The notes beneath the pieces were generated by a model. That model saw only the letters and a list, made by a program, of their open reading frames with translations. It did not search any database and had not been told where the DNA came from. Made by a program: the position numbers and the translations under genes. A stretch of 64,000 nucleotides of DNA from Eledone cirrhosa (taxonomy: Eukaryota): positions 104,098,001-104,162,000 of the forward strand of contig OZ024745.1 of the NCBI GenBank assembly GCA_964016885.1, read 5' to 3'. Below are positions 1 through 64,000 of this stretch, piece after piece. How positions within the stretch are numbered: the first letter of the stretch is position 1; every line of letters begins with the position of its first letter.

Positions 1-380
1 ATTAAGAGTTGAGAGGGCTCTTTTGTTTTATCAAAGACATGACAACTTCCCCTCTATAGAGTGCAGGAACACGTGTAAGAGAGATATATGGCCCTTTGGC
101 CAACTGAGAGGTCAATAGCTCCGATTATGTACTGATGTGGTCTGTGACAACCTCAGACCTGTCAACTCTCCCCGTCGGACGGGGAGATCTCCCACCCAGT
201 TTGGAGTGGGTGAGAGATGTCTTCTCTTGTAAAATCTCCCCATTTTGCCTCATTTCTCCTCATTTTGGGGCACTTTTTTTCATGGTACTCCCCGTTTGCG
301 TTTTTAGAGGTTGGCAGGTGTGCAACCTGTCCAATCCTTGCTAGCGGGGAGAACAGATGTTATTTGATGATGTTAATGGC

Positions 381-416
<36 letters not shown>

Positions 417-583
417 AGCAATGTAAGTGAAAGGAAACATCTATATTCAGGAATCCAGGCTTGTTGATGATATAGGGCCTTGCCAGGATCTTGTTTCTCT
501 TCTCTTCAACTAACCACTTTCTTCATATATTTCTGAGAAATGCATGCATGCGTGTTCATACCTTTCTCAAGGACATTATCAAC

Positions 584-757
584 TTGGCAGTATCGGTAGA
601 GGGTTGGACGCCACGCATAGAGTTACGGCCCTTGCCATTCTGAGTTCAAATCCCGCCGAGGTTAACTTTGCCTTTCATCCTTACGGGGGTCGATAAAATA
701 AAGTACCAGTAAAGCACTGGGTATTTGCTGGCCTTGTGTCAAATGTAGAAACAATTA
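584..757 (+). mobile_element. tRNA-derived SINE with conserved core (ctgagttcaaatcccgccgaggttaactttgcctttcatcc...gtcgataaaataaagtacc); related copies near 7950, 21430, 22440(-), 23966, 24153, 32517, 52170(-)
   Basis: A/B-box-like head plus the same core repeated many times in the window; 584-757 and 23966-24142 are highly similar. Confidence 0.75.
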
Positions 758-2877
758 TCAACATAAAGAGTAATGCTGCCAATTAGAATATGAAACTGTA
801 TCATAGAGATCTGGATTACATGGACAAGCTACCATTGTATGGAGTTCCCTACAATTGTTATATTACTAAAACTTTGACATGCAAAATAACATGCAAACGA
901 AACTCTTTTTGAATTTGTTTTTCTAAAATACTTGTTATTGTTATTTTTTTTTTCTTCTTTTTTTTTTTTTTCTCTTTTTATTAAGTATTGATTTCTCACT
1001 CTCAAATTTCTAACTGAAAAAATCAAAGAGGAAGAGAATGCATTCTCCCTGTGTGTGTGTGCGGGGGGGGGGGGGGGTATGTATGTGTATGTGCATGTGT
1101 CTGTATGCACATGTGTCTATATGTGCATGTGTACGTGTGTGAAAGTTATAAAGTCAAAGTTCATCTGCTATAGGTGAGAATTAGTGTCTCAGGTTAACTA
1201 CGGAATGCATTCTATTATTAGTATAGAATTGATTATTCTTAAAGAATGAAGATTTCACTAAAAAATAATAATAAAAAGGAATAAAAGCAAGATAGTTCAA
1301 ATTTAGTAGGTTTTTCTTTTTAGATTATTAGAACGGGATGCTTTTCACCACATTTTGGTGTAAATTTCTCAACAGTCTAATTGTAGTATTGCAATTCTTA
1401 TATTTATTTCATGACATGATTGAAGAATTGTATTGTGTTCTTTTTTTTTTTAGCGAGAGATCATTTCCAAATCAATGCATTTTCTCTCATTGGAATTGTG
1501 GTTTCTGTTTTGAAATTTTATGTCATCTTGATTCCTCACCTATTATCTTCTATAATATTAAAGAAGACATGACCACTCAGTGCACTTTGTACAGTGGTTG
1601 GTAATAGGAAGGGCATCAAGTCTTAGAAAACATTGCCAAACTAAAGGTTGGGGTGACTCAAATATGACAACTTCCCTAGTATTGGTGCCACGATAAAATG
1701 CACTCAGTGGAGTGTCGGATCATCTATCAATCAAGCTCCTTGGCCCATTTGGAGGTCAGAGGTTCTGCGTGAATACTGACTGGTCTGTAATGACATGTCC
1801 AATCCTTGCTAGCAGGGAAAACATACATGAAACTATGATGATGTTGATGATGATACCAAGGACATTTCAAAAGATTATCTCTAAAACACAATGCTTCTTC
1901 TATTTAAGAATACCTTCACCCATGATAACTGTTTTTTACAATTCTAATATTACACACTATGGTGCAGCAGAGTCCACTTTGAGAACCTTCATCATCATCA
2001 TCATCATCATTTACTGTCTATTTTTCATGCTTTACATGGGTTTGAGAGGTTGTCATGCTATGAGATGAATCAGATCAAGAGACTATGTCTTACTCATATG
2101 GATCTGTATTTTGGCTTGGTTTCTACAGCTGGATGCCCTTCCAAATGCCAACCATGTTACAGTGTGGACTGGGTGCTAGAAATACATAAACTTCACTGCT
2201 TGATATCTAATGCAAAGGTGCATATTGATGTGTGTGTATTTCATATCAACACAAATCACAACAAGGATCTCAATTAAACATGTATTGAATATATTAACCA
2301 ATTGACAACCTGTCTACAATTTATTACAATTAATTAGATATTGGGAGGACTCTTCAGTGGTGCTAAAGACATGACAACTCTAGTGTTGGTGATATACATA
2401 ATAAATGTATCTAGTATACCCTGTAAAGTTGTTGGGGATAGGAAGGGCATCCAGTCATAGAAAACCTGCCAAAACAGTATCAGAAGGACTCATCAGCTGT
2501 GTCAAGGACATGACAACTTCCCTAGTGTTGGTGCTATGATAAATTGCCATTACTAGAGCATGGGATTGTGTATGTGAGTTGTCATGGACATCACAACCTT
2601 CCTTAATGCTTGTATCATAATAAAATGCTGTTGGTAGTACATAGGATTGGATATAAGGGAGTTGTGAGCTGGTGACTTGTCTGACCAGTTGGTAGGGTGC
2701 AGGAACGTAAACAAGATGCAGGGTCCAAGCCTACCATGGGGTCAATACCTCCACTTTGAGTACTAACCCAGTCAGCTGATGACCTAAGTGGACATTAAAT
2801 GATGAGGGTGATGATGATGATAATTATAATAGTTTGCAATGTGTTGTGCTAGCACAGAAGATGGATGTTAAATGGTG

Positions 2878-3221
2878 ATATGCTTCCTGAAATTTGCCAA
2901 CACTACACCTGATATCCCCCCTCCATACACACACACACACACACATGTATATCAAGACTCATACACTGTACACTTTCCTCACATTTGTACATTATTCTAT
3001 GTACTATACATGCACCTTTGATGAGTTGTAGTGCACCTGAACACTGTACACAATAATTTCATTACTATTATTCCTCCCTCCATACACACGCGCACATGTA
3101 TATCATGGCTCAAACACTGTTCACTTTACTGACATTTGTACATTATCATATCTACTATACATACACCTTTGATCAGTTGTAGTGCACCTGAGCACTGTAC
3201 CCAATAATTTCATTATTATTG
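2878..3221 (+). mobile_element. CR1 LINE 3' end, tandemly duplicated
   Basis: Two copies of ...gatgagttgtagtgcacctgaacactgtacacaataatttcattatta, the same 3' end as the CR1 at 25130-26210. Confidence 0.7.
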
Positions 3222-5751
3222 TTCTTTGAGTCTCAGTCATTGATGTTAGTTAACTGGAAAGTTTGTTGAAATGAATATCAAGCCACTACCTCAGATATTC
3301 AGGACATATCGGAGGGTTCTTGCTGTTCCCAGCAAGCATGCCTTTTGAAGCGTTCCAAAAAGCGTGGCGGGGCCAATTTTCTTTAACCATCCCTGGAAAC
3401 TTTTTGAGATAGTTCCTAGTGCACCTATGACAATCGGGACCACTTTGACTTCATGGCAGTTCCAAATCCTTTTTACCTCCCACTTTAAGTCCTGGTATCG
3501 GTTAATTTTCTCCCTCTCCTTCTCTTGCACTCTCGTGTTGAATGGGCAGGCCACATCCACAATCAGGCACAATCTTTTTTCCTTGTCCAAAACTACCAGG
3601 TCAGGTCTATTGTGTTCCAGTTTCTTGTCCGTCTGTATCCGAAAATCCCACAGCACCTTCACCTGATCGTTTTCTATCACCGACTCTGGCTTATGCTCAT
3701 ACCACTTCTCAGAATGTGGTAAATTGTTTACTTTGCATAGGTGCCAGTGGATCACATCATGTCTCCAGCCCTTAGAGTGAGTCTGGGCTAGGTGTTTACA
3801 CTCGGATACAATGTGAGCCACAGTTTCCTCTCTCTCTCCACAGATCCTGCACAGTGGGCTAGTCTCCTCCTTGTAAATATAGTGTTTGAACCACTTCGTT
3901 TTGAGAGCCTGCTCTTGCGCAGCCATTAGCATTCCTTCTGTAGCCTTTTTAAGGTCTCCTCTTTTCAACCAGTTCCATGTCTGTGGATCTCTGAATTCAG
4001 TTTTCTCAAAGAAGGTACTATGAATGGATTTTTCATGAAGGCTGCTCTTTCTCCTTGTTGTTATTCCTCCTTGGACATCCCCTGGTCTATTGTCCTCTCC
4101 TTCAGTACAATTCTGAGCATTGGCTCCTTTCTATCAGTCACGTATTTGTGTAGGTTGTTTTTCTCCATCTGAACACAGTCCTCTATGCTGATAAGACCTC
4201 TTCCACCTTCAGATCTCCTTAAGTAGAGTCTATTGACATCACTCCTCTTGTGGAACATGTTGTAGATAGTCAATAGCTTCCTAGTCTTCCTATCCATTTC
4301 TTTTTGTTCAGCAACATTCCATCTTAGAATTCCTGCACTGTACCTAATAATAGACACAGCTCGGGAATTTACTGCACTTATGGCATTCCTACTGTTCAGA
4401 TGTGACTTTAATACGCTCCTTACTCTCCGAATGTATTCAGATCTTATCAATTCCTTCATCTTTTTGTTCTTGATGTCATCAGCCTCCAGAACACCCAAAT
4501 ACTTGTATCCTTCTTCAGTGTCAATTTCCTTTATCATCTCACCTGTTGGTACCTGGATTCCGTTGCTTCTGCTCAATTTACCCCTCTTCATCACAAGGAC
4601 TCCACACTTACTAATACCAAATTGCATACATATATCATTGCTGAAAATACGAACAGTGTCAACAAGCACATCCAATTCCTTCTCACTCTTCCTGAAGAGC
4701 TTCAGATCGTCCATGAAGAGGAGGTGATTGATGGTAAGCTCTGCCTTTCCCAACTTGTATCCTGCTCTCACTTTTCACAGTATAATAGTCAGGGGCATCA
4801 GGGCAAGGACAAACAACAGAGGGGACAGACTATCTCCCTGGAAGATGCCTCTCTTGATCTTCACGCCTCCCAAGGATTCTCCAGCTGATGTTAACTCTGT
4901 TTTCCAGGACTTCATACTTTTGCCCAACAACTGTCTGATGTTATCTGCCACCTTGAAGATCTCTAGGCTTTTGGTGATCCAAGAATGAGGCACAATGTCA
5001 AATGCCTTTTTGTAGTCTATCCATCCCATGGCAAGACCAGTGTGTCTCCTCTTGCAATTCCTCATTACCATCTTATCAATAAGTAACTGGTCCTTTGTAC
5101 CACAGGACTTCTTTCGGCATCCTTTCTGTTCGTCCGGTAACAAGTTGTTTGTGTGGAGGTGATGGTAGATTTCCTCAGACATAAGGCTTGTCAACAGTTT
5201 CCACATTACGGACAGACATGTGATAGGTCTATAGTTGGTAACATCATTACCCTTGATTCGGTCTTTCATTACCAGAACTGTGGTACCTTTTGTCAACCAC
5301 TCTGGTACCTCACCTGACATCAAGCAGTCATTGAACATGGTTGTCAGTTTCGGGTGGAGGGATGTTATATTTTTAATCCAATACCCCTGCACACCATCTG
5401 GGCCTGGTGATTTCTAGTTGGTTAGTTTTTTGGCCTGCCCCTTAAGAGTTTCAACTGTGATACTCAAATCAGTTTGTTGGTGTGCCTGTTCACTAATCCC
5501 CTTTTGTACTGTCTCAATCCACACTGCCTGGTCATTATATTTAACATCCTGCTCCCATATTCCTCTCCAGAATGTCTTCGTTTCCGCCTCAGGGATCAAG
5601 TCGTTGCCTCTTTCTTTCCCTTCAAGCTGTCCAAACAGCATCTTCTGGTTGTTGTCAAACATGCGGTTCTGTCTATACTGACTGACTCTGCTCTCGTATC
5701 GCCTAATTTTTGCACTCTTTGCTACAATGCGTTGCTTCAGTTCCTCTATGA
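3222..5751 (-). mobile_element. R4/Dong-like non-LTR retrotransposon (RT + CCHC + restriction-like endonuclease), 5'-truncated and frameshifted
   Basis: ORF pieces carry YRPITCL, WIDYKKAFD, GIFQGDSLSP, LFMDDLK, CRICGEREETVAHIVSEC and RPDLVV..IVDVACP; both ends abut (TAA)n. Confidence 0.88.
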
Positions 5752-5754
5752 TAA

Positions 5755-5799
<45 letters not shown>

Positions 5800-5801
<2 letters not shown>

Positions 5802-5993
5802 TAAATCAAAATGGGTGCAGTAAAAACCTGTTAGACCATTACTCACCAGAGTACTCAATACTTGGGGTAGTAGAGTGTGACAATGTGAAAGAGTCGGGAC
5901 CTCAATGGCTTAGACCTTGCCGTTTCAAGAGCTAGTTCGGCACTAGCTGTTGAAACGGCAAGAGCTCAGCTGTCGGTGGTCCTTACCCTTTCA
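5800..5993 (-). mobile_element. Short fold-back PLE-type end fragment with HHR 3' half (GAAAC-stem III-GTC); same family as 28660-28845
   Basis: Imperfect hairpin ~5895-5985; shares gtactcaatactt.gggtagtagagtg with ~28704; (TA)n flanks. Confidence 0.55.
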
Positions 5994-6419
5994 TATATAT
6001 ATATATATATATATATAGAGACTTTACGATACTAGTTCCAGGTTCCAGTGGAATATATATATGTATACATAGAGAGAGAAAATCAAATTTAATAGTAGGC
6101 CAGTGGTTTGAGTGTTTTAGTTTTTAGTAGTTAGTCTTTCAGGCAGATGGATTTTTTTGTTGGATGGATGCAGTCTAGAATGAGTACACTAGCCAAGTTG
6201 TATGAACAATTTTTTTTAATGTGGAACATATTATCACCACCACTGCCACTACCACTGCTGCCATCATCATCATCATCATCATCTTTACCATCATCATTGC
6301 TACAAAGCACAAGTATGTAAATTAAAATACAATTTATTGCAATTTTTTTCTGATTACTCATACATAGCATATTACATGCGTTAGTAATGAAACTGTGATG
6401 TCACTGCTCTTCATTATCA

Positions 6420-6660
6420 TCAAATTCCCTAATACTATTGCCATCATCATCATCACCACCACCATCATCATTATTATCTTTTCCTAATCCTCTTACCTCT
6501 CCCCCTCCTCCTCATCATCATCATCTCCATCATCTTTTCATAGTATGCCTCCTCTCTTTCTTCTCATCCTCCTCTTCATCATCATGATCATTGTCATCAT
6601 TATTATCTTTTCATATTCCTCCTCCTTCTTCTCACCCTCTTCCTCCTCTTCACCATCATC

Positions 6661-6694
<34 letters not shown>

Positions 6695-7495
6695 CCGTCA
6701 TCATTGCGCTCATTTTGATCACCATCATCACCATCATCACCTTCACCACCATCACCATCAGTATCTTTTCGTAGTCCTCCTTCTTCCTCCTATTCATCAT
6801 CACTACCACCATCACCGTCATCATAACCACCACCACCACCGTCATCACCACCACCACCACCATCACCACCACCACCATCACCGCCACCATCATAACCATA
6901 ACCACCACCACCACCACCACCACCATCACCACCATCACCACCACCACCATCACCGCCACCATCATAACCATAACCACCACCACCATCACCACCACCACAA
7001 TCACCGCCACCATCATAACCATAACCACCAGCACCACCATCACCACCACCACCATCACCGCCACCATCATAACCATAACCACCACCACCACCACCATTAC
7101 CACCACCACCACCATCACCACCACCACCATCACCGCCACCATCATAACCATAACCACCACCACCACCATCACCACGACCACCATCACCGCCACCATCATA
7201 ACCATAACCACCACCACCACCATCACCACCACCACTATCACCGCCACCATCATAACCATAACCACCACCACCACCACCACCATCACCACCATCACCACCA
7301 CCACCATCACCGCCACCATCATAACCATAACCACCACCACCACCACCATCACCACCACCACTATCACCGCCACCATCATCACCATAACCACCACCATAAC
7401 CACCACCACCATCACCAACACCACCACCATCATCACTACCACCACCATCACCAACACCATCACCATCATCACCACCATCATCATCATCATCCTTC
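6420..7495. repeat. (CAC/CAT)n microsatellite with ~36-bp higher-order unit
   Basis: Repeating caccatcaccgccaccatcataaccataaccaccac units. Confidence 0.95.
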
Positions 7496-8842
7496 ATAAA
7501 CAGCTGTTTAATGCACACTTTTACATCCCCATTTCCTTTCCAGTTTGTTTGGCCTTATGATATTAAGTATTCCCTTATGTATGTATATATGTATGCATGT
7601 GTGTATGTGTATGTATGTATATGTGTGTGTGTATGTATGTATGGGTGGATGTATGTATATGTGTATGTGTGTGTGTATATGCGCATGTGTGTGTGCATGT
7701 ATATATATATGTATATATGTATGCACGCGTGCGTGTGTGTGTGTATGTATGTGTGTGTATGCATGTATATATGTATGTATGCGTGCGTGTGTATGTGTGT
7801 TATTGTTGTTGCTTTCATAGTTCTTTGAATTCAACCTATAAAGAAAGTTCTGGCTTCTAACTAAGAAATAGAGCCTTATTCTTGGAATTCAGACATCAAC
7901 TATAGTATAACATTTCATGCTAAAATTTAGAAAAGTCTTGTATATATTTCGAGGTCAACTTTGCGTTCCATCCTTTCGAGGTCGATAAAAACAGTACCAG
8001 TCCAGTACTGGGGTTGATTCTTCCTCTATATCTATTTCTCGATTCTTCCTCTCTCACTTTCTATCCTTCTCTGGAAGAAATCTGCTCCTCCAGGCTTAAA
8101 ATTGCCCAAGGGAGCTACATCTCTCTTTTTTACATTGCTACACATACTCTCTCTCTCGTTCTGTTCAGACCTGGAGAGAAGATAGGCTCTGACCTGTTCT
8201 AAAAGATGCCCAACAGACACTGTATAACACTACAGCACTCCTATGACTCTGCCATGCGTTATGAGTTGTTCATCATCATCATCATCATCGTTTAATGTCC
8301 ATTTTTTTTTACACTAGCATGAGTAGGACAAACTATTCCTTTGTGAGAAATCAAGTCGGTGGATCATGTTTTGCTCACACAGAACTGATTTTGGCTTGGT
8401 TTCTACGGCTGGATACCCTTCCTAATGCCAACCACATTTACAGTGTGTGCTGGGTGTTTTTTATCGTGACACCTACATGACCACTCTACAGTGTGGACTG
8501 GGCACTTTGTATACATATATATTTAGTTATTCCTCTTAAAATATGCTCCAGCTTACTTCTACTCTACTATTGACACTTCCAACATCCCAAGAGTGATCAA
8601 AACAATCAATCTCTCTGCGTGGCACATTGGGCAAATGTTTTACTATATCCTTGGGTAGAATAATGCCTTGTTAGTAAAATTTGGTTGACAAAATCTACAG
8701 AGACCTGTTGTGCCACAACAAAAAGCACCCAGTTCACTCAGTAAGGTGGCTGGCATTAGGAAGAACATCCAATGATAGACAGACAGACTGACAGGTTGAT
8801 AGATAGATACAAAGAGAGACCTGCTGACAACCAGACAGACAA

Positions 8843-8888
<46 letters not shown>

Positions 8889-8895
<7 letters not shown>

Positions 8896-9320
8896 ATCAA
8901 AAGATGGTTAAAGGAGTTCCAAGTATTTTATTATGCGCATTTCAAAAACAGATATCATCATGAGATGATATCTGCGTTTTCATCAGATAAAATAGGGATA
9001 CATGATATGAAGGTTAAAAAACACTTGTGAATAGTGAAGTTTTAAATCAACATATGTTGATCAACATATGTTGATTTAAAACTTCACTATTCACAAGTGT
9101 TTTTTAACCTTCATATCATGTATCCCTATTTTATCTGATGAAAACGCAGATATCATCTCATGATGATATTTGTTTTTGAAATGCGCATAATAAAATACTT
9201 GGAACTCTTTTAACCATCTTTTGATCTTATATTATTTATACTCCAGTCCTACAAGCTGTAGAGTGCTACTTATCCGATATTTGCATTGCTTTATTGTGCT
9301 ACAATAAAACTCACCTCCTA
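8889..9320 (+). mobile_element. Palindromic (172-bp arms, axis 9060/9061) HHR-bearing PLE-type insertion with unique tail, in (TA)n
   Basis: 8889-9060 is the reverse complement of 9061-9232 (about 2 mismatches seen); tail 9233-9320. Confidence 0.85.
9127..9197 (+). ncRNA. Type I hammerhead ribozyme (mirror copy 8924-8994, - strand)
   Basis: tattttat-CTGATGA-long stem II-GAAA-TGCGCA-TA^-ataaaata: 8-bp stem I and palindromic stem III, typical of PLE minimal/dimeric HHRs. Confidence 0.85.
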
Positions 9321-9321
9321 C

Positions 9322-9356
<35 letters not shown>

Positions 9357-9764
9357 GATATAGATATATAGATAAATACACTGAAAGATGGGTGGTGGTT
9401 AAACAGAAATGAAAGAGGGAACAGTATTTGACAGGGAATCAAACTTTGTTTAGGAAAACATCTTGTACATTCAATACAGATCAAAACAGTGACCAAAACA
9501 TATCACCATCATCGTCATTATCATCGACGTCATCATCATCATCATCATCAACATTGTTGTCATTATGGTCAGTATCACAGTTTAATGTCTATTTTCTATG
9601 ATTACATAGGTTTGACAGGCTGTCACATTCTGAGACCAGACAGGTCTGGTGACAAGTTCTTGTTCATATCCTTTGCTGTCAGGTTTGTTATGATTGGATA
9701 CCTATTCTAAAGCCAACCATCTTACAGTGTGTACAGGAAGTGTGCATGCATGTATATGTATATA

Positions 9765-10159
9765 TCATCATCATCATCACTGTTTTACGTCCGTTCTTCC
9801 ATGCTAGCATGGGTTAGACGGGTTGTCCTGTTGTGGGCAGTGTCTGGTCGGCTGACCATGCCTTCCTCATACAGGAACTGATTCTGGCTTGATTTCTACA
9901 GCTGGATGCCCTTCCTAACACCAACCTCATTTACAGTGAGTGCTGGGTACTTTTTTTGCCGTGGCGCCTCCACGAGCACTTTGCAGTGGAATGATAGGGA
10001 CCTCAGTCCCTATCATCTCATTTCTACAGCTGAGTAAACTGGAGCAATGTGAAATAAAGTGTCTTGCTCAAGGAAACAACACATCACCCTTTCTGAGAAT
10101 TGAACTCACAACCTTTCGATTGAAAGGCCAATGCTCTAACCGCTAAGCCATGTGCCTCC

Positions 10160-10160
<1 letters not shown>
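9765..10160 (-). mobile_element. CORE-type SINE with RTE-derived 3' tail; related copies ~37650-37975(-), 48383-48722(+), 53540-53917(+), related heads at 33078, 34085, 37120
   Basis: tRNA-like head, tccttgagcaagacacttt core, tail ...ggaagggcatccagctgtagaa...(GAT)n shared with RTE 3' ends. Confidence 0.8.
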
Positions 10161-10219
<59 letters not shown>

Positions 10220-10447
10220 CGTGTGTGTGTGTATATATGGAGGTGCCACGGATAAAAAGCACCCAGCACTCACTGTAAATGAGGTTGGTGTTAGGAAGGG
10301 CATCCAGCTGTAGAAATCAAGCCAAAATTAGTTTCTGTATGAGCAAGGCATGGTCAGCCGACCAGACACTGCCCACAACAGGACAACCCGTCTAACCCAT
10401 GCTAGCGTGAAAGAACGGACGTAAAACGGTGATGATGATGATGATAA

Positions 10448-10488
<41 letters not shown>

Positions 10489-10490
10489 TA

Positions 10491-10797
10491 ATAATACAAG
10501 GATGATTTGTTAAGCCTTCATTACGTTTATTGACTGGTGATGCGCATTTCGCTATTGATCAGCTCATCAGACGAGCTTTTGATTCCAGAGTCAGGCCAGA
10601 TCTATACAGATCAAACCTTGAGCTGATCAATAGCGAAATGCATGTCACCAATCAATAAACATAATGAAGGCTTAACAAATCGTCCTTGTATTATCATATT
10701 ACACTCTGGTTAGCTCTACACCTCACCACTGACGTGAACCTAAACATCGGGTGCTCACCTGGGTGAACCTACAGTAACTTCACGTTACATTCTGGAT
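10491..10797 (+). mobile_element. Fold-back HHR-bearing PLE-type fragment (arms 10491-10566 / 10619-10694 plus tail), in (TA)n
   Basis: Inverted arms visible. Minus strand 10534-10575 reads CTGATGA-gct gatcaat agc-GAAA-TGCGCA-TC. Same family as 28850-29018. Confidence 0.75.
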
Positions 10798-10817
10798 ATA
10801 TATATATATATATATAT

Positions 10818-11370
10818 AGCATAAATGAATTGAGAGAGAGTCTGAGCATAAGAGGAATCAAATGCTGTGTGCAGGAGAGGCGGTTGCGTTGGTATGGACA
10901 TGTGATGCGTATGAAGGATGACAGCTGCATAAAGAGGTGCAGAGCACTAGAAGTCAATGGAAACCGCGGAGTGGGGAGACCCAAGAAGACCTGGGATGAG
11001 GTGATAAAAGCCGACCTTACCCAATTACACCTCTCAAAGGCTTTGTATGACACACGACCGTGACCTCTGGCGTCACGCAGTAATACAGAGTACCCGACCT
11101 CCCATGGGTACAAGCTGAAGCATATAGACAATATGCCCCCACACCCTACCACTGCAAGGTGGTCGTGGAGGTGCCACGGCAAAAAAGCACCCAGCCCACA
11201 CTGTAAAGTGGACGTGTAGGCGCCACGGGAAAAGCACCCAGCACTCACTGTAAATGAGGTTGGTGTTAGGAAGGGCATCCAGCTGTAGAAATCAAGCCAG
11301 CATCAGTTCCCGTCCCACCCTTGCAAGCAGGGAAAAAGCGGCCGTAAAATGAAATGATGATGATGATGAT
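10818..11370 (+). mobile_element. RTE LINE 3' fragment (similar copy 30848-31340)
   Basis: RRLRWYGHVMRM...RGVGRPKKTW motif, 3' UTR and (GAT)n tail. Confidence 0.85.
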
Positions 11371-11782
11371 ATATATATACACATACATATGCATGCACAC
11401 ACACATATGTACTATTTCAACTCTATCTACTGGTCACCTGCCCTAGTACATTTACATTAGCTGGAATAATAGTTGTTGGTGTTTCATGTCTTAATTAAGG
11501 AAAGTAAACATAATAGGTGGCCAGTGTGTCTGCTAGGACTAATAAGAATGTCAAGTAGGTCACAGACTAATTTCAGGTCTGTCCCACCAACATCTACTCT
11601 CAGAGGCATCAGGCTTTTGTTCTCAACTTAGTCACCTGCTCTTCATCTGAGAGCATTGTCTAACTTTCGCTCTCTCTCTCTCTCTTCCTTTGTCTCTTCC
11701 TTACTTTCTTTCTCCCCCCCCCCTATCTGTATATTCCTATCTGTCTATATCTATAACTCTCTCTCTCTCTCTCTCTCTCTCT

Positions 11783-11784
<2 letters not shown>

Positions 11785-11823
<39 letters not shown>

Positions 11824-11880
11824 GTTTCTGACCCTCCCAAAGTATAACAATATATATATATGTATATGTATATATATATG

Positions 11881-11974
<94 letters not shown>

Positions 11975-12051
11975 TATATACATATATATATACATATATA
12001 TACATATATATACATATATATATATACATATATATACATATATATATATAC

Positions 12052-12090
<39 letters not shown>

Positions 12091-12112
12091 CATATATATA
12101 CATATATATATG
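11785..12112. repeat. (TA)n microsatellite, left flank of the PLE
   Basis: Direct observation. Confidence 0.95.
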
Positions 12113-12623
12113 TATATTTGGGGAGGGTCATATTTGCGTAATATTGCCAGAATTAATAACAGAACACACTCACTGTTTGGTTGGTTTTCGCTTCTCGCTG
12201 TCTTTTATATATATATATCTGCGATCTAACTTACTCGGTCCTCAATGTTGCCATTGACTGACCGGCGGTCAAAAATAATACAGATACAATATAGACAAAC
12301 ACATATATATATAGTTTACATAAATCTTTCGTTGCACATCTGCAACATCGTCAGTGGTGTTATATTCATTGTTCCTCCTGTTGTGTTGTATGTCTACGCC
12401 ATTTTTTTTTTTTGTTCAGTCTGTCTATATATTTATTTATTTATTTGCTTGTTTGTTTATCTTATTTTATTTTGTCTTCTTTGCGCATGCGTTTGCGTGT
12501 GTGTATAGTGTGATGTGTGACTAGTGTGTATCGTGTTGTGTCTGCTGGGTGACTAGTGTGTGTTTATGTGCTTGTGTATGTATTTATTTATCTTATTTTA
12601 TTTAATTTAATTTACTTATTTAT

Positions 12624-15123
12624 TTATACTTCTCTTAGGTCAGTGTTGTTTGTTTGGGTGTTGTTGTTGTTCCACTCATTCTTTCTGTTTAGCTTTGGTT
12701 TTCTAATTTCTATTTCACTGGCCTCTCTGATTTGCCTATCTGCTGGGTCATTCCTATGTTTAGATATTATTCTAATTTCTATGTTGTCTATGTTACCGTC
12801 ATGATGTTGTCTAGCATGTTCGTATAGTACTGACCCGTTTTTTCGTCCTTTTAGTTCCCCCCAGTGTTGGTCTATCCTTTCACCTATGCTACGAGCTGTC
12901 TCACCTATGTATGTTGTTGTCGTGTTTCTGCAAGTACCCTCTGTACATCTTATGCTATAGACTACGTTTCTAGTTTTACAGTTTATCCGGGGGTTCACCT
13001 TACATATGATACATTTCCTATTGGTACAGTGGGTTTTCTTAAAAGGGTAGGTTTTGCTGATCAGGGATTTTATGGTGGTTCCTGGCTTTTCTACCACCTT
13101 TATTTTTAAGTGGGTCTTTCTCAGGGCCTTTCTACACTGGTTAGCTAATTTCCCTCCAGGGGTGGCGTCCACAAACATGACACTCTGATATCTCTGGTTG
13201 TCGTACCATGATGTGGCCTTCCCTATCTTATGTCTAGCCCTATCTAAGCTATTCCATGATTTGCTCCTGTATAGTGGGCAAATTCCTTTCATGTCCAGTT
13301 CTATGAGGGTCTTATACTTTTCCATGGCTCCTTCGTATACTCTGACTCTGTCTCTTTGGTTGTAGCCAGAGAACTGCATGCGGTTGATGAAGTGTTGGAT
13401 GTGTCCTTCCATTTCTGTTGGGTCGCACATGCTGGACACATTCTTCATCACTCGTACCAAATCTGCGATCAGAATATTAAACTTAGCACTACTGGACATT
13501 GCTGAGTTTTTGAGTATCAGGTATTTGGAGGCCATGGGTTTAGCATAGTGTGAGTGGAGAATTTGGGCTCTCTCGTCTATAGTGTTAATCCAGAGTTCTG
13601 TGTCTAATACAGGTAGTCTATTGTTAGGGTGTTTGGAAGGGAAGTCTATAGTTACAGTTATACTCTGGTGTATGGAATTAGCTATCTGCTGGATGCTTTC
13701 CATCGTGCTACGTTCTAAATCAAACTTGTTAGTGCTCTCTAGTGGGGGTGTTCTTATAACTATATTGATATCATCTACATAACGAGAGTACATGATGAGG
13801 TCTATGGAGCTTTCATTAAGGAGATCTTTAAGTCTCCTTTCCCACCATACCATGAAAAGGTTGGCAACATCGCCAGCTATGCTGACGCCGATGGCTGCTC
13901 CCTCATTTTGGGTGTAGATTTTCTCATTGAACTTAAATATGTGGCCCTTTAGGGTAGTTTTGATACTAGCCCCTATTGCATGTGCGACCATTTTTCTTAC
14001 CTGATCAGTGTTTTGGGGGGTCCGTATAGCTTTGGTCCACCCAATCCACCTTCCTATGGGAGTCTTTTTAGCCATTGAGGTTATGGTGGGGGGTCTACCT
14101 CTTATAGGTCTACTAGGGCAGAAACATCTAAGGTCATGGCTGTCTAGGTAGTCAGTGTCGTAGGTAAGTCTAAGTAGGAGGCCTAGTTCGTCTGTGTCGA
14201 CGTCGCAGAACTCCACCTCACTCTCAATGATCATCTCCACACATCTTTTCACAGCAAAATCAATGTTAATGGATGGGTACAGTGACACCACATCCATGCT
14301 GCCTATTATGCAGTTGGATAGGCTCCTGTTTTTGTTGCACTCACTGATTCTGCTGAGGAGGTCCTCTGTACTTTCACATACATCTGGGGACATCTTGATT
14401 ATGGGGCGTATAACCATCGAGAGGAAGTAGGAGATCCTGTAGTTGCTAGCTATATTAGCTCCGCATACAGGTCTTGTTGGTGGTCCTATTGTCGGGTCGT
14501 CGACTGTCTTGTGGTCTTTGCGGAGCCCATACAAGGGTGGTATGCCATTGTTAGACGCCTGGAAGTTGTTGGCAGTGCGTCTGCTTGGCTTTAGGATGTC
14601 AGTCCACATCATCATGTGAGCGTTGAGGATTTTTTCTCTCCCATCGTGTGTTAGTTGTGCAACTTCGCTCGTGTTGGTGATGTGGGGTTGCATTGCCTCG
14701 ATGTAGTTCGGCATGCTATCTATTGACATCCTACCAGACTTATCTGTGGGTAGACACACTACCTCACCATCCCTTGTGCGCTGCTTGAGGCTAACCAAGC
14801 CTTCTACAGGTTTTATCCCAAGTTGTTGGGCCTCTGGTCTGCTCTGTCTCATAGTGTACCTGTCTACTACTTGTCTAATCTTATTTCTAGCTATGGTGAA
14901 CTGTGCCTCCGTCTCGTCATCTATTTGTTGTGGTATGCAAACTCTTTTATTAAAGGGTAACCTCGTAGGATAGATATTACCCATCTTATATGTTTTGTCA
15001 GCTGGGTTGAAAAATAGTTTCTCTAAGGGGTTGTCGTTATTTCTATCGTCATAGTTGTGTGTGTTGCTATTATTGTTATCATGGTGGTTGTTGTTGTTTC
15101 TATCCTTAGCATTAATATTATTA
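12624..15123 (-). pseudogene. N-terminally truncated inverted copy of the same PLE ORF (RT + GIY-YIG uninterrupted)
   Basis: ORF 12624..15290 equals the + ORF from NNINAKDRN onward; its first ~55 aa come from antisense spacer sequence. Confidence 0.9.
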
Positions 15124-15131
15124 CAGTTAAT

Positions 15132-18100
15132 ATGAAAAGAACAACATACACAAAAGTCAACGCACTCTACAGACAAAAACGCATCAACGGTAAGGAAATC
15201 CGAAATCTCATCACAGCAAACGAGAGAGATGACTTCATGAGCGTCATCCGACGCGAAACGAAATATGCTCAAAACGAATGCTGTAGGCATTTCAAGAAGA
15301 AATTAGAATGGATGAATAAGAAAAAACTACAAGAAAGGAAAATCGAATATTCTCAAAAATACCCAGATAACATCGACAACATCCGTATGAGTGATGTAAA
15401 ACTACCGGAGGAATTTACCAATGACCACACAGTAAATATCTATGGGAACACTGTAATCAGTGAACAAGAACAACAAATCCTAAAGTTACCACCAAAATTT
15501 GCCATCTACAAAAAGATTAATCCTATGGAATGCAAAACGGAGCTGGAAAAGTGTTTCACAAAAATACGTTGGAATGCAAAGGTAAACAACAACAACAATA
15601 ATAACGGTAGTAGTAATATAAACAATAACTCTGGGTATAGAAATAACAGCCATAACCATAACAATGGCAGGAAAGTGAGAAATAGTGATAATGGTAATAA
15701 TACTAGCGATAGACAGAACAACAACAACCACAATAATAATAATAATAGAAACGTTAACCACAGACACAGCAACAGTGACCACAGTAGTAATAACGGTAAC
15801 AATACGAACAACAACAACAACAATAACCACAGTGGTAATAATGGAAATAGTACATGTAGCAACATCAACAAAAACAAGAAACATAATAATAGTAACAACC
15901 ACAATGGTAGAAATAGCAGTAACAACAACAACAATAACGGTGAAGTAAACAACAATACATCTAGCAATCATAACAATAATAATATTAATGCTAAGGATAG
16001 AAACAACAACAACCACCATGATAACAATAATAGCAACACACACAACTATGACGATAGAAATAACGACAACCCCTTAGAGAAACTATTTTTCAACCCAGCT
16101 GACAAAACATATAAGATGGGTAATATCTATCCTACGAGGTTACCCTTTAATAAAAGAGTTTGCATACCACAACAAATAGATGACGAGACGGAGGCACAGT
16201 TCACCATAGCTAGAAATAAGATTAGACAAGTAGTAGACAGGTACACTATGAGACAGAGCAGACCAGAGGCCCAACAACTTGGGATAAAACCTGTAGAAGG
16301 CTTGGTTAGCCTCAAGCAGCGCACAAGGGATGGTGAGGTAGTGTGTCTACCCACAGATAAGTCTGGTAGGATGTCAATAGATAGCATGCCGAACTACATC
16401 GAGGCAATGCAACCCCACATCACCAACACGAGCGAAGTTGCACAACTAACACACGATGGGAGAGAAAAAATCCTCAACGCTCACATGATGATGTGGACTG
16501 ACATCCTAAAGCCAAGCAGACGCACTGCCAACAACTTCCAGGCGTCTAACAATGGCATACCACCCTTGTATGGGCTCCGCAAAGACCACAAGACAGTCGA
16601 CGACCCGACAATAGGACCACCAACAAGACCTGTATGCGGAGCTAATATAGCTAGCAACTACAGGATCTCCTACTTCCTCTCGATGGTTATACGCCCCATA
16701 ATCAAGATGTCCCCAGATGTATGTGAAAGTACAGAGGACCTCCTCAGCAGAATCAGTGAGTGCAACAAAAACAGGAGCCTATCCAACTGCATAATAGGCA
16801 GCATGGATGTGGTGTCACTGTACCCATCCATTAACATTGATTTTGCTGTGAAAAGATGTGTGGAGATGATCATTGAGAGTGAGGTGGAGTTCTGCGACGT
16901 CGACACAGACGAACTAGGCCTCCTACTTAGACTTACCTACGACACTGACTACCTAGACAGCCATGACCTTAGATGTTTCTGCCCTAGTAGACCTATAAGA
17001 GGTAGACCCCCCACCATAACCTCAATGGCTAAAAAGACTCCCATAGGAAGGTGGATTGGGTGGACCAAAGCTATACGGACCCCCCAAAACACTGATCAGG
17101 TAAGAAAAATGGTCGCACATGCAATAGGGGCTAGTATCAAAACTACCCTAAAGGGCCACATATTTAAGTTCAATGAGAAAATCTACACCCAAAATGAGGG
17201 AGCAGCCATCGGCGTCAGCATAGCTGGCGATGTTGCCAACCTTTTCATGGTATGGTGGGAAAGGAGACTTAAAGATCTCCTTAATGAAAGCTCCATAGAC
17301 CTCATCATGTACTCTCGTTATGTAGATGATATCAATATAGTTATAAGAACACCCCCACTAGAGAGCACTAACAAGTTTGATTTAGAACGTAGCACGATGG
17401 AAAGCATCCAGCAGATAGCTAATTCCATACACCAGAGTATAACTGTAACTATAGACTTCCCTTCCAAACACCCTAACAATAGACTACCTGTATTAGACAC
17501 AGAACTCTGGAATAACACTATAGACGAGAGAGCCCAAATTCTCCACTCACACTATGCTAAACCCATGGCCTCCAAATACCTGATACTCAAAAACTCAGCA
17601 ATGTCCAGTAGTGCTAAGTTTAATATTCTGATCGCAGATTTGGTACGAGTGATGAAGAATGTGTCCAGCATGTGCGACCCAACAGAAATGGAAGGACACA
17701 TCCAACACTTCATCAACCGCATGCAGTTCTCTGGCTACAACCAAAGAGACAGAGTCAGAGTATACGAAGGAGCCATGGAAAAGTATAAGACCCTCATAGA
17801 ACTGGACATGAAAGGAATTTGCCCACTATACAGGAGCAAATCATGGAATAGCTTAGATAGGGCTAGACATAAGATAGGGAAGGCCACATCATGGTACGAC
17901 AACCAGAGATATCAGAGTGTCATGTTTGTGGACGCCACCCCTGGAGGGAAATTAGCTAACCAGTGTAGAAAGGCCCTGAGAAAGACCCACTTAAAAATAA
18001 AGGTGGTAGAAAAGCCAGGAACCACCATAAAATCCCTGATCAGCAAAACCTACCCTTTTAAGAAAACCCACTGTACCAATAGGAAATGTATCATATGTAA

Positions 18101-18476
18101 GGTGAACCCCCGGATAAACTGTAAAACTAGAAACGTAGTCTATAGCATAAGATGTACAGAGGGTACTTGCAGAAACACGACAACAACATACATAGGTGAG
18201 ACAGCTCGTAGCATAGGTGAAAGGATAGACCAACACTGGGGGGAACTAAAAGGACGAAAAAACGGGTCAGTACTATACGAACATGCTAGACAACATCATG
18301 ACGGTAACATAGACAACATAGAAATTAGAATAATATCTAAACATAGGAATGACCCAGCAGATAGGCAAATCAGAGAGGCCAGTGAAATAGAAATTAGAAA
18401 ACCAAAGCTAAACAGAAAGAATGAGTGGAACAACAACAACACCCAAACAAACAACACTGACCTAAGAGAAGTATAA
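15132..18476 (+). CDS. PLE polyprotein: Asn-rich N-terminal region, reverse transcriptase, Zn-knuckle linker, GIY-YIG endonuclease (uninterrupted, 1114 aa from ATG; true start may be lost)
   Basis: PTDKSG, YGLRKDHK, PTRPV, SMDVVSLYPSI, QNEGAAIG, YSRYVDD, PVLD, CxxxxCxxC, NVVYSIRC...YIGETAR...R...EH...E. Confidence 0.92.
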   Translation: MKRTTYTKVNALYRQKRINGKEIRNLITANERDDFMSVIRRETKYAQNECCRHFKKKLEWMNKKKLQERKIEYSQKYPDNIDNIRMSDVKLPEEFTNDHTVNIYGNTVISEQEQQILKLPPKFAIYKKINPMECKTELEKCFTKIRWNAKVNNNNNNNGSSNINNNSGYRNNSHNHNNGRKVRNSDNGNNTSDRQNNNNHNNNNNRNVNHRHSNSDHSSNNGNNTNNNNNNNHSGNNGNSTCSNINKNKKHNNSNNHNGRNSSNNNNNNGEVNNNTSSNHNNNNINAKDRNNNNHHDNNNSNTHNYDDRNNDNPLEKLFFNPADKTYKMGNIYPTRLPFNKRVCIPQQIDDETEAQFTIARNKIRQVVDRYTMRQSRPEAQQLGIKPVEGLVSLKQRTRDGEVVCLPTDKSGRMSIDSMPNYIEAMQPHITNTSEVAQLTHDGREKILNAHMMMWTDILKPSRRTANNFQASNNGIPPLYGLRKDHKTVDDPTIGPPTRPVCGANIASNYRISYFLSMVIRPIIKMSPDVCESTEDLLSRISECNKNRSLSNCIIGSMDVVSLYPSINIDFAVKRCVEMIIESEVEFCDVDTDELGLLLRLTYDTDYLDSHDLRCFCPSRPIRGRPPTITSMAKKTPIGRWIGWTKAIRTPQNTDQVRKMVAHAIGASIKTTLKGHIFKFNEKIYTQNEGAAIGVSIAGDVANLFMVWWERRLKDLLNESSIDLIMYSRYVDDINIVIRTPPLESTNKFDLERSTMESIQQIANSIHQSITVTIDFPSKHPNNRLPVLDTELWNNTIDERAQILHSHYAKPMASKYLILKNSAMSSSAKFNILIADLVRVMKNVSSMCDPTEMEGHIQHFINRMQFSGYNQRDRVRVYEGAMEKYKTLIELDMKGICPLYRSKSWNSLDRARHKIGKATSWYDNQRYQSVMFVDATPGGKLANQCRKALRKTHLKIKVVEKPGTTIKSLISKTYPFKKTHCTNRKCIICKVNPRINCKTRNVVYSIRCTEGTCRNTTTTYIGETARSIGERIDQHWGELKGRKNGSVLYEHARQHHDGNIDNIEIRIISKHRNDPADRQIREASEIEIRKPKLNRKNEWNNNNTQTNNTDLREV

Positions 18477-18734
18477 ATAAATAAGTAAATTAAATTAAAT
18501 AAAATAAGATAAATAAATACATACACAAGCACATAAACACACACTAGTCACCCAGCAGACACAACACGATACACACTAGTCACACATCACACTATACACA
18601 CACGCAAACGCATGCGCAAAGAAGACAAAATAAAATAAGATAAACAAACAAGCAAATAAATAAATAAATATATAGACAGACTGAACAAAAAAAAAAAATG
18701 GCGTAGACATACAACACAACAGGAGGAACAATGA

Positions 18735-18792
18735 ATATAACACCACTGACGATGTTGCAGATGTGCAACGAAAGATTTATGTAAACTATATA
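18735..18792 (+). ncRNA. Candidate minimal type I hammerhead in the PLE 3' UTR (mirror 12308-12365, - strand)
   Basis: CTGACGA-T-gttgca gatg tgcaac-GAAA-GATT-TA; stem III self-complementary with G.U pairs; stem I is short and interrupted. Confidence 0.55.
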
Positions 18793-19050
18793 TATATGTG
18801 TTTGTCTATATTGTATCTGTATTATTTTTGACCGCCGGTCAGTCAATGGCAACATTGAGGACCGAGTAAGTTAGATCGCAGATATATATATATAAAAGAC
18901 AGCGAGAAGCGAAAACCAACCAAACAGTGAGTGTGTTCTGTTATTAATTCTGGCAATATTACGCAAATATGACCCTCCCCAAATATAACAATATCTGTTT
19001 CGACACACGATTTCATATAAAAAACCTCGCAAAACTAATTCATCGCCGCT

Positions 19051-19788
<738 letters not shown>

Positions 19789-20102
19789 AGAATGCTGTTG
19801 AAGTGTGTATACATTTTTTGGGACACCTTTATTACACATCCATTTCTCTCTCTCCCTCTCTCACTGTCATTCTCCTCTTACACCCTCTCTCCACCTTCAC
19901 CCCCTCTCTTTCTTTCTCTCTCTCTCAACCACTCCCTATTTACCCTCACTACCAATCTATCTAACCCTTTACATCTTGTCCTTTATCTCACATCTTTGTG
20001 TCATCAACTTTGGTAAGCCTCTCTACTAATGAGCAACAACTGCTGCTATTGTTAGCACTACAAAATCTCAGTGTATTTCTCATTGTATCTGTTGCTGTGA
20101 CT

Positions 20103-21052
20103 GTAGTGTTCAGGATGGTGGTGGTGGTGGTGGTGGTAATGTAGTGTTGGTGGGTGGGGGGGGGGTAGTGTTGGTGGTGATGGTGGTGGTGTGGTAGTGT
20201 TCAGGATTGTGGCAGAGGTGCTGGCGGTGGTATTGATGTAGTGTTCAGGATATTGGCGGTGGTGGTGGTAGAGGTCATGTAGTGTTGGTGGGTGGGGGTG
20301 GGGGGGGGGGGTAGTGTTGGTGGTGATGGTGGTGGTGTGGTAGTGTTCAGGATTGTGGCAGAGGTGCAGGCGGTGGTATTGATGTAGTGTTCAGGATATT
20401 GGCGGTGGTGGTGGAGGTCATGTAGTGTTGGTGGGTGGGGGGTGGGGGGGTAGTGTTGGTGGTGGTGTGGTAGTGTTCAGGATTGTGGCAGAGGTGCTGG
20501 CGGTGGTATTGATGTAGTGTTCAGGATATTGGCGGTGGTGGTGGTGGAGGTCATGTAGTGTTCAGGATGGTGGTGGTGGTGGTGGTAGTGGTGTGGTCTT
20601 CAGGGTTGAGGAGATGGTGGTGGTGGTGGTGATGTGTTCAGGATGGTGGTGGTGGTGGTGTAGTGTTCAGGATAGTGGTGGTTGTGGTAGTGAGTGTAGT
20701 GTTCAAGATATTGGAGGTGATGGTGATGGTGGTGGTGATGTAGTGTTGGTGGTGATGTGGTTTTCAGGGTGGTGGTGGTGGCGGTGGCAGTGATGTAGTG
20801 TTCAGGATGGTGGAGGTGATGGTGGTGATGGTGGTGATGTCTTCAGAGTGATGGAGGTGGTGGTAGTAGGGATAGTGGGGGTCATGTAGTATTCAGGGTG
20901 GCGGTGGTAGTGGTGGTAGAGGTGGTGGTGGTGGTAGTGGTGGTAGAGGTGGTGGTGGTGGAGGTGATGTGTTCAAGATGGTGGTGGTGGTAGAGGTGAT
21001 GTAGTGTTCAGGATGGTGGTGGAGGTGATGTAGTGTTCAGGATGGTGGTGGT
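20103..21052. repeat. GGT-rich minisatellite (tgtagtgttcagga(tgg)n units, ~3 larger blocks)
   Basis: Repeated gtagtgttcaggattgtggcagaggtgc...gatattggcggtgg blocks. Confidence 0.9.
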
Positions 21053-21189
21053 GTTTATATAGTGTTTATGTTCATTTAGTTAGTGTAAGTGCTGTGGCTG
21101 TATTGTTTGGGGTGGAGGTGGTGGAGAATTATAGCTGTTAGAGTAATTTATGCATTAAAGCAAATGTATTTTACTTTTCAACTTCACAG

Positions 21190-21302
21190 GAGGCATATGT
21201 GGAAAGCTTCAAAGATGATATGCTCTTTAACAACTTGTATATAGATGATGTTGAAGGCAAGAAGGTCAACGAAATGCCTGGTATTGCCGATGAAATGACT
21301 TA
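21190..21302 (+). CDS. DRC3: DRC3/LRRC48 internal coding exon (EAYVESFKDDMLFNNLYIDDVEGKKVNEMPGIADEMT+ta)
   Basis: Polypyrimidine tract and cacag acceptor at 21189. Translation is colinear with vertebrate DRC3 as I recall it (TAFVEHLNGSFLFDSMYAEDSEGNNLSYLPGVGELLE). The frame hits TAA at 21301 unless spliced at ta|ATATCC. Confidence 0.85.
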
Positions 21303-23008
21303 ATATCCAGAACTTTATCATATGTCTCTTGATTCATTTTCACCTATATCTTTTTAACTAATTGATCTACAGGTAAATCATATGGTGTGAAAATAAATAG
21401 AGTGTTACTATTCTTTAGTATAAATGCTAAGGTGGTAAGACATTAGAACATCAGATTGAAGGCTTTGCAGTATCTATTCTGGCTGTTCGTACTCTGAGTT
21501 CAAATCACACCAAAGTCAACTTTGCCTTTCATCCTTTCCAGGTTGATAAAAAAAAGTACCATTTAAGTACTGGGGTTGATTCTTCCTCTCTTTCTTTATC
21601 TTTTCTCTCTTTCAATTTCTCTCTCCTTATCTGGAAGAAATTGGCTGTGAATTTGGTGAGTGATGGGCTCCACCAGGTTTAAATTGCCCAAGACTCACCG
21701 TATGCCACGACAGTGCCCCTACAACCCCTACAATATAAATGCTATTGTAATGAGTATCATGTAGTAGTGGTAAGTACTTGGGAAGCCTAGTCCATAAGCC
21801 CTTTTAAATTTCCAGTTCCAGGGATTGTGTTCAGCTCTAATAAATAGAAGTAAGCATCTGGCAACTCCAAGTTTGATTTCCATTTTGTGCCATTTAACAT
21901 TCTACTGTATTGAAACTACAGAATCTCATTAACTAGACTGTACTTGTGATTTAATGGCCTAGTCCTATCACATAGTGTCACATAATATCACACAGTGTCA
22001 CACAATGTCACACTGAAGATTACATTAAGAGTTCATGTGTCTGTGGAGCACTCAGCCATTCAATGAGTAGATTAACCTTTTGATGAACCCAGAACTGTTA
22101 TATGTCAAAATGGATGCAAAAGTCTGTCATTTTAAAAGATTAAATATTGGTTGAATGTTTAGTTTTGCTTCTCTTCATTCTGAGTTCAAATCTTGTTATA
22201 CTTGACCTTGACTTCTGATTTTGATAAAATAAATACCAGCAATCTACTGGTATTCAATCAAGTATACACTATTTCCTATACAAACTGGCCTTATCTTAGC
22301 CAAAATAAATACATAAATTCATAGTCCTAGCCAACCCCTGCTAGTGAAATAAATAATAGTTTCTGATTTAGGCATAAGGCCAGCAATTTTAAGGGAAAGG
22401 GAAAGTCAATTAAATTGACCTCGGTATGTGACTGGTACTTTATTTTATTGACCCCAGTTACTCACTGATATTTTATTCTATCGACCCCGTAAGAATGAAA
22501 GGCAAAGCTAACCTCAGTGGGCTTTGAACTCAGGGCGTAAAAGGTCATAACTCTATGCCGCAAAGAAAGGTGTCCGGTGTTATGATTAGTTGGGGACAAA
22601 CTCCCTTTTGAAATGAAAAACATGTTTGATAGAATGGATCTCATTTTGTCTACATCAATTTAGAGTTTATATTAACTCTAAATTAATTTACTTGTGTCTG
22701 TATCCTCTCTATTCACTACCCTTTAGCATTTAAACTGGCCCTATCCGGCCAGAATTCTCTCACCTCTTTCTGTTCTAACCAGCCATAACCAGCCACTCGT
22801 ACTGATGTTAAGGTATTCTTATCAAAATAAATACTGAGCACTTTTATTTAAATCCTTCCAAGAACCGTTTCTCTCTAGAACTTACTCTATACTACGTTGG
22901 ATAGTTGCAAAGGTGTGATGCAATGTTCAATTGTTTCTACTCTTTCATTGACAATAAGATACATAAAAAACTTGTGAAACCTTTGCTGTGCTTCCTTAAC
23001 TTCTTCAT
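21303..23008 (+). other. Putative U12-type (minor spliceosome) intron with AT-AT termini
   Basis: 5' ATATCC at 21303, consensus U12 branch TTCCTTAAC at 22992-23000, 3' end ...ttcttcAT. Splicing gives ta+t = Tyr and a gap-free alignment to DRC3. Confidence 0.72.
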
Positions 23009-23183
23009 TTTCAAAGAGAAAATGTTGGCTGTATCTGAACAAATCTTCAACCTTGGAACAGCAGAGCACATCAAGATAAAGGAGGAAGTGGACACATTTT
23101 GGCAGTGTGTGGAAGAAGCTAAGGCAGAGAACAAAGAATTGTCTATTAAAGCTTTCGTTGATTTTACCCAGTACAAAGACAAG
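23009..23183 (+). CDS. DRC3: DRC3 coding exon (t+FKEKMLAVSEQIFNLG...DFTQYKDK)
   Basis: Lies within ORF 22905..23345 and resembles DRC3 YKDKFVIICVNIFEYGLKQQEKRKTELDTFSECVREA. Preceded by U12 branch site TTCCTTAAC and followed by AAG|GCAAGA donor. Confidence 0.85.
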
Positions 23184-24796
23184 GCAAGAATTTCTTTCTT
23201 TCTCTCTTCTCTCTTTCTTTCTTTCCTTCTTTCTTGCTTCCTTTCTTTTCTTTTCTTTTCTTTTCTTTTCTTTTCTTCCCTCGTTTGTTTCTTTCTTTCT
23301 TGTAATCAAAATTGCAACAGAAATGACAAAAGTTACCTATTCTAAATTAGATATACATGGCCCTTGGCCATATATATATATATATATCTAGTTTGGAATA
23401 GGTACACTGTATCCCTGTGTGTTGTAAGAAGCAAACTAAAAGAGTCAATGACAGGAAGGGTATTGAGGTGTGAAACATTTCCTCAAAAATTCCCAACAAG
23501 ACAATGATGATGATTATGATGATTTATATTCCCTTCCCATCAACACACCTAATCTGGCAATCTACTATTCCTTCCTCTGCTAATGGATATTCAAGCAACT
23601 GGTGCATCTATTCTAGTAACACATTATAAATAATATGTGGATGTCAAGACAAAAGTATAAAAAAACAACTAACAAAAAACAAAAAAAAAAATACAAACAA
23701 AATAAAAATAAATTAGATACTATTGTCTAAAAGGAATTGATTGTATTATTGGACTTTGATGTGGTTTGTTTTTTTTTGTTTTTTTTGTGTGTATTGGATC
23801 CCAATATTGAACAGCATTGAATTATTTGGTAATTAATAGGTATTATCTCTGGTAGATGTACTGCAACATACTATTGATTGGAGGTAAATGATAGCAAAAA
23901 AATATGAGAGTTTAAAGAGAAGTTATTTAAAGATTTGGTTCTGGATAAGTTGTATTGCGGTGGATTGGCAGTATCGGTAGAGGGTCGGACGCCATACTTT
24001 CCAGCATAGTTACGTCCCTTTACGATCTGAGTTCAAATCCCGCCGAGGTTGACTTTGCCTTTCATCCTTACGGGGTCGATAAAATAAAGTACCAGTAATG
24101 CACTGGGTAATTGCTGGCCTTGTGCCTAAAGTAGAAACAATTATTTAGAGCAAATTGGCAGAGTCGTTAGAATGTCAGATAGAGTACTTTGTGGTACTCA
24201 TTCCGACTTTCTGCTCTCTGAGTTCAAATCAAGACATGGTCAGCTTTGCCTTTCATCCATTTGAGGTCAATAAAAAAGTACCTGTCAAGTACTGGGACCA
24301 ATTCTTCCTCTATATCTCTTCCTCACTCTCTCCTCCTCTAGAAAAATTCTGCTATGTTTAGACCAAGAAAGTAGATAGGCTACGCCAGGTTTTAAAAAGC
24401 ACAAGACACCATGTATCACTGTGGCACCCCCACAACTCCATCAGGAATTATGGGTCCATACATATCTAGGACTACATTACCTAATATGTTCCTTTCTTTC
24501 CAATGTGTTTACTTTGCTTAATCCTTCTGAGAGCTGTACCTTTCTGAAATTCAACTTTGTCATCATCAACACCATCATTTAATATCCATTTTTCCTGCTT
24601 GCAAGAGTTGGAGAGAGGGAGAGAGAGAGAGGAAGTGAGAGAGAGAGATAGAAGTAAAGTCAACCCGAGTACTTGACTGGCACATTTTTTATTGACCTCA
24701 AAAAAGATCTGTGAATAATAAGTGAGGTAAATAACCTTAATTAGTAACTAATATCATACAAAATTGATTTACATTTCCTTTTCTGATATTCTGCAG
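23184..24796 (+). other. GC-AG intron of DRC3
   Basis: AAG|GCAAGA is the only phase-0 donor-like site seen at the point where homology ends; it joins in frame to the 24797 exon. Confidence 0.75.
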
Positions 24797-24928
24797 ACCT
24801 TTGAAGAACTTGCCCTTGTTACAGAAATGTCACAGTATGAAAACAAAGTCTCTCAGTACAGAAAAAATTTAGAAGAACTACGTGATAAACAACTAACATA
24901 TGAGATGCAGCTGGTTGACCAGCTTGAG
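24797..24928 (+). CDS. DRC3: DRC3 coding exon (TFEELALV...LTYEMQLVDQLE)
   Basis: ctgcag acceptor, gag|gtaggt donor, phase 0-0; the conserved DRC3 motif LMTLEMQLVEQLE is recognisable. Confidence 0.9.
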
Positions 24929-25129
24929 GTAGGTTACGCTATAACTGTGTTCACGGTTGATTTAAATTTATGTTTAACTCAATGATGAGCAGCTGAGTTG
25001 GTCAGCTTGAGGTATGTTACACTATTACTATGTTCATGGTTGGTTTTGATTGGTGTTCATCTTAAATGGTTCTTTTTATCTTCTATTTGTTTCTTGTTAT
25101 TTATTTAATGTTAATTATTCTTAACATCA

Positions 25130-26210
25130 GTGTTAACAAAAATGAATGCTGGTGTGAGAGATGATATGAGAGATGATCTTTACAACTGGTTGAAGTCCTT
25201 CATTCTCAGTCAAAAAGTGGTAGTCACAGTTCTAGGACAGAATTCTTCACCCTATGAGATAACATCTGTTGTACCACAGGGATCTGTTCTTGGTCCCCTT
25301 TTGTTTGTTGCATATATTAATAGCATAGATGCCAACATAAAGAATGCCACAGTGCTGAAATATGCAGATGACATTGAGCTGTACCGTGAGATAAAAAGGA
25401 CAGTTTCTGCACACTATAGATCTTTTCTGCAATCAAACCTGGACACAATGCAACAATGGATTACAGACTGGCAACTGAAGCTAGCTGTGGATAAGTGTAC
25501 CACCATGCATTTTGGGAGGAAAAACCCAGCGTCCACATACTCCCTCCACAACATTAATCACAAGAAGTCTTCTTGTGAAAGTGACCTGGGCATTATTGTC
25601 AACAATGATTTGTATTGGACAAAGTACATCTCTAAAATTGTCAAGAAGGCCAAGGGTGTCTTGGCATTACTCTGTAAGCCCTTTGTCAGCTACTCTCCAG
25701 CTATCTATTTAAAGCTGTATATAGCTATAGTGCAGCCACATTTGAATTTAACCTTCATCAAGCATCTGCCGTACTCTGAATGCCTTGCCTCACTGGGCAT
25801 GGATATATTAAAGCTCTGACGTCTGGCAGCTGACTTGGTAGACACCCACAAAATTATTAATCACCTTTCCAACAACAACCCTGAGCACTTTTTGAATTCC
25901 ATGTGTCTAACACCCGTGGGCATGCCAACAAAGTCAACATCACAGCTCCTATGACTTTTGGAAACAGTTTTTCATGCTCAGAGTTGCTGAAGCATGGGAC
26001 ACTGGATCCTTCAAAACTTCCATGCTTCTCGAAATTCACCTGATATTCCCCCTCCATACACGCGCATGCGTATGTGTGTGCCTGTGTGTATATTATGACT
26101 CATACACTGTTCACTTTTCTGACATTTGTACATTATTCTATGTACTATACATGCACCTTCGATGAGTTGTAGTGCACCTGAACACTGTACACAATAATTT
26201 TCATTATTAT
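25130..26210 (+). mobile_element. CR1 LINE 3' fragment (degenerate RT)
   Basis: VPQGSVLGPLLF, KYADD, W...WQL, DLGI motifs; 3' end followed by (TTA) tail. Confidence 0.88.
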
Positions 26211-26349
26211 CAATAAAATAAAACCCAGTTAAGTAATGTCTAAATTAGAAATCAGTATTGACTCTTGGGGTTATCATAATCGCATTTGTTGTCATATAAT
26301 GTTAAGATACGGTAAGTAGGGAGTAAAGAAAAAAAATGAAACAAAATTT

Positions 26350-26800
26350 TCATAGTGGCGGTGCTGATGCCATGAGAAAAAGTACCCAGGCCACCATATA
26401 AAGTGGTAGTGTTGATACCACAAAGAAAAGTAACCAGTCCATACTATAAAGTGGTGGCACCACTGGCATGCTGAAAGCATGCAGTCCACTCTGTATGGTG
26501 GTAGTGTTGGAGCCATAACAAAAAGTATCCAGTCCAGCCTGTGAGTGGTAGTGTTGGTGTCACAACTAAAAGTACCCAATCCACTCTGTAAGGTGGTAGT
26601 TTTGATGTCATAATAAAAAGTACCCAGTCCACCTTGTAAGGTGGTAGTGCTGATGCCACATCAAAAAGCACCCAGTCCACACTTTCAAGGAGTAGTGTTG
26701 TATTAATGAAAAGCATCCAGTCCACACTATAAGGTGGTAGTGCCAGAGTCACCGTGAAATACTCACAGTCCACACTGTAAAGTGGTATTGCCTGAGTCAC
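26350..26800 (+). repeat. ~41-bp minisatellite derived from the RTE/SINE 3' UTR motif
   Basis: About 10 degenerate units of aaaaagtacccagtccacactgtaaggtggtagtgttggtgccac. Confidence 0.75.
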
Positions 26801-27194
26801 AGTACACGATGTGGCATCCAGATGTGGAAACTAAGCCCAAAACAGCGTAAAGGCAAGACATGGTTAATTGAGCAGTCTACTCTCAGTAAATGACAACCTA
26901 TCTAACCCAACCAAGTATGTGTGTGTGTGCGTCTCTGTGTATGTGTGTATTCTTATTTGTGTATGTGTACACAAGTACTTATTACAAGGGACATTACTCT
27001 TGATACTACACGACTATATACCGAAATGTATGATTTAGAAGTGTGAATTTACTTCCTCAATTCATGAACATGCCTGATCCGTTACGCCCTTCATGATAGC
27101 TTGCTTTTTTTTTTACTGATTTTTATTAGCTTATACTATTTATTAACCATATCATTATATAGAAGATTGTGATAAAACAAAAAAATTATCAATC

Positions 27195-27538
27195 CAGGAA
27201 GGGTTGATAAATGTTACTCGATAGAGTGCATAGCTCGGAGATCAGAGAGTCACTTCACATAGAGCTGCTACTTCTCTTAATTGAGAGATCACAGCTCCAA
27301 TATTATGGGCATATGATTAGAATGTCTCAGGAAAGAATCGCTAGACAGATTTTATGGCTAAACCAACCGGCAGGAGACCCAGGGGTAGACTCCAAGCAAG
27401 ATCGTTGGATAACATTAATGAGCTTTGCTGATCTCGCTTGGAGATCCAGCGGTGGGGACAGTTGCTTCTGACAGGACCTGCTGGAAGGAGTCTGTTCCCC
27501 ACGAACCCTCTCAAGAATAAGTGGGTGAAGAAGAAGTA
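27195..27538 (+). mobile_element. RTE LINE 3' fragment (family of 49815-51290)
   Basis: IERSQLQYYGHMIRM motif; (GAA) tail. Confidence 0.7.
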
Positions 27539-27649
27539 GATATATATGGGAGATATAACAGCTGATGGCAACTTCCTTTTCCGTCTTTAAGGGTTTTCAC
27601 CTTATTTTATAGCATCTTCGTGCATGAACACACCATTCTTTAGATCTAT

Positions 27650-27694
<45 letters not shown>

Positions 27695-28610
27695 AGGCGG
27701 ACCCGGCGATCAGTGGAGACTCCACTTCGTCATTCTATAGAGGGTTGGTCCGCAGCAAGTGCGACGACGCGCTCGGTGAAACTCTAGGCGTGGAGGAAGA
27801 TGGAACTGGCCAGTCTGTTCGGTAGGACCTTCCGCCCGGGACCGATGGACAACTTCCAAAAGTCCCTGGCCTGGCAGTGCTACCGAGGAGCTCTACCAGT
27901 TCGAGACAAGCTCTACAGACACGGGCGCCCGGGCAGGGACCCTGCAAAAAAGATCTGTCCGAGGTGCGTGCGAGATGAAGAAACCGTCGCGCACGCATTC
28001 ATACACTGCCCGGGCGTCACTGACCTGTGGGGCTATGTAGAACGACTATTGTCGCGGGTGGGACCAATCCAGTTGACCACCGAGTCCATTGTCATGATCA
28101 AACCGCCACCCTCCTTCAAAAACGAAGGAGAGGCGGTTTTCCTTTGTGTGATAGCTATGGCGAAAGAGGTTGTATGGTGGACAAGGTTGAAAGGGCTGAG
28201 GTCAGACACCTTTCTCTCCGGCCAACAACTGATTCTTTTTTTCAAATACCACTTTGGAAGAAGAATCAGGATGGAGAGAGAGGTGCTGTACCCCAGCAAG
28301 TGTTATGAAAGGTGGGTGAAAGTGGCGAGAATGGCCCGAGTGAATGGGCCTTCTCTCTATATCAGCCTGTAGGTTGAGGAAAAGGAGGAGGAGAGGAAAG
28401 GAGTACAAGCTCTTCGTACTCCTGGAGATGAGGGTTGCACATTTTTTTTCGGGGGTATGTGTTACCCTTATAAACTGTCTCCCTCTATTGGGGAAAATCG
28501 ACTAACTTTTAAATTCCATCTGTGATAACATTTTACACGTTTTTATTGTATGTAAACTTCCCCCTTTGTATTTGTCCCCTTCTTTTGTGCCCCTGTGGCT
28601 AATAAAGAAA
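27695..28610 (+). mobile_element. Tx1/L1-clade LINE 3' fragment in (TATC)n
   Basis: zf-RVT-like CPRC...ETVAHAFIHC; homologous to 58560-59469; ends AATAAAGAAA; TATC repeats on both sides. Confidence 0.85.
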
Positions 28611-28659
28611 TATATCTATCTATCTATCTATCTCTCTCTCTATATATATATATATATAA

Positions 28660-28845
28660 CGAAGGAAATGTGGTAAGGAACCAGGTGGACCATAACGCAC
28701 CAAAGTACTCAATACTTAGGGTAGTAGAGTGGGTAATAGGAACGAGTAGGACCCCGACGGCTGAGCTCAAGCCGTTTCGACGGGTAATTCTGGACTCCCG
28801 TCGAAACGGCTTGAGCTCAGCCGTCGGGGTCCTACTCGTTCCTAT
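28660..28845 (-). mobile_element. Fold-back fragment with perfect ~48-bp arms containing HHR 3' half (GAAAC ggcttgagctcagcc GTC)
   Basis: ~28737-28784 is the reverse complement of ~28797-28845; unique tail on the left; TA flanks. Confidence 0.7.
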
Positions 28846-28849
28846 ATAT

Positions 28850-29018
28850 AGGGAATGTAATGTGCTGTTATTGTAATTACCATAGTAGAGGTCCGATGAG
28901 CTTTTTATTCCATAGTCGGGCCAGATCGATACAGATCAAACCTTGAGCTGATCAATAGCGAAACGTACATCACTACTCAATAAACGTAATGAAGACATAA
29001 TAAATCGTCCTTTTATTA
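28850..29018 (+). mobile_element. PLE-type pLTR fragment with degenerate HHR (28885-28976)
   Basis: CCGATGA-gctttt...aatagc-GAAA-CGTACA-TC; homologous to 10568-10694. Confidence 0.6.
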
Positions 29019-32000
29019 TATATATATATATATGCCCAACCTCTGCTAGCAGGGTGACCAAACGTTCGCCTTTCGAGCCGTAACAAATACTATAAAGTAT
29101 TCTATCTGGCGTTTTAATGACTTTGCCAATCCTCCGCCTAAAAGAGGATATATACACAATTACATACGTAATACTCATTAATTCAAGTATACAATGTAAC
29201 AGTTTCCTCTGAATATGAAGAATCTTTGACTTATCTAATCTCAATATTTTCGAGTTATCTACCCTTAATTTCTTTCTGAGTTATCTACCTTTAAGACTAC
29301 TTCTTTCCTTCGATTGCCTGAATACTATGTTTTTCGCAGTGGGAAGGCTAACAATGGGGAACAGCTATTTTATTCCATTTACCAATTGTTGTGGATTGAC
29401 AAAAATGTCTTGTGCTATTTGTTTCCAGGTCAACTTTGCTTTCATCCTTCTAGCTGCGATTAAATAAATAAATAAGCAAATAGTAAGGACGGTATAATCA
29501 ATTATCTCCCTTCCCAAACATTTCTGGCCTTGTATCTATGTAAAAAAAATTATTATAGAGGAACATAACTTCCCTATATATCAGTGGTGAGCCTTGTTAC
29601 TCTGGAGTTTCTCTTGCACACACACATACACACACACACACGCACACACATATATATATTAGAAATTTAAATATATTTTTTAATTTTGAAAGGATTTTTT
29701 AAGTTTTGGGAATTTTTGAATTTTTTTTATTTCCCACCACAAAGGGACCTGTGACAGACAGACTGACCCCCCCCCACATGTGTGTATTGTTATATATACA
29801 CTTTCACACTATACACACACTCCCTAAAACCATATTCCAATAATAGAATTTCTTTTACAACCCTACTGCTGCCATAGAATTTGTCTCTAGCTTATAATTC
29901 CCAATCCCCATTTGGACTCTTGACCAGTCAATTAACATAATCAGATATACACACACATATTTACAGAATATTTCCTTTGCCCCCCCAAAAAACAATTTTG
30001 TTCTGTGAAGAAACACAACTATCAACACTACTACTACTATCATTACTACACACCTCTCTCTCTTTCTCTCTATTCACAAGTACTCATTCTCCAGTCCACT
30101 TCTGAGCAAGAAAGATGGGAAAAAAACTTACTCCAACACTTAATTTTAAATCTTTAATTTTTAGTTTTTAATTCCTATTAATTCTTTTTAATTGATAAGA
30201 TGAATTTTAATTTAGAATTTTGAGTTGCATGAGAATAGAAAGAAAAGAAATATATTTTTTTTTAATTTTCACCTGCTTCTCTCCCTTGTGCAAGAAGAAA
30301 GTTGATACTCAATTTGTGAACCGTTGCTATCTGAAATGAGCACTTTAAAGTAAAAAGTAACGTTCTGGTAAGTTGAGACAGCAACCCAGTCATTGATAGC
30401 CTGTTAAAATCATTTCACTTTACTTATATTGTTGAAACAACCTCTAAATCAGAGGTGGGGCACTTGTTTAGTATCAGTGTGAATTTGAAATATGTAAAAA
30501 CACACAAGGGTATATCTGTATTGAGAAAAATAGGAAATCTTTAATTTTATGAATTCATTGGTATGTAACATTCAATTTTTATTAAATTAGTTTTCAACTT
30601 AAAAGTTTTAACATTTTCTTTTATTTTCATATGAATTTTTCAAGACTTCATCAGGCAGCAAATTTAAATTTAAATGTGGGCACAATTTCCTCGAAGGTGT
30701 GGGTTCTCTACCATTGCAATACATAGTCTTCTGACTTCTACAAATAGTCACCAAATCTCCCTCACATCACATGCCTGCTGTCTTAAAAGGAAAAGTATAT
30801 TGGGTAATGTAGTTATAGATATAGTATGTCTAAAAACAAATGGATGATCATAAAAAGGTGCAGAGCACTAGAAGTCAATGGAAACCGCGGAGTGGGGAGA
30901 CCCAAGAAGACCTGGGATAAGGTGATAAAAGCCGACCTTATCCAATTACACCTCTCAAAGGCGATGACACACGACCGTGACCTCTGGGGTCACGCAGTAA
31001 TACAGAGTACCCGACCTCCCATGGGTACAAGCTGAAGCATATAGACAATACGTCCCCACACCCTCCCACTGCAAAGTGGTCGTGGAGGTGCCACGGCAAA
31101 AAAGCACCCAGCCCACACTGTAAAGTGGACGTATAGGCACCACGGAAAAAAGCACCCAGCACTCACTGTAAATGAGGTTGGTGTTAGGAAGGGCATCCAG
31201 CTGTAGAAATGAAGCCAGAATCAGTTTCTGTATGAGCAAGGCATGGTCAGCCGACCAGACACTGCCCACAACAGGACAACCCGTCTAACCCATGCTAGCA
31301 TGGAAGAACGGACGTAAAACAGTGATGTTGATGATGATAGCCAGAACACTTTTAATAAGATCTGCGGTTAAACAACAACAACAACAACAACATCTACCAT
31401 TACTGTATATGGAGAAAATATGTTACAATATCCATTCATCTTCTTTATACAAACCTGGAATATTTTACTTATAAGTGGCAGATGTGTATCAAGGAATTGA
31501 AATGAATATTTTACTATATTTAGTTTCAAAGCTTTCAACTGTAAGAGGGCAGATGGCTGAGTTGATAGGGAATTGGATAACTACCAGACATGTCTTTGGT
31601 TCATATTCTGATACTGGCACTGCAAGATGAAATTGCTCCAGACACTGAAGTTTCTGGTGATGCTATAAATAGATACTGCAGGATAGAAATACATTGCCAT
31701 TATTATCAGCAACAGCAGCTCTGTAAAATTAACAAATGCTTCATTGGTTCATAATACTGAATTCAGTTTGTTTTTGTAAATATAATTTGAAGAAAGATGG
31801 ACTCTAAACTGAATTACTCTAGATACAATGGGTTGTGACTCACATTTGCCATAGCCCCTTTAGCATTTAAACTGGTCATATCCGGTCAGAATTTTCTCAC
31901 CTCTTTCTGTTCAAACCAGCCGTAACTGGTCACTCATACTGATGTTAAGGTATTGTTCTCAAAATAAATAATATCAAAATCTCATAAATTTGATATTATG

Positions 32001-35000
32001 TGAGGTAAAGCCGTTTCCATGAAAATATAATAGTATATATAGAGTAATGTAAATTCTCACATTTAAAGGTTGACAATATAGGGTCGTCAATTTTAGTCTT
32101 CTGAAAATATTAACTATATTATATACATAATCAAAAGAAATATATATGTTTATAGTGTGAGAGTGAAAAGGCAGTGAAGTTGCAGACACATTAGGTTGCT
32201 ATACTCTATGTGACAGAATATTTTATTTCATACTTAGTTTAGATTGCAATGGGATTGACATTGTCTTTCATCACTGGATAAAGTAATACATCTCATGTAT
32301 GTACTAGATTTTATCTAATGGACTACACTCCTGTTTTCTAAATTTATAGCTTTATATCAAAATGTCAGCTATATCAACTTATTCAATTTCAGTGTAGTTA
32401 ATGACATCTAGTGGCTGTTGTTACAGGCTGTGCTATTGTACTGTACCTACCACTTCATCATATATCTACATCCATACAAACTTTATGCTATTTCTATATC
32501 TACCCAACTAGCAGAAAATTGGCCAAGTTGTTAGAATGTAAGATAGAATGCTTTGCAGTATTCATTCCGGCTCACTGATCTCTGAGTTCAAATCCCACTG
32601 AGGTCAACTTTGCCTTTCATCCAATTGATGTCAATAAAAAAGTACCAGTCAAATACTGAGGGCGATTCCTCCCCTATATCTCTTTCTCACTCTCTATCCT
32701 TTGGAATAAATCTGCTGTATTTCAACCTGGAGAGGAGATGGGCTCTGCCAGGTTTTAAAAATGCCCTAGAAATGCTGTATGTCAATACAATATCCCTATG
32801 ACTCCCTCAAGAGTTACAGGTCAAAAAAGAAAGAAAGAAAGAATATCTGCTATGATGGTGTTAATGAGGTCCTCAATCTGGGTTGGTGTGATGTCTCTTA
32901 CTTTGTAGTATAGTCCATTGTCATTGAGATGTTCAAACACTTGGTTGTTGTAGGTCTCTTCAGTGATAATGTAGCATTCTTTTCTTTTGTTAGAAGGATG
33001 TATACTAGGCCTCTCACTCTTAGGTTGTTGTCTTTTTAAGTGAAATGTTGTGACTTAGAAAAATTTGGAGAACTTCTGAAGGCGAGTGACTGAGTGGTTA
33101 GAAAATTGGATTTGCAATCATGAGGTTGTGAGTTTGATTCCTGGACTGAGCAATGTGTTATGTCCTTGAGCAAGACACTTTATTTCATATTGCTCTTTCT
33201 ACCAGGAGTTGTAACCAGTAGATATTATTAGCAAAGGAAAGACCAATGAAAGACATTGTTTCCTTGGTCCGATTTAACAAGTTCCATCCCACTCTGTAAG
33301 CAAATGAGGTCTGGGATCTTGTCAATCATTCAAAGAATAAAAACATATATAAAAAAGATCTCTTTGTTTGATTTTGCAGAATGTTAAAGATAGACTGCTT
33401 GAGTCAGGAGAGTTTGAGATCAAGTATGTATTTGGCAGAGGGTGGGTAGAGTGGATGATCAAGGCAGAAGGTGAGAAATTTGGTGAGTATAGAGGTGATC
33501 TTTGTTGTAGTTAGTGGTCCTGACTTAGTCATTGTTTCTGATAGTCTAACATCTGAGCATCAAGGTGGAATATCTTTTATTTTTTTACCCTTTACCTGTT
33601 TCAGCTGAGAGGATGAGGCCTTCCTGGGGCACGTGAATTATGAAACTTCACTATAAGTAGCAGTGTTTTAGCTATCCATGTATCTTTCTCATTGTAGAGA
33701 GAAATTGTATATACGATTATCCATGTATCTTTCTCTTTGGAGAGAAAAATTCTCCATCCTTCAATAACACTTCTCATTTGATGATTAATAAAAACATTTT
33801 ACTTGATTTTCTTATGGCTGATTTTTAATATACTGCACAAATGTATTTCAAGGAATCACCATATTTAGTCAATACTATGACATACTCTTTTAATTTATAG
33901 CAAGTGTGGAAGGAAAACTTCGTTTGGTTCAGCTAGTTGCTTGTATAAAATATTTTTTGATCTAAAATAATATTCCTTCTAAGATGTCAATTTATTCTCT
34001 GCCAGTGTTAGTCATCTACATATGAAACTTAGTGTTTTAGTGTATCCTAATTACTGGTCAAATAACATGCAAAACACTCTCAGATATGGTTAGAGAGTTG
34101 GATTAGAGTTGAGATTGTGAGTTCAATTCTCGGACCAGGTGATGGGTTGTGTCCTTGAGCAAGACACTTTATTTCACGTTGCTGCTTCTGCCATGAGTTG
34201 TGACTGGTATATAGTATTAGCAATGGAAAACCAAAGGAAACATTGTTTCTTTGACCCAATTTGACAGAGTCCACCACACGCGGCAAGTGAATGAGGTCTG
34301 GGATCCTGTCAATCGATTAGAGAGCAATTCACTCATATTTGTCAGATTTAATTTGTTTCCGGGAAACAGTTTAAGGTTTTCATAATTTTTTGTTTTTTAA
34401 ATGGTGAATGTAAGCTACTATTATTAACCCTTTTGTTACCACACTTCTAATGAGATACATTGTGTGTGAATAAATTAATGTGAAGTTTAAGGGATTTTCT
34501 GAAAATATTATTTCATTAAGATGGTGTTTGTAACATAATCAAAAGATTCTATTAAATTATGTTGTAAAATTTTAATTTAAATAAGAACCCTTTTAAATAG
34601 GTGGTTTTGTTTCATAGAGCCAGAGGGGCCTTTGGGTAGGTTGGTATCAAAAGGGTTAATGCATATCTGTTGTAATTGTGAAGTATCTCTTCTTTAAGAC
34701 AAATTTTGGAAGAATTAATAAGTAAACCCAATCATGGGTTAAGTATACAATGTCTAGCTTACTCATCGATCCAGAAATATCCTTGAAAAAATCTAAGGCA
34801 TTCCTCTCTGAAAAACACCACAAAATATTTCTTACTCTTTCTATATAAAGTGAAAGATAATAGAGTATATATATGATATGTTTAAGTATAGAATGAGAAT
34901 GCCAGGTTAGTATTGAAAGCATTATTTTTTAGTTCCCAATGATGACAGTGTATATGTGCCAGTTATTGAAGGGTGGTGGATATTGACAAAGAAGAAACTG

Positions 35001-36783
35001 TGACAATGAAGTGAGATGAACAATAATTTGTTTATGATGTATTTACACAAACAGATACATTGTTTCTTTTCATGTTATATAAAGATATTAAGTAAGTCCA
35101 TAGTTTCGGTTCCCTTTGGGATTTTACTTTCATTTCTTTTCAATAGAAATAATATGGAATTTTACAGTAATTTCTTTTGTATTTTACTTTTGTCATTTCT
35201 GTTCTTTTTTACTTTCACATTTTTGGCCTGCTTAAATAAGATTTAACCTTATATATGATATTTATATTCACAGAATATGCATTAAAAATATCATTGTACT
35301 TGTGATCTGTTAATTTGATAATTATATGAAAAAGGTATAAAAATGGCAAAATACAAAGAAAAGAATTAGTTTTATTAACGGTTTTGCTAGCATAGATGAT
35401 AAAGAAAAATAAATATCACTTTTGAATTCAGGACACCAAATAGCTTTAGATGTTGAGGCAATCATGTGTAATCTACTCACTGGCCTTACTACTGTACATA
35501 TATCTACTTAAATTTTACTCTACTCTACATTTCTTTCTCAACTTCATTACATAAATACACTTATGTGACTTGGTTGGTCAGTTTGTTCATTGTTGTGTGG
35601 CAGATATGTGTGTGCCTCCACAGCCAGTAGTGAATGAATGATTAACAAGAGCCACTACTTTAATAATTTTATTAACAAATAACTTGCTTTGCAGTTATTG
35701 TGATAACATAGGAAAAACAACAAAGAGTCACAGTAAAATTGTATATTATGCCTGTGTGATAGTTTTGTGTGAATGCTTGTAATAGTAGTGTTATAAGTTG
35801 TATGTAACTAACCTTTGTTCATATCAAATGGAGAAATGATTGTCTTAACTCATTGACTGAAAGGCAGAGACCCAACAGGTCAGAGTGAATTTGTTGAAAA
35901 CTACATCATTCTGATGTCTTTCATGAACTAATGTAACTCCCTGGACAGTTGAGGGCAGATTATTTATGATGAAGCTGTTATCATATGACCTCTAGAAAAC
36001 CATTGCTCTAGACAATTTGGTGACATGAATCCCCTAAAACAAAGGAAGTAAATATCTATGAGGTCAAAAGGTCTGCATGTGTGATCACAATGACCTATTT
36101 AGCCAACTGGGGAACAAAAGTTCAAATCTCTCTACTCAGATTCACTACACACCCACACAAATTCAATAGCAATTGCCAAACATGCACATCTTCTGTCAAT
36201 AGTGACATCTTATCTACTTTGATTCAACATCAGAGTCAGGCACTTCACACATGGAAGAAATGACACTACATTCTGGTTATATATGGACATAACACAGCCA
36301 AACGTATAACCAACTCTATATATGTAAGGCTTTACACACTCCAGTGCCATTTTATTACAGGGATTATAGATGCTAATGTCTTCCTGTTATATCTACGTTA
36401 TCAACTTTTAAGAGATGATAAACAGAAATCATAAAATTGGTGAGTTTTCTCAGGTGGTGAACTTATTTCATTACCTAATATAACATCTCCAACTGTCCTT
36501 AGGGTGTCTTTAACGGGGTTAACTCTGTTGCAAGCATTTGGACTAGGTCTCCAATTTGAGTATAACTTCCTCCCTTCCTCTCACCAGCCACAGAAACCCT
36601 GAAAAAGCTCATGAGTGCTACCCTCCCTCTTCCAATTTAGCCACTAAAAAAAACAAAAAAACTAGCGGAATTTAAACAAAGAAACAGGAGATAGCTAAGG
36701 ACAGTAAAACATCTAGGTAGGCACTGTATCAAATCAATATATTCAAAATAAAATTTAATATTTTGTTAAATTTTTTATTTCAG

Positions 36784-36975
36784 GATGTAATTAAAGAATT
36801 TGAACACAACCTTCGTGACCTTGTTTCAACATTTACTGAAGGTTTCCAGGGTCTTCTAGCTAATTGTCGTGACCTGGAAAGTCAGCACCATGAGAAAATG
36901 ATGGAAGTTGCATTGATAAATGTGGAAACTGCACACAAGAACGAGGTTGATGATGTTTCAGAAGACTTAAGAAAT
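36784..36975 (+). CDS. DRC3: DRC3 coding exon (DVIKEFEHNLRDLV...CRDLESQHHEKMME...EDLRN)
   Basis: tttcag acceptor, aat|gtatga donor; matches the DRC3 motif CRDLENHHHEKLLE. Confidence 0.93.
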
Positions 36976-37994
36976 GTATGATATATTTTCACTTCTCTCC
37001 TCCTCAAATTCCTTTTTTATTTTTGTCTTTCATTTTTTCCTTCTGTTTGTAAATTCATGGATGTTTCCTAAGTTGCTGAATTTAAATATGATCCTTTAGT
37101 TACTATGTAAATATAAAGTGCTTGGCTTAGTGGTTAGAGAATTGGATTCACAATTGTGAGGTTGCGAGTTCAATTCCCAGACCGAGCAATGCATTATGAC
37201 CTTGGGCAAGACACTTTATTTCTTGCTGCTCTTTCTGCCAGGAGTTGCGACTGGTAGATAGTACCAGCAATGGAAAGACCAATGGAAACATTGTTTCCTT
37301 GGTCCAGTTTGACGAGTTCCACCTCACTTGGTACACGAGTGAGGTCTGGGAACTTGTTGATTGAATAAAAAAAAACATAATATTTTTCCTTCATATTAAA
37401 TCAGTTACTTACATATCTGCAGGTTGTGGACTGGCAGATTTGTCAGAGCAGATGAACACACCCCACCAAAAAAACAGAGAGAGAAAAATCATGAGCTATT
37501 GAAGAATAATAAGTCTCCTATATTTTACGTTATGTTTTGATGTTTGTAGGAATTTTTATGGACCACGTCCAATATTCATGGTTTTTCACTCTTCACGGGT
37601 GATCTAGGAATGTAACACCCGCGAATACCGGGGGCCAACTGTGTATATATCATCATCATCATCATCATTTCATTTTACGTCTGCTTTTCCCTGCTTGCAA
37701 GGGTGGGACGGGGAACTGATGCTGGCTTGATTTCTACAGCTGGATGCCCTTCCTAACACCAACCTCATTTACAGTGAGTGCTGGGTGCTTTTTTGCCGTG
37801 GCACCTCCACGACCACTTTTGCAGTGGAATGATAGGGACCCCAGTCCCTATCATCTCATTTCTACAGCTGAGTAAACTGGAGCAATGTGAAATAAAGTGT
37901 CTTGCTCAAGGAAACAACACATCACCCGGTCTGAGAATTGAACTCACAACCTTTCGATTGCAAGGCCAATGCTCTCTCTCTATATATATATATC

Positions 37995-38235
37995 TAGGGC
38001 GGGTAAAATTCCCGAGATCCATGAACGAGTTCTCTCCAGCGGTCTCTGTCCCTCATCATCGTTGCCATGTCTTTCGTCTCCAAGAGACCAGTGTCTTTCC
38101 TTAGGGCATCAACATATGTCAACCTCGGTCTCCCTCTTCTAGTGTGTCCATGCAGGGGCTCCCACAGGAGCACTGAGTGCAGTGTCAACTCTGGATGTCA
38201 GTGAGCATGTCCAGCTAACCTCAGTCTCGCTACTT
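37995..38235 (-). mobile_element. LINE (RTE-group) extreme 3' fragment
   Basis: LWEPLHGHTRRGRPRLTYVDAL...DRDRWR motif. Confidence 0.7.
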
Positions 38236-38291
<56 letters not shown>

Positions 38292-38466
38292 TATAAATAT
38301 TAATAAAATAGATGTTCTTTATTAATATTTATTAATATGTATTAATATTTATTAATATTTATATTTTAATATTAATAACTCCGGAAAATTATTTTTCCGT
38401 AGAGTGCTTCCAATCTACTGTAAAACTCATTCTTTGACATACTCATTGAATATTGTTTAACACTTT

Positions 38467-38555
<89 letters not shown>

Positions 38556-38560
<5 letters not shown>

Positions 38561-39468
38561 GAAGAGAGAAGAAACATTTAGATATAATTAGTAATAAAAT
38601 GTATCATACCTAAACTGCTCCTAGATTCCTCGAGGAATCTAGGAGCAGTTTAGGTATGATACATTTTATTACTAATTATATCTAAATGTTTCTTCTCTCT
38701 TCATAATGTACTTTTAGCTCTGATACTGGTTCAGTCTAATTCAACCGGATTGGTCTGTCCCAGTCATTCATAGAGCAACATCAGTAAGGTTGGCAGCATT
38801 AACTCACGGTTGGATGTGAATGCATTCATGTATATGTGTGTGTCCGCATGTATCTGTGTGTTTCTAAATATATTGTTCATAACTCCCTCTGGTCGAGTAA
38901 TCTTTGAAGTGTGGTGACTGCTGGAAAGCTGCCATTACTCATACTTCTCGCCTCCTTCACCACCTCTTCTATGGCTTCGATATAAATACCCCCTCCGCCT
39001 CCGTGGTATTTTCTTCGGGGTTATAAGAGGCTTAGCTCTGTTTCTTGACCGTTGTATCACATGACTATCTCCCCCTCCGCCTTTTGGGATTCTTTCTCAC
39101 ATCATATAGACGCGTTCTTGAAGCTAGTAAAACGAGGTATCCTCTTGATAAGTCGGCAGACCTCGCAAAAACTCTATATCTTTATGATGTATTGTTTTTG
39201 TTTATGCCACGAAACTACGTAGTCGAGGAATCTAGGAGCAGTTTAGGTATGATACCTTTTATTACTAATTATATCTAAATGTTTCTTCTCTCTTCATAAT
39301 TTACTTTTAGCTCTGACACTGGTTCAGTCTAATTCAACCGGATTGGTCTGTCCCAGTCATTCATAGAGCAACATCGGTAAGGTTGGCACCATTAACTCAT
39401 GGTTGGATGTGGATGCATTCATGTATATGTGTGTGTCCGCATGTATCTGTGTGTTTCTAAATATATTG

Positions 39469-39469
<1 letters not shown>
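38556..39469 (+). mobile_element. Non-coding retrozyme-like element: 76-bp inverted arm + 593-nt unit + 245-bp direct repeat, in (TA)n
   Basis: 38556-38631 is the reverse complement of 38632-38707; 38632-38876 is repeated at 39225-39469; an HHR lies at the unit junction. Confidence 0.8.
39139..39231 (+). ncRNA. Type I hammerhead ribozyme with degenerate core
   Basis: cctc-TTGATAA(=CTGATGA)-gtcggca...tgccac-GAAAC-TACGTA-GTC^-gagg; palindromic stem III loop; two core substitutions. Confidence 0.7.
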
Positions 39470-39503
<34 letters not shown>

Positions 39504-39692
39504 CTGTGTGTGTTCGTGCATAGAACTGAAAAAAGACAGAAGTCAAACATAGGTAGTTAGTTAGATCATTGTTTTATGATCATTTCAGAGAGTTGATTGA
39601 TCGTTGGAGATCGATGTATCGACTAGCATGGTTGTGGTTAAGCTACTACCCATTCTCTAGTCTCTCGTTCTCTCTCTCTCTCTATATATATA

Positions 39693-42600
39693 TATCATCA
39701 TCGTTTAACGTCCATCTTCCACGCTAGCATGGGTTTGGACGGGAATTTTCCCACTTGAGGCAAGATTCGTTGTCTTGCTCGTATAGGACTGTCTGGCGAG
39801 TTTTCTACGGTTGGATGCCCTTCCTAACACCAACTACGTTTACAGTGTGGACTGGGAGGTTTTTACCTACATGGCCACATTACAGCGTGGACTGTGTGTT
39901 TTTTTGTCATGACACCTACACGACCTCATTTATTTAGGACTGGATGTTGAGGCACCAACATAACTTTACAGAGAAAGGGGTGGTGTGGATGGGGTGGGGG
40001 TAGTGGAACGGGGGTGTATTTTGTTAGAGGTGCCTACTGACTGTAGGTTTTGCTTTGTACTTAGGCAAGGCGGGTCTTCTGTATTACTGTTTAGTGCCAA
40101 AGATCTCGGTCCAGTGACATTGTCTTGGAGGGGTGTAAGTGTGTGAGGTCGGAATTTATCAAGTCGTCCCAAGTTTTTCTGGGTCTGCCTACTCTGTGGC
40201 TACCGTCTATTTTTATCGCCCTGCACTTTTTTATACAGCTGTCGTCTTTCATGCGCATCACGTGACCATACCAACGTAGTCTTCTCTCGAGTAAACAGCA
40301 TCTGATCCCTCTTATTCCTAATTTCTCACTTAGTTCATTTATGCTTTGCCGTTCACGTATATTACTATTACACATCCAGCGGAGCATGCAACCTTCGTTC
40401 CTCTCCAGTCTGCGTATATCCTCTGCACACAATGCCCAAGTCTCACTGCCATGTAACATTGCTGTTCATATGCAGGCATCATACAGCCTGCCTTTCATTT
40501 TTAGAGAGAAACCTTTAGCGGCCAATAGTGGTATAATCTCTCTGAACTTTTTCCATCCTGTTCTGATTCTAGCTACTGTACTTTAAGAGCTCCCTCCACC
40601 ACTGCTGATTTTGTCACCCAGGTAACGGAAGATGTCCACTATTTCTATAGAACCATCTGTGCAATGGAATGAGCTAGTATTCTGTGGGCACTTGCTGCTA
40701 CTTAGTGTACCTGAGCACCGGCCACATATAAAATCTATATTCTTAGTTAGCTTACCTGTGATCCCACTACATCTTTTATGCACCCATACTTTGCATTTGG
40801 GACATAAAATGGAGTTTCTGCCTACTCCTTTCCTACATACTGAGCATGGCCATTTCCCAGATGGGACCAGTGCCCTATTTTCCTTCCTACATACTAGAAC
40901 TTTAGTCTTAGACAGGTTAATTTTAAGGCCTTTTGATTCTAGGCCATGCTTCCATGTTTGGAATTTCTTCTCTAGTTCAGCCATTGATTCAGCTATGAGC
41001 GTTAGATCATCTGCGTATAGGAGTTCCCATGGGCAGCCGGCCTTGAACTCCTCTGTTATAGACTGAAGGGCAATAATAATTAGGAGGGGGCTAAGGACGG
41101 AGCCCTGATGAACACCAACTTTTACGCTAAACTCTTCACTATATTCGTTGTTAATTCTAACCTTGCTGACTGTTTCTTTATACATGGCTTGTATAGCTCT
41201 CACAAGCCATTCATCTACACCTAGTTTTCTAAGAGCCCACCAGATAATGGAGCAGGGGACTCTGTCAAAGGCCTTTCTCCAGGTCTACAAAAGCTAAGTA
41301 TAGGGGTTTACTTTTAGCTAGGTACTTCTCCTGTAGTTGTCGTACAATGAAAAGAGCGTCTGTGGTACTTTTACCTGACACAAACCCGAACTGCATTTCA
41401 TCTAGATCAATTCGCTCTCTGATTAGTTGCGCTATTACTTTTTCTGTGACCTTCATGACCTGGTCAATTAATTTAATGCCTCTATAGTTACCCCTATCTA
41501 GGGCATCTCCTTTACCCTTGTAGCAGTTAATGATGATGCTGCTACGCCAGTCCTTCGGTACGACCCCATTCTGTATGACTTGGTTTACTATCCGGGTGAC
41601 CATAGTGTGTCCCACCGTTCCAGATGCTTTCAGCATTTTAGCAACTAATTCCGAAGGCCCAGCCGCCTTACCCATCTTCATATCTTTGATTGCCTTACTT
41701 ATTATACTACCTTCGACTAACACTGCTGGTCTCTCTATTGGATCGATGTGGGGGAGACTGTCTTTCTCCCATTTATTCTCCTCATTTAGTAGCCTTTCGT
41801 AGTGACACTTCCAAGCTACCTTCTTATCAGTGTCAGTGATGGCAAGTACACCATCATCATTAAGGACACACTTCTCCCCGACAATATCATGGTTTTCCTT
41901 GACACATTGCCTAGCAGTCCTGAACACCTTACGTTTTTGGTCCTCGCGTTGTAGAACATGCTTGAACTTTCTTTCCTCTGCTTCCCTTCTTGCGAAGTAT
42001 ACTTCTCTCCTAGCTTCCCTCCTGGCCCCTTGATAGTCTTCTCTACTTCCTCCCTCCCGCCATACTTTCCAAGCCTGCTTTTTGGCCTTGATTGACTCCT
42101 CCACCTTACTGTTCCACCACCAAGTTACTCTCCTCTTGCCTATAGGTCTGCTTCAGCCACAGATTTCACCTGTCGCCTTCAGCAGGTTAGCTTTCAGGAA
42201 TTCCCACTGTTCCTTTATATTGTACGACTCTAATTGCTCTTCCTTACTGTCAAAAGCATCAAGTAATATGCTTTTAAATTTATTACTGGTTGTGGGGTCC
42301 TTTAGCTTCCATATTTTTCTCCTGAGGATAGTCCTCCTCTGTTGTCAAGTACGTCTCGTCTTGACTATGAGGTCACTAACTATGAGTCTATGTTGGGAGG
42401 TGCATTCTTCATGGGGGAGGGATTTAGTGTTTACAACAGACACTCTGTCACGTCTTCTTGTAAGGATATAATCTATCTGACTGGCGTGTTTCCCTGATCT
42501 ATAGGTGATCAAGTGTTTGTCTCGTTTTTTGAAGTTAGTGTTACAGATAGTTAGGTTATTTGCGTCACAGAATTCCAGAATTCTGGAGCCTTCCTCATTT

Positions 42601-43032
42601 CTAGTACCAAACACATAGCCGCCATGGATTCCGTCATAGCCGTCACAATGTTGTCCAACGTGACCATTTAGGTCACCAGCGATAATTATGTAGTCACTGT
42701 CGGTTATTTGGGAGGTAGTTAGCATTAACGACTCATAGAATCTGTCTTTTATAACGCCAGGCACTCCGGATTGGGGTGCATACGCAGATATTATTGTCAC
42801 AGTAGTTCTATTTAGGACAAGTCTTATTTTAATTATTCTGTCGTTCACTCTATTTACGTCTATTATCTTATCTGCCCATTTTTCTGCTAGCATGATTCCT
42901 GCACCACCCAGCCCATTGTCTTTTCCCACCCAGAAAAGCTTATAGCATCGTTTTTTACTCACAATGAATCTAGCAGACCCACCCCTCCACCTAGTCTCTT
43001 GAATACAGCAAACATCGACCTCCTTACGTTCA
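39693..43032 (-). mobile_element. RTE LINE, nearly full ORF (APE + RT + PHD finger), frameshifted
   Basis: CCIQETRW, AGDLNGHVG, SQIDY, SQHRL, NYRGIKL, AFVDLEK, GVHQGSVLSP, LYADD; (GAT)n tail. Confidence 0.93.
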
Positions 43033-43107
43033 ATACAATATATATATATACAATACATATATATATATATACAATATATATATATATATATATATACAAT
43101 ATATATG

Positions 43108-43274
43108 TAGATCCCGGGTTAAATCGGGGATAACCACAGTAAGCAGGGTACTCAATACATAGCAGAGTAAAAGTAATTTAATATAGAAATGGCTTCTACA
43201 GGACTAGAACTGTTTCATTCTGATGATTTCCTCCGAATGAAACAGTTCTAGTCCTGTAGAAGCCATTTCTATAT
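43108..43274 (-). mobile_element. Fold-back fragment (arms 43181-43220 / 43235-43274) with HHR 3' half; non-inverted copy at 45895-45963
   Basis: GAAAC agttcta GTC motif in both arms; TA flanks. Confidence 0.65.
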
Positions 43275-43279
43275 ATACA

Positions 43280-43314
<35 letters not shown>

Positions 43315-43380
43315 CAATATATATATATATACAATATATATATATATACACAATATATATATATATATATATTGTATATA

Positions 43381-44735
43381 GAATAAGTAAAAGCGAAGTA
43401 GTTTCAGATGTTCAAGTCCTTTAATAATAATGCTGTGATATATATTTCAATGACGACACTTGCCACACTGTTGTGTGTGCGAGTGTCGTAACGTCATCAG
43501 ACAGCTTGTTTCATAACAAGGTTATGTTTCCGAGGCAATCCAAGTTGAATCGACATGGGAACGGACGAAGTATGTGCTTTTGGGTTCTTCATCCGTTCCC
43601 TTGTGAGTACCAATTCACCCCCACCGGTCTGCGCAGGCGCATGTCCGAAGGAAGTTGACCATTAGCTACAGCAGATTTCAACGAAATTCGCTTAGTCAGT
43701 TCACCCTCTCAGCCAAACAATGACCCATTTAGGCCTGTACCATAGTTTACTGCTACCCGTCCCCTCTGTGACAGTCAGCCGAAAGCCAGAGGGGACGGGA
43801 GAGTGTTAGTTTTTACAGGTCACAATACTACCTCTCACCAAGCATGGACAGTACGACTGACCATCAACTCCCAAGAGAAAATATACTTAATTCTAGGTTT
43901 CATGGTTTTACATTGGAAGTTATGAGTGAGAGTTGGAAATAAAAATTAAAATCCTAAATCAAAAATCAGAAATTATAAATTAAACAATTAAAAAATTAAC
44001 AATTTGAAATTAAAAAATTTTTCAAGTGAAAATCCGGATTGAGGTGAGTAAAAAAACATGTAGATTGAAGTGAGTAAATAATATGGAGAGAGATGTTTAA
44101 GTAAGAAGTTCTGAGAGGGGTTCCAATGTCACAGTTACACTATCCACATATTGAACGATAGCGCCGTACATTAGAACGGAGGGTAAGCTACAGTATTCAA
44201 GGCAGTAGTCAATCTGGTACACAGTCATAATTTCCATCACATGGAACAAAACCAAAGAAAAACAGATATAAAGTACACAAAAGAAAAGAACCAATAATGA
44301 ATAAATACAAAAACACAGAGTACATATATGCAAAATGCTCCATATGATTGTCAATTTGTCAATGTATAGATTGAATTGAGGGGGCTTCTGTTCAAAAGCG
44401 ATTTGGTGCAGGAAAATATGGGTTTATCTTAGTTTTTGTTTCCGCGTATTTATCCTGCCGAAAGTTACTATTATGTCCATCCACTATCAGGGGTTTCCAT
44501 CCCCTCGGAAACATAACCTTATTATGTAACAAGCTGTCTGATGATGTCACAACACTCGCACACAGAACAGTGTGGCCAGTGTCGTCATTGAAATATATAT
44601 CACAGCATTATTATTAAAGGACTTGAACATCTGAAACTACTTCGCTTTTACTTATTCGATATTTACTCCGTCACTCCTATGGGGAAAAAGTACGTTGAGT
44701 GCTTGAATTGAATTGCATCAATGTTTACCCTAAGT
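43381..44735 (+). mobile_element. 1.35-kb non-coding element with 155-bp HHR-containing inverted repeats (43381-43535 / 44503-44657) and a tail, in (TA)n
   Basis: Arm coordinates sum to 88038; no credible ORF in the ~970-bp spacer. Confidence 0.82.
44533..44606 (+). ncRNA. Type I hammerhead ribozyme (mirror 43432-43505, - strand)
   Basis: gctgt-CTGATGA-long stem II-GAAA-TATATA-TC^-acagc; core intact in both arms, palindromic stem III. Confidence 0.85.
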
Positions 44736-44739
44736 ATAT

Positions 44740-44787
<48 letters not shown>

Positions 44788-44802
44788 ATATATATATATA
44801 TA

Positions 44803-45652
44803 CTTATACCACTATTGACCGCTAAAGGTTTCTCTCTAAAAATGAAAGGCAGGCTGTATGATGCCTGCATACGAACAGCAATGTTACATGGCAGTGAGAC
44901 CTGGGCATTGTGTGCAGAGGATATACGCAGACTGGAGAGAAACGAAGCTTGCATGCTCCGCTGGATGTGTAATAGTAATATACGTGAACGGCAAAGCATA
45001 AACGAACTAAGGGAGAAATTAGGAATAAGAGGCATCAGATGTTGTTTACTCGAGAGAAGACTACGTTGGTACGGTCACACGCATGAAAGACGACAGCTGT
45101 ATAAAAAAGTGCAGGGCGATAAAAATAGACAGTAGCTACGGAGTAGGCAGACCCAGGAGAACCTGGGATGACTTGATAAATTCCGACCTCACACACTTAC
45201 ACCTCTCCAAGACAATGTCACTGGACCGAGATCTTTGGCGCTACACAGTTATACAGAAGACCCACCTTGCCTAAGTACAAAGCGAAACCTACAGTCAGTA
45301 GGCACCTCTAACAAAATACACCCCGTCCCACTACCCCCACCCCATCCACACCACCCACTTAAATGTGAAGTTATGTTGGTACCACAACATCCAGTCCGAA
45401 ACAAATGAGGTCGTGTAGGTGTCACGACAAAAAAACACAGTCCACGCTGTAATGTGGCCATGTAGGTAACACGGTAAAAACCTCCCAGTACACACTGTAA
45501 ACGTGGTTGGTGTTGGGAAGGGTATCCAGCCGTAGAAAACCTGCCAGACAGTCCTATGCGAGCAGGACAACCAATCTTGCCTCAAGTGGGAAAACTCCCA
45601 TCCAAACCTATGCAGGCGTGGAAGATGGACGTTAAACGATGATGATGATGAT
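44803..45652 (+). mobile_element. RTE LINE 3' fragment, same subfamily as 39693-43032 but in opposite orientation
   Basis: MLHGSETWALCAEDIRRLERNE shared; 3' UTR and (GAT)n tail. Confidence 0.9.
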
Positions 45653-45688
45653 ATTGTATATATATACACAATATATATATATATATAT

Positions 45689-45724
<36 letters not shown>

Positions 45725-46056
45725 ATATATACAATATATATTTATATATGCAATATATATATATATATATATATACAATATATATATATATACAATAAGT
45801 ATTGAAGTTTCCGTTGAAAATTGAAAAAGTCATAGAAGTGAAGAGTGCTCTATGTAAGTTACAGAGCTAAATTTAATGTATAATAAACAATACAATCAGA
45901 AAGCAGCTTTCTGATGATTTCCTCTGAATGAAACAGTTCTAGTCCTGTAGAAGCCATTTCTATATATACAATATATATATATATATATACAATTTATATA
46001 TATATATATATTGGATGTATATACAATATATATATATACAATATATATATATATAC

Positions 46057-48327
46057 ATGGTGGGCACGGTTACGGCTCAAGAAATGAAGAAGGAGTGAGA
46101 CTTCTTGAATTTTGTGATGCAGGTACACTGACTATTTGCAACACAAACTTCCGGAAACCTGCCAATCATCTAATAACCTACAAATCTGGCGAGCACATAA
46201 GCCAGATTGACTTCTTACTAGTTAGGCAGCGGGACAGGCAGATAGTGTCTAATACCAAGGCATACCCTGGGGAAGAATGTACCCCACAGCATAGGTTAGT
46301 CGTTAGTGATATCTCAGTAAGCAAGAGATGGAATGAGACATACAAGAAGGTGTGGAGAAGAAAGGTCTGGCAGCTAAAAGACCTTTCAGTAAAATACAAA
46401 TTTAGGAAAGTCCTTCAAGATGTATATGACGAAAAAGAAGACGATTTAGAGATGTATGACATAGATAATAACTGGAATTTCTTACGTGACAACTTGCTGC
46501 AGGCTACTGATGAAATTTGTGGCTGGAGCAGAGCTCCAACCAGACAGAGAGTGACCTGGTGGTGGAACAGCACAGTAGATAAGGCCATTAGAGACAAAAG
46601 ACTAGCATGGAAGGCTTGGAAAAAGGGGTGGGAGTAGGGAAGAATATACAGCCGCTAAAAGAGAAGCTAGACGTCAGGTGTACTTAGCACGCAGGGAGGC
46701 TGAGAGTAGGAGGTTTGCCAATGTTCTGCGACGGGAAGATCAGAGGCGTGCGGTGTTCATACATTGCAAGGCAGTGTCAAATCAGGATGTTGTTGGAGAT
46801 AAATGTGTCCGGGATGATGCCGGTGTACTTAGTGTCACGAATGATCAGAAAAAGGAGGCCTGGAAATGTCATTATGAGAGACTGATGAATGTGGAGAACG
46901 AATGGGAGAGAGAGAAAGGATATTAGCACAATTAATTAGAGAAAGGGTCAAACTAGATGAGATGCAGTTTGCTTTTGTGCCTGGGAAGAGTACAACAGAT
47001 GCCCTCTTCTTGGTGAGACAATTGCAAGAGAGGTTCTTATAGAAAAATTAGCCACTATACTTAGCCTGTGTTGACCTAGAGAAGGCCTTTGATAGGGTAC
47101 CCTGATCAGTCATCTGGTGGTCCCTAAGGAAGCTAGGTGTTGAGGAATGGCTTGTGAGGACAGTGCAAACTTTGTACAGAGATACTCTCAGTAAAGTCAG
47201 GGTAGGAATGGAGTTTAGTGAGGAATTCCAGATACAAGTAGGAGTACATCAAGGTTCGGTCCTCAGCCCACTCTTGTTCATTATAGTCCTCCAAGCCGTA
47301 ACAGAGGAGTTTAAGACTGGCTGTCCATGGGAACTTCTCTATGCTGATGATCTGGTTCTTATAGCAGAGAATAAATTCTGGCTATGGAAAGAGCAATTGG
47401 AAGCAAGAGGACTGAGAGTGAACCTAGCTAAGACAAAAGTGTTGATGAGTAGAAAAGAGGACAAAACTCTGATTCCGTCAGGGAAATGGCCATGTTCGAT
47501 ATGCAGAAAAGGAACTGGCATAAATTCTATAAAATGCACACAATGCAGATCCTGGGTACACAAGAGATGTAACGGGATAGCAGGCAAACTAACAGGTAGG
47601 GAGAAATATGTATGCAGTAGATGTACAGGGAAATTAGACAGTAGAAGTCGCATTGATAGACACATTTTTCAAATGCAAGAGGGCGCTATAGAAGTGGTGG
47701 ATAGCTTCCGGTACCTAGGAGATCAGATTAGCATGGGAGGAGGGTATTCCGAGGCCATAGTATCTAGAATAAGGATGGGTTGGAAGAAGTTTAGGGAGCT
47801 GCTTTCTCTGCTGATGAAGAAGGGTTTCTCCCTGCGTACGAAAGGCCGGTTGTATGATGCCTGTGTGAGGAGCGCGATGCTGCATGGTAGTGAGACATGG
47901 GCAGCAACTGCAGAGTATATGTGACGGATGGAGAGAAATGAGGCAAGCATGCTATGTTGGATGTGCAGTGTAAATGTGTGTGAATGACCCAGCATGAATG
48001 TGTTGAGAGAGAAACTGTGTCTGAGAGGGATAGAATGTTGTGTACGGGAGAGGAGACTGAGGTGGTATTGACATGTCATGTGCATGGAGGATGACTGATG
48101 GGTGAAGAAGTGCCAGGAAATGCTAGTTGAAGGAAGACGTGGTAGAGGTAGACCATGAAAAACATGGGCGGAGGTGGTGAGAACAGACCTCAGATCGTTG
48201 AAGCTCACGGTGGAGATGACGAAGGACCGTGACGAGTGGAGAGATGCTGTGCTGAATAAGACCCGTCCCACCCTTGCAAGCAGGGAAAAGCGGACGTAAA
48301 ATGATGATGATGATGATGATGATGATA
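46057..48327 (+). mobile_element. RTE LINE (second subfamily), internally deleted, with multiple stops
   Basis: SQIDF, PQHRL, GVHQGSVLSP, LYADD, PHD cysteine pattern, (GAT)n tail. Confidence 0.9.
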
Positions 48328-48384
<57 letters not shown>

Positions 48385-48720
48385 AAGGCACATGGCTTAG
48401 TGTTTAGAGCATTAGGCTTGCAATCGAAAGGTTGTGAGTTCAATTCTCAGACCGGGTGATGTGTTGTTTCCTTGAGCAAGACACTTATTTCACATTGCTC
48501 CAGTTTACTCAGTTGTAGAAATGAGATGATAGGGACTGGGGTTCCTATCATTCCACTGCAAAGTGGTCGTGGAGGCGCCACGGCAAAAAAGGCACCCAGC
48601 ACTCACTGTAAATGATGTTGGTGTTAGGAAGGGCATCCAGCTGTAGAAATCAAGCCAGAATCAGTTCCCGTCCCACCCTTGCAAGCAGGGAAGGGCGGAC
48701 GTAAAATGATGATGATGATG

Positions 48721-48751
<31 letters not shown>

Positions 48752-48825
48752 ATATATATATATATATATATAAAACACTGCCTCTTTTATTTATGTTTAT
48801 TCATTTCTACCTTTATACCTTACAG

Positions 48826-49068
48826 CTGTTTATGGACAAAGATACAGTGATAAATGCTGTGACAACATCGCATGAGATGCACTTACTAAAGATTGACAAC
48901 GAAGAAGAGAAAATGTCCAAACGAATAAAGCAGTGGATAATGACTTTGCTTAAGCAAATTCATGATGAAGAAGAAGTGCAACGTAACCGGTCCCGCATCA
49001 TTGAAATCACTAACCTGGTTGACCATTTAAGGGAAGCTATTGACAATTTGGAAGGAACATTGGGCTAG
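48826..49068 (+). CDS. DRC3: DRC3 terminal coding exon (LFMDKDTVINAVTTSHEMHLLKIDN...LEGTLG*)
   Basis: tacag acceptor; matches the DRC3 C-terminus LFVDKDTIVNAVGASHDIHLLKIDNREDE...RNRKRVKEI; TAG stop. Confidence 0.95.
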   Translation: MFMDKDTVINAVTTSHEMHLLKIDNEEEKMSKRIKQWIMTLLKQIHDEEEVQRNRSRIIEITNLVDHLREAIDNLEGTLG

Positions 49069-49271
49069 AAATATCCCATGCTCTATGAACAGATACATGA
49101 TTTCAGCAGCATATTTGATTACCTTTTAATTTTTTTACACTTCAATTAATCATGTGTGTACATTAACACATATACATATATACTTACACACAAAAAACAC
49201 ACACATACATACACATATATACATCCATCTATCCGTCCATATACATACATCCATATATACATACATACATA

Positions 49272-49318
<47 letters not shown>

Positions 49319-49648
49319 TACGTCGATACATGCATACATACTCATGCATACACACATACACACACACACACATACTTACATATAAGAATATGACACATGT
49401 ATGTATGTATGAATGTAAGTATTTATGTATGTACGCACACACATATATATAAATATACACACAGATACCTATGTACGTACATAAATACTTACACGCATAC
49501 ATACATGCAGACACAGGCATACACACACATCTGATGAGTGCTACACTACTACAATAAGACATCTCTTATGTGGTATGATGTGATGGGAAGTTAGCATTCA
49601 TCACAAGTATTATACTATAATATGTGTGTGTGTGTGTTTATATATTAA

Positions 49649-49756
49649 AATAAAGCACACTCATCATGAGACACCATTTTGTAATAGTACAGGAAGTGGT
49701 ATTGCTATGAAGAAAGACAAAAGAGTTCTCTAGATAGTTTTCTCCCTTCCAATAAA
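49649..49756 (+). terminator. Candidate DRC3 polyadenylation signals (AATAAA at 49649 and 49751)
   Basis: Hexamers 0.6-0.7 kb after the stop codon; the AT-rich background makes this weak. Confidence 0.3.
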
Positions 49757-49814
49757 GTGTGTTGTCATTTATACAATGAATATATTTCATTGAAATAGTA
49801 TATCAGAGATTTAT

Positions 49815-51290
49815 TTCTTCTTCTTTCTTATTCTTCGCCCACTTTTTCCTGGGAGGGTCGTTGGGGCAGAGTCCTCAAGCACCTCCCTCCACCGGGTCCT
49901 GTCAGAAGCAACTATCTCTAACTGATCCAGCTGGATCCCCAAGTATGACCAGCCAAGCTCATGGATGTTATCCAACCATCTTGTTCAGGGTCTGCTCTGG
50001 ATCTCCTACTTGTTGGTTTTACCCATAAAATCTGTCCAGTGATTCTTTTCCTGAGATATTCTAACCACATACCCATAGTATCAGAGCTGTGATCTCTCAA
50101 TTCGGAAAAGTAACAATTCCACCTGGAGTGACTCTCTAATTTCAGAGCTATGCACTTTATTGAGTAACATTTCTCCAAAGAGCCTTTGGAGGAATCCCAT
50201 TTTGGTCGCTTGTATTCACGATTGTATTCTTTTGGACATTACCCAAGATTCATGACACAGAAACCGAATTGAAGATAATGAGTTTGGCTTTTATGCCTAC
50301 CTCCCTTCTGATTACTGAATACTGAAGCTGGCGCATTATTGTACCAGCTTTTGCAATTCTTTCACTTAATTCAGCCTCTTGCCTTCCATCACTCGTTAAC
50401 ATGGCCTTGAGATACTTGAACTTCTCTACCTGCTTCAGTGGAATTCCATTCACATGTACAGTGTTCTGCACAGGCTTCCTTGAGCAGACGCGTGTCTCAG
50501 TTTTTGTAGCACTGATTTTCATTCCAGCCATGCAGCACTCGGCATCAAACCTATCATGTGCAAGTCGGAGATCATCTTATGTCAAGTTAAGTAACACCAT
50601 GTTGTCTGCAAATTCCAGCTGACTGATTTTACACCTGCCAATCATGATTGAGCATATCATGGCCAACCTGGCTGAGCATATCAATCCTGTTCATGTAAAT
50701 AAAGAACAGGAGAGGTGACACTACGCACCTTTGGCAGAGTCTGACTCCCACATTGAATGGTTTCAATTTAGCACCATTTATCCGAACACAAATACTCAGG
50801 CATTCATATAAAGACATCAAGGCAGCAAGAAGCTGACCATCAATCCCATACCCCTGCACAGCCTTCCACCGCAGTTCCCAAGGAATGAGATCATATGCTT
50901 TCTCCAGCTCGAAAAAAACAAGAATATACTTCTTGGCAATACTCCCATGATTTCTTGAATACCTGCCACAGTGTGAATATTTGGTCAGCTGTGATGCATC
51001 CAGGGCGAAAACCTCACTGTTCATCAGCTAGCTTGGACTCAACAATCTTCCTGCATCTCTTTGTCAGACACTTAGCATTGACTTTACTGGGGAGGCTTAA
51101 TAAAGAGATCCCTCTGTAATTGGAACAATCTCTCTTGTCCTCCTTTTTGAAAATTGGGATTATCACTCCCGATTGCCATTGCTTAGGTACCTTTCTAGAG
51201 ATCCAGGCCACTTGGCACACACGAGTCAGGCAGAGAATACCTTCTCTATTTAAGGCTTTTAACATCTCAGGCTGGATTTCATCTTCTCCA
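49815..51290 (-). mobile_element. Degenerate RTE LINE (third family)
   Basis: DCSNYRGISLLS, ELEKAYD, VVSPLLF, VEKFKYL fragments. Confidence 0.82.
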
Positions 51291-53021
51291 TTTTGAACTT
51301 TAAAAAAAATTATTCATTGAGTAATTTCAGTTTTTGTCTCACACATGCATGCATGCACATACATGCACATTCACACACATATGTACCAACCATAATAATG
51401 GTTTCTGATTTAGACATAAAGCCAACAATTTTGGGGGAAGAGATGCCGATTAAATCGACCCCAGTGAGTTACCAGTGCTTTATTTTATCAATGTGTTAAC
51501 TTTATGTGAACATTATTTAAAGTGACCAACAGCAAAATATCTCATGCATTGAAGTGGTTAAATAAGTTACAGTTGCCTATCTATTGGAAGTCAAACACAA
51601 ATGTGTGGGTTTCACAACAATTGATCTTGGACTGGCACATGAGTAATTTTTGTACTGTTATGTACAATTGCTGCATTGGATTGTTCAGCTGCTTCCTCTT
51701 TGCACATGTTGCAGTGGGTGTCACTGGCCATTGTCCATGGGAATGCTTTTGCGGTCTTGTCCACTGTGCGCAGCCCAAATACCACCATGCCCTAGGCCTA
51801 GAGCTCATCACCCTTCTCCCTCCTCCTCCCCATTCCCCCTCCGCATTCTTCTATGACCCTAGAGCCCTTGTCTTTCCCTTCCTTTACCATTTTCATAACT
51901 ACTTGCATTTTTTATAATAAATTACTGCATTGAGTTTGATTTGCTACTCAAAGCTATTATGTTATCCAATGTTTCTAGTGAAGTTTAAAGTAAAGAAAGT
52001 TTTGTATAGTCTCATAACTCCTGATGAAGTTGTAGGTGTGCCGTTGTGGGATATGGCGTTTCTTGGACATTTAAAGCCTGGCAGAGTCTATCCCTCTCCA
52101 GATTTGAACACAGAAGATTTCTTCCAGAGAAAGAGAGGAAATGAGAAAGAAATATAGAGGAAGTATTGACCCCAGTACTGATGTGTGTAGCGAATATTGG
52201 TACTTTTTTTTTTATCGACCTTGAAAGGATGAAAGGCAAAGTTGACCTCGGCAGGATTTGAGAGCAGAGAGCTAGAACAGATACCACAAAGCATTCTAGC
52301 TGACGTTTTAAATATAGTTTACCTGCTTCCAAATACATCTATTCTCCAATGGAAGGAATAGGCTGTAATATCAACAATGAAGGTGATAGGACAGGACAAG
52401 AAAAGAAAAAGTTAGAGAAAATAGGCAGACTCTATTCTATACTCCAGGCAAGGCAGTATATTTAAACTATGCTCCATGGACAAAATAGTGAAGGCATTGT
52501 CGCAGAGATCGACCAACGATACCCACTGCATCAGCCACTCCAACTTACAAGGCTCCTTCCTCGGGCAGGATGCACTCCTCCCAATTTTACAGAGATAAAT
52601 AGCAATTTGTGGATACCAGAGGTCTCAATGGTGACCAGCACAACAAGGAAGTGGCCTGTCAAGTTATGGTGTTTATCTATCTTCCTGATGGAATTTGTGG
52701 TTGAATCGATAAGTTAGGCGAGAGAATGCCTTGCAGCATGTGGCATTCCGGATTAAAGATCGGAAATGTTTACGAGTTGTTATTTCCTTTTTCAACCTTA
52801 ATGATTACACACCTTATTGAAAATCAATGATAAATAATAGAAGAAAGAAAAGTACATTGAAAGCAAAATATCACACACACACACATCTATACTCATATAG
52901 AGTCATTGTTTGGTGGTTGATGGCCAGGTGTTGTTATGGAAGCGAAGGTGAGGATAGGGTGGTGGGATAAGGATGGTGAGAAGGGGCTTAGCATTTGAAA
53001 ATATGTCTCAATGTAAATATA

Positions 53022-53320
53022 TATACAAGATACTCACAAGAGGTTTTGAGACTTTCTTCCCAAGCACTTTTAATGGACCTACGTAACTCACTCTAATACA
53101 TCCTTGAAGCTGAAGGAGAAGCTCGGTGGTGTCCACTTTGAAGATGTGAAGGAGATGAAGGACAAGCATCCTGGATACCTTCACTTTAGAGGCCTACAAG
53201 TGGGCCTTCCAGAAGTGGCTGGAGGATCCTACTTTAAGGGAGACTAGACTTTTGTATTAATCTGAGTTAAGTAAATGTTTTCCTGATAAAACTCTCAAAA
53301 CTTCTTCAGTGAACCTCATA
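53022..53320 (+). mobile_element. Internally deleted mariner-like DNA transposon remnant
   Basis: Degenerate terminal inverted repeats (gaggttttgaga / tctcaaaacttc), TA flanks, and a transposase C-terminus-like stretch (LKLK...HFEDVKEMK...AFQKW). Confidence 0.4.
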
Positions 53321-54411
53321 TATATATAGGTAACCCAGTAAAAACCTCCCAGTCCACACTGTAAGTGTGGTTGGTGTTAGGAAGGGCATCCAACAGTAAA
53401 AAACCTGCCAGACAGTCCTATATGAGCGAGATGATCAATCTTGCCTCAAGTGGGACAATTCCCATCTAAACCCATGCTAGTGTGGAAGATAGACCTTAAA
53501 CGACGACGATGATGATGATGATAAATAATATATAATACATGGAGGCACATGGTTTAGTGGTTAGAGCATTGGCCTTGCAATCGAAAGGTTGTGAGTTCAA
53601 TTCTCAGACCGGGTGATGTGTTGTTTCCTTGAGCAAGACACTTTATTTCACATTGCTCCAGTTTACTGTAGAAATGAGATGATAGGGACTGGAGTCCCTA
53701 TCATTCCACTGCAAAGTGCCACGACAAAAAAGCACCCAGCCTACACTGTAAAGTGGTCATGCAGGTGCCACAGAAAAAAAAGCACTCAGCACACTCACTG
53801 TAAATGAGGTTGGTGTTAGGAAGGGCATCCAGCTGTAGAAATCAAGCCAGAATCAGTTCCCGTCCCACCCTTGCAAGCAAGGAAAAGCGGACGTAAAATG
53901 ATGATGATGATGATGATATTACATATGTGTATTATATATATATATATATTATATATATATATGTACTAGCAGAATGGCCCGGCATTGTTCAGGATTTGCT
54001 CTCGGGTTCTTATATATTTGATATATATTTATCCTTATCGAGCCTCGTGAAATAAATACCTTTGTTTATATTTTGTTATTGTGTATGTAAAAATATCTGT
54101 ACACGAATATATAAATATAACAGTACAGAGAAGTACGGAATACCTCGGCCTTGGGATGGTGTCTACATTTTGTGCTTATAAAACAATTTTGTCGTAGATT
54201 ACCAGGGGTTTTTTCCGTGCGAAGAAAATCAATACTTTATCGGGAAATAAATAATTTTGTTTATATTTTGTTATTGTGTATGCAAAAATGATATATATTT
54301 ATCCTTATCGATCCTCATGAAATAAATACTTTAGGATATTAGTATCAGTGTATATATATATTATCAAGAATGACAATAAATGCAGGAGTCAAATAAATTG
54401 ATATAAATAAT

Positions 54412-56360
54412 TGTTACCACATGTTGATGGTCAGTTGGTCACAACTCCCAGACTGGAGTGTGTGGAGAAGAACAGAAATCTTCTCTTGGTAAGGTTCTTC
54501 TTGTTCCTTTGAAGTTCGGGATGCGAGAGAGAGTTATGCCTTGATTGTCCTCAAATATATAGTCCCCAGGGACTCCATTTAGTACATGAATCTGCCAATG
54601 GGAGTCTCGACCGTCGCAAAGGGACGTAACTCCTATACGTGCTGAGTTACGACCGTCGTAAAGGGATTCAACTCCTATACGTGCTGAGTCACAGCCGTAA
54701 GGGGCCGCTACAGTACCCTCCTCCAGACGGTAGGCGAAAAGCCCGAAGGTAACTGTAGCGAACCCACAAGGCTCCCAGCACAGGCATGAAATGGTAACGA
54801 AAATGTACAGGCATGAGATGGTAACGAAAAGGTACATGGTAATACAATAAAAAGAAAAACAAACAAAAAATAAGGCTCCAGTGGCCAGTTCACATGAAAA
54901 CAGTTTGGCAGAGTTTTTTGGGCCAGTGGACTCTTCGACCGGAACGGGTCGTGGTCTTGCATGTAGGTGAAGGTGGGGCAGAAGGAACAGGTGTATGGAA
55001 ATGAGAGAAAGATTGGGGTATTTATGGTTCGGGTCTATGAGCGTCATTGTATGCCCTTTTTAGTCTATCCACCGAAATTGTCTCTCTGGACCCCTTAATG
55101 TCTACAGTGAAATGTTTGTCAGTACGTGATAACACACGGAAGGGTCCAGAGTACGGTTGTGTGAGGGGTGGAGTAATCGCATTGTTTCTGACGAATATAT
55201 GTGTCCACGAGGCAATATCCCTTGGACTGCAGCTTTAATAGTTTATTATTCATGGGCGGTAAGTCCTGAAATTAGGAGCGCAAACGAGATACGTAGGAAA
55301 CAGGGTCCTGGAAAGCAAGATCAACGGGGGCAAGCAATTTCCCAGGCAACGCTAGAGGAGCACCATACAGTAATTCGGCCGGGGAGAACCCAAGGTCCTC
55401 CTTTATTGATTACCAAATTCCTAACAACACAATAGGAAGGTACTCGCTCCAACGTTGAAAGTCTGGATAGGCGCGAAGATTGGAGTGCAGGTTGGTCTGC
55501 AGCTAAACGGCCTAAGTCGATCTCCTGGGATGACGAGATGGAGCTGATTGGCAAGCGTGACAAGGCGTCTGCAGCTATATTATGCGAGCCAGCAATGTTC
55601 TGGATATCATTTGTAAATTGCGAAACGTAATCCAGGTGCCTTGTCTCTCTGGGCGAATATCTGTCGGCTTTAGCCCTCAAAGCGAAGGTCAGAGGTTTGT
55701 GGTCGGTTAAAACAGTAACATTTCTCCCCTCAAGAATATGAGAGAAATGTTTCACCGACAGATATATGGCTAATAATTCCCGCCCAAACGTGCTGTAACG
55801 CGTTTCTGCTGGTTTCAGCTTCCTCGAGAAAAATACGAAAGGTTGTTGGTTTCCAGCGTTGAACTGCTGTAAAACTGCTCCCACAGCGGTATCAGATGCA
55901 TCAACACAAAGCAACAGCTTGGCCTCTGGTACCGGTTGGGCTAGCAAAGATGAACTAGCGAGTGCTGTCTTGGCAGTCTGGAAGTCTTGAAGCTGTCCTT
56001 GTGTCAAGGAAATATCCTCATTCTTCTTACGACGATTTTTCAAAATGTCAGTAAGGGAAGATAGCAAATTAGCACAATGAGGAACGAAACGCCTATAAAA
56101 ATTGATTAGGCCTAAGAAGTGACGCAACTGGTGAAGTGTAGTAGGCGGAGGTAAATCCTGTATGGCTTGAACTCGCTGAAGGAGCGGCCTAATACCTTCG
56201 GCGTCGATGAGGTGGCCTAGAAAATTTAGCGAAGTGGAACCGAAAACACACTTTGCAGGATTCACACAAACGCGGTAATCCTGAAGTCGCCGAAATAAGA
56301 GATGCATGTGGCGCATATGCTCTTCCGGAGAGGAACTAGCGACGAGAATATCGGACAATT
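54412..56360 (-). mobile_element. Ty3/Gypsy remnant: RT C-terminus, RNase H, deleted integrase with GPF motif, probable 3' LTR (~54412-54846)
   Basis: DILVAS, FLGH, FLGLINFYRRF, VDAS..AVGAVL, RELLAI, TDHKPL, ADALSR; PYSGPFRV...ISVDRLK at ~55050-55155. Confidence 0.88.
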
Positions 56361-56361
56361 C

Positions 56362-59300
56362 CAACTGGCCGATAGATATCGACTAGATTTCCCGACTGCA
56401 CCACAGTGAACGTGGGCATACCGCAGCGGGTCATCTAGATCGTATTTAGATAGGTTTTTCATTAGAGAGAAGGACAAGAAGATGTTAAGCTGTCCACAAA
56501 TGCACATGGTTGCCTATTCAGACCACAAACTAGTCATCTGCATAGTCAACCGTGATAGAATACATAGACAAGGACCCGGATACTGGAAGCTGAACGTGTC
56601 ACTACCGACACGTAAAGCCTACAGTGAACGGATAAGTAGATTAGTTAAGCAACAATTGACGGGAGACATCGTCAACAATAGATGGTGGTACTCCCTCAAG
56701 AAAGCAATTAGAGTAGAGTCGATAGACTTTAGTGGAGTGTTAGTCTTAGAGAGAAACAAAACAGAAACAGAACTAGTAGCCAAGGTAGAGGAGGCGCTTA
56801 GGAGTGGAAACGTAGCTAGAGTGCTAGCAACGAGAACGGCATTGGACCAGTTCTTCGACGCGAAACACGAAGGCTGCGGGGTCAGAACTAAATCACGTGC
56901 TCTAGGAAACGAGGGAGCGAAAGCTGTTAGCTGGGCCCGAGTGGCAGAGGCGAAAAGTGGCAACAAGTTCACGATTCGGTCTTTGAAAGACCAAAACGGA
57001 CGCGTGCTACTTGACCCCAAGCGGATGTGCGCGGCCTTTCAGCGTCACTTTGCGCAACTGTTCGGGCAGAGTAGCGGTGCGTCGAACGGGGCAATGGACT
57101 TTTGTTCATACATCGACGGCCTGCCGCGTCTCTCAAGCATAGACGCCGAGTTCTGCGAAAGACCGATCACAGCCACTGAGATACGGGACGCTCTGGGCCG
57201 CTGCGGGAAACGCAAATCACCCGGTCTACATGGTCTACCCTATGAGTTTTACATAGGCATGCCGGACTTGTTCTCTAGCGTCCTCTAACAGAACGGGAGA
57301 ATTCCCAGTTCTGCAGGCAGAGGCGTAGTAACGCTGATCAGGAAAGACGAGAACAAGGGGGACGAACTAAGCAACTTTAGGCCCATAACTCTGCTCAACA
57401 CAGAGTTAAATATTTTGGCCAAGGTGTTGGCAACGAGGTTGGCGCTTATCGTCGAGAACCTGGTAGGGAAAGCGCATACGTGTACAATCTCGACCAGGTC
57501 AATACACGACAACCTCCACCTCATGTGATACATCATAGAGAGGGTGGGGTGTAAACCCGGCTTTGGTGGGGCTCTGATCAATTTAGATCAGTCTAATGGG
57601 TTCGAAAGGGTCGACCATCGATACTTGGAAGCGGTTCTCAAGGCGACCGGTTTCGGACCCGTCTTCAGAGGCTGGATCGCCGCAATGCACACCAACATCT
57701 GCTCGATGGTCAAGGTGAACGGCTACCTATCGGAGACGTTCGTAATCACGCGTTCCATCCGACAGGGATGCCCTCTCTCCTCCATTCTGTACGTACTGAC
57801 TCTAGATCCACTATTGCGGAAGCTGGAGCTGCTGCAGGGCATTCCGTTGGAACTGGTACTGCGGAAAGCGGAACTGGGACGTAACGGTAATGGTGTCGGA
57901 AGTCTCCGAAATCGAGGCGATCGGCAACTTACTGCAGGAATATGAAAGGCTCACAGGAGCAAAACTGAATCTGGACAAGTCTGTCGGTTTGCAACTCGGA
58001 ATGAGGAGAGGCAGACCGATGCCGTTCGACGCTGGATGGACGGACCGGCGAAATTGCTAGGGGTCTGGTTCGGTCCAGACCTCCAGGTGGAAAAAAACTG
58101 GAACGAGGTTACGGCCAAGGTATTTGCGCTCACCCAGAAATGGGCAGAGTGCAAACTATACTTGAAAGGTCGTACGGAGTTGGTGAACACTTTCATAGCG
58201 TCCGTCATCTACTACCGCTTGACCGTCGTGCCCTTTCCCCGTGAACACCTCACCAAGATGGAACGCATGCTCTTCCAGTTCTTTTGGAAGAAGCAGGCTC
58301 CACTGGTGAGGAGATCCGTCTGCTGTCAGCACCCTTCCAACGGAGGGCTGGGAAGGCCGTGGCTGATGATGCGCAAACATGCGCTGGGGCTACGACATCT
58401 ACAGGTATTCCTCACCGACTCCCAACCGGTGTGGGCACCGTTTGTGGAACAGGCCTTCCCGCAACTTGTCTCGCTGACGGAGCTGCTGTCCTGGGTCAAG
58501 CGAAGACCGAAGATTGGCGCCTGGCACATTGAATGCGCTCAGGCGCTCACAGTCCTCTGTCAAGCGGGCACGGCAATCAGTAGAGACTCCACTTCGACAT
58601 TCTATGGAGGGTTAGTACGTCACAAGGGCGACGACGTGCTCGGAGAGATTCTAGGCGTCGAAGACGACGAACTCACCAGTCTGTTTGGTAGGACTTTCCG
58701 CCCGGGACCCATGGACTTCCAGAGGTCCCTGGCCTGGCAGTGCTATCGAGGAGCTCTACCGGTTCGTGACAAGATCTACAGGCACAGACGCCCCGGCAAA
58801 GATCCTTCAAAGAGGATGTGTCCAAGATGCGCGCAGGACATTGAAACCGTCCTGCACGCAATTGTACAATGCCCGGACGTAACCGACTTGTGGAATTACG
58901 CAGAACAACTACTGTCGCGTATGGGACACATCCAGTTGACTGCCGAGTCCATAGTAAGGATCAAACCGCCAACTTCTTTCAAAAACGAAAGAGAGGCGGG
59001 TTTTCCTCTGTATAGTGGCTATGGTAAAAGAGATTATATGGTGGACGAAATTGAGAGGACTGAGGACAGATGCCTTCCTCTCCGGACAACAACTCATTCC
59101 CTTCTTTAGGTACCACTTTAGAAGGAGAATCAGAGTGGAGAGAGAGGAACTGCACCCCAGTAAATTTACTGAAAGGTGGGTGAATGTAGCAAAAATGGCC
59201 CGAGTGATTGGGCCTTCTCTGTATATAAACCTGTCGGTTGAAGAAGGGAGAAAAAGGAAGAAAAGAGCACTTGCACAACACGCTCCTGAAGCTGAGGGTT

Positions 59301-59469
59301 GTTCTATCGACGGGGTATTAAACAACCCATTTGTGGCGCCTCCCCCTATTGGGGATTTCGATTGTTATAATTGTTTGTTTTATATTTTTTTACACGATCG
59401 TATATAAAATCCCCGGTATGTCTTTGTTTTGTCCCATTTTCTTGTGCGCTTTTGTGGCTAATAAAGAAA
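56362..59469 (+). mobile_element. Tx1/L1-clade LINE ORF2 (APE end, RT, zf-RVT), decayed and 5'-truncated
   Basis: YLDRF, SDHK, YWKLN, KSPG..GLP.EFY, NFRPITLLN, IRQGCPLS, GGLG, CPRC...ET..H...C; ends AATAAAGAAAT then (TATC)n. Confidence 0.9.
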
Positions 59470-59507
59470 TATATCTATCTATCTATCTATTTATATATAT
59501 ATATTAG

Positions 59508-59582
<75 letters not shown>

Positions 59583-59586
<4 letters not shown>

Positions 59587-62500
59587 GAAAATAAACCAAA
59601 GAAGCCTTCAATACATCAAAAGTCTTTATTAGCCAACAATGTTTCGTCCTATTAAGGACTCACCAGGACAATTAAAGCTATAAGAAGCACAATCGGCCAA
59701 TACACTATGCTTTAATGTATGTACACTCCATATTCTTCTGAGTTTTTGGCTTGTATTGGCCGATAGTGCTTCTTATAGCTTTAATTGCCCTGATGAGTCC
59801 TTAATAGGACGAAACATTGTTGGCTAATAAAGACTTTTGATGTATTGAAGGCTTCTTTGGTTTATTTTCATAATTCTTCGGCTCTGTTTAATTACATTGA
59901 ACTATACCTTTACTGTCATTTCTATAATACGAAGAGGGTGTTTAACTCCAACACACTCTAGTATTTTAATTCTTGTTACGGCTCCTGATTGGTTGAGCTT
60001 CCTCCTATATACTGGTGTTTTGGCCTTTATATATATCTGACAGTATGCTAACAAAGAGTTACCTGCCTTTATCTCTGAAGAATATTCCCATCCCCTCTAG
60101 AAATACATATGAAAAACTCTTAATTGCTAGTGTTAACTCCTTCGTAAAAAGGATTAGATGGCGTGCTTTCCACTATGATATTAATAGGAATAGGACTGAC
60201 CCCAAGCATAGAACTCCTTTCAATAACTTTGGCTTCAAAACTTATAAGAGCCCACCACATAATGTTCTATTAGATAATTTTGAAAATGACTTACTTTCCC
60301 TTGTTAAAAATATTAAGTATAGGCCATATAATAGACATGGAAATTATAATAAGTTTGACAGGTTGCAGTCTAGACTTAAAAATATTGTTAAGGGTTTTAG
60401 AGCGAATAAGTCTATTCTTGTCCCGGCTGATAAGACTAAGAATCTATACTCTATGGATTACAGTGCTTACCGTAATTTTATTTATAAGGAGCTGCATAGA
60501 AATTATAAAAAGACTACGCAGGATAATTTGAACCATATCAATAGTGAGGGTCTTAAGATAGTCTCGGACCTTGGCCTTGATAAGTATACCCAGCCATATT
60601 ACCCTAGGGAACCGAGATTCACTCTTAAGGATCATAAGGTAGACTTCATTAGTAATCCCTCTGTTAGACCCATCTGTCCTTCTAAGTCTGATATAGCCAT
60701 AATTAGTAAGAAAATCATTGACCTTATTATACCAGCTGTTAGGGAGAAGGTTAATTTTAATCTATGGGGGAACACTAAGGAGGTTATAGATTGGTTCTCT
60801 GGCATTAATAAACTTGAATCTAGTAGGTTTATCCAGTTCGATATTGATGCCTATTACACATCGATTTCACCCATCCTCCTTAATAAAGCCTTAATGTTGG
60901 CATGAGAGTGTCCAGCCTTACACGATCACAGGTAGATATTATACTAGCAGCCCGTAGAACTATCATTAATTTTGAGGATACATTTTGGACCCGTAAAAAC
61001 ACGCCCAACAATTTCGACGTTACAATGGGTTCGAGTGATTCGGCCCAGGTAACTGATCTTGTTGGGCTGTTCCTCCTAAATGAACTATATGTTACCTTTC
61101 CGCACCTTAAAGGCGGACTTTATCGTGACGATGCATTGTTTGTGATTAACTCTAGCACCAACAACATCGAGCATAATAAGAAGAAGCTTTATAAGTTTTT
61201 TAAAAGCTTTAACCTTTCGATCACGGTAGATAGAAACGATAGAGCGGTCAACTTTTTAGATGTGACTTTGGACTTGGTCACTAATAGTTTTTTAAACCCT
61301 TCCATAAGCCTAATGAAATACTCTCTTATGTTAGTCCCAATTCTAACCACCCCAAATCTATGATAAGCTCTATAATTAATGGTGTATCTAATAGGATTTC
61401 CACACTCTCTAAGGACGTAGGAACATTTAATGCACATGCAGAGTACTATAATAATTCCCTAGCTAACTCCAGTTACTCTGGTAAAATACATTATAATAAT
61501 AGTAACCTTAGAAAGTCTCCGCTTACTTATAATAATAATAACATAATATCCCATAATATGGCCATGAATGGGAGTAGAAAGCATAAGAATCGTAGAAATC
61601 ACATAGGTGTATCTGAACCCATCCATAAGTTAAGCCACCGGATTCGTAATAGGGAATCTAATAGTTCTAGGAATCAAGTCGAGCCCTCTGAGCGCTCACT
61701 CAGTGGTAATGCTTTTGCTAAATCTAATAGTGTTGTTTCTACTGATCCTATTATTAGCCCTAATCCTTTTGATATGATTCCAGATAGCTGCAGATATAAT
61801 AATGGTAGAAACAGAAAGAGACTTAATGGAGTTTCGGCTGATTCTAATAATGTGGTTTTAACTAGTCCTTGTAGTAACCCAAATCTTAATAATGGGATAT
61901 TAGATAACGGTAGAGTTGGTAAGGATAAAAATAGAAGGAGACTAAATACTTATTTTAACCCGCCATATAACCAGGAAGTATTAACTAACATCCCTAGGTC
62001 TTTCTTTTCTATCTTAGAGAAAAATTTCCCTCCTACTAATAAATACCATGGTATTTTTAATAAAAATATAATTAAACTTTCATTCTCTACCACCCCTAAT
62101 ATTAGTTCTCATTTAGCTAGCACTAACAATGGGAAAATTAGGGATGGATACTCCTCTCTACGTACTACTAGTCTGAATAGATCCATAAATGCCTTACCAC
62201 CTGAGTAGACCTTATCTCATAGTAACCCTACGTGTGATGCATCACTACTTCAGCCGATCAATAGCACCCGGAAGTGTAATTGTAGAGTGAGTGTTAACTG
62301 CCCTTTAAACGGTAACTGCCTCTCTAAGAACATCGTTTATGCTTGTGTAGTTAAAACTAATTCCTCTAATAGCACATATATAGGCTCAACATCTAACACT
62401 TTTAAGACTAGGTTTAATTCTCATATCTCTAATTTTAAACATGTTAAGTTTAAGAATTCTACTTCTTTAGCACACCATATCTGGGATCTTAAGGGGGCTA

Positions 62501-62726
62501 ATATACCATATAGCCTTAATTGGCGAATAGTAGCACGCTCTAATAACCTATCAACACATACTAAATTTTGTAATCTCTGTATCCTTGAGACCACTCTATA
62601 ATTTTCTCTAGGGAAACCTTACTTAATAGAAAGTCTGAGATATTCTCTTCTTGCCCCCACGCCATTTCAAATTCTTACCTTTATTATAAACCTAAAGGTT
62701 CTGGTAGTGTAAATTGTATCCATTAG
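59583..62726 (+). mobile_element. Second Penelope-like element (different clade), decayed ORF with RT + GIY-YIG, preceded by an inverted HHR repeat (59583-59704 / 59752-59873); the AT-rich 3' UTR probably runs to the window end
   Basis: KNIPIP, PADKT, TLKDHK, QFDIDAYYTSI, MGSSDSAQV, LYRDD, NFLDV, FNPPY, CNC...CPLNGNC, NIVY...YIGST...R; frameshifts or stops at ~60903, ~61300, 62206 and 62599. Confidence 0.9.
59784..59828 (+). ncRNA. Minimal type I hammerhead ribozyme upstream of the PLE ORF (mutated mirror copy 59628-59672, - strand)
   Basis: gcc-CTGATGA-GTCC ttaata GGAC-GAAAC-att-GTT^-ggc; the mirror copy has CTGGTGA. Confidence 0.85.
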
Positions 62727-64000
62727 CTGCTATAGTCCCTTATCTTTTTAGTTTAGGTTCATTTTGTTTACCACCATCATTATTATTATTATTATTGGTT
62801 TTTAACAGCTTTTCAATCTAGCTTTCATAGTCTTTTGGCTACCATACCATATCTATCTTCTTAAATATTATATTTTCACTATTAACACCTTATGAGTTTA
62901 TATCTGATTATATATTTTATTTTATATTATTTTATTTTATTTTATTTGGATTCTTCTTTAGATAATTAACCCACTCCCCCCCCCCCCCCACACACTTGTC
63001 ATTCGCCCCTTCAATCATACTATAATTATATTCAATTCCCTTTTATGCTCCTTTCTATTGTATAATACAGTATATTGATTATGATTTTATGCTCCTTCGT
63101 ATCCTTCATACATTTCTTTTTTCTGTCCCCATTTGCCTACCATAATTCTATTTAAAGTCCGTTTATTAGATAACGTTATTCAACTGATAGTAGAATATTT
63201 CATTCTTTTCTGGATATTTTTATTGAGATATCTTAAACTTTGGAGATTTTGATTACTTAAACCATAGCTAATTTTGTATTGACTTATTATGTATTTTAAA
63301 TACTTTCAATATTAATTAATTTAATAGGGTTTTCTAGTCATTTATCCGGGTTTGTTTCCTAAATTTTTTACTTAACCGCATGTGACACCTAAGTAAATAC
63401 TTTTGTTTTTGTTTTTCGATTTCTGGTTGATTTTATTTATATATTTATACTACCGTGCGTAGTTTTCTGTCTGGTTCTTATTCACTTATTCACAAATGTC
63501 TGTCCACCAACCACGTAATTATGTATATTATACTATGTTCATTATTTGATATTGAAGTTGTTATATCATTCCACTCTTTGTAAACGTACTATTGATCTTA
63601 ATTATTTACCGATTATTAAATGTACCATTATGTTAAATTTTGTAAATTCTGTAATATGTTTATATTTTTATAATTTTTGTAATGTTTGGATAATATTTAT
63701 TTATACCAATTGTATAAATACTTGACCTCCATCTGTTTTCTTGCAATGGTATTGATATTTTTCCAGCACAATTTTTCCAACATAATTTAGTTCTGTATGA
63801 TATTTTTTCTCACCCTGTCTGTAACTCTATATGATTTGTTAAGTTATATGCCAATATATTATAATATTGTTATTATAGTGTTATTGTAACATTTATATTG
63901 TTTGTGCAAATTAACCGGAGATTATCAATTATATAATTATATAGTATATTATATATTATATGTTTACTTTTACTCATTTCTTCTTCATTTTATACTGTAA

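What the first reader, a model, noticed from the sequence alone, without database searches (positions are those of the whole stretch)
12113..18987. Young, open-ORF Penelope-like element with a 3-kb near-perfect inverted copy of its own RT-endonuclease
Seen: 3011-bp arms around an 853-bp spacer, one amino-acid difference between the copies, an uninterrupted 1114-codon ORF, and long (TA)n on both sides. The inversion covers most of the ORF rather than only a short pLTR. Inference: a single recent insertion with fold-back synthesis, and a candidate autonomous partner for the small HHR elements. It probably lies in a DRC3 intron, so the pre-mRNA would carry a 3-kb dsRNA stem (ADAR or endo-siRNA substrate, possible self-silencing).
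Basis: partly seen in the sequence, partly recalled or inferred. Interest (0 to 1): 0.75.

Follow-up and report, generated by a model that had tools for sequence, protein, structure and literature searches.

The report
Two-armed Penelope insertion, enlarged reverse transcriptase
This mirror-image stretch is one truncated copy among thousands of a young jumping gene, likely made by copying its RNA into both ends of one DNA cut; the layout is already known, but its copying enzyme carries a conserved extra piece of about 70 residues where telomerase has one, which likely marks an unnamed branch of these elements.

Summary
The 3011-bp arms, 853-bp spacer, one mismatch, 1114-codon frame and DRC3 intron are all real. 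The interpretation needs changing. The family has 3,611 exact end-matches genome-wide, and 41 of 60 loci sampled in order along one contig are two-armed. The true ORF is 1210 aa and starts inside the upstream repeat. This copy lacks the promoter and the first 96 residues, so it is not autonomous, and it shares no termini with the small hammerhead elements. In 113 of 117 two-armed loci one arm ends at ORF+26 and the other about 45-58 nt later (the 'tail'). In 24 of 51 simple loci neither arm can be a copy of the other. A 13-bp target duplication and cap-like extra G's point to two reverse transcriptions from one staggered cut on capped sense RNA, not fold-back. This scan has reported such double priming in other genomes. 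New here: the RT has 127-136 residues between motifs A and B (53 of 53 relatives) against 52-63 in 39 other Penelope-type proteins. It defines a long-branched lineage nearest Nematis-type elements that I did not find in print.

The parts
12113..15123 (-). Left arm: 5'-truncated inverted copy (RT-EN, 3' UTR, pLTR), untailed end at ORF+19
15123..19052 (+). Right arm: longer 5'-truncated sense copy, starting at nt 280 of the 4133-nt unit, tailed end at ORF+84; 1-nt overlap (A15123) with the left arm
15132..18476 (+). Residues 97-1210 of the family ORF, read from an internal Met (1114 aa)
15585..16073 (+). Asn-rich insert, 163 aa, 50% Asn; much shorter in homologues
16806..17213 (+). RT motif A to motif B, 131 aa, holding a ~70-aa conserved insert at the telomerase IFD position (ELGL, CP.R..GR.PTIT, RW..W)
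17316..17330 (+). RT motif C (RYVDD)
18072..18299 (+). Short C-X4-CxxC-X7-C linker, then GIY-YIG endonuclease with CCHH (VVY..C..C..YIGET..H..H)
18667..18703 (+). pLTR start: TATA-like box, inferred cap sites at 18674 and 18678, A-run, AAAATGGCG (YY1-like; motif name recalled)
18746..18779 (+). Hammerhead core CUGACGA - 6-bp stem II - GAAA (mirror copy at 12354); stems I and III weak
   Evidence: no Rfam hammerhead hit
18969..19052 (+). True start codon and first 28 codons of the next unit; untailed priming site at 18994, tail 18995-19052
12105..12117 (+). Target-site duplication, left copy (TATATATGTATAT)
19050..19062 (+). Target-site duplication, right copy
11850..12112 (.). (TA)n-rich target, left
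19053..19789 (.). (TA)n-rich target, right
21187..21297 (+). First DRC3 exon downstream of the insertion (DRC3 residues ~236-273)

Best explanation
This is a doubly 5'-truncated, head-to-head insertion of a young, high-copy Penelope-like retrotransposon in a (TA)n tract of a DRC3 intron, likely made when both 3' ends of one staggered cut each primed reverse transcription on RNA from the same source copy. Inferred steps: a capped sense transcript starts at about 18674/18678 in the pLTR. The endonuclease cuts (TA)n with a ~13-nt stagger. One target end pairs through TAT/ATAT with the RNA at ORF+26, the other at ORF+69 to +84. The two cDNAs run towards the RNA 5' end, stop independently and are joined through short microhomology. 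Shown: this copy lacks the promoter and the first 96 residues; complete 1210-aa ORFs lie in tandem units elsewhere. The family's RT has a conserved ~70-residue insert between motifs A and B and belongs to a distinct lineage, probably related to Nematis.
For: Copy number: 3,611 exact pLTR-end 27-mers, 1,579 tailed 30-mers, 249 pLTR-to-ORF junctions. One tailed plus one untailed end in 113 of 117 two-armed loci: 56/57, 26/28 (read by eye), 31/32 new mini-loci. Among 51 simple loci the untailed arm reaches further 5' in 24, the tailed arm in 22, equal in 5; in those 24 each arm holds sequence the other lacks. A shared non-TA word at both junctions in 27 of 57 loci against 7.2 +/- 2.2 (max 13) in 200 shuffled pairings. 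Arms of one locus differ by 48 substitutions in 47,951 nt against ~173 expected between loci; family-polymorphic alleles are in both arms at 33 of 35 sites. Variants in both arms are 12 synonymous/11 non-synonymous and match the multi-locus spectrum (p=0.32); one-arm variants are 19/51. In 38 loci both arms stop just 5' of the A-run; arms ending at 18678 carry an untemplated G in 9 of 10, at 18674 in 5 of 8. Junctions: 56 of 88 with 1-11 nt overlap, 29 with inserts, 3 blunt. In vitro, an anole PLE cuts and extends both strands from two RNA sites that bound the tail (PMC11167929). RT spacing; trees.
Against: No biochemistry; everything mechanistic is read from genomic fossils. In the window itself the tailed arm is the longer one, so fold-back is not excluded for this single locus. 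Four loci break the rule (one T/T, one U/U, two with a partial tail). Nineteen of 60 sampled loci have one arm only. The anole enzyme showed no strand difference in start site and primed without target homology, whereas the model here needs one site per strand and shows TAT overlap. One RNA molecule cannot be told from two RNAs of one source. How arrays of three or more units per arm arise (read-through, strand transfer or a circle) is unexplained. Tree references are unnamed proxies labelled by linker type, without Naiad, Athena, Coprina or TERT; the placement next to Nematis has only 62-81 UFBoot and may be long-branch attraction.
Confidence: 0.75

Rival explanations
1. Fold-back or self-priming: one cDNA folds on itself and copies itself to give the inverted arm (first reader; the antisense self-priming idea of PMC3846280).
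For: Near identity of the arms (1 in 3,004 nt). At this locus the shorter arm is wholly contained in the longer. Palindromic junction words at several loci. Variants shared by both arms are rich in A>G/T>C (18 of 32 against 14 of 83, p=5.5e-5).
Against: Impossible in 24 of 51 simple loci, where the shorter arm carries a tail absent from the longer. Shared variants look like source-lineage variants: half are synonymous and the spectrum matches multi-locus alleles. Extra G's at pLTR start sites point to a capped sense template.
Confidence: 0.12
2. Two separate insertions into the same site, or later recombination or gene conversion that homogenised the arms.
For: The family targets (TA)n and carries internal TA tracts; long inverted repeats can convert; L056 and L057, local duplicates, differ in one end.
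Against: One target duplication brackets both arms. The strict tailed/untailed pairing and the absence of (TA)n at most junctions are not expected. Short 300-nt arms follow the same rule.
Confidence: 0.07
3. Assembly or read-chimera artefact.
For: No public contig or read bridged the junction in 8 runs; near-identical repeats are hard to assemble.
Against: The flanks beyond the arms are not mirror images, the arms differ at their ends and at one internal base, a target duplication is present, and each locus has its own junction. The runs are other samples or contigs and cannot test a single-copy junction.
Confidence: 0.04
4. On the RT only: the lineage is an already catalogued PLE group (for instance in Repbase) whose long A-B spacing was simply not remarked on, or the insert is an idiosyncratic expansion without function.
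For: The lineage is abundant (2,696 representatives at E<1e-30, some of which may be other PLEs). IFD-like regions occur sporadically in Coprina. Repbase and the canonical reference set of PMC8557442 were not available to me.
Against: The insert length is tight (127-136 in 53 of 53), with conserved residues and an ordered predicted fold (pLDDT 84-98). PMC8557442 states that canonical C-terminal-EN PLEs have no IFD. Six clade motifs are absent from its supplement text.
Confidence: 0.4

Closest known systems
Canonical EN+ Penelope-like insertions with an inverted 5'-truncated copy and a tail at one end (PMC8557442 Fig. 2 legend; PMC3846280; PMC2377424)
   Same: Partial tandems forming pLTRs, head-to-head inverted copy of variable size, tail at one end only, AT-rich targets, ORF start inside the pLTR, Asn-rich insert (also seen in Adineta Pen2a-4).
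   Different: The tail is 45-58 nt rather than 30-40. The one-tailed/one-untailed pairing is quantified here. This copy has no internal pLTR-ORF junction.
Poseidon of Anolis (PAc) in vitro, PMC11167929
   Same: Two RT start sites just inside the ORF that bound the tail; both strands extended; hammerhead-uncut RNA used as template.
   Different: Start sites here are at +26 and +69 to +84 and overlap the target by TAT/ATAT; each insertion uses one of each; PAc has no linker finger.
Nematis clade
   Same: C-terminal GIY-YIG with CCHH, short CX2-5CxxC linker (7 residues to the next Cys), similar pre-linker 'VVEKPG' segment; groups with short-linker and nematode proteins in my trees.
   Different: Motif A-B spacing 131 against 61-63, DK(S/T)G for DKG, GxxIG for GxxMG in motif B, stem of 1.5 substitutions per site, no Pfam match.
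Telomerase RT (IFD) and Naiad/Chlamys PLEs
   Same: Extra sequence between motifs A and B; TERTs are the top structural matches (VIA Z 10.8, rmsd 3.9, 345 aligned).
   Different: The endonuclease is C-terminal here; the insert (~70 aa) is longer than the ~20-40 aa of Naiad/Chlamys; homology to the TERT IFD was not shown, only position.
L1 twin priming (recalled)
   Same: Both target ends prime and the cDNAs join by microhomology.
   Different: In L1 the two pieces are non-overlapping parts of one RNA; here both start ~58 nt apart and copy the same sequence.

Membership tests
EN+ Penelope-like element | Single ORF with RT and GIY-YIG endonuclease | tested here: met
   Atlas neighbours of homologue P0002 are PLE families
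EN+ Penelope-like element | RT closest to telomerase | tested here: met
   the top 14 VIA rows are TERTs
EN+ Penelope-like element | pLTRs from partial tandems, inverted copy, tail at one end | tested here: met
EN+ Penelope-like element | Hammerhead ribozyme in the pLTR | tested here: inconclusive
   Core fits the 7-17 nt spacer rule of PMC8557442; stems I and III weak, fold z 0.5 and -0.7; no Rfam hit
Canonical C-terminal-EN PLE | No insertion between RT motifs A and B | tested here: not met
   131 aa against 52-63; statement in PMC8557442
Nematis | Short CX2-5CxxC linker plus CCHH | tested here: met
Nematis | RT falls inside the Nematis clade | tested here: inconclusive
   With short-linker and nematode proxies: UFBoot 81 (45 sequences) and 62 (30 sequences), FastTree 0.98; no named references
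Nematis | DKG motif and canonical A-B spacing | tested here: not met
   DK(S/T)G and 127-136 aa
Neptune | Long linker (over 20 residues after CxxC) | tested here: not met
   7 residues here; 21-26 in the long-linker set, which forms its own clade
Penelope/Poseidon | No linker finger | tested here: not met
   linker present
Hydra | DKT motif, no CCHH | tested here: not met
   a Hydra-like protein from this genome branches apart
Naiad/Chlamys | N-terminal endonuclease | tested here: not met
   endonuclease at residues ~1000-1090 of the window frame
TERT-type IFD | Structural homology of the insert to the telomerase IFD | not tested
   Only position and predicted order were shown; the insert was not folded or aligned alone
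Autonomous copy | Upstream pLTR and full ORF | tested here: not met
   Copy starts at unit nt 280; full ORFs in 27 of 40 tandem units fetched, a sample biased to intact copies

The most novel reading that the evidence does not exclude
The family belongs to an unnamed, widespread PLE lineage that joins a C-terminal, Nematis-type endonuclease to an RT with a conserved, telomerase-length insertion in the fingers. It inserts by two-sided priming on one capped RNA, and this currently active family is a ready in vitro system for asking what such an insert does outside telomerase.
Probability: 0.45. Interest if true: 0.7.

Novelty: new variant of a known kind. Interest (0 to 1): 0.5.

Why it matters
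How PLEs make tandem and inverted insertions is an open question named in PMC8557442. This family gives over a hundred very young, fully assembled insertions whose ends favour two-sided priming on capped sense RNA over the published antisense self-priming idea, and it ties the genomic tail to strand-specific use of the two start sites seen in vitro. The RT insert contradicts the rule that C-terminal-EN PLEs lack an IFD, which bears on how PLEs relate to telomerase. The lineage also escapes Pfam, so it is probably under-annotated. The locus itself is ordinary: a non-autonomous copy, one of roughly 1,500 two-armed loci (rough extrapolation).

Tried and rejected
Pfam: no family for the 1114-aa protein at E 0.1. 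Rfam: no hammerhead hit in the element. Reads: no RNA holder listed; no piece bridging 15123/15124 in 8 runs, all contigs or other samples, one with nothing laid in each call. Homodimer test of residues 1-250: no verdict, score 0.00, uncertain fold, alignment not used. A-to-I editing as the source of variants shared by both arms: rejected, because T>C (12) exceeds A>G (6) on the sense strand and the spectrum matches lineage variants. Hammerhead cleavage site as the RNA 5' end: rejected, arm ends pile up about 100 nt upstream of it. A first reading of the stop site inside the A-run was an alignment artefact, corrected. My first label, Neptune, was dropped after comparing linker lengths. Support values printed are displaced by re-rooting; use. 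The Atlas held neither the family protein nor P0022; only P0002 was searched. No Naiad ORF turned up in the fetched loci. In one search only 53 of 148 new representatives could be scored for A-B spacing; all were 120-159. L057 was left out of the variant counts as a duplicate of L056; Asn-rich and 3' UTR low-complexity zones were left out too. Literature searches that found no description of strand-paired tail use or of this RT lineage; subscription papers, Repbase and bioRxiv supplements were not searchable.

Full report
OBSERVATION. The inverted repeat is real: 12113-15123 pairs with 15977-18987 over 3011 nt with one mismatch and an 853-nt spacer. The + strand frame from ATG 15132 gives 1114 aa. 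Both sides are TA-rich. DRC3 exons flank the site: a full DRC3 protein (P0069, named from an Octopus species by its source) maps to ten ordered + strand exons, and the element lies in the ~22.6-kb intron before the exon at 21187 (PDB DRC3 matches). The host is therefore likely an octopod (inference from 81-82% identity).

THE FAMILY. The window is G000:C5:104098001-104162000. All 40 scored candidates of about 2,780 were 99-100% identical. Exact patterns count 3,611 pLTR ends, 1,579 tailed ends and 249 pLTR-to-ORF junctions, with 0 control matches. The unit is 4133 nt and its ORF is 1210 aa, starting at the ATG equivalent to 18969 inside the upstream repeat. Independent public contigs continue upstream of 15123 with this missing 5' part, and the missing residues align with homologues. 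The window copy starts at unit nt 280. It has no upstream promoter and lacks 96 residues, so it is not autonomous as it stands. Full ORFs were found in 27 of 40 tandem units fetched, in a sample biased towards intact copies. The nearest sister is L011 on C12, 0-1 substitutions away in about 3 kb.

ARCHITECTURE. I fetched 31 top-hit loci, 60 of the first 63 loci in order along C1, 36 more long copies and 36 mini-palindromes. In the C1 sample 41 of 60 are two-armed, four of them with only a 14-20 nt tailed stub. Ends fall in two classes: untailed at ORF+26, and tailed at +69 to +85; both end in TAT/ATAT against (TA)n. One tailed plus one untailed end occurs in 113 of 117 two-armed loci with both ends visible (56/57; 26/28, by eye; 31/32 new loci). 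The exceptions are one T/T, one U/U and two partial tails. One duplication brackets both arms: TATATATGTATAT in the window, CACTACACTATAT in L075, and informative words in 27 of 57 loci against 7.2 +/- 2.2 in shuffles.

MECHANISM. Fold-back needs one arm to be contained in the other. In 24 of 51 simple loci the untailed arm is longer while the shorter arm carries the tail, so both arms need an RNA template; 22 loci, including the window, are the other way round and 5 are equal. The arms share a source: 48 differences in 47,951 nt against ~173 expected, and 33 of 35 polymorphic alleles are concordant. Private variants in both arms are A>G/T>C-rich (18 of 32 against 14 of 83), which fold-back or editing could give. 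But they match the multi-locus spectrum (14 of 33, p=0.32) and half of the coding ones are synonymous, as expected of source-lineage variants. Thirty-eight loci have both arms stopping within about 20 nt upstream of the A-run. Arms ending at 18678 carry an untemplated G in 9 of 10 cases and at 18674 in 5 of 8; I read this as copying of the cap (established RT behaviour, recalled), hence a sense, hammerhead-uncut template. This fits the anole PLE, which extends both strands from two RNA sites bounding the tail and does not need hammerhead cleavage (PMC11167929, parts 1-2 of 4 read). It does not fit antisense self-priming (PMC3846280, passages and Discussion read). Against: that enzyme showed no strand preference and no target homology; 19 of 60 loci are one-armed; fold-back is not excluded at this single locus; the origin of arrays with three or more units per arm (C6, C1) is open.

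THE PROTEIN. Pfam finds nothing. The AlphaFold2 model of residues 401-1210 (57-sequence alignment, pLDDT 88.8) matches telomerase RTs best. The linker is C-X4-CxxC-X7-C, the short Nematis form, not the Neptune form, by eye against Fig. S2 of PMC8557442. The distance from motif A Asp to motif B Gly is 127-136 residues in 53 of 53 scored relatives and 52-63 in 39 of 39 other PLE-type proteins; 53 of 148 further representatives could be scored and all were 120-159. The insert is conserved and predicted to be ordered. With the insert columns removed, these proteins form a clade (UFBoot 100, stem 1.53) that sits among short-linker and nematode proteins with moderate support (81 and 62), apart from long-linker, no-linker and Hydra-like sets. 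PMC8557442 (passages, sections 12, 20, 22, supplement parts 1 and 54, term searches) says canonical PLEs lack an IFD, and six clade motifs are absent from its supplement text. That supplement holds Naiad, Chlamys and Hydra ORFs but not the full canonical set, so prior cataloguing in Repbase is not excluded.

OTHER CLAIMS. The small fold-back elements in the window share no terminal sequence with this family; the one at 59583 adjoins a Hydra-like ORF of a separate family. A 3-kb stem in DRC3 pre-mRNA follows from the geometry, but no RNA data were available. Young PLE families are already reported in an octopus genome (PMC13282606, passages). Large inverted repeats of variable size are reported in D. 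virilis Penelope (PMC2377424, two passages). The retrozyme preprint 10.64898/2026.07.22.740005 was seen as abstract and outline only.

PRIOR NOTES. This scan has already reported double-primed PLE insertions in other genomes. I had reached that reading before looking (note); the cap and shared-variant tests were prompted by those notes. No note matched this protein or the fingers insert.

VERDICT. Real, young, but an ordinary non-autonomous member of a known insertion type. Its value lies in the family-wide evidence on mechanism and in the RT lineage. New variant of a known kind; interest 0.5.

Noticed in passing
window 59583-62208: A second PLE: fold-back pLTR with a hammerhead core at 59790 and a frameshifted Hydra-like ORF (DKT, RWR, VTMGS); 150 matches in the genome, many with open frames near 900 aa.
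   Followed up: partly
window 8880-9240, 10486-10699, 28736-28845, 38553-38710, 43176-43281: Short palindromic elements in TA tracts, unrelated to the focal pLTR; 10486-10699 has a hammerhead core at 10570 (-). They may be two-armed stubs of other families or MITEs.
   Followed up: no
window 11829-11853: 25-nt stub of a sibling subfamily's untailed end, 260 nt left of the insertion in the same TA tract.
   Followed up: no
G000:C6:30043000-30071000 (L043-L045); C1:14381000-14396000 (L047-L048): Head-to-head arrays with three full units on one or both arms. In the C1 array all units share three private variants and all three full units break at the same codon. Suggests template jumping or a circular template.
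   Followed up: partly
L056 and L057 (C1:36.13-36.15 Mb): Local duplicate insertions with the same junction but different right ends (tailed against untailed).
   Followed up: no
L219-L248: Another young PLE family in this genome (open frames near 887 aa, short linker, normal A-B spacing), also with head-to-head pairs; it is among the nearest branches to the insert lineage.
   Followed up: partly
TA flanks of many loci: Flanks often repeat a locus-specific variant unit on both sides for hundreds of bases; this could be slippage during or after insertion. No background comparison was made.
   Followed up: no
window 21297-21303: The DRC3 exon frame reads ...ADEMT-stop with no GT directly after the aligned codons, and the next exon's acceptor at about 23016 has a weak tract; splice sites were not resolved.
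   Followed up: no
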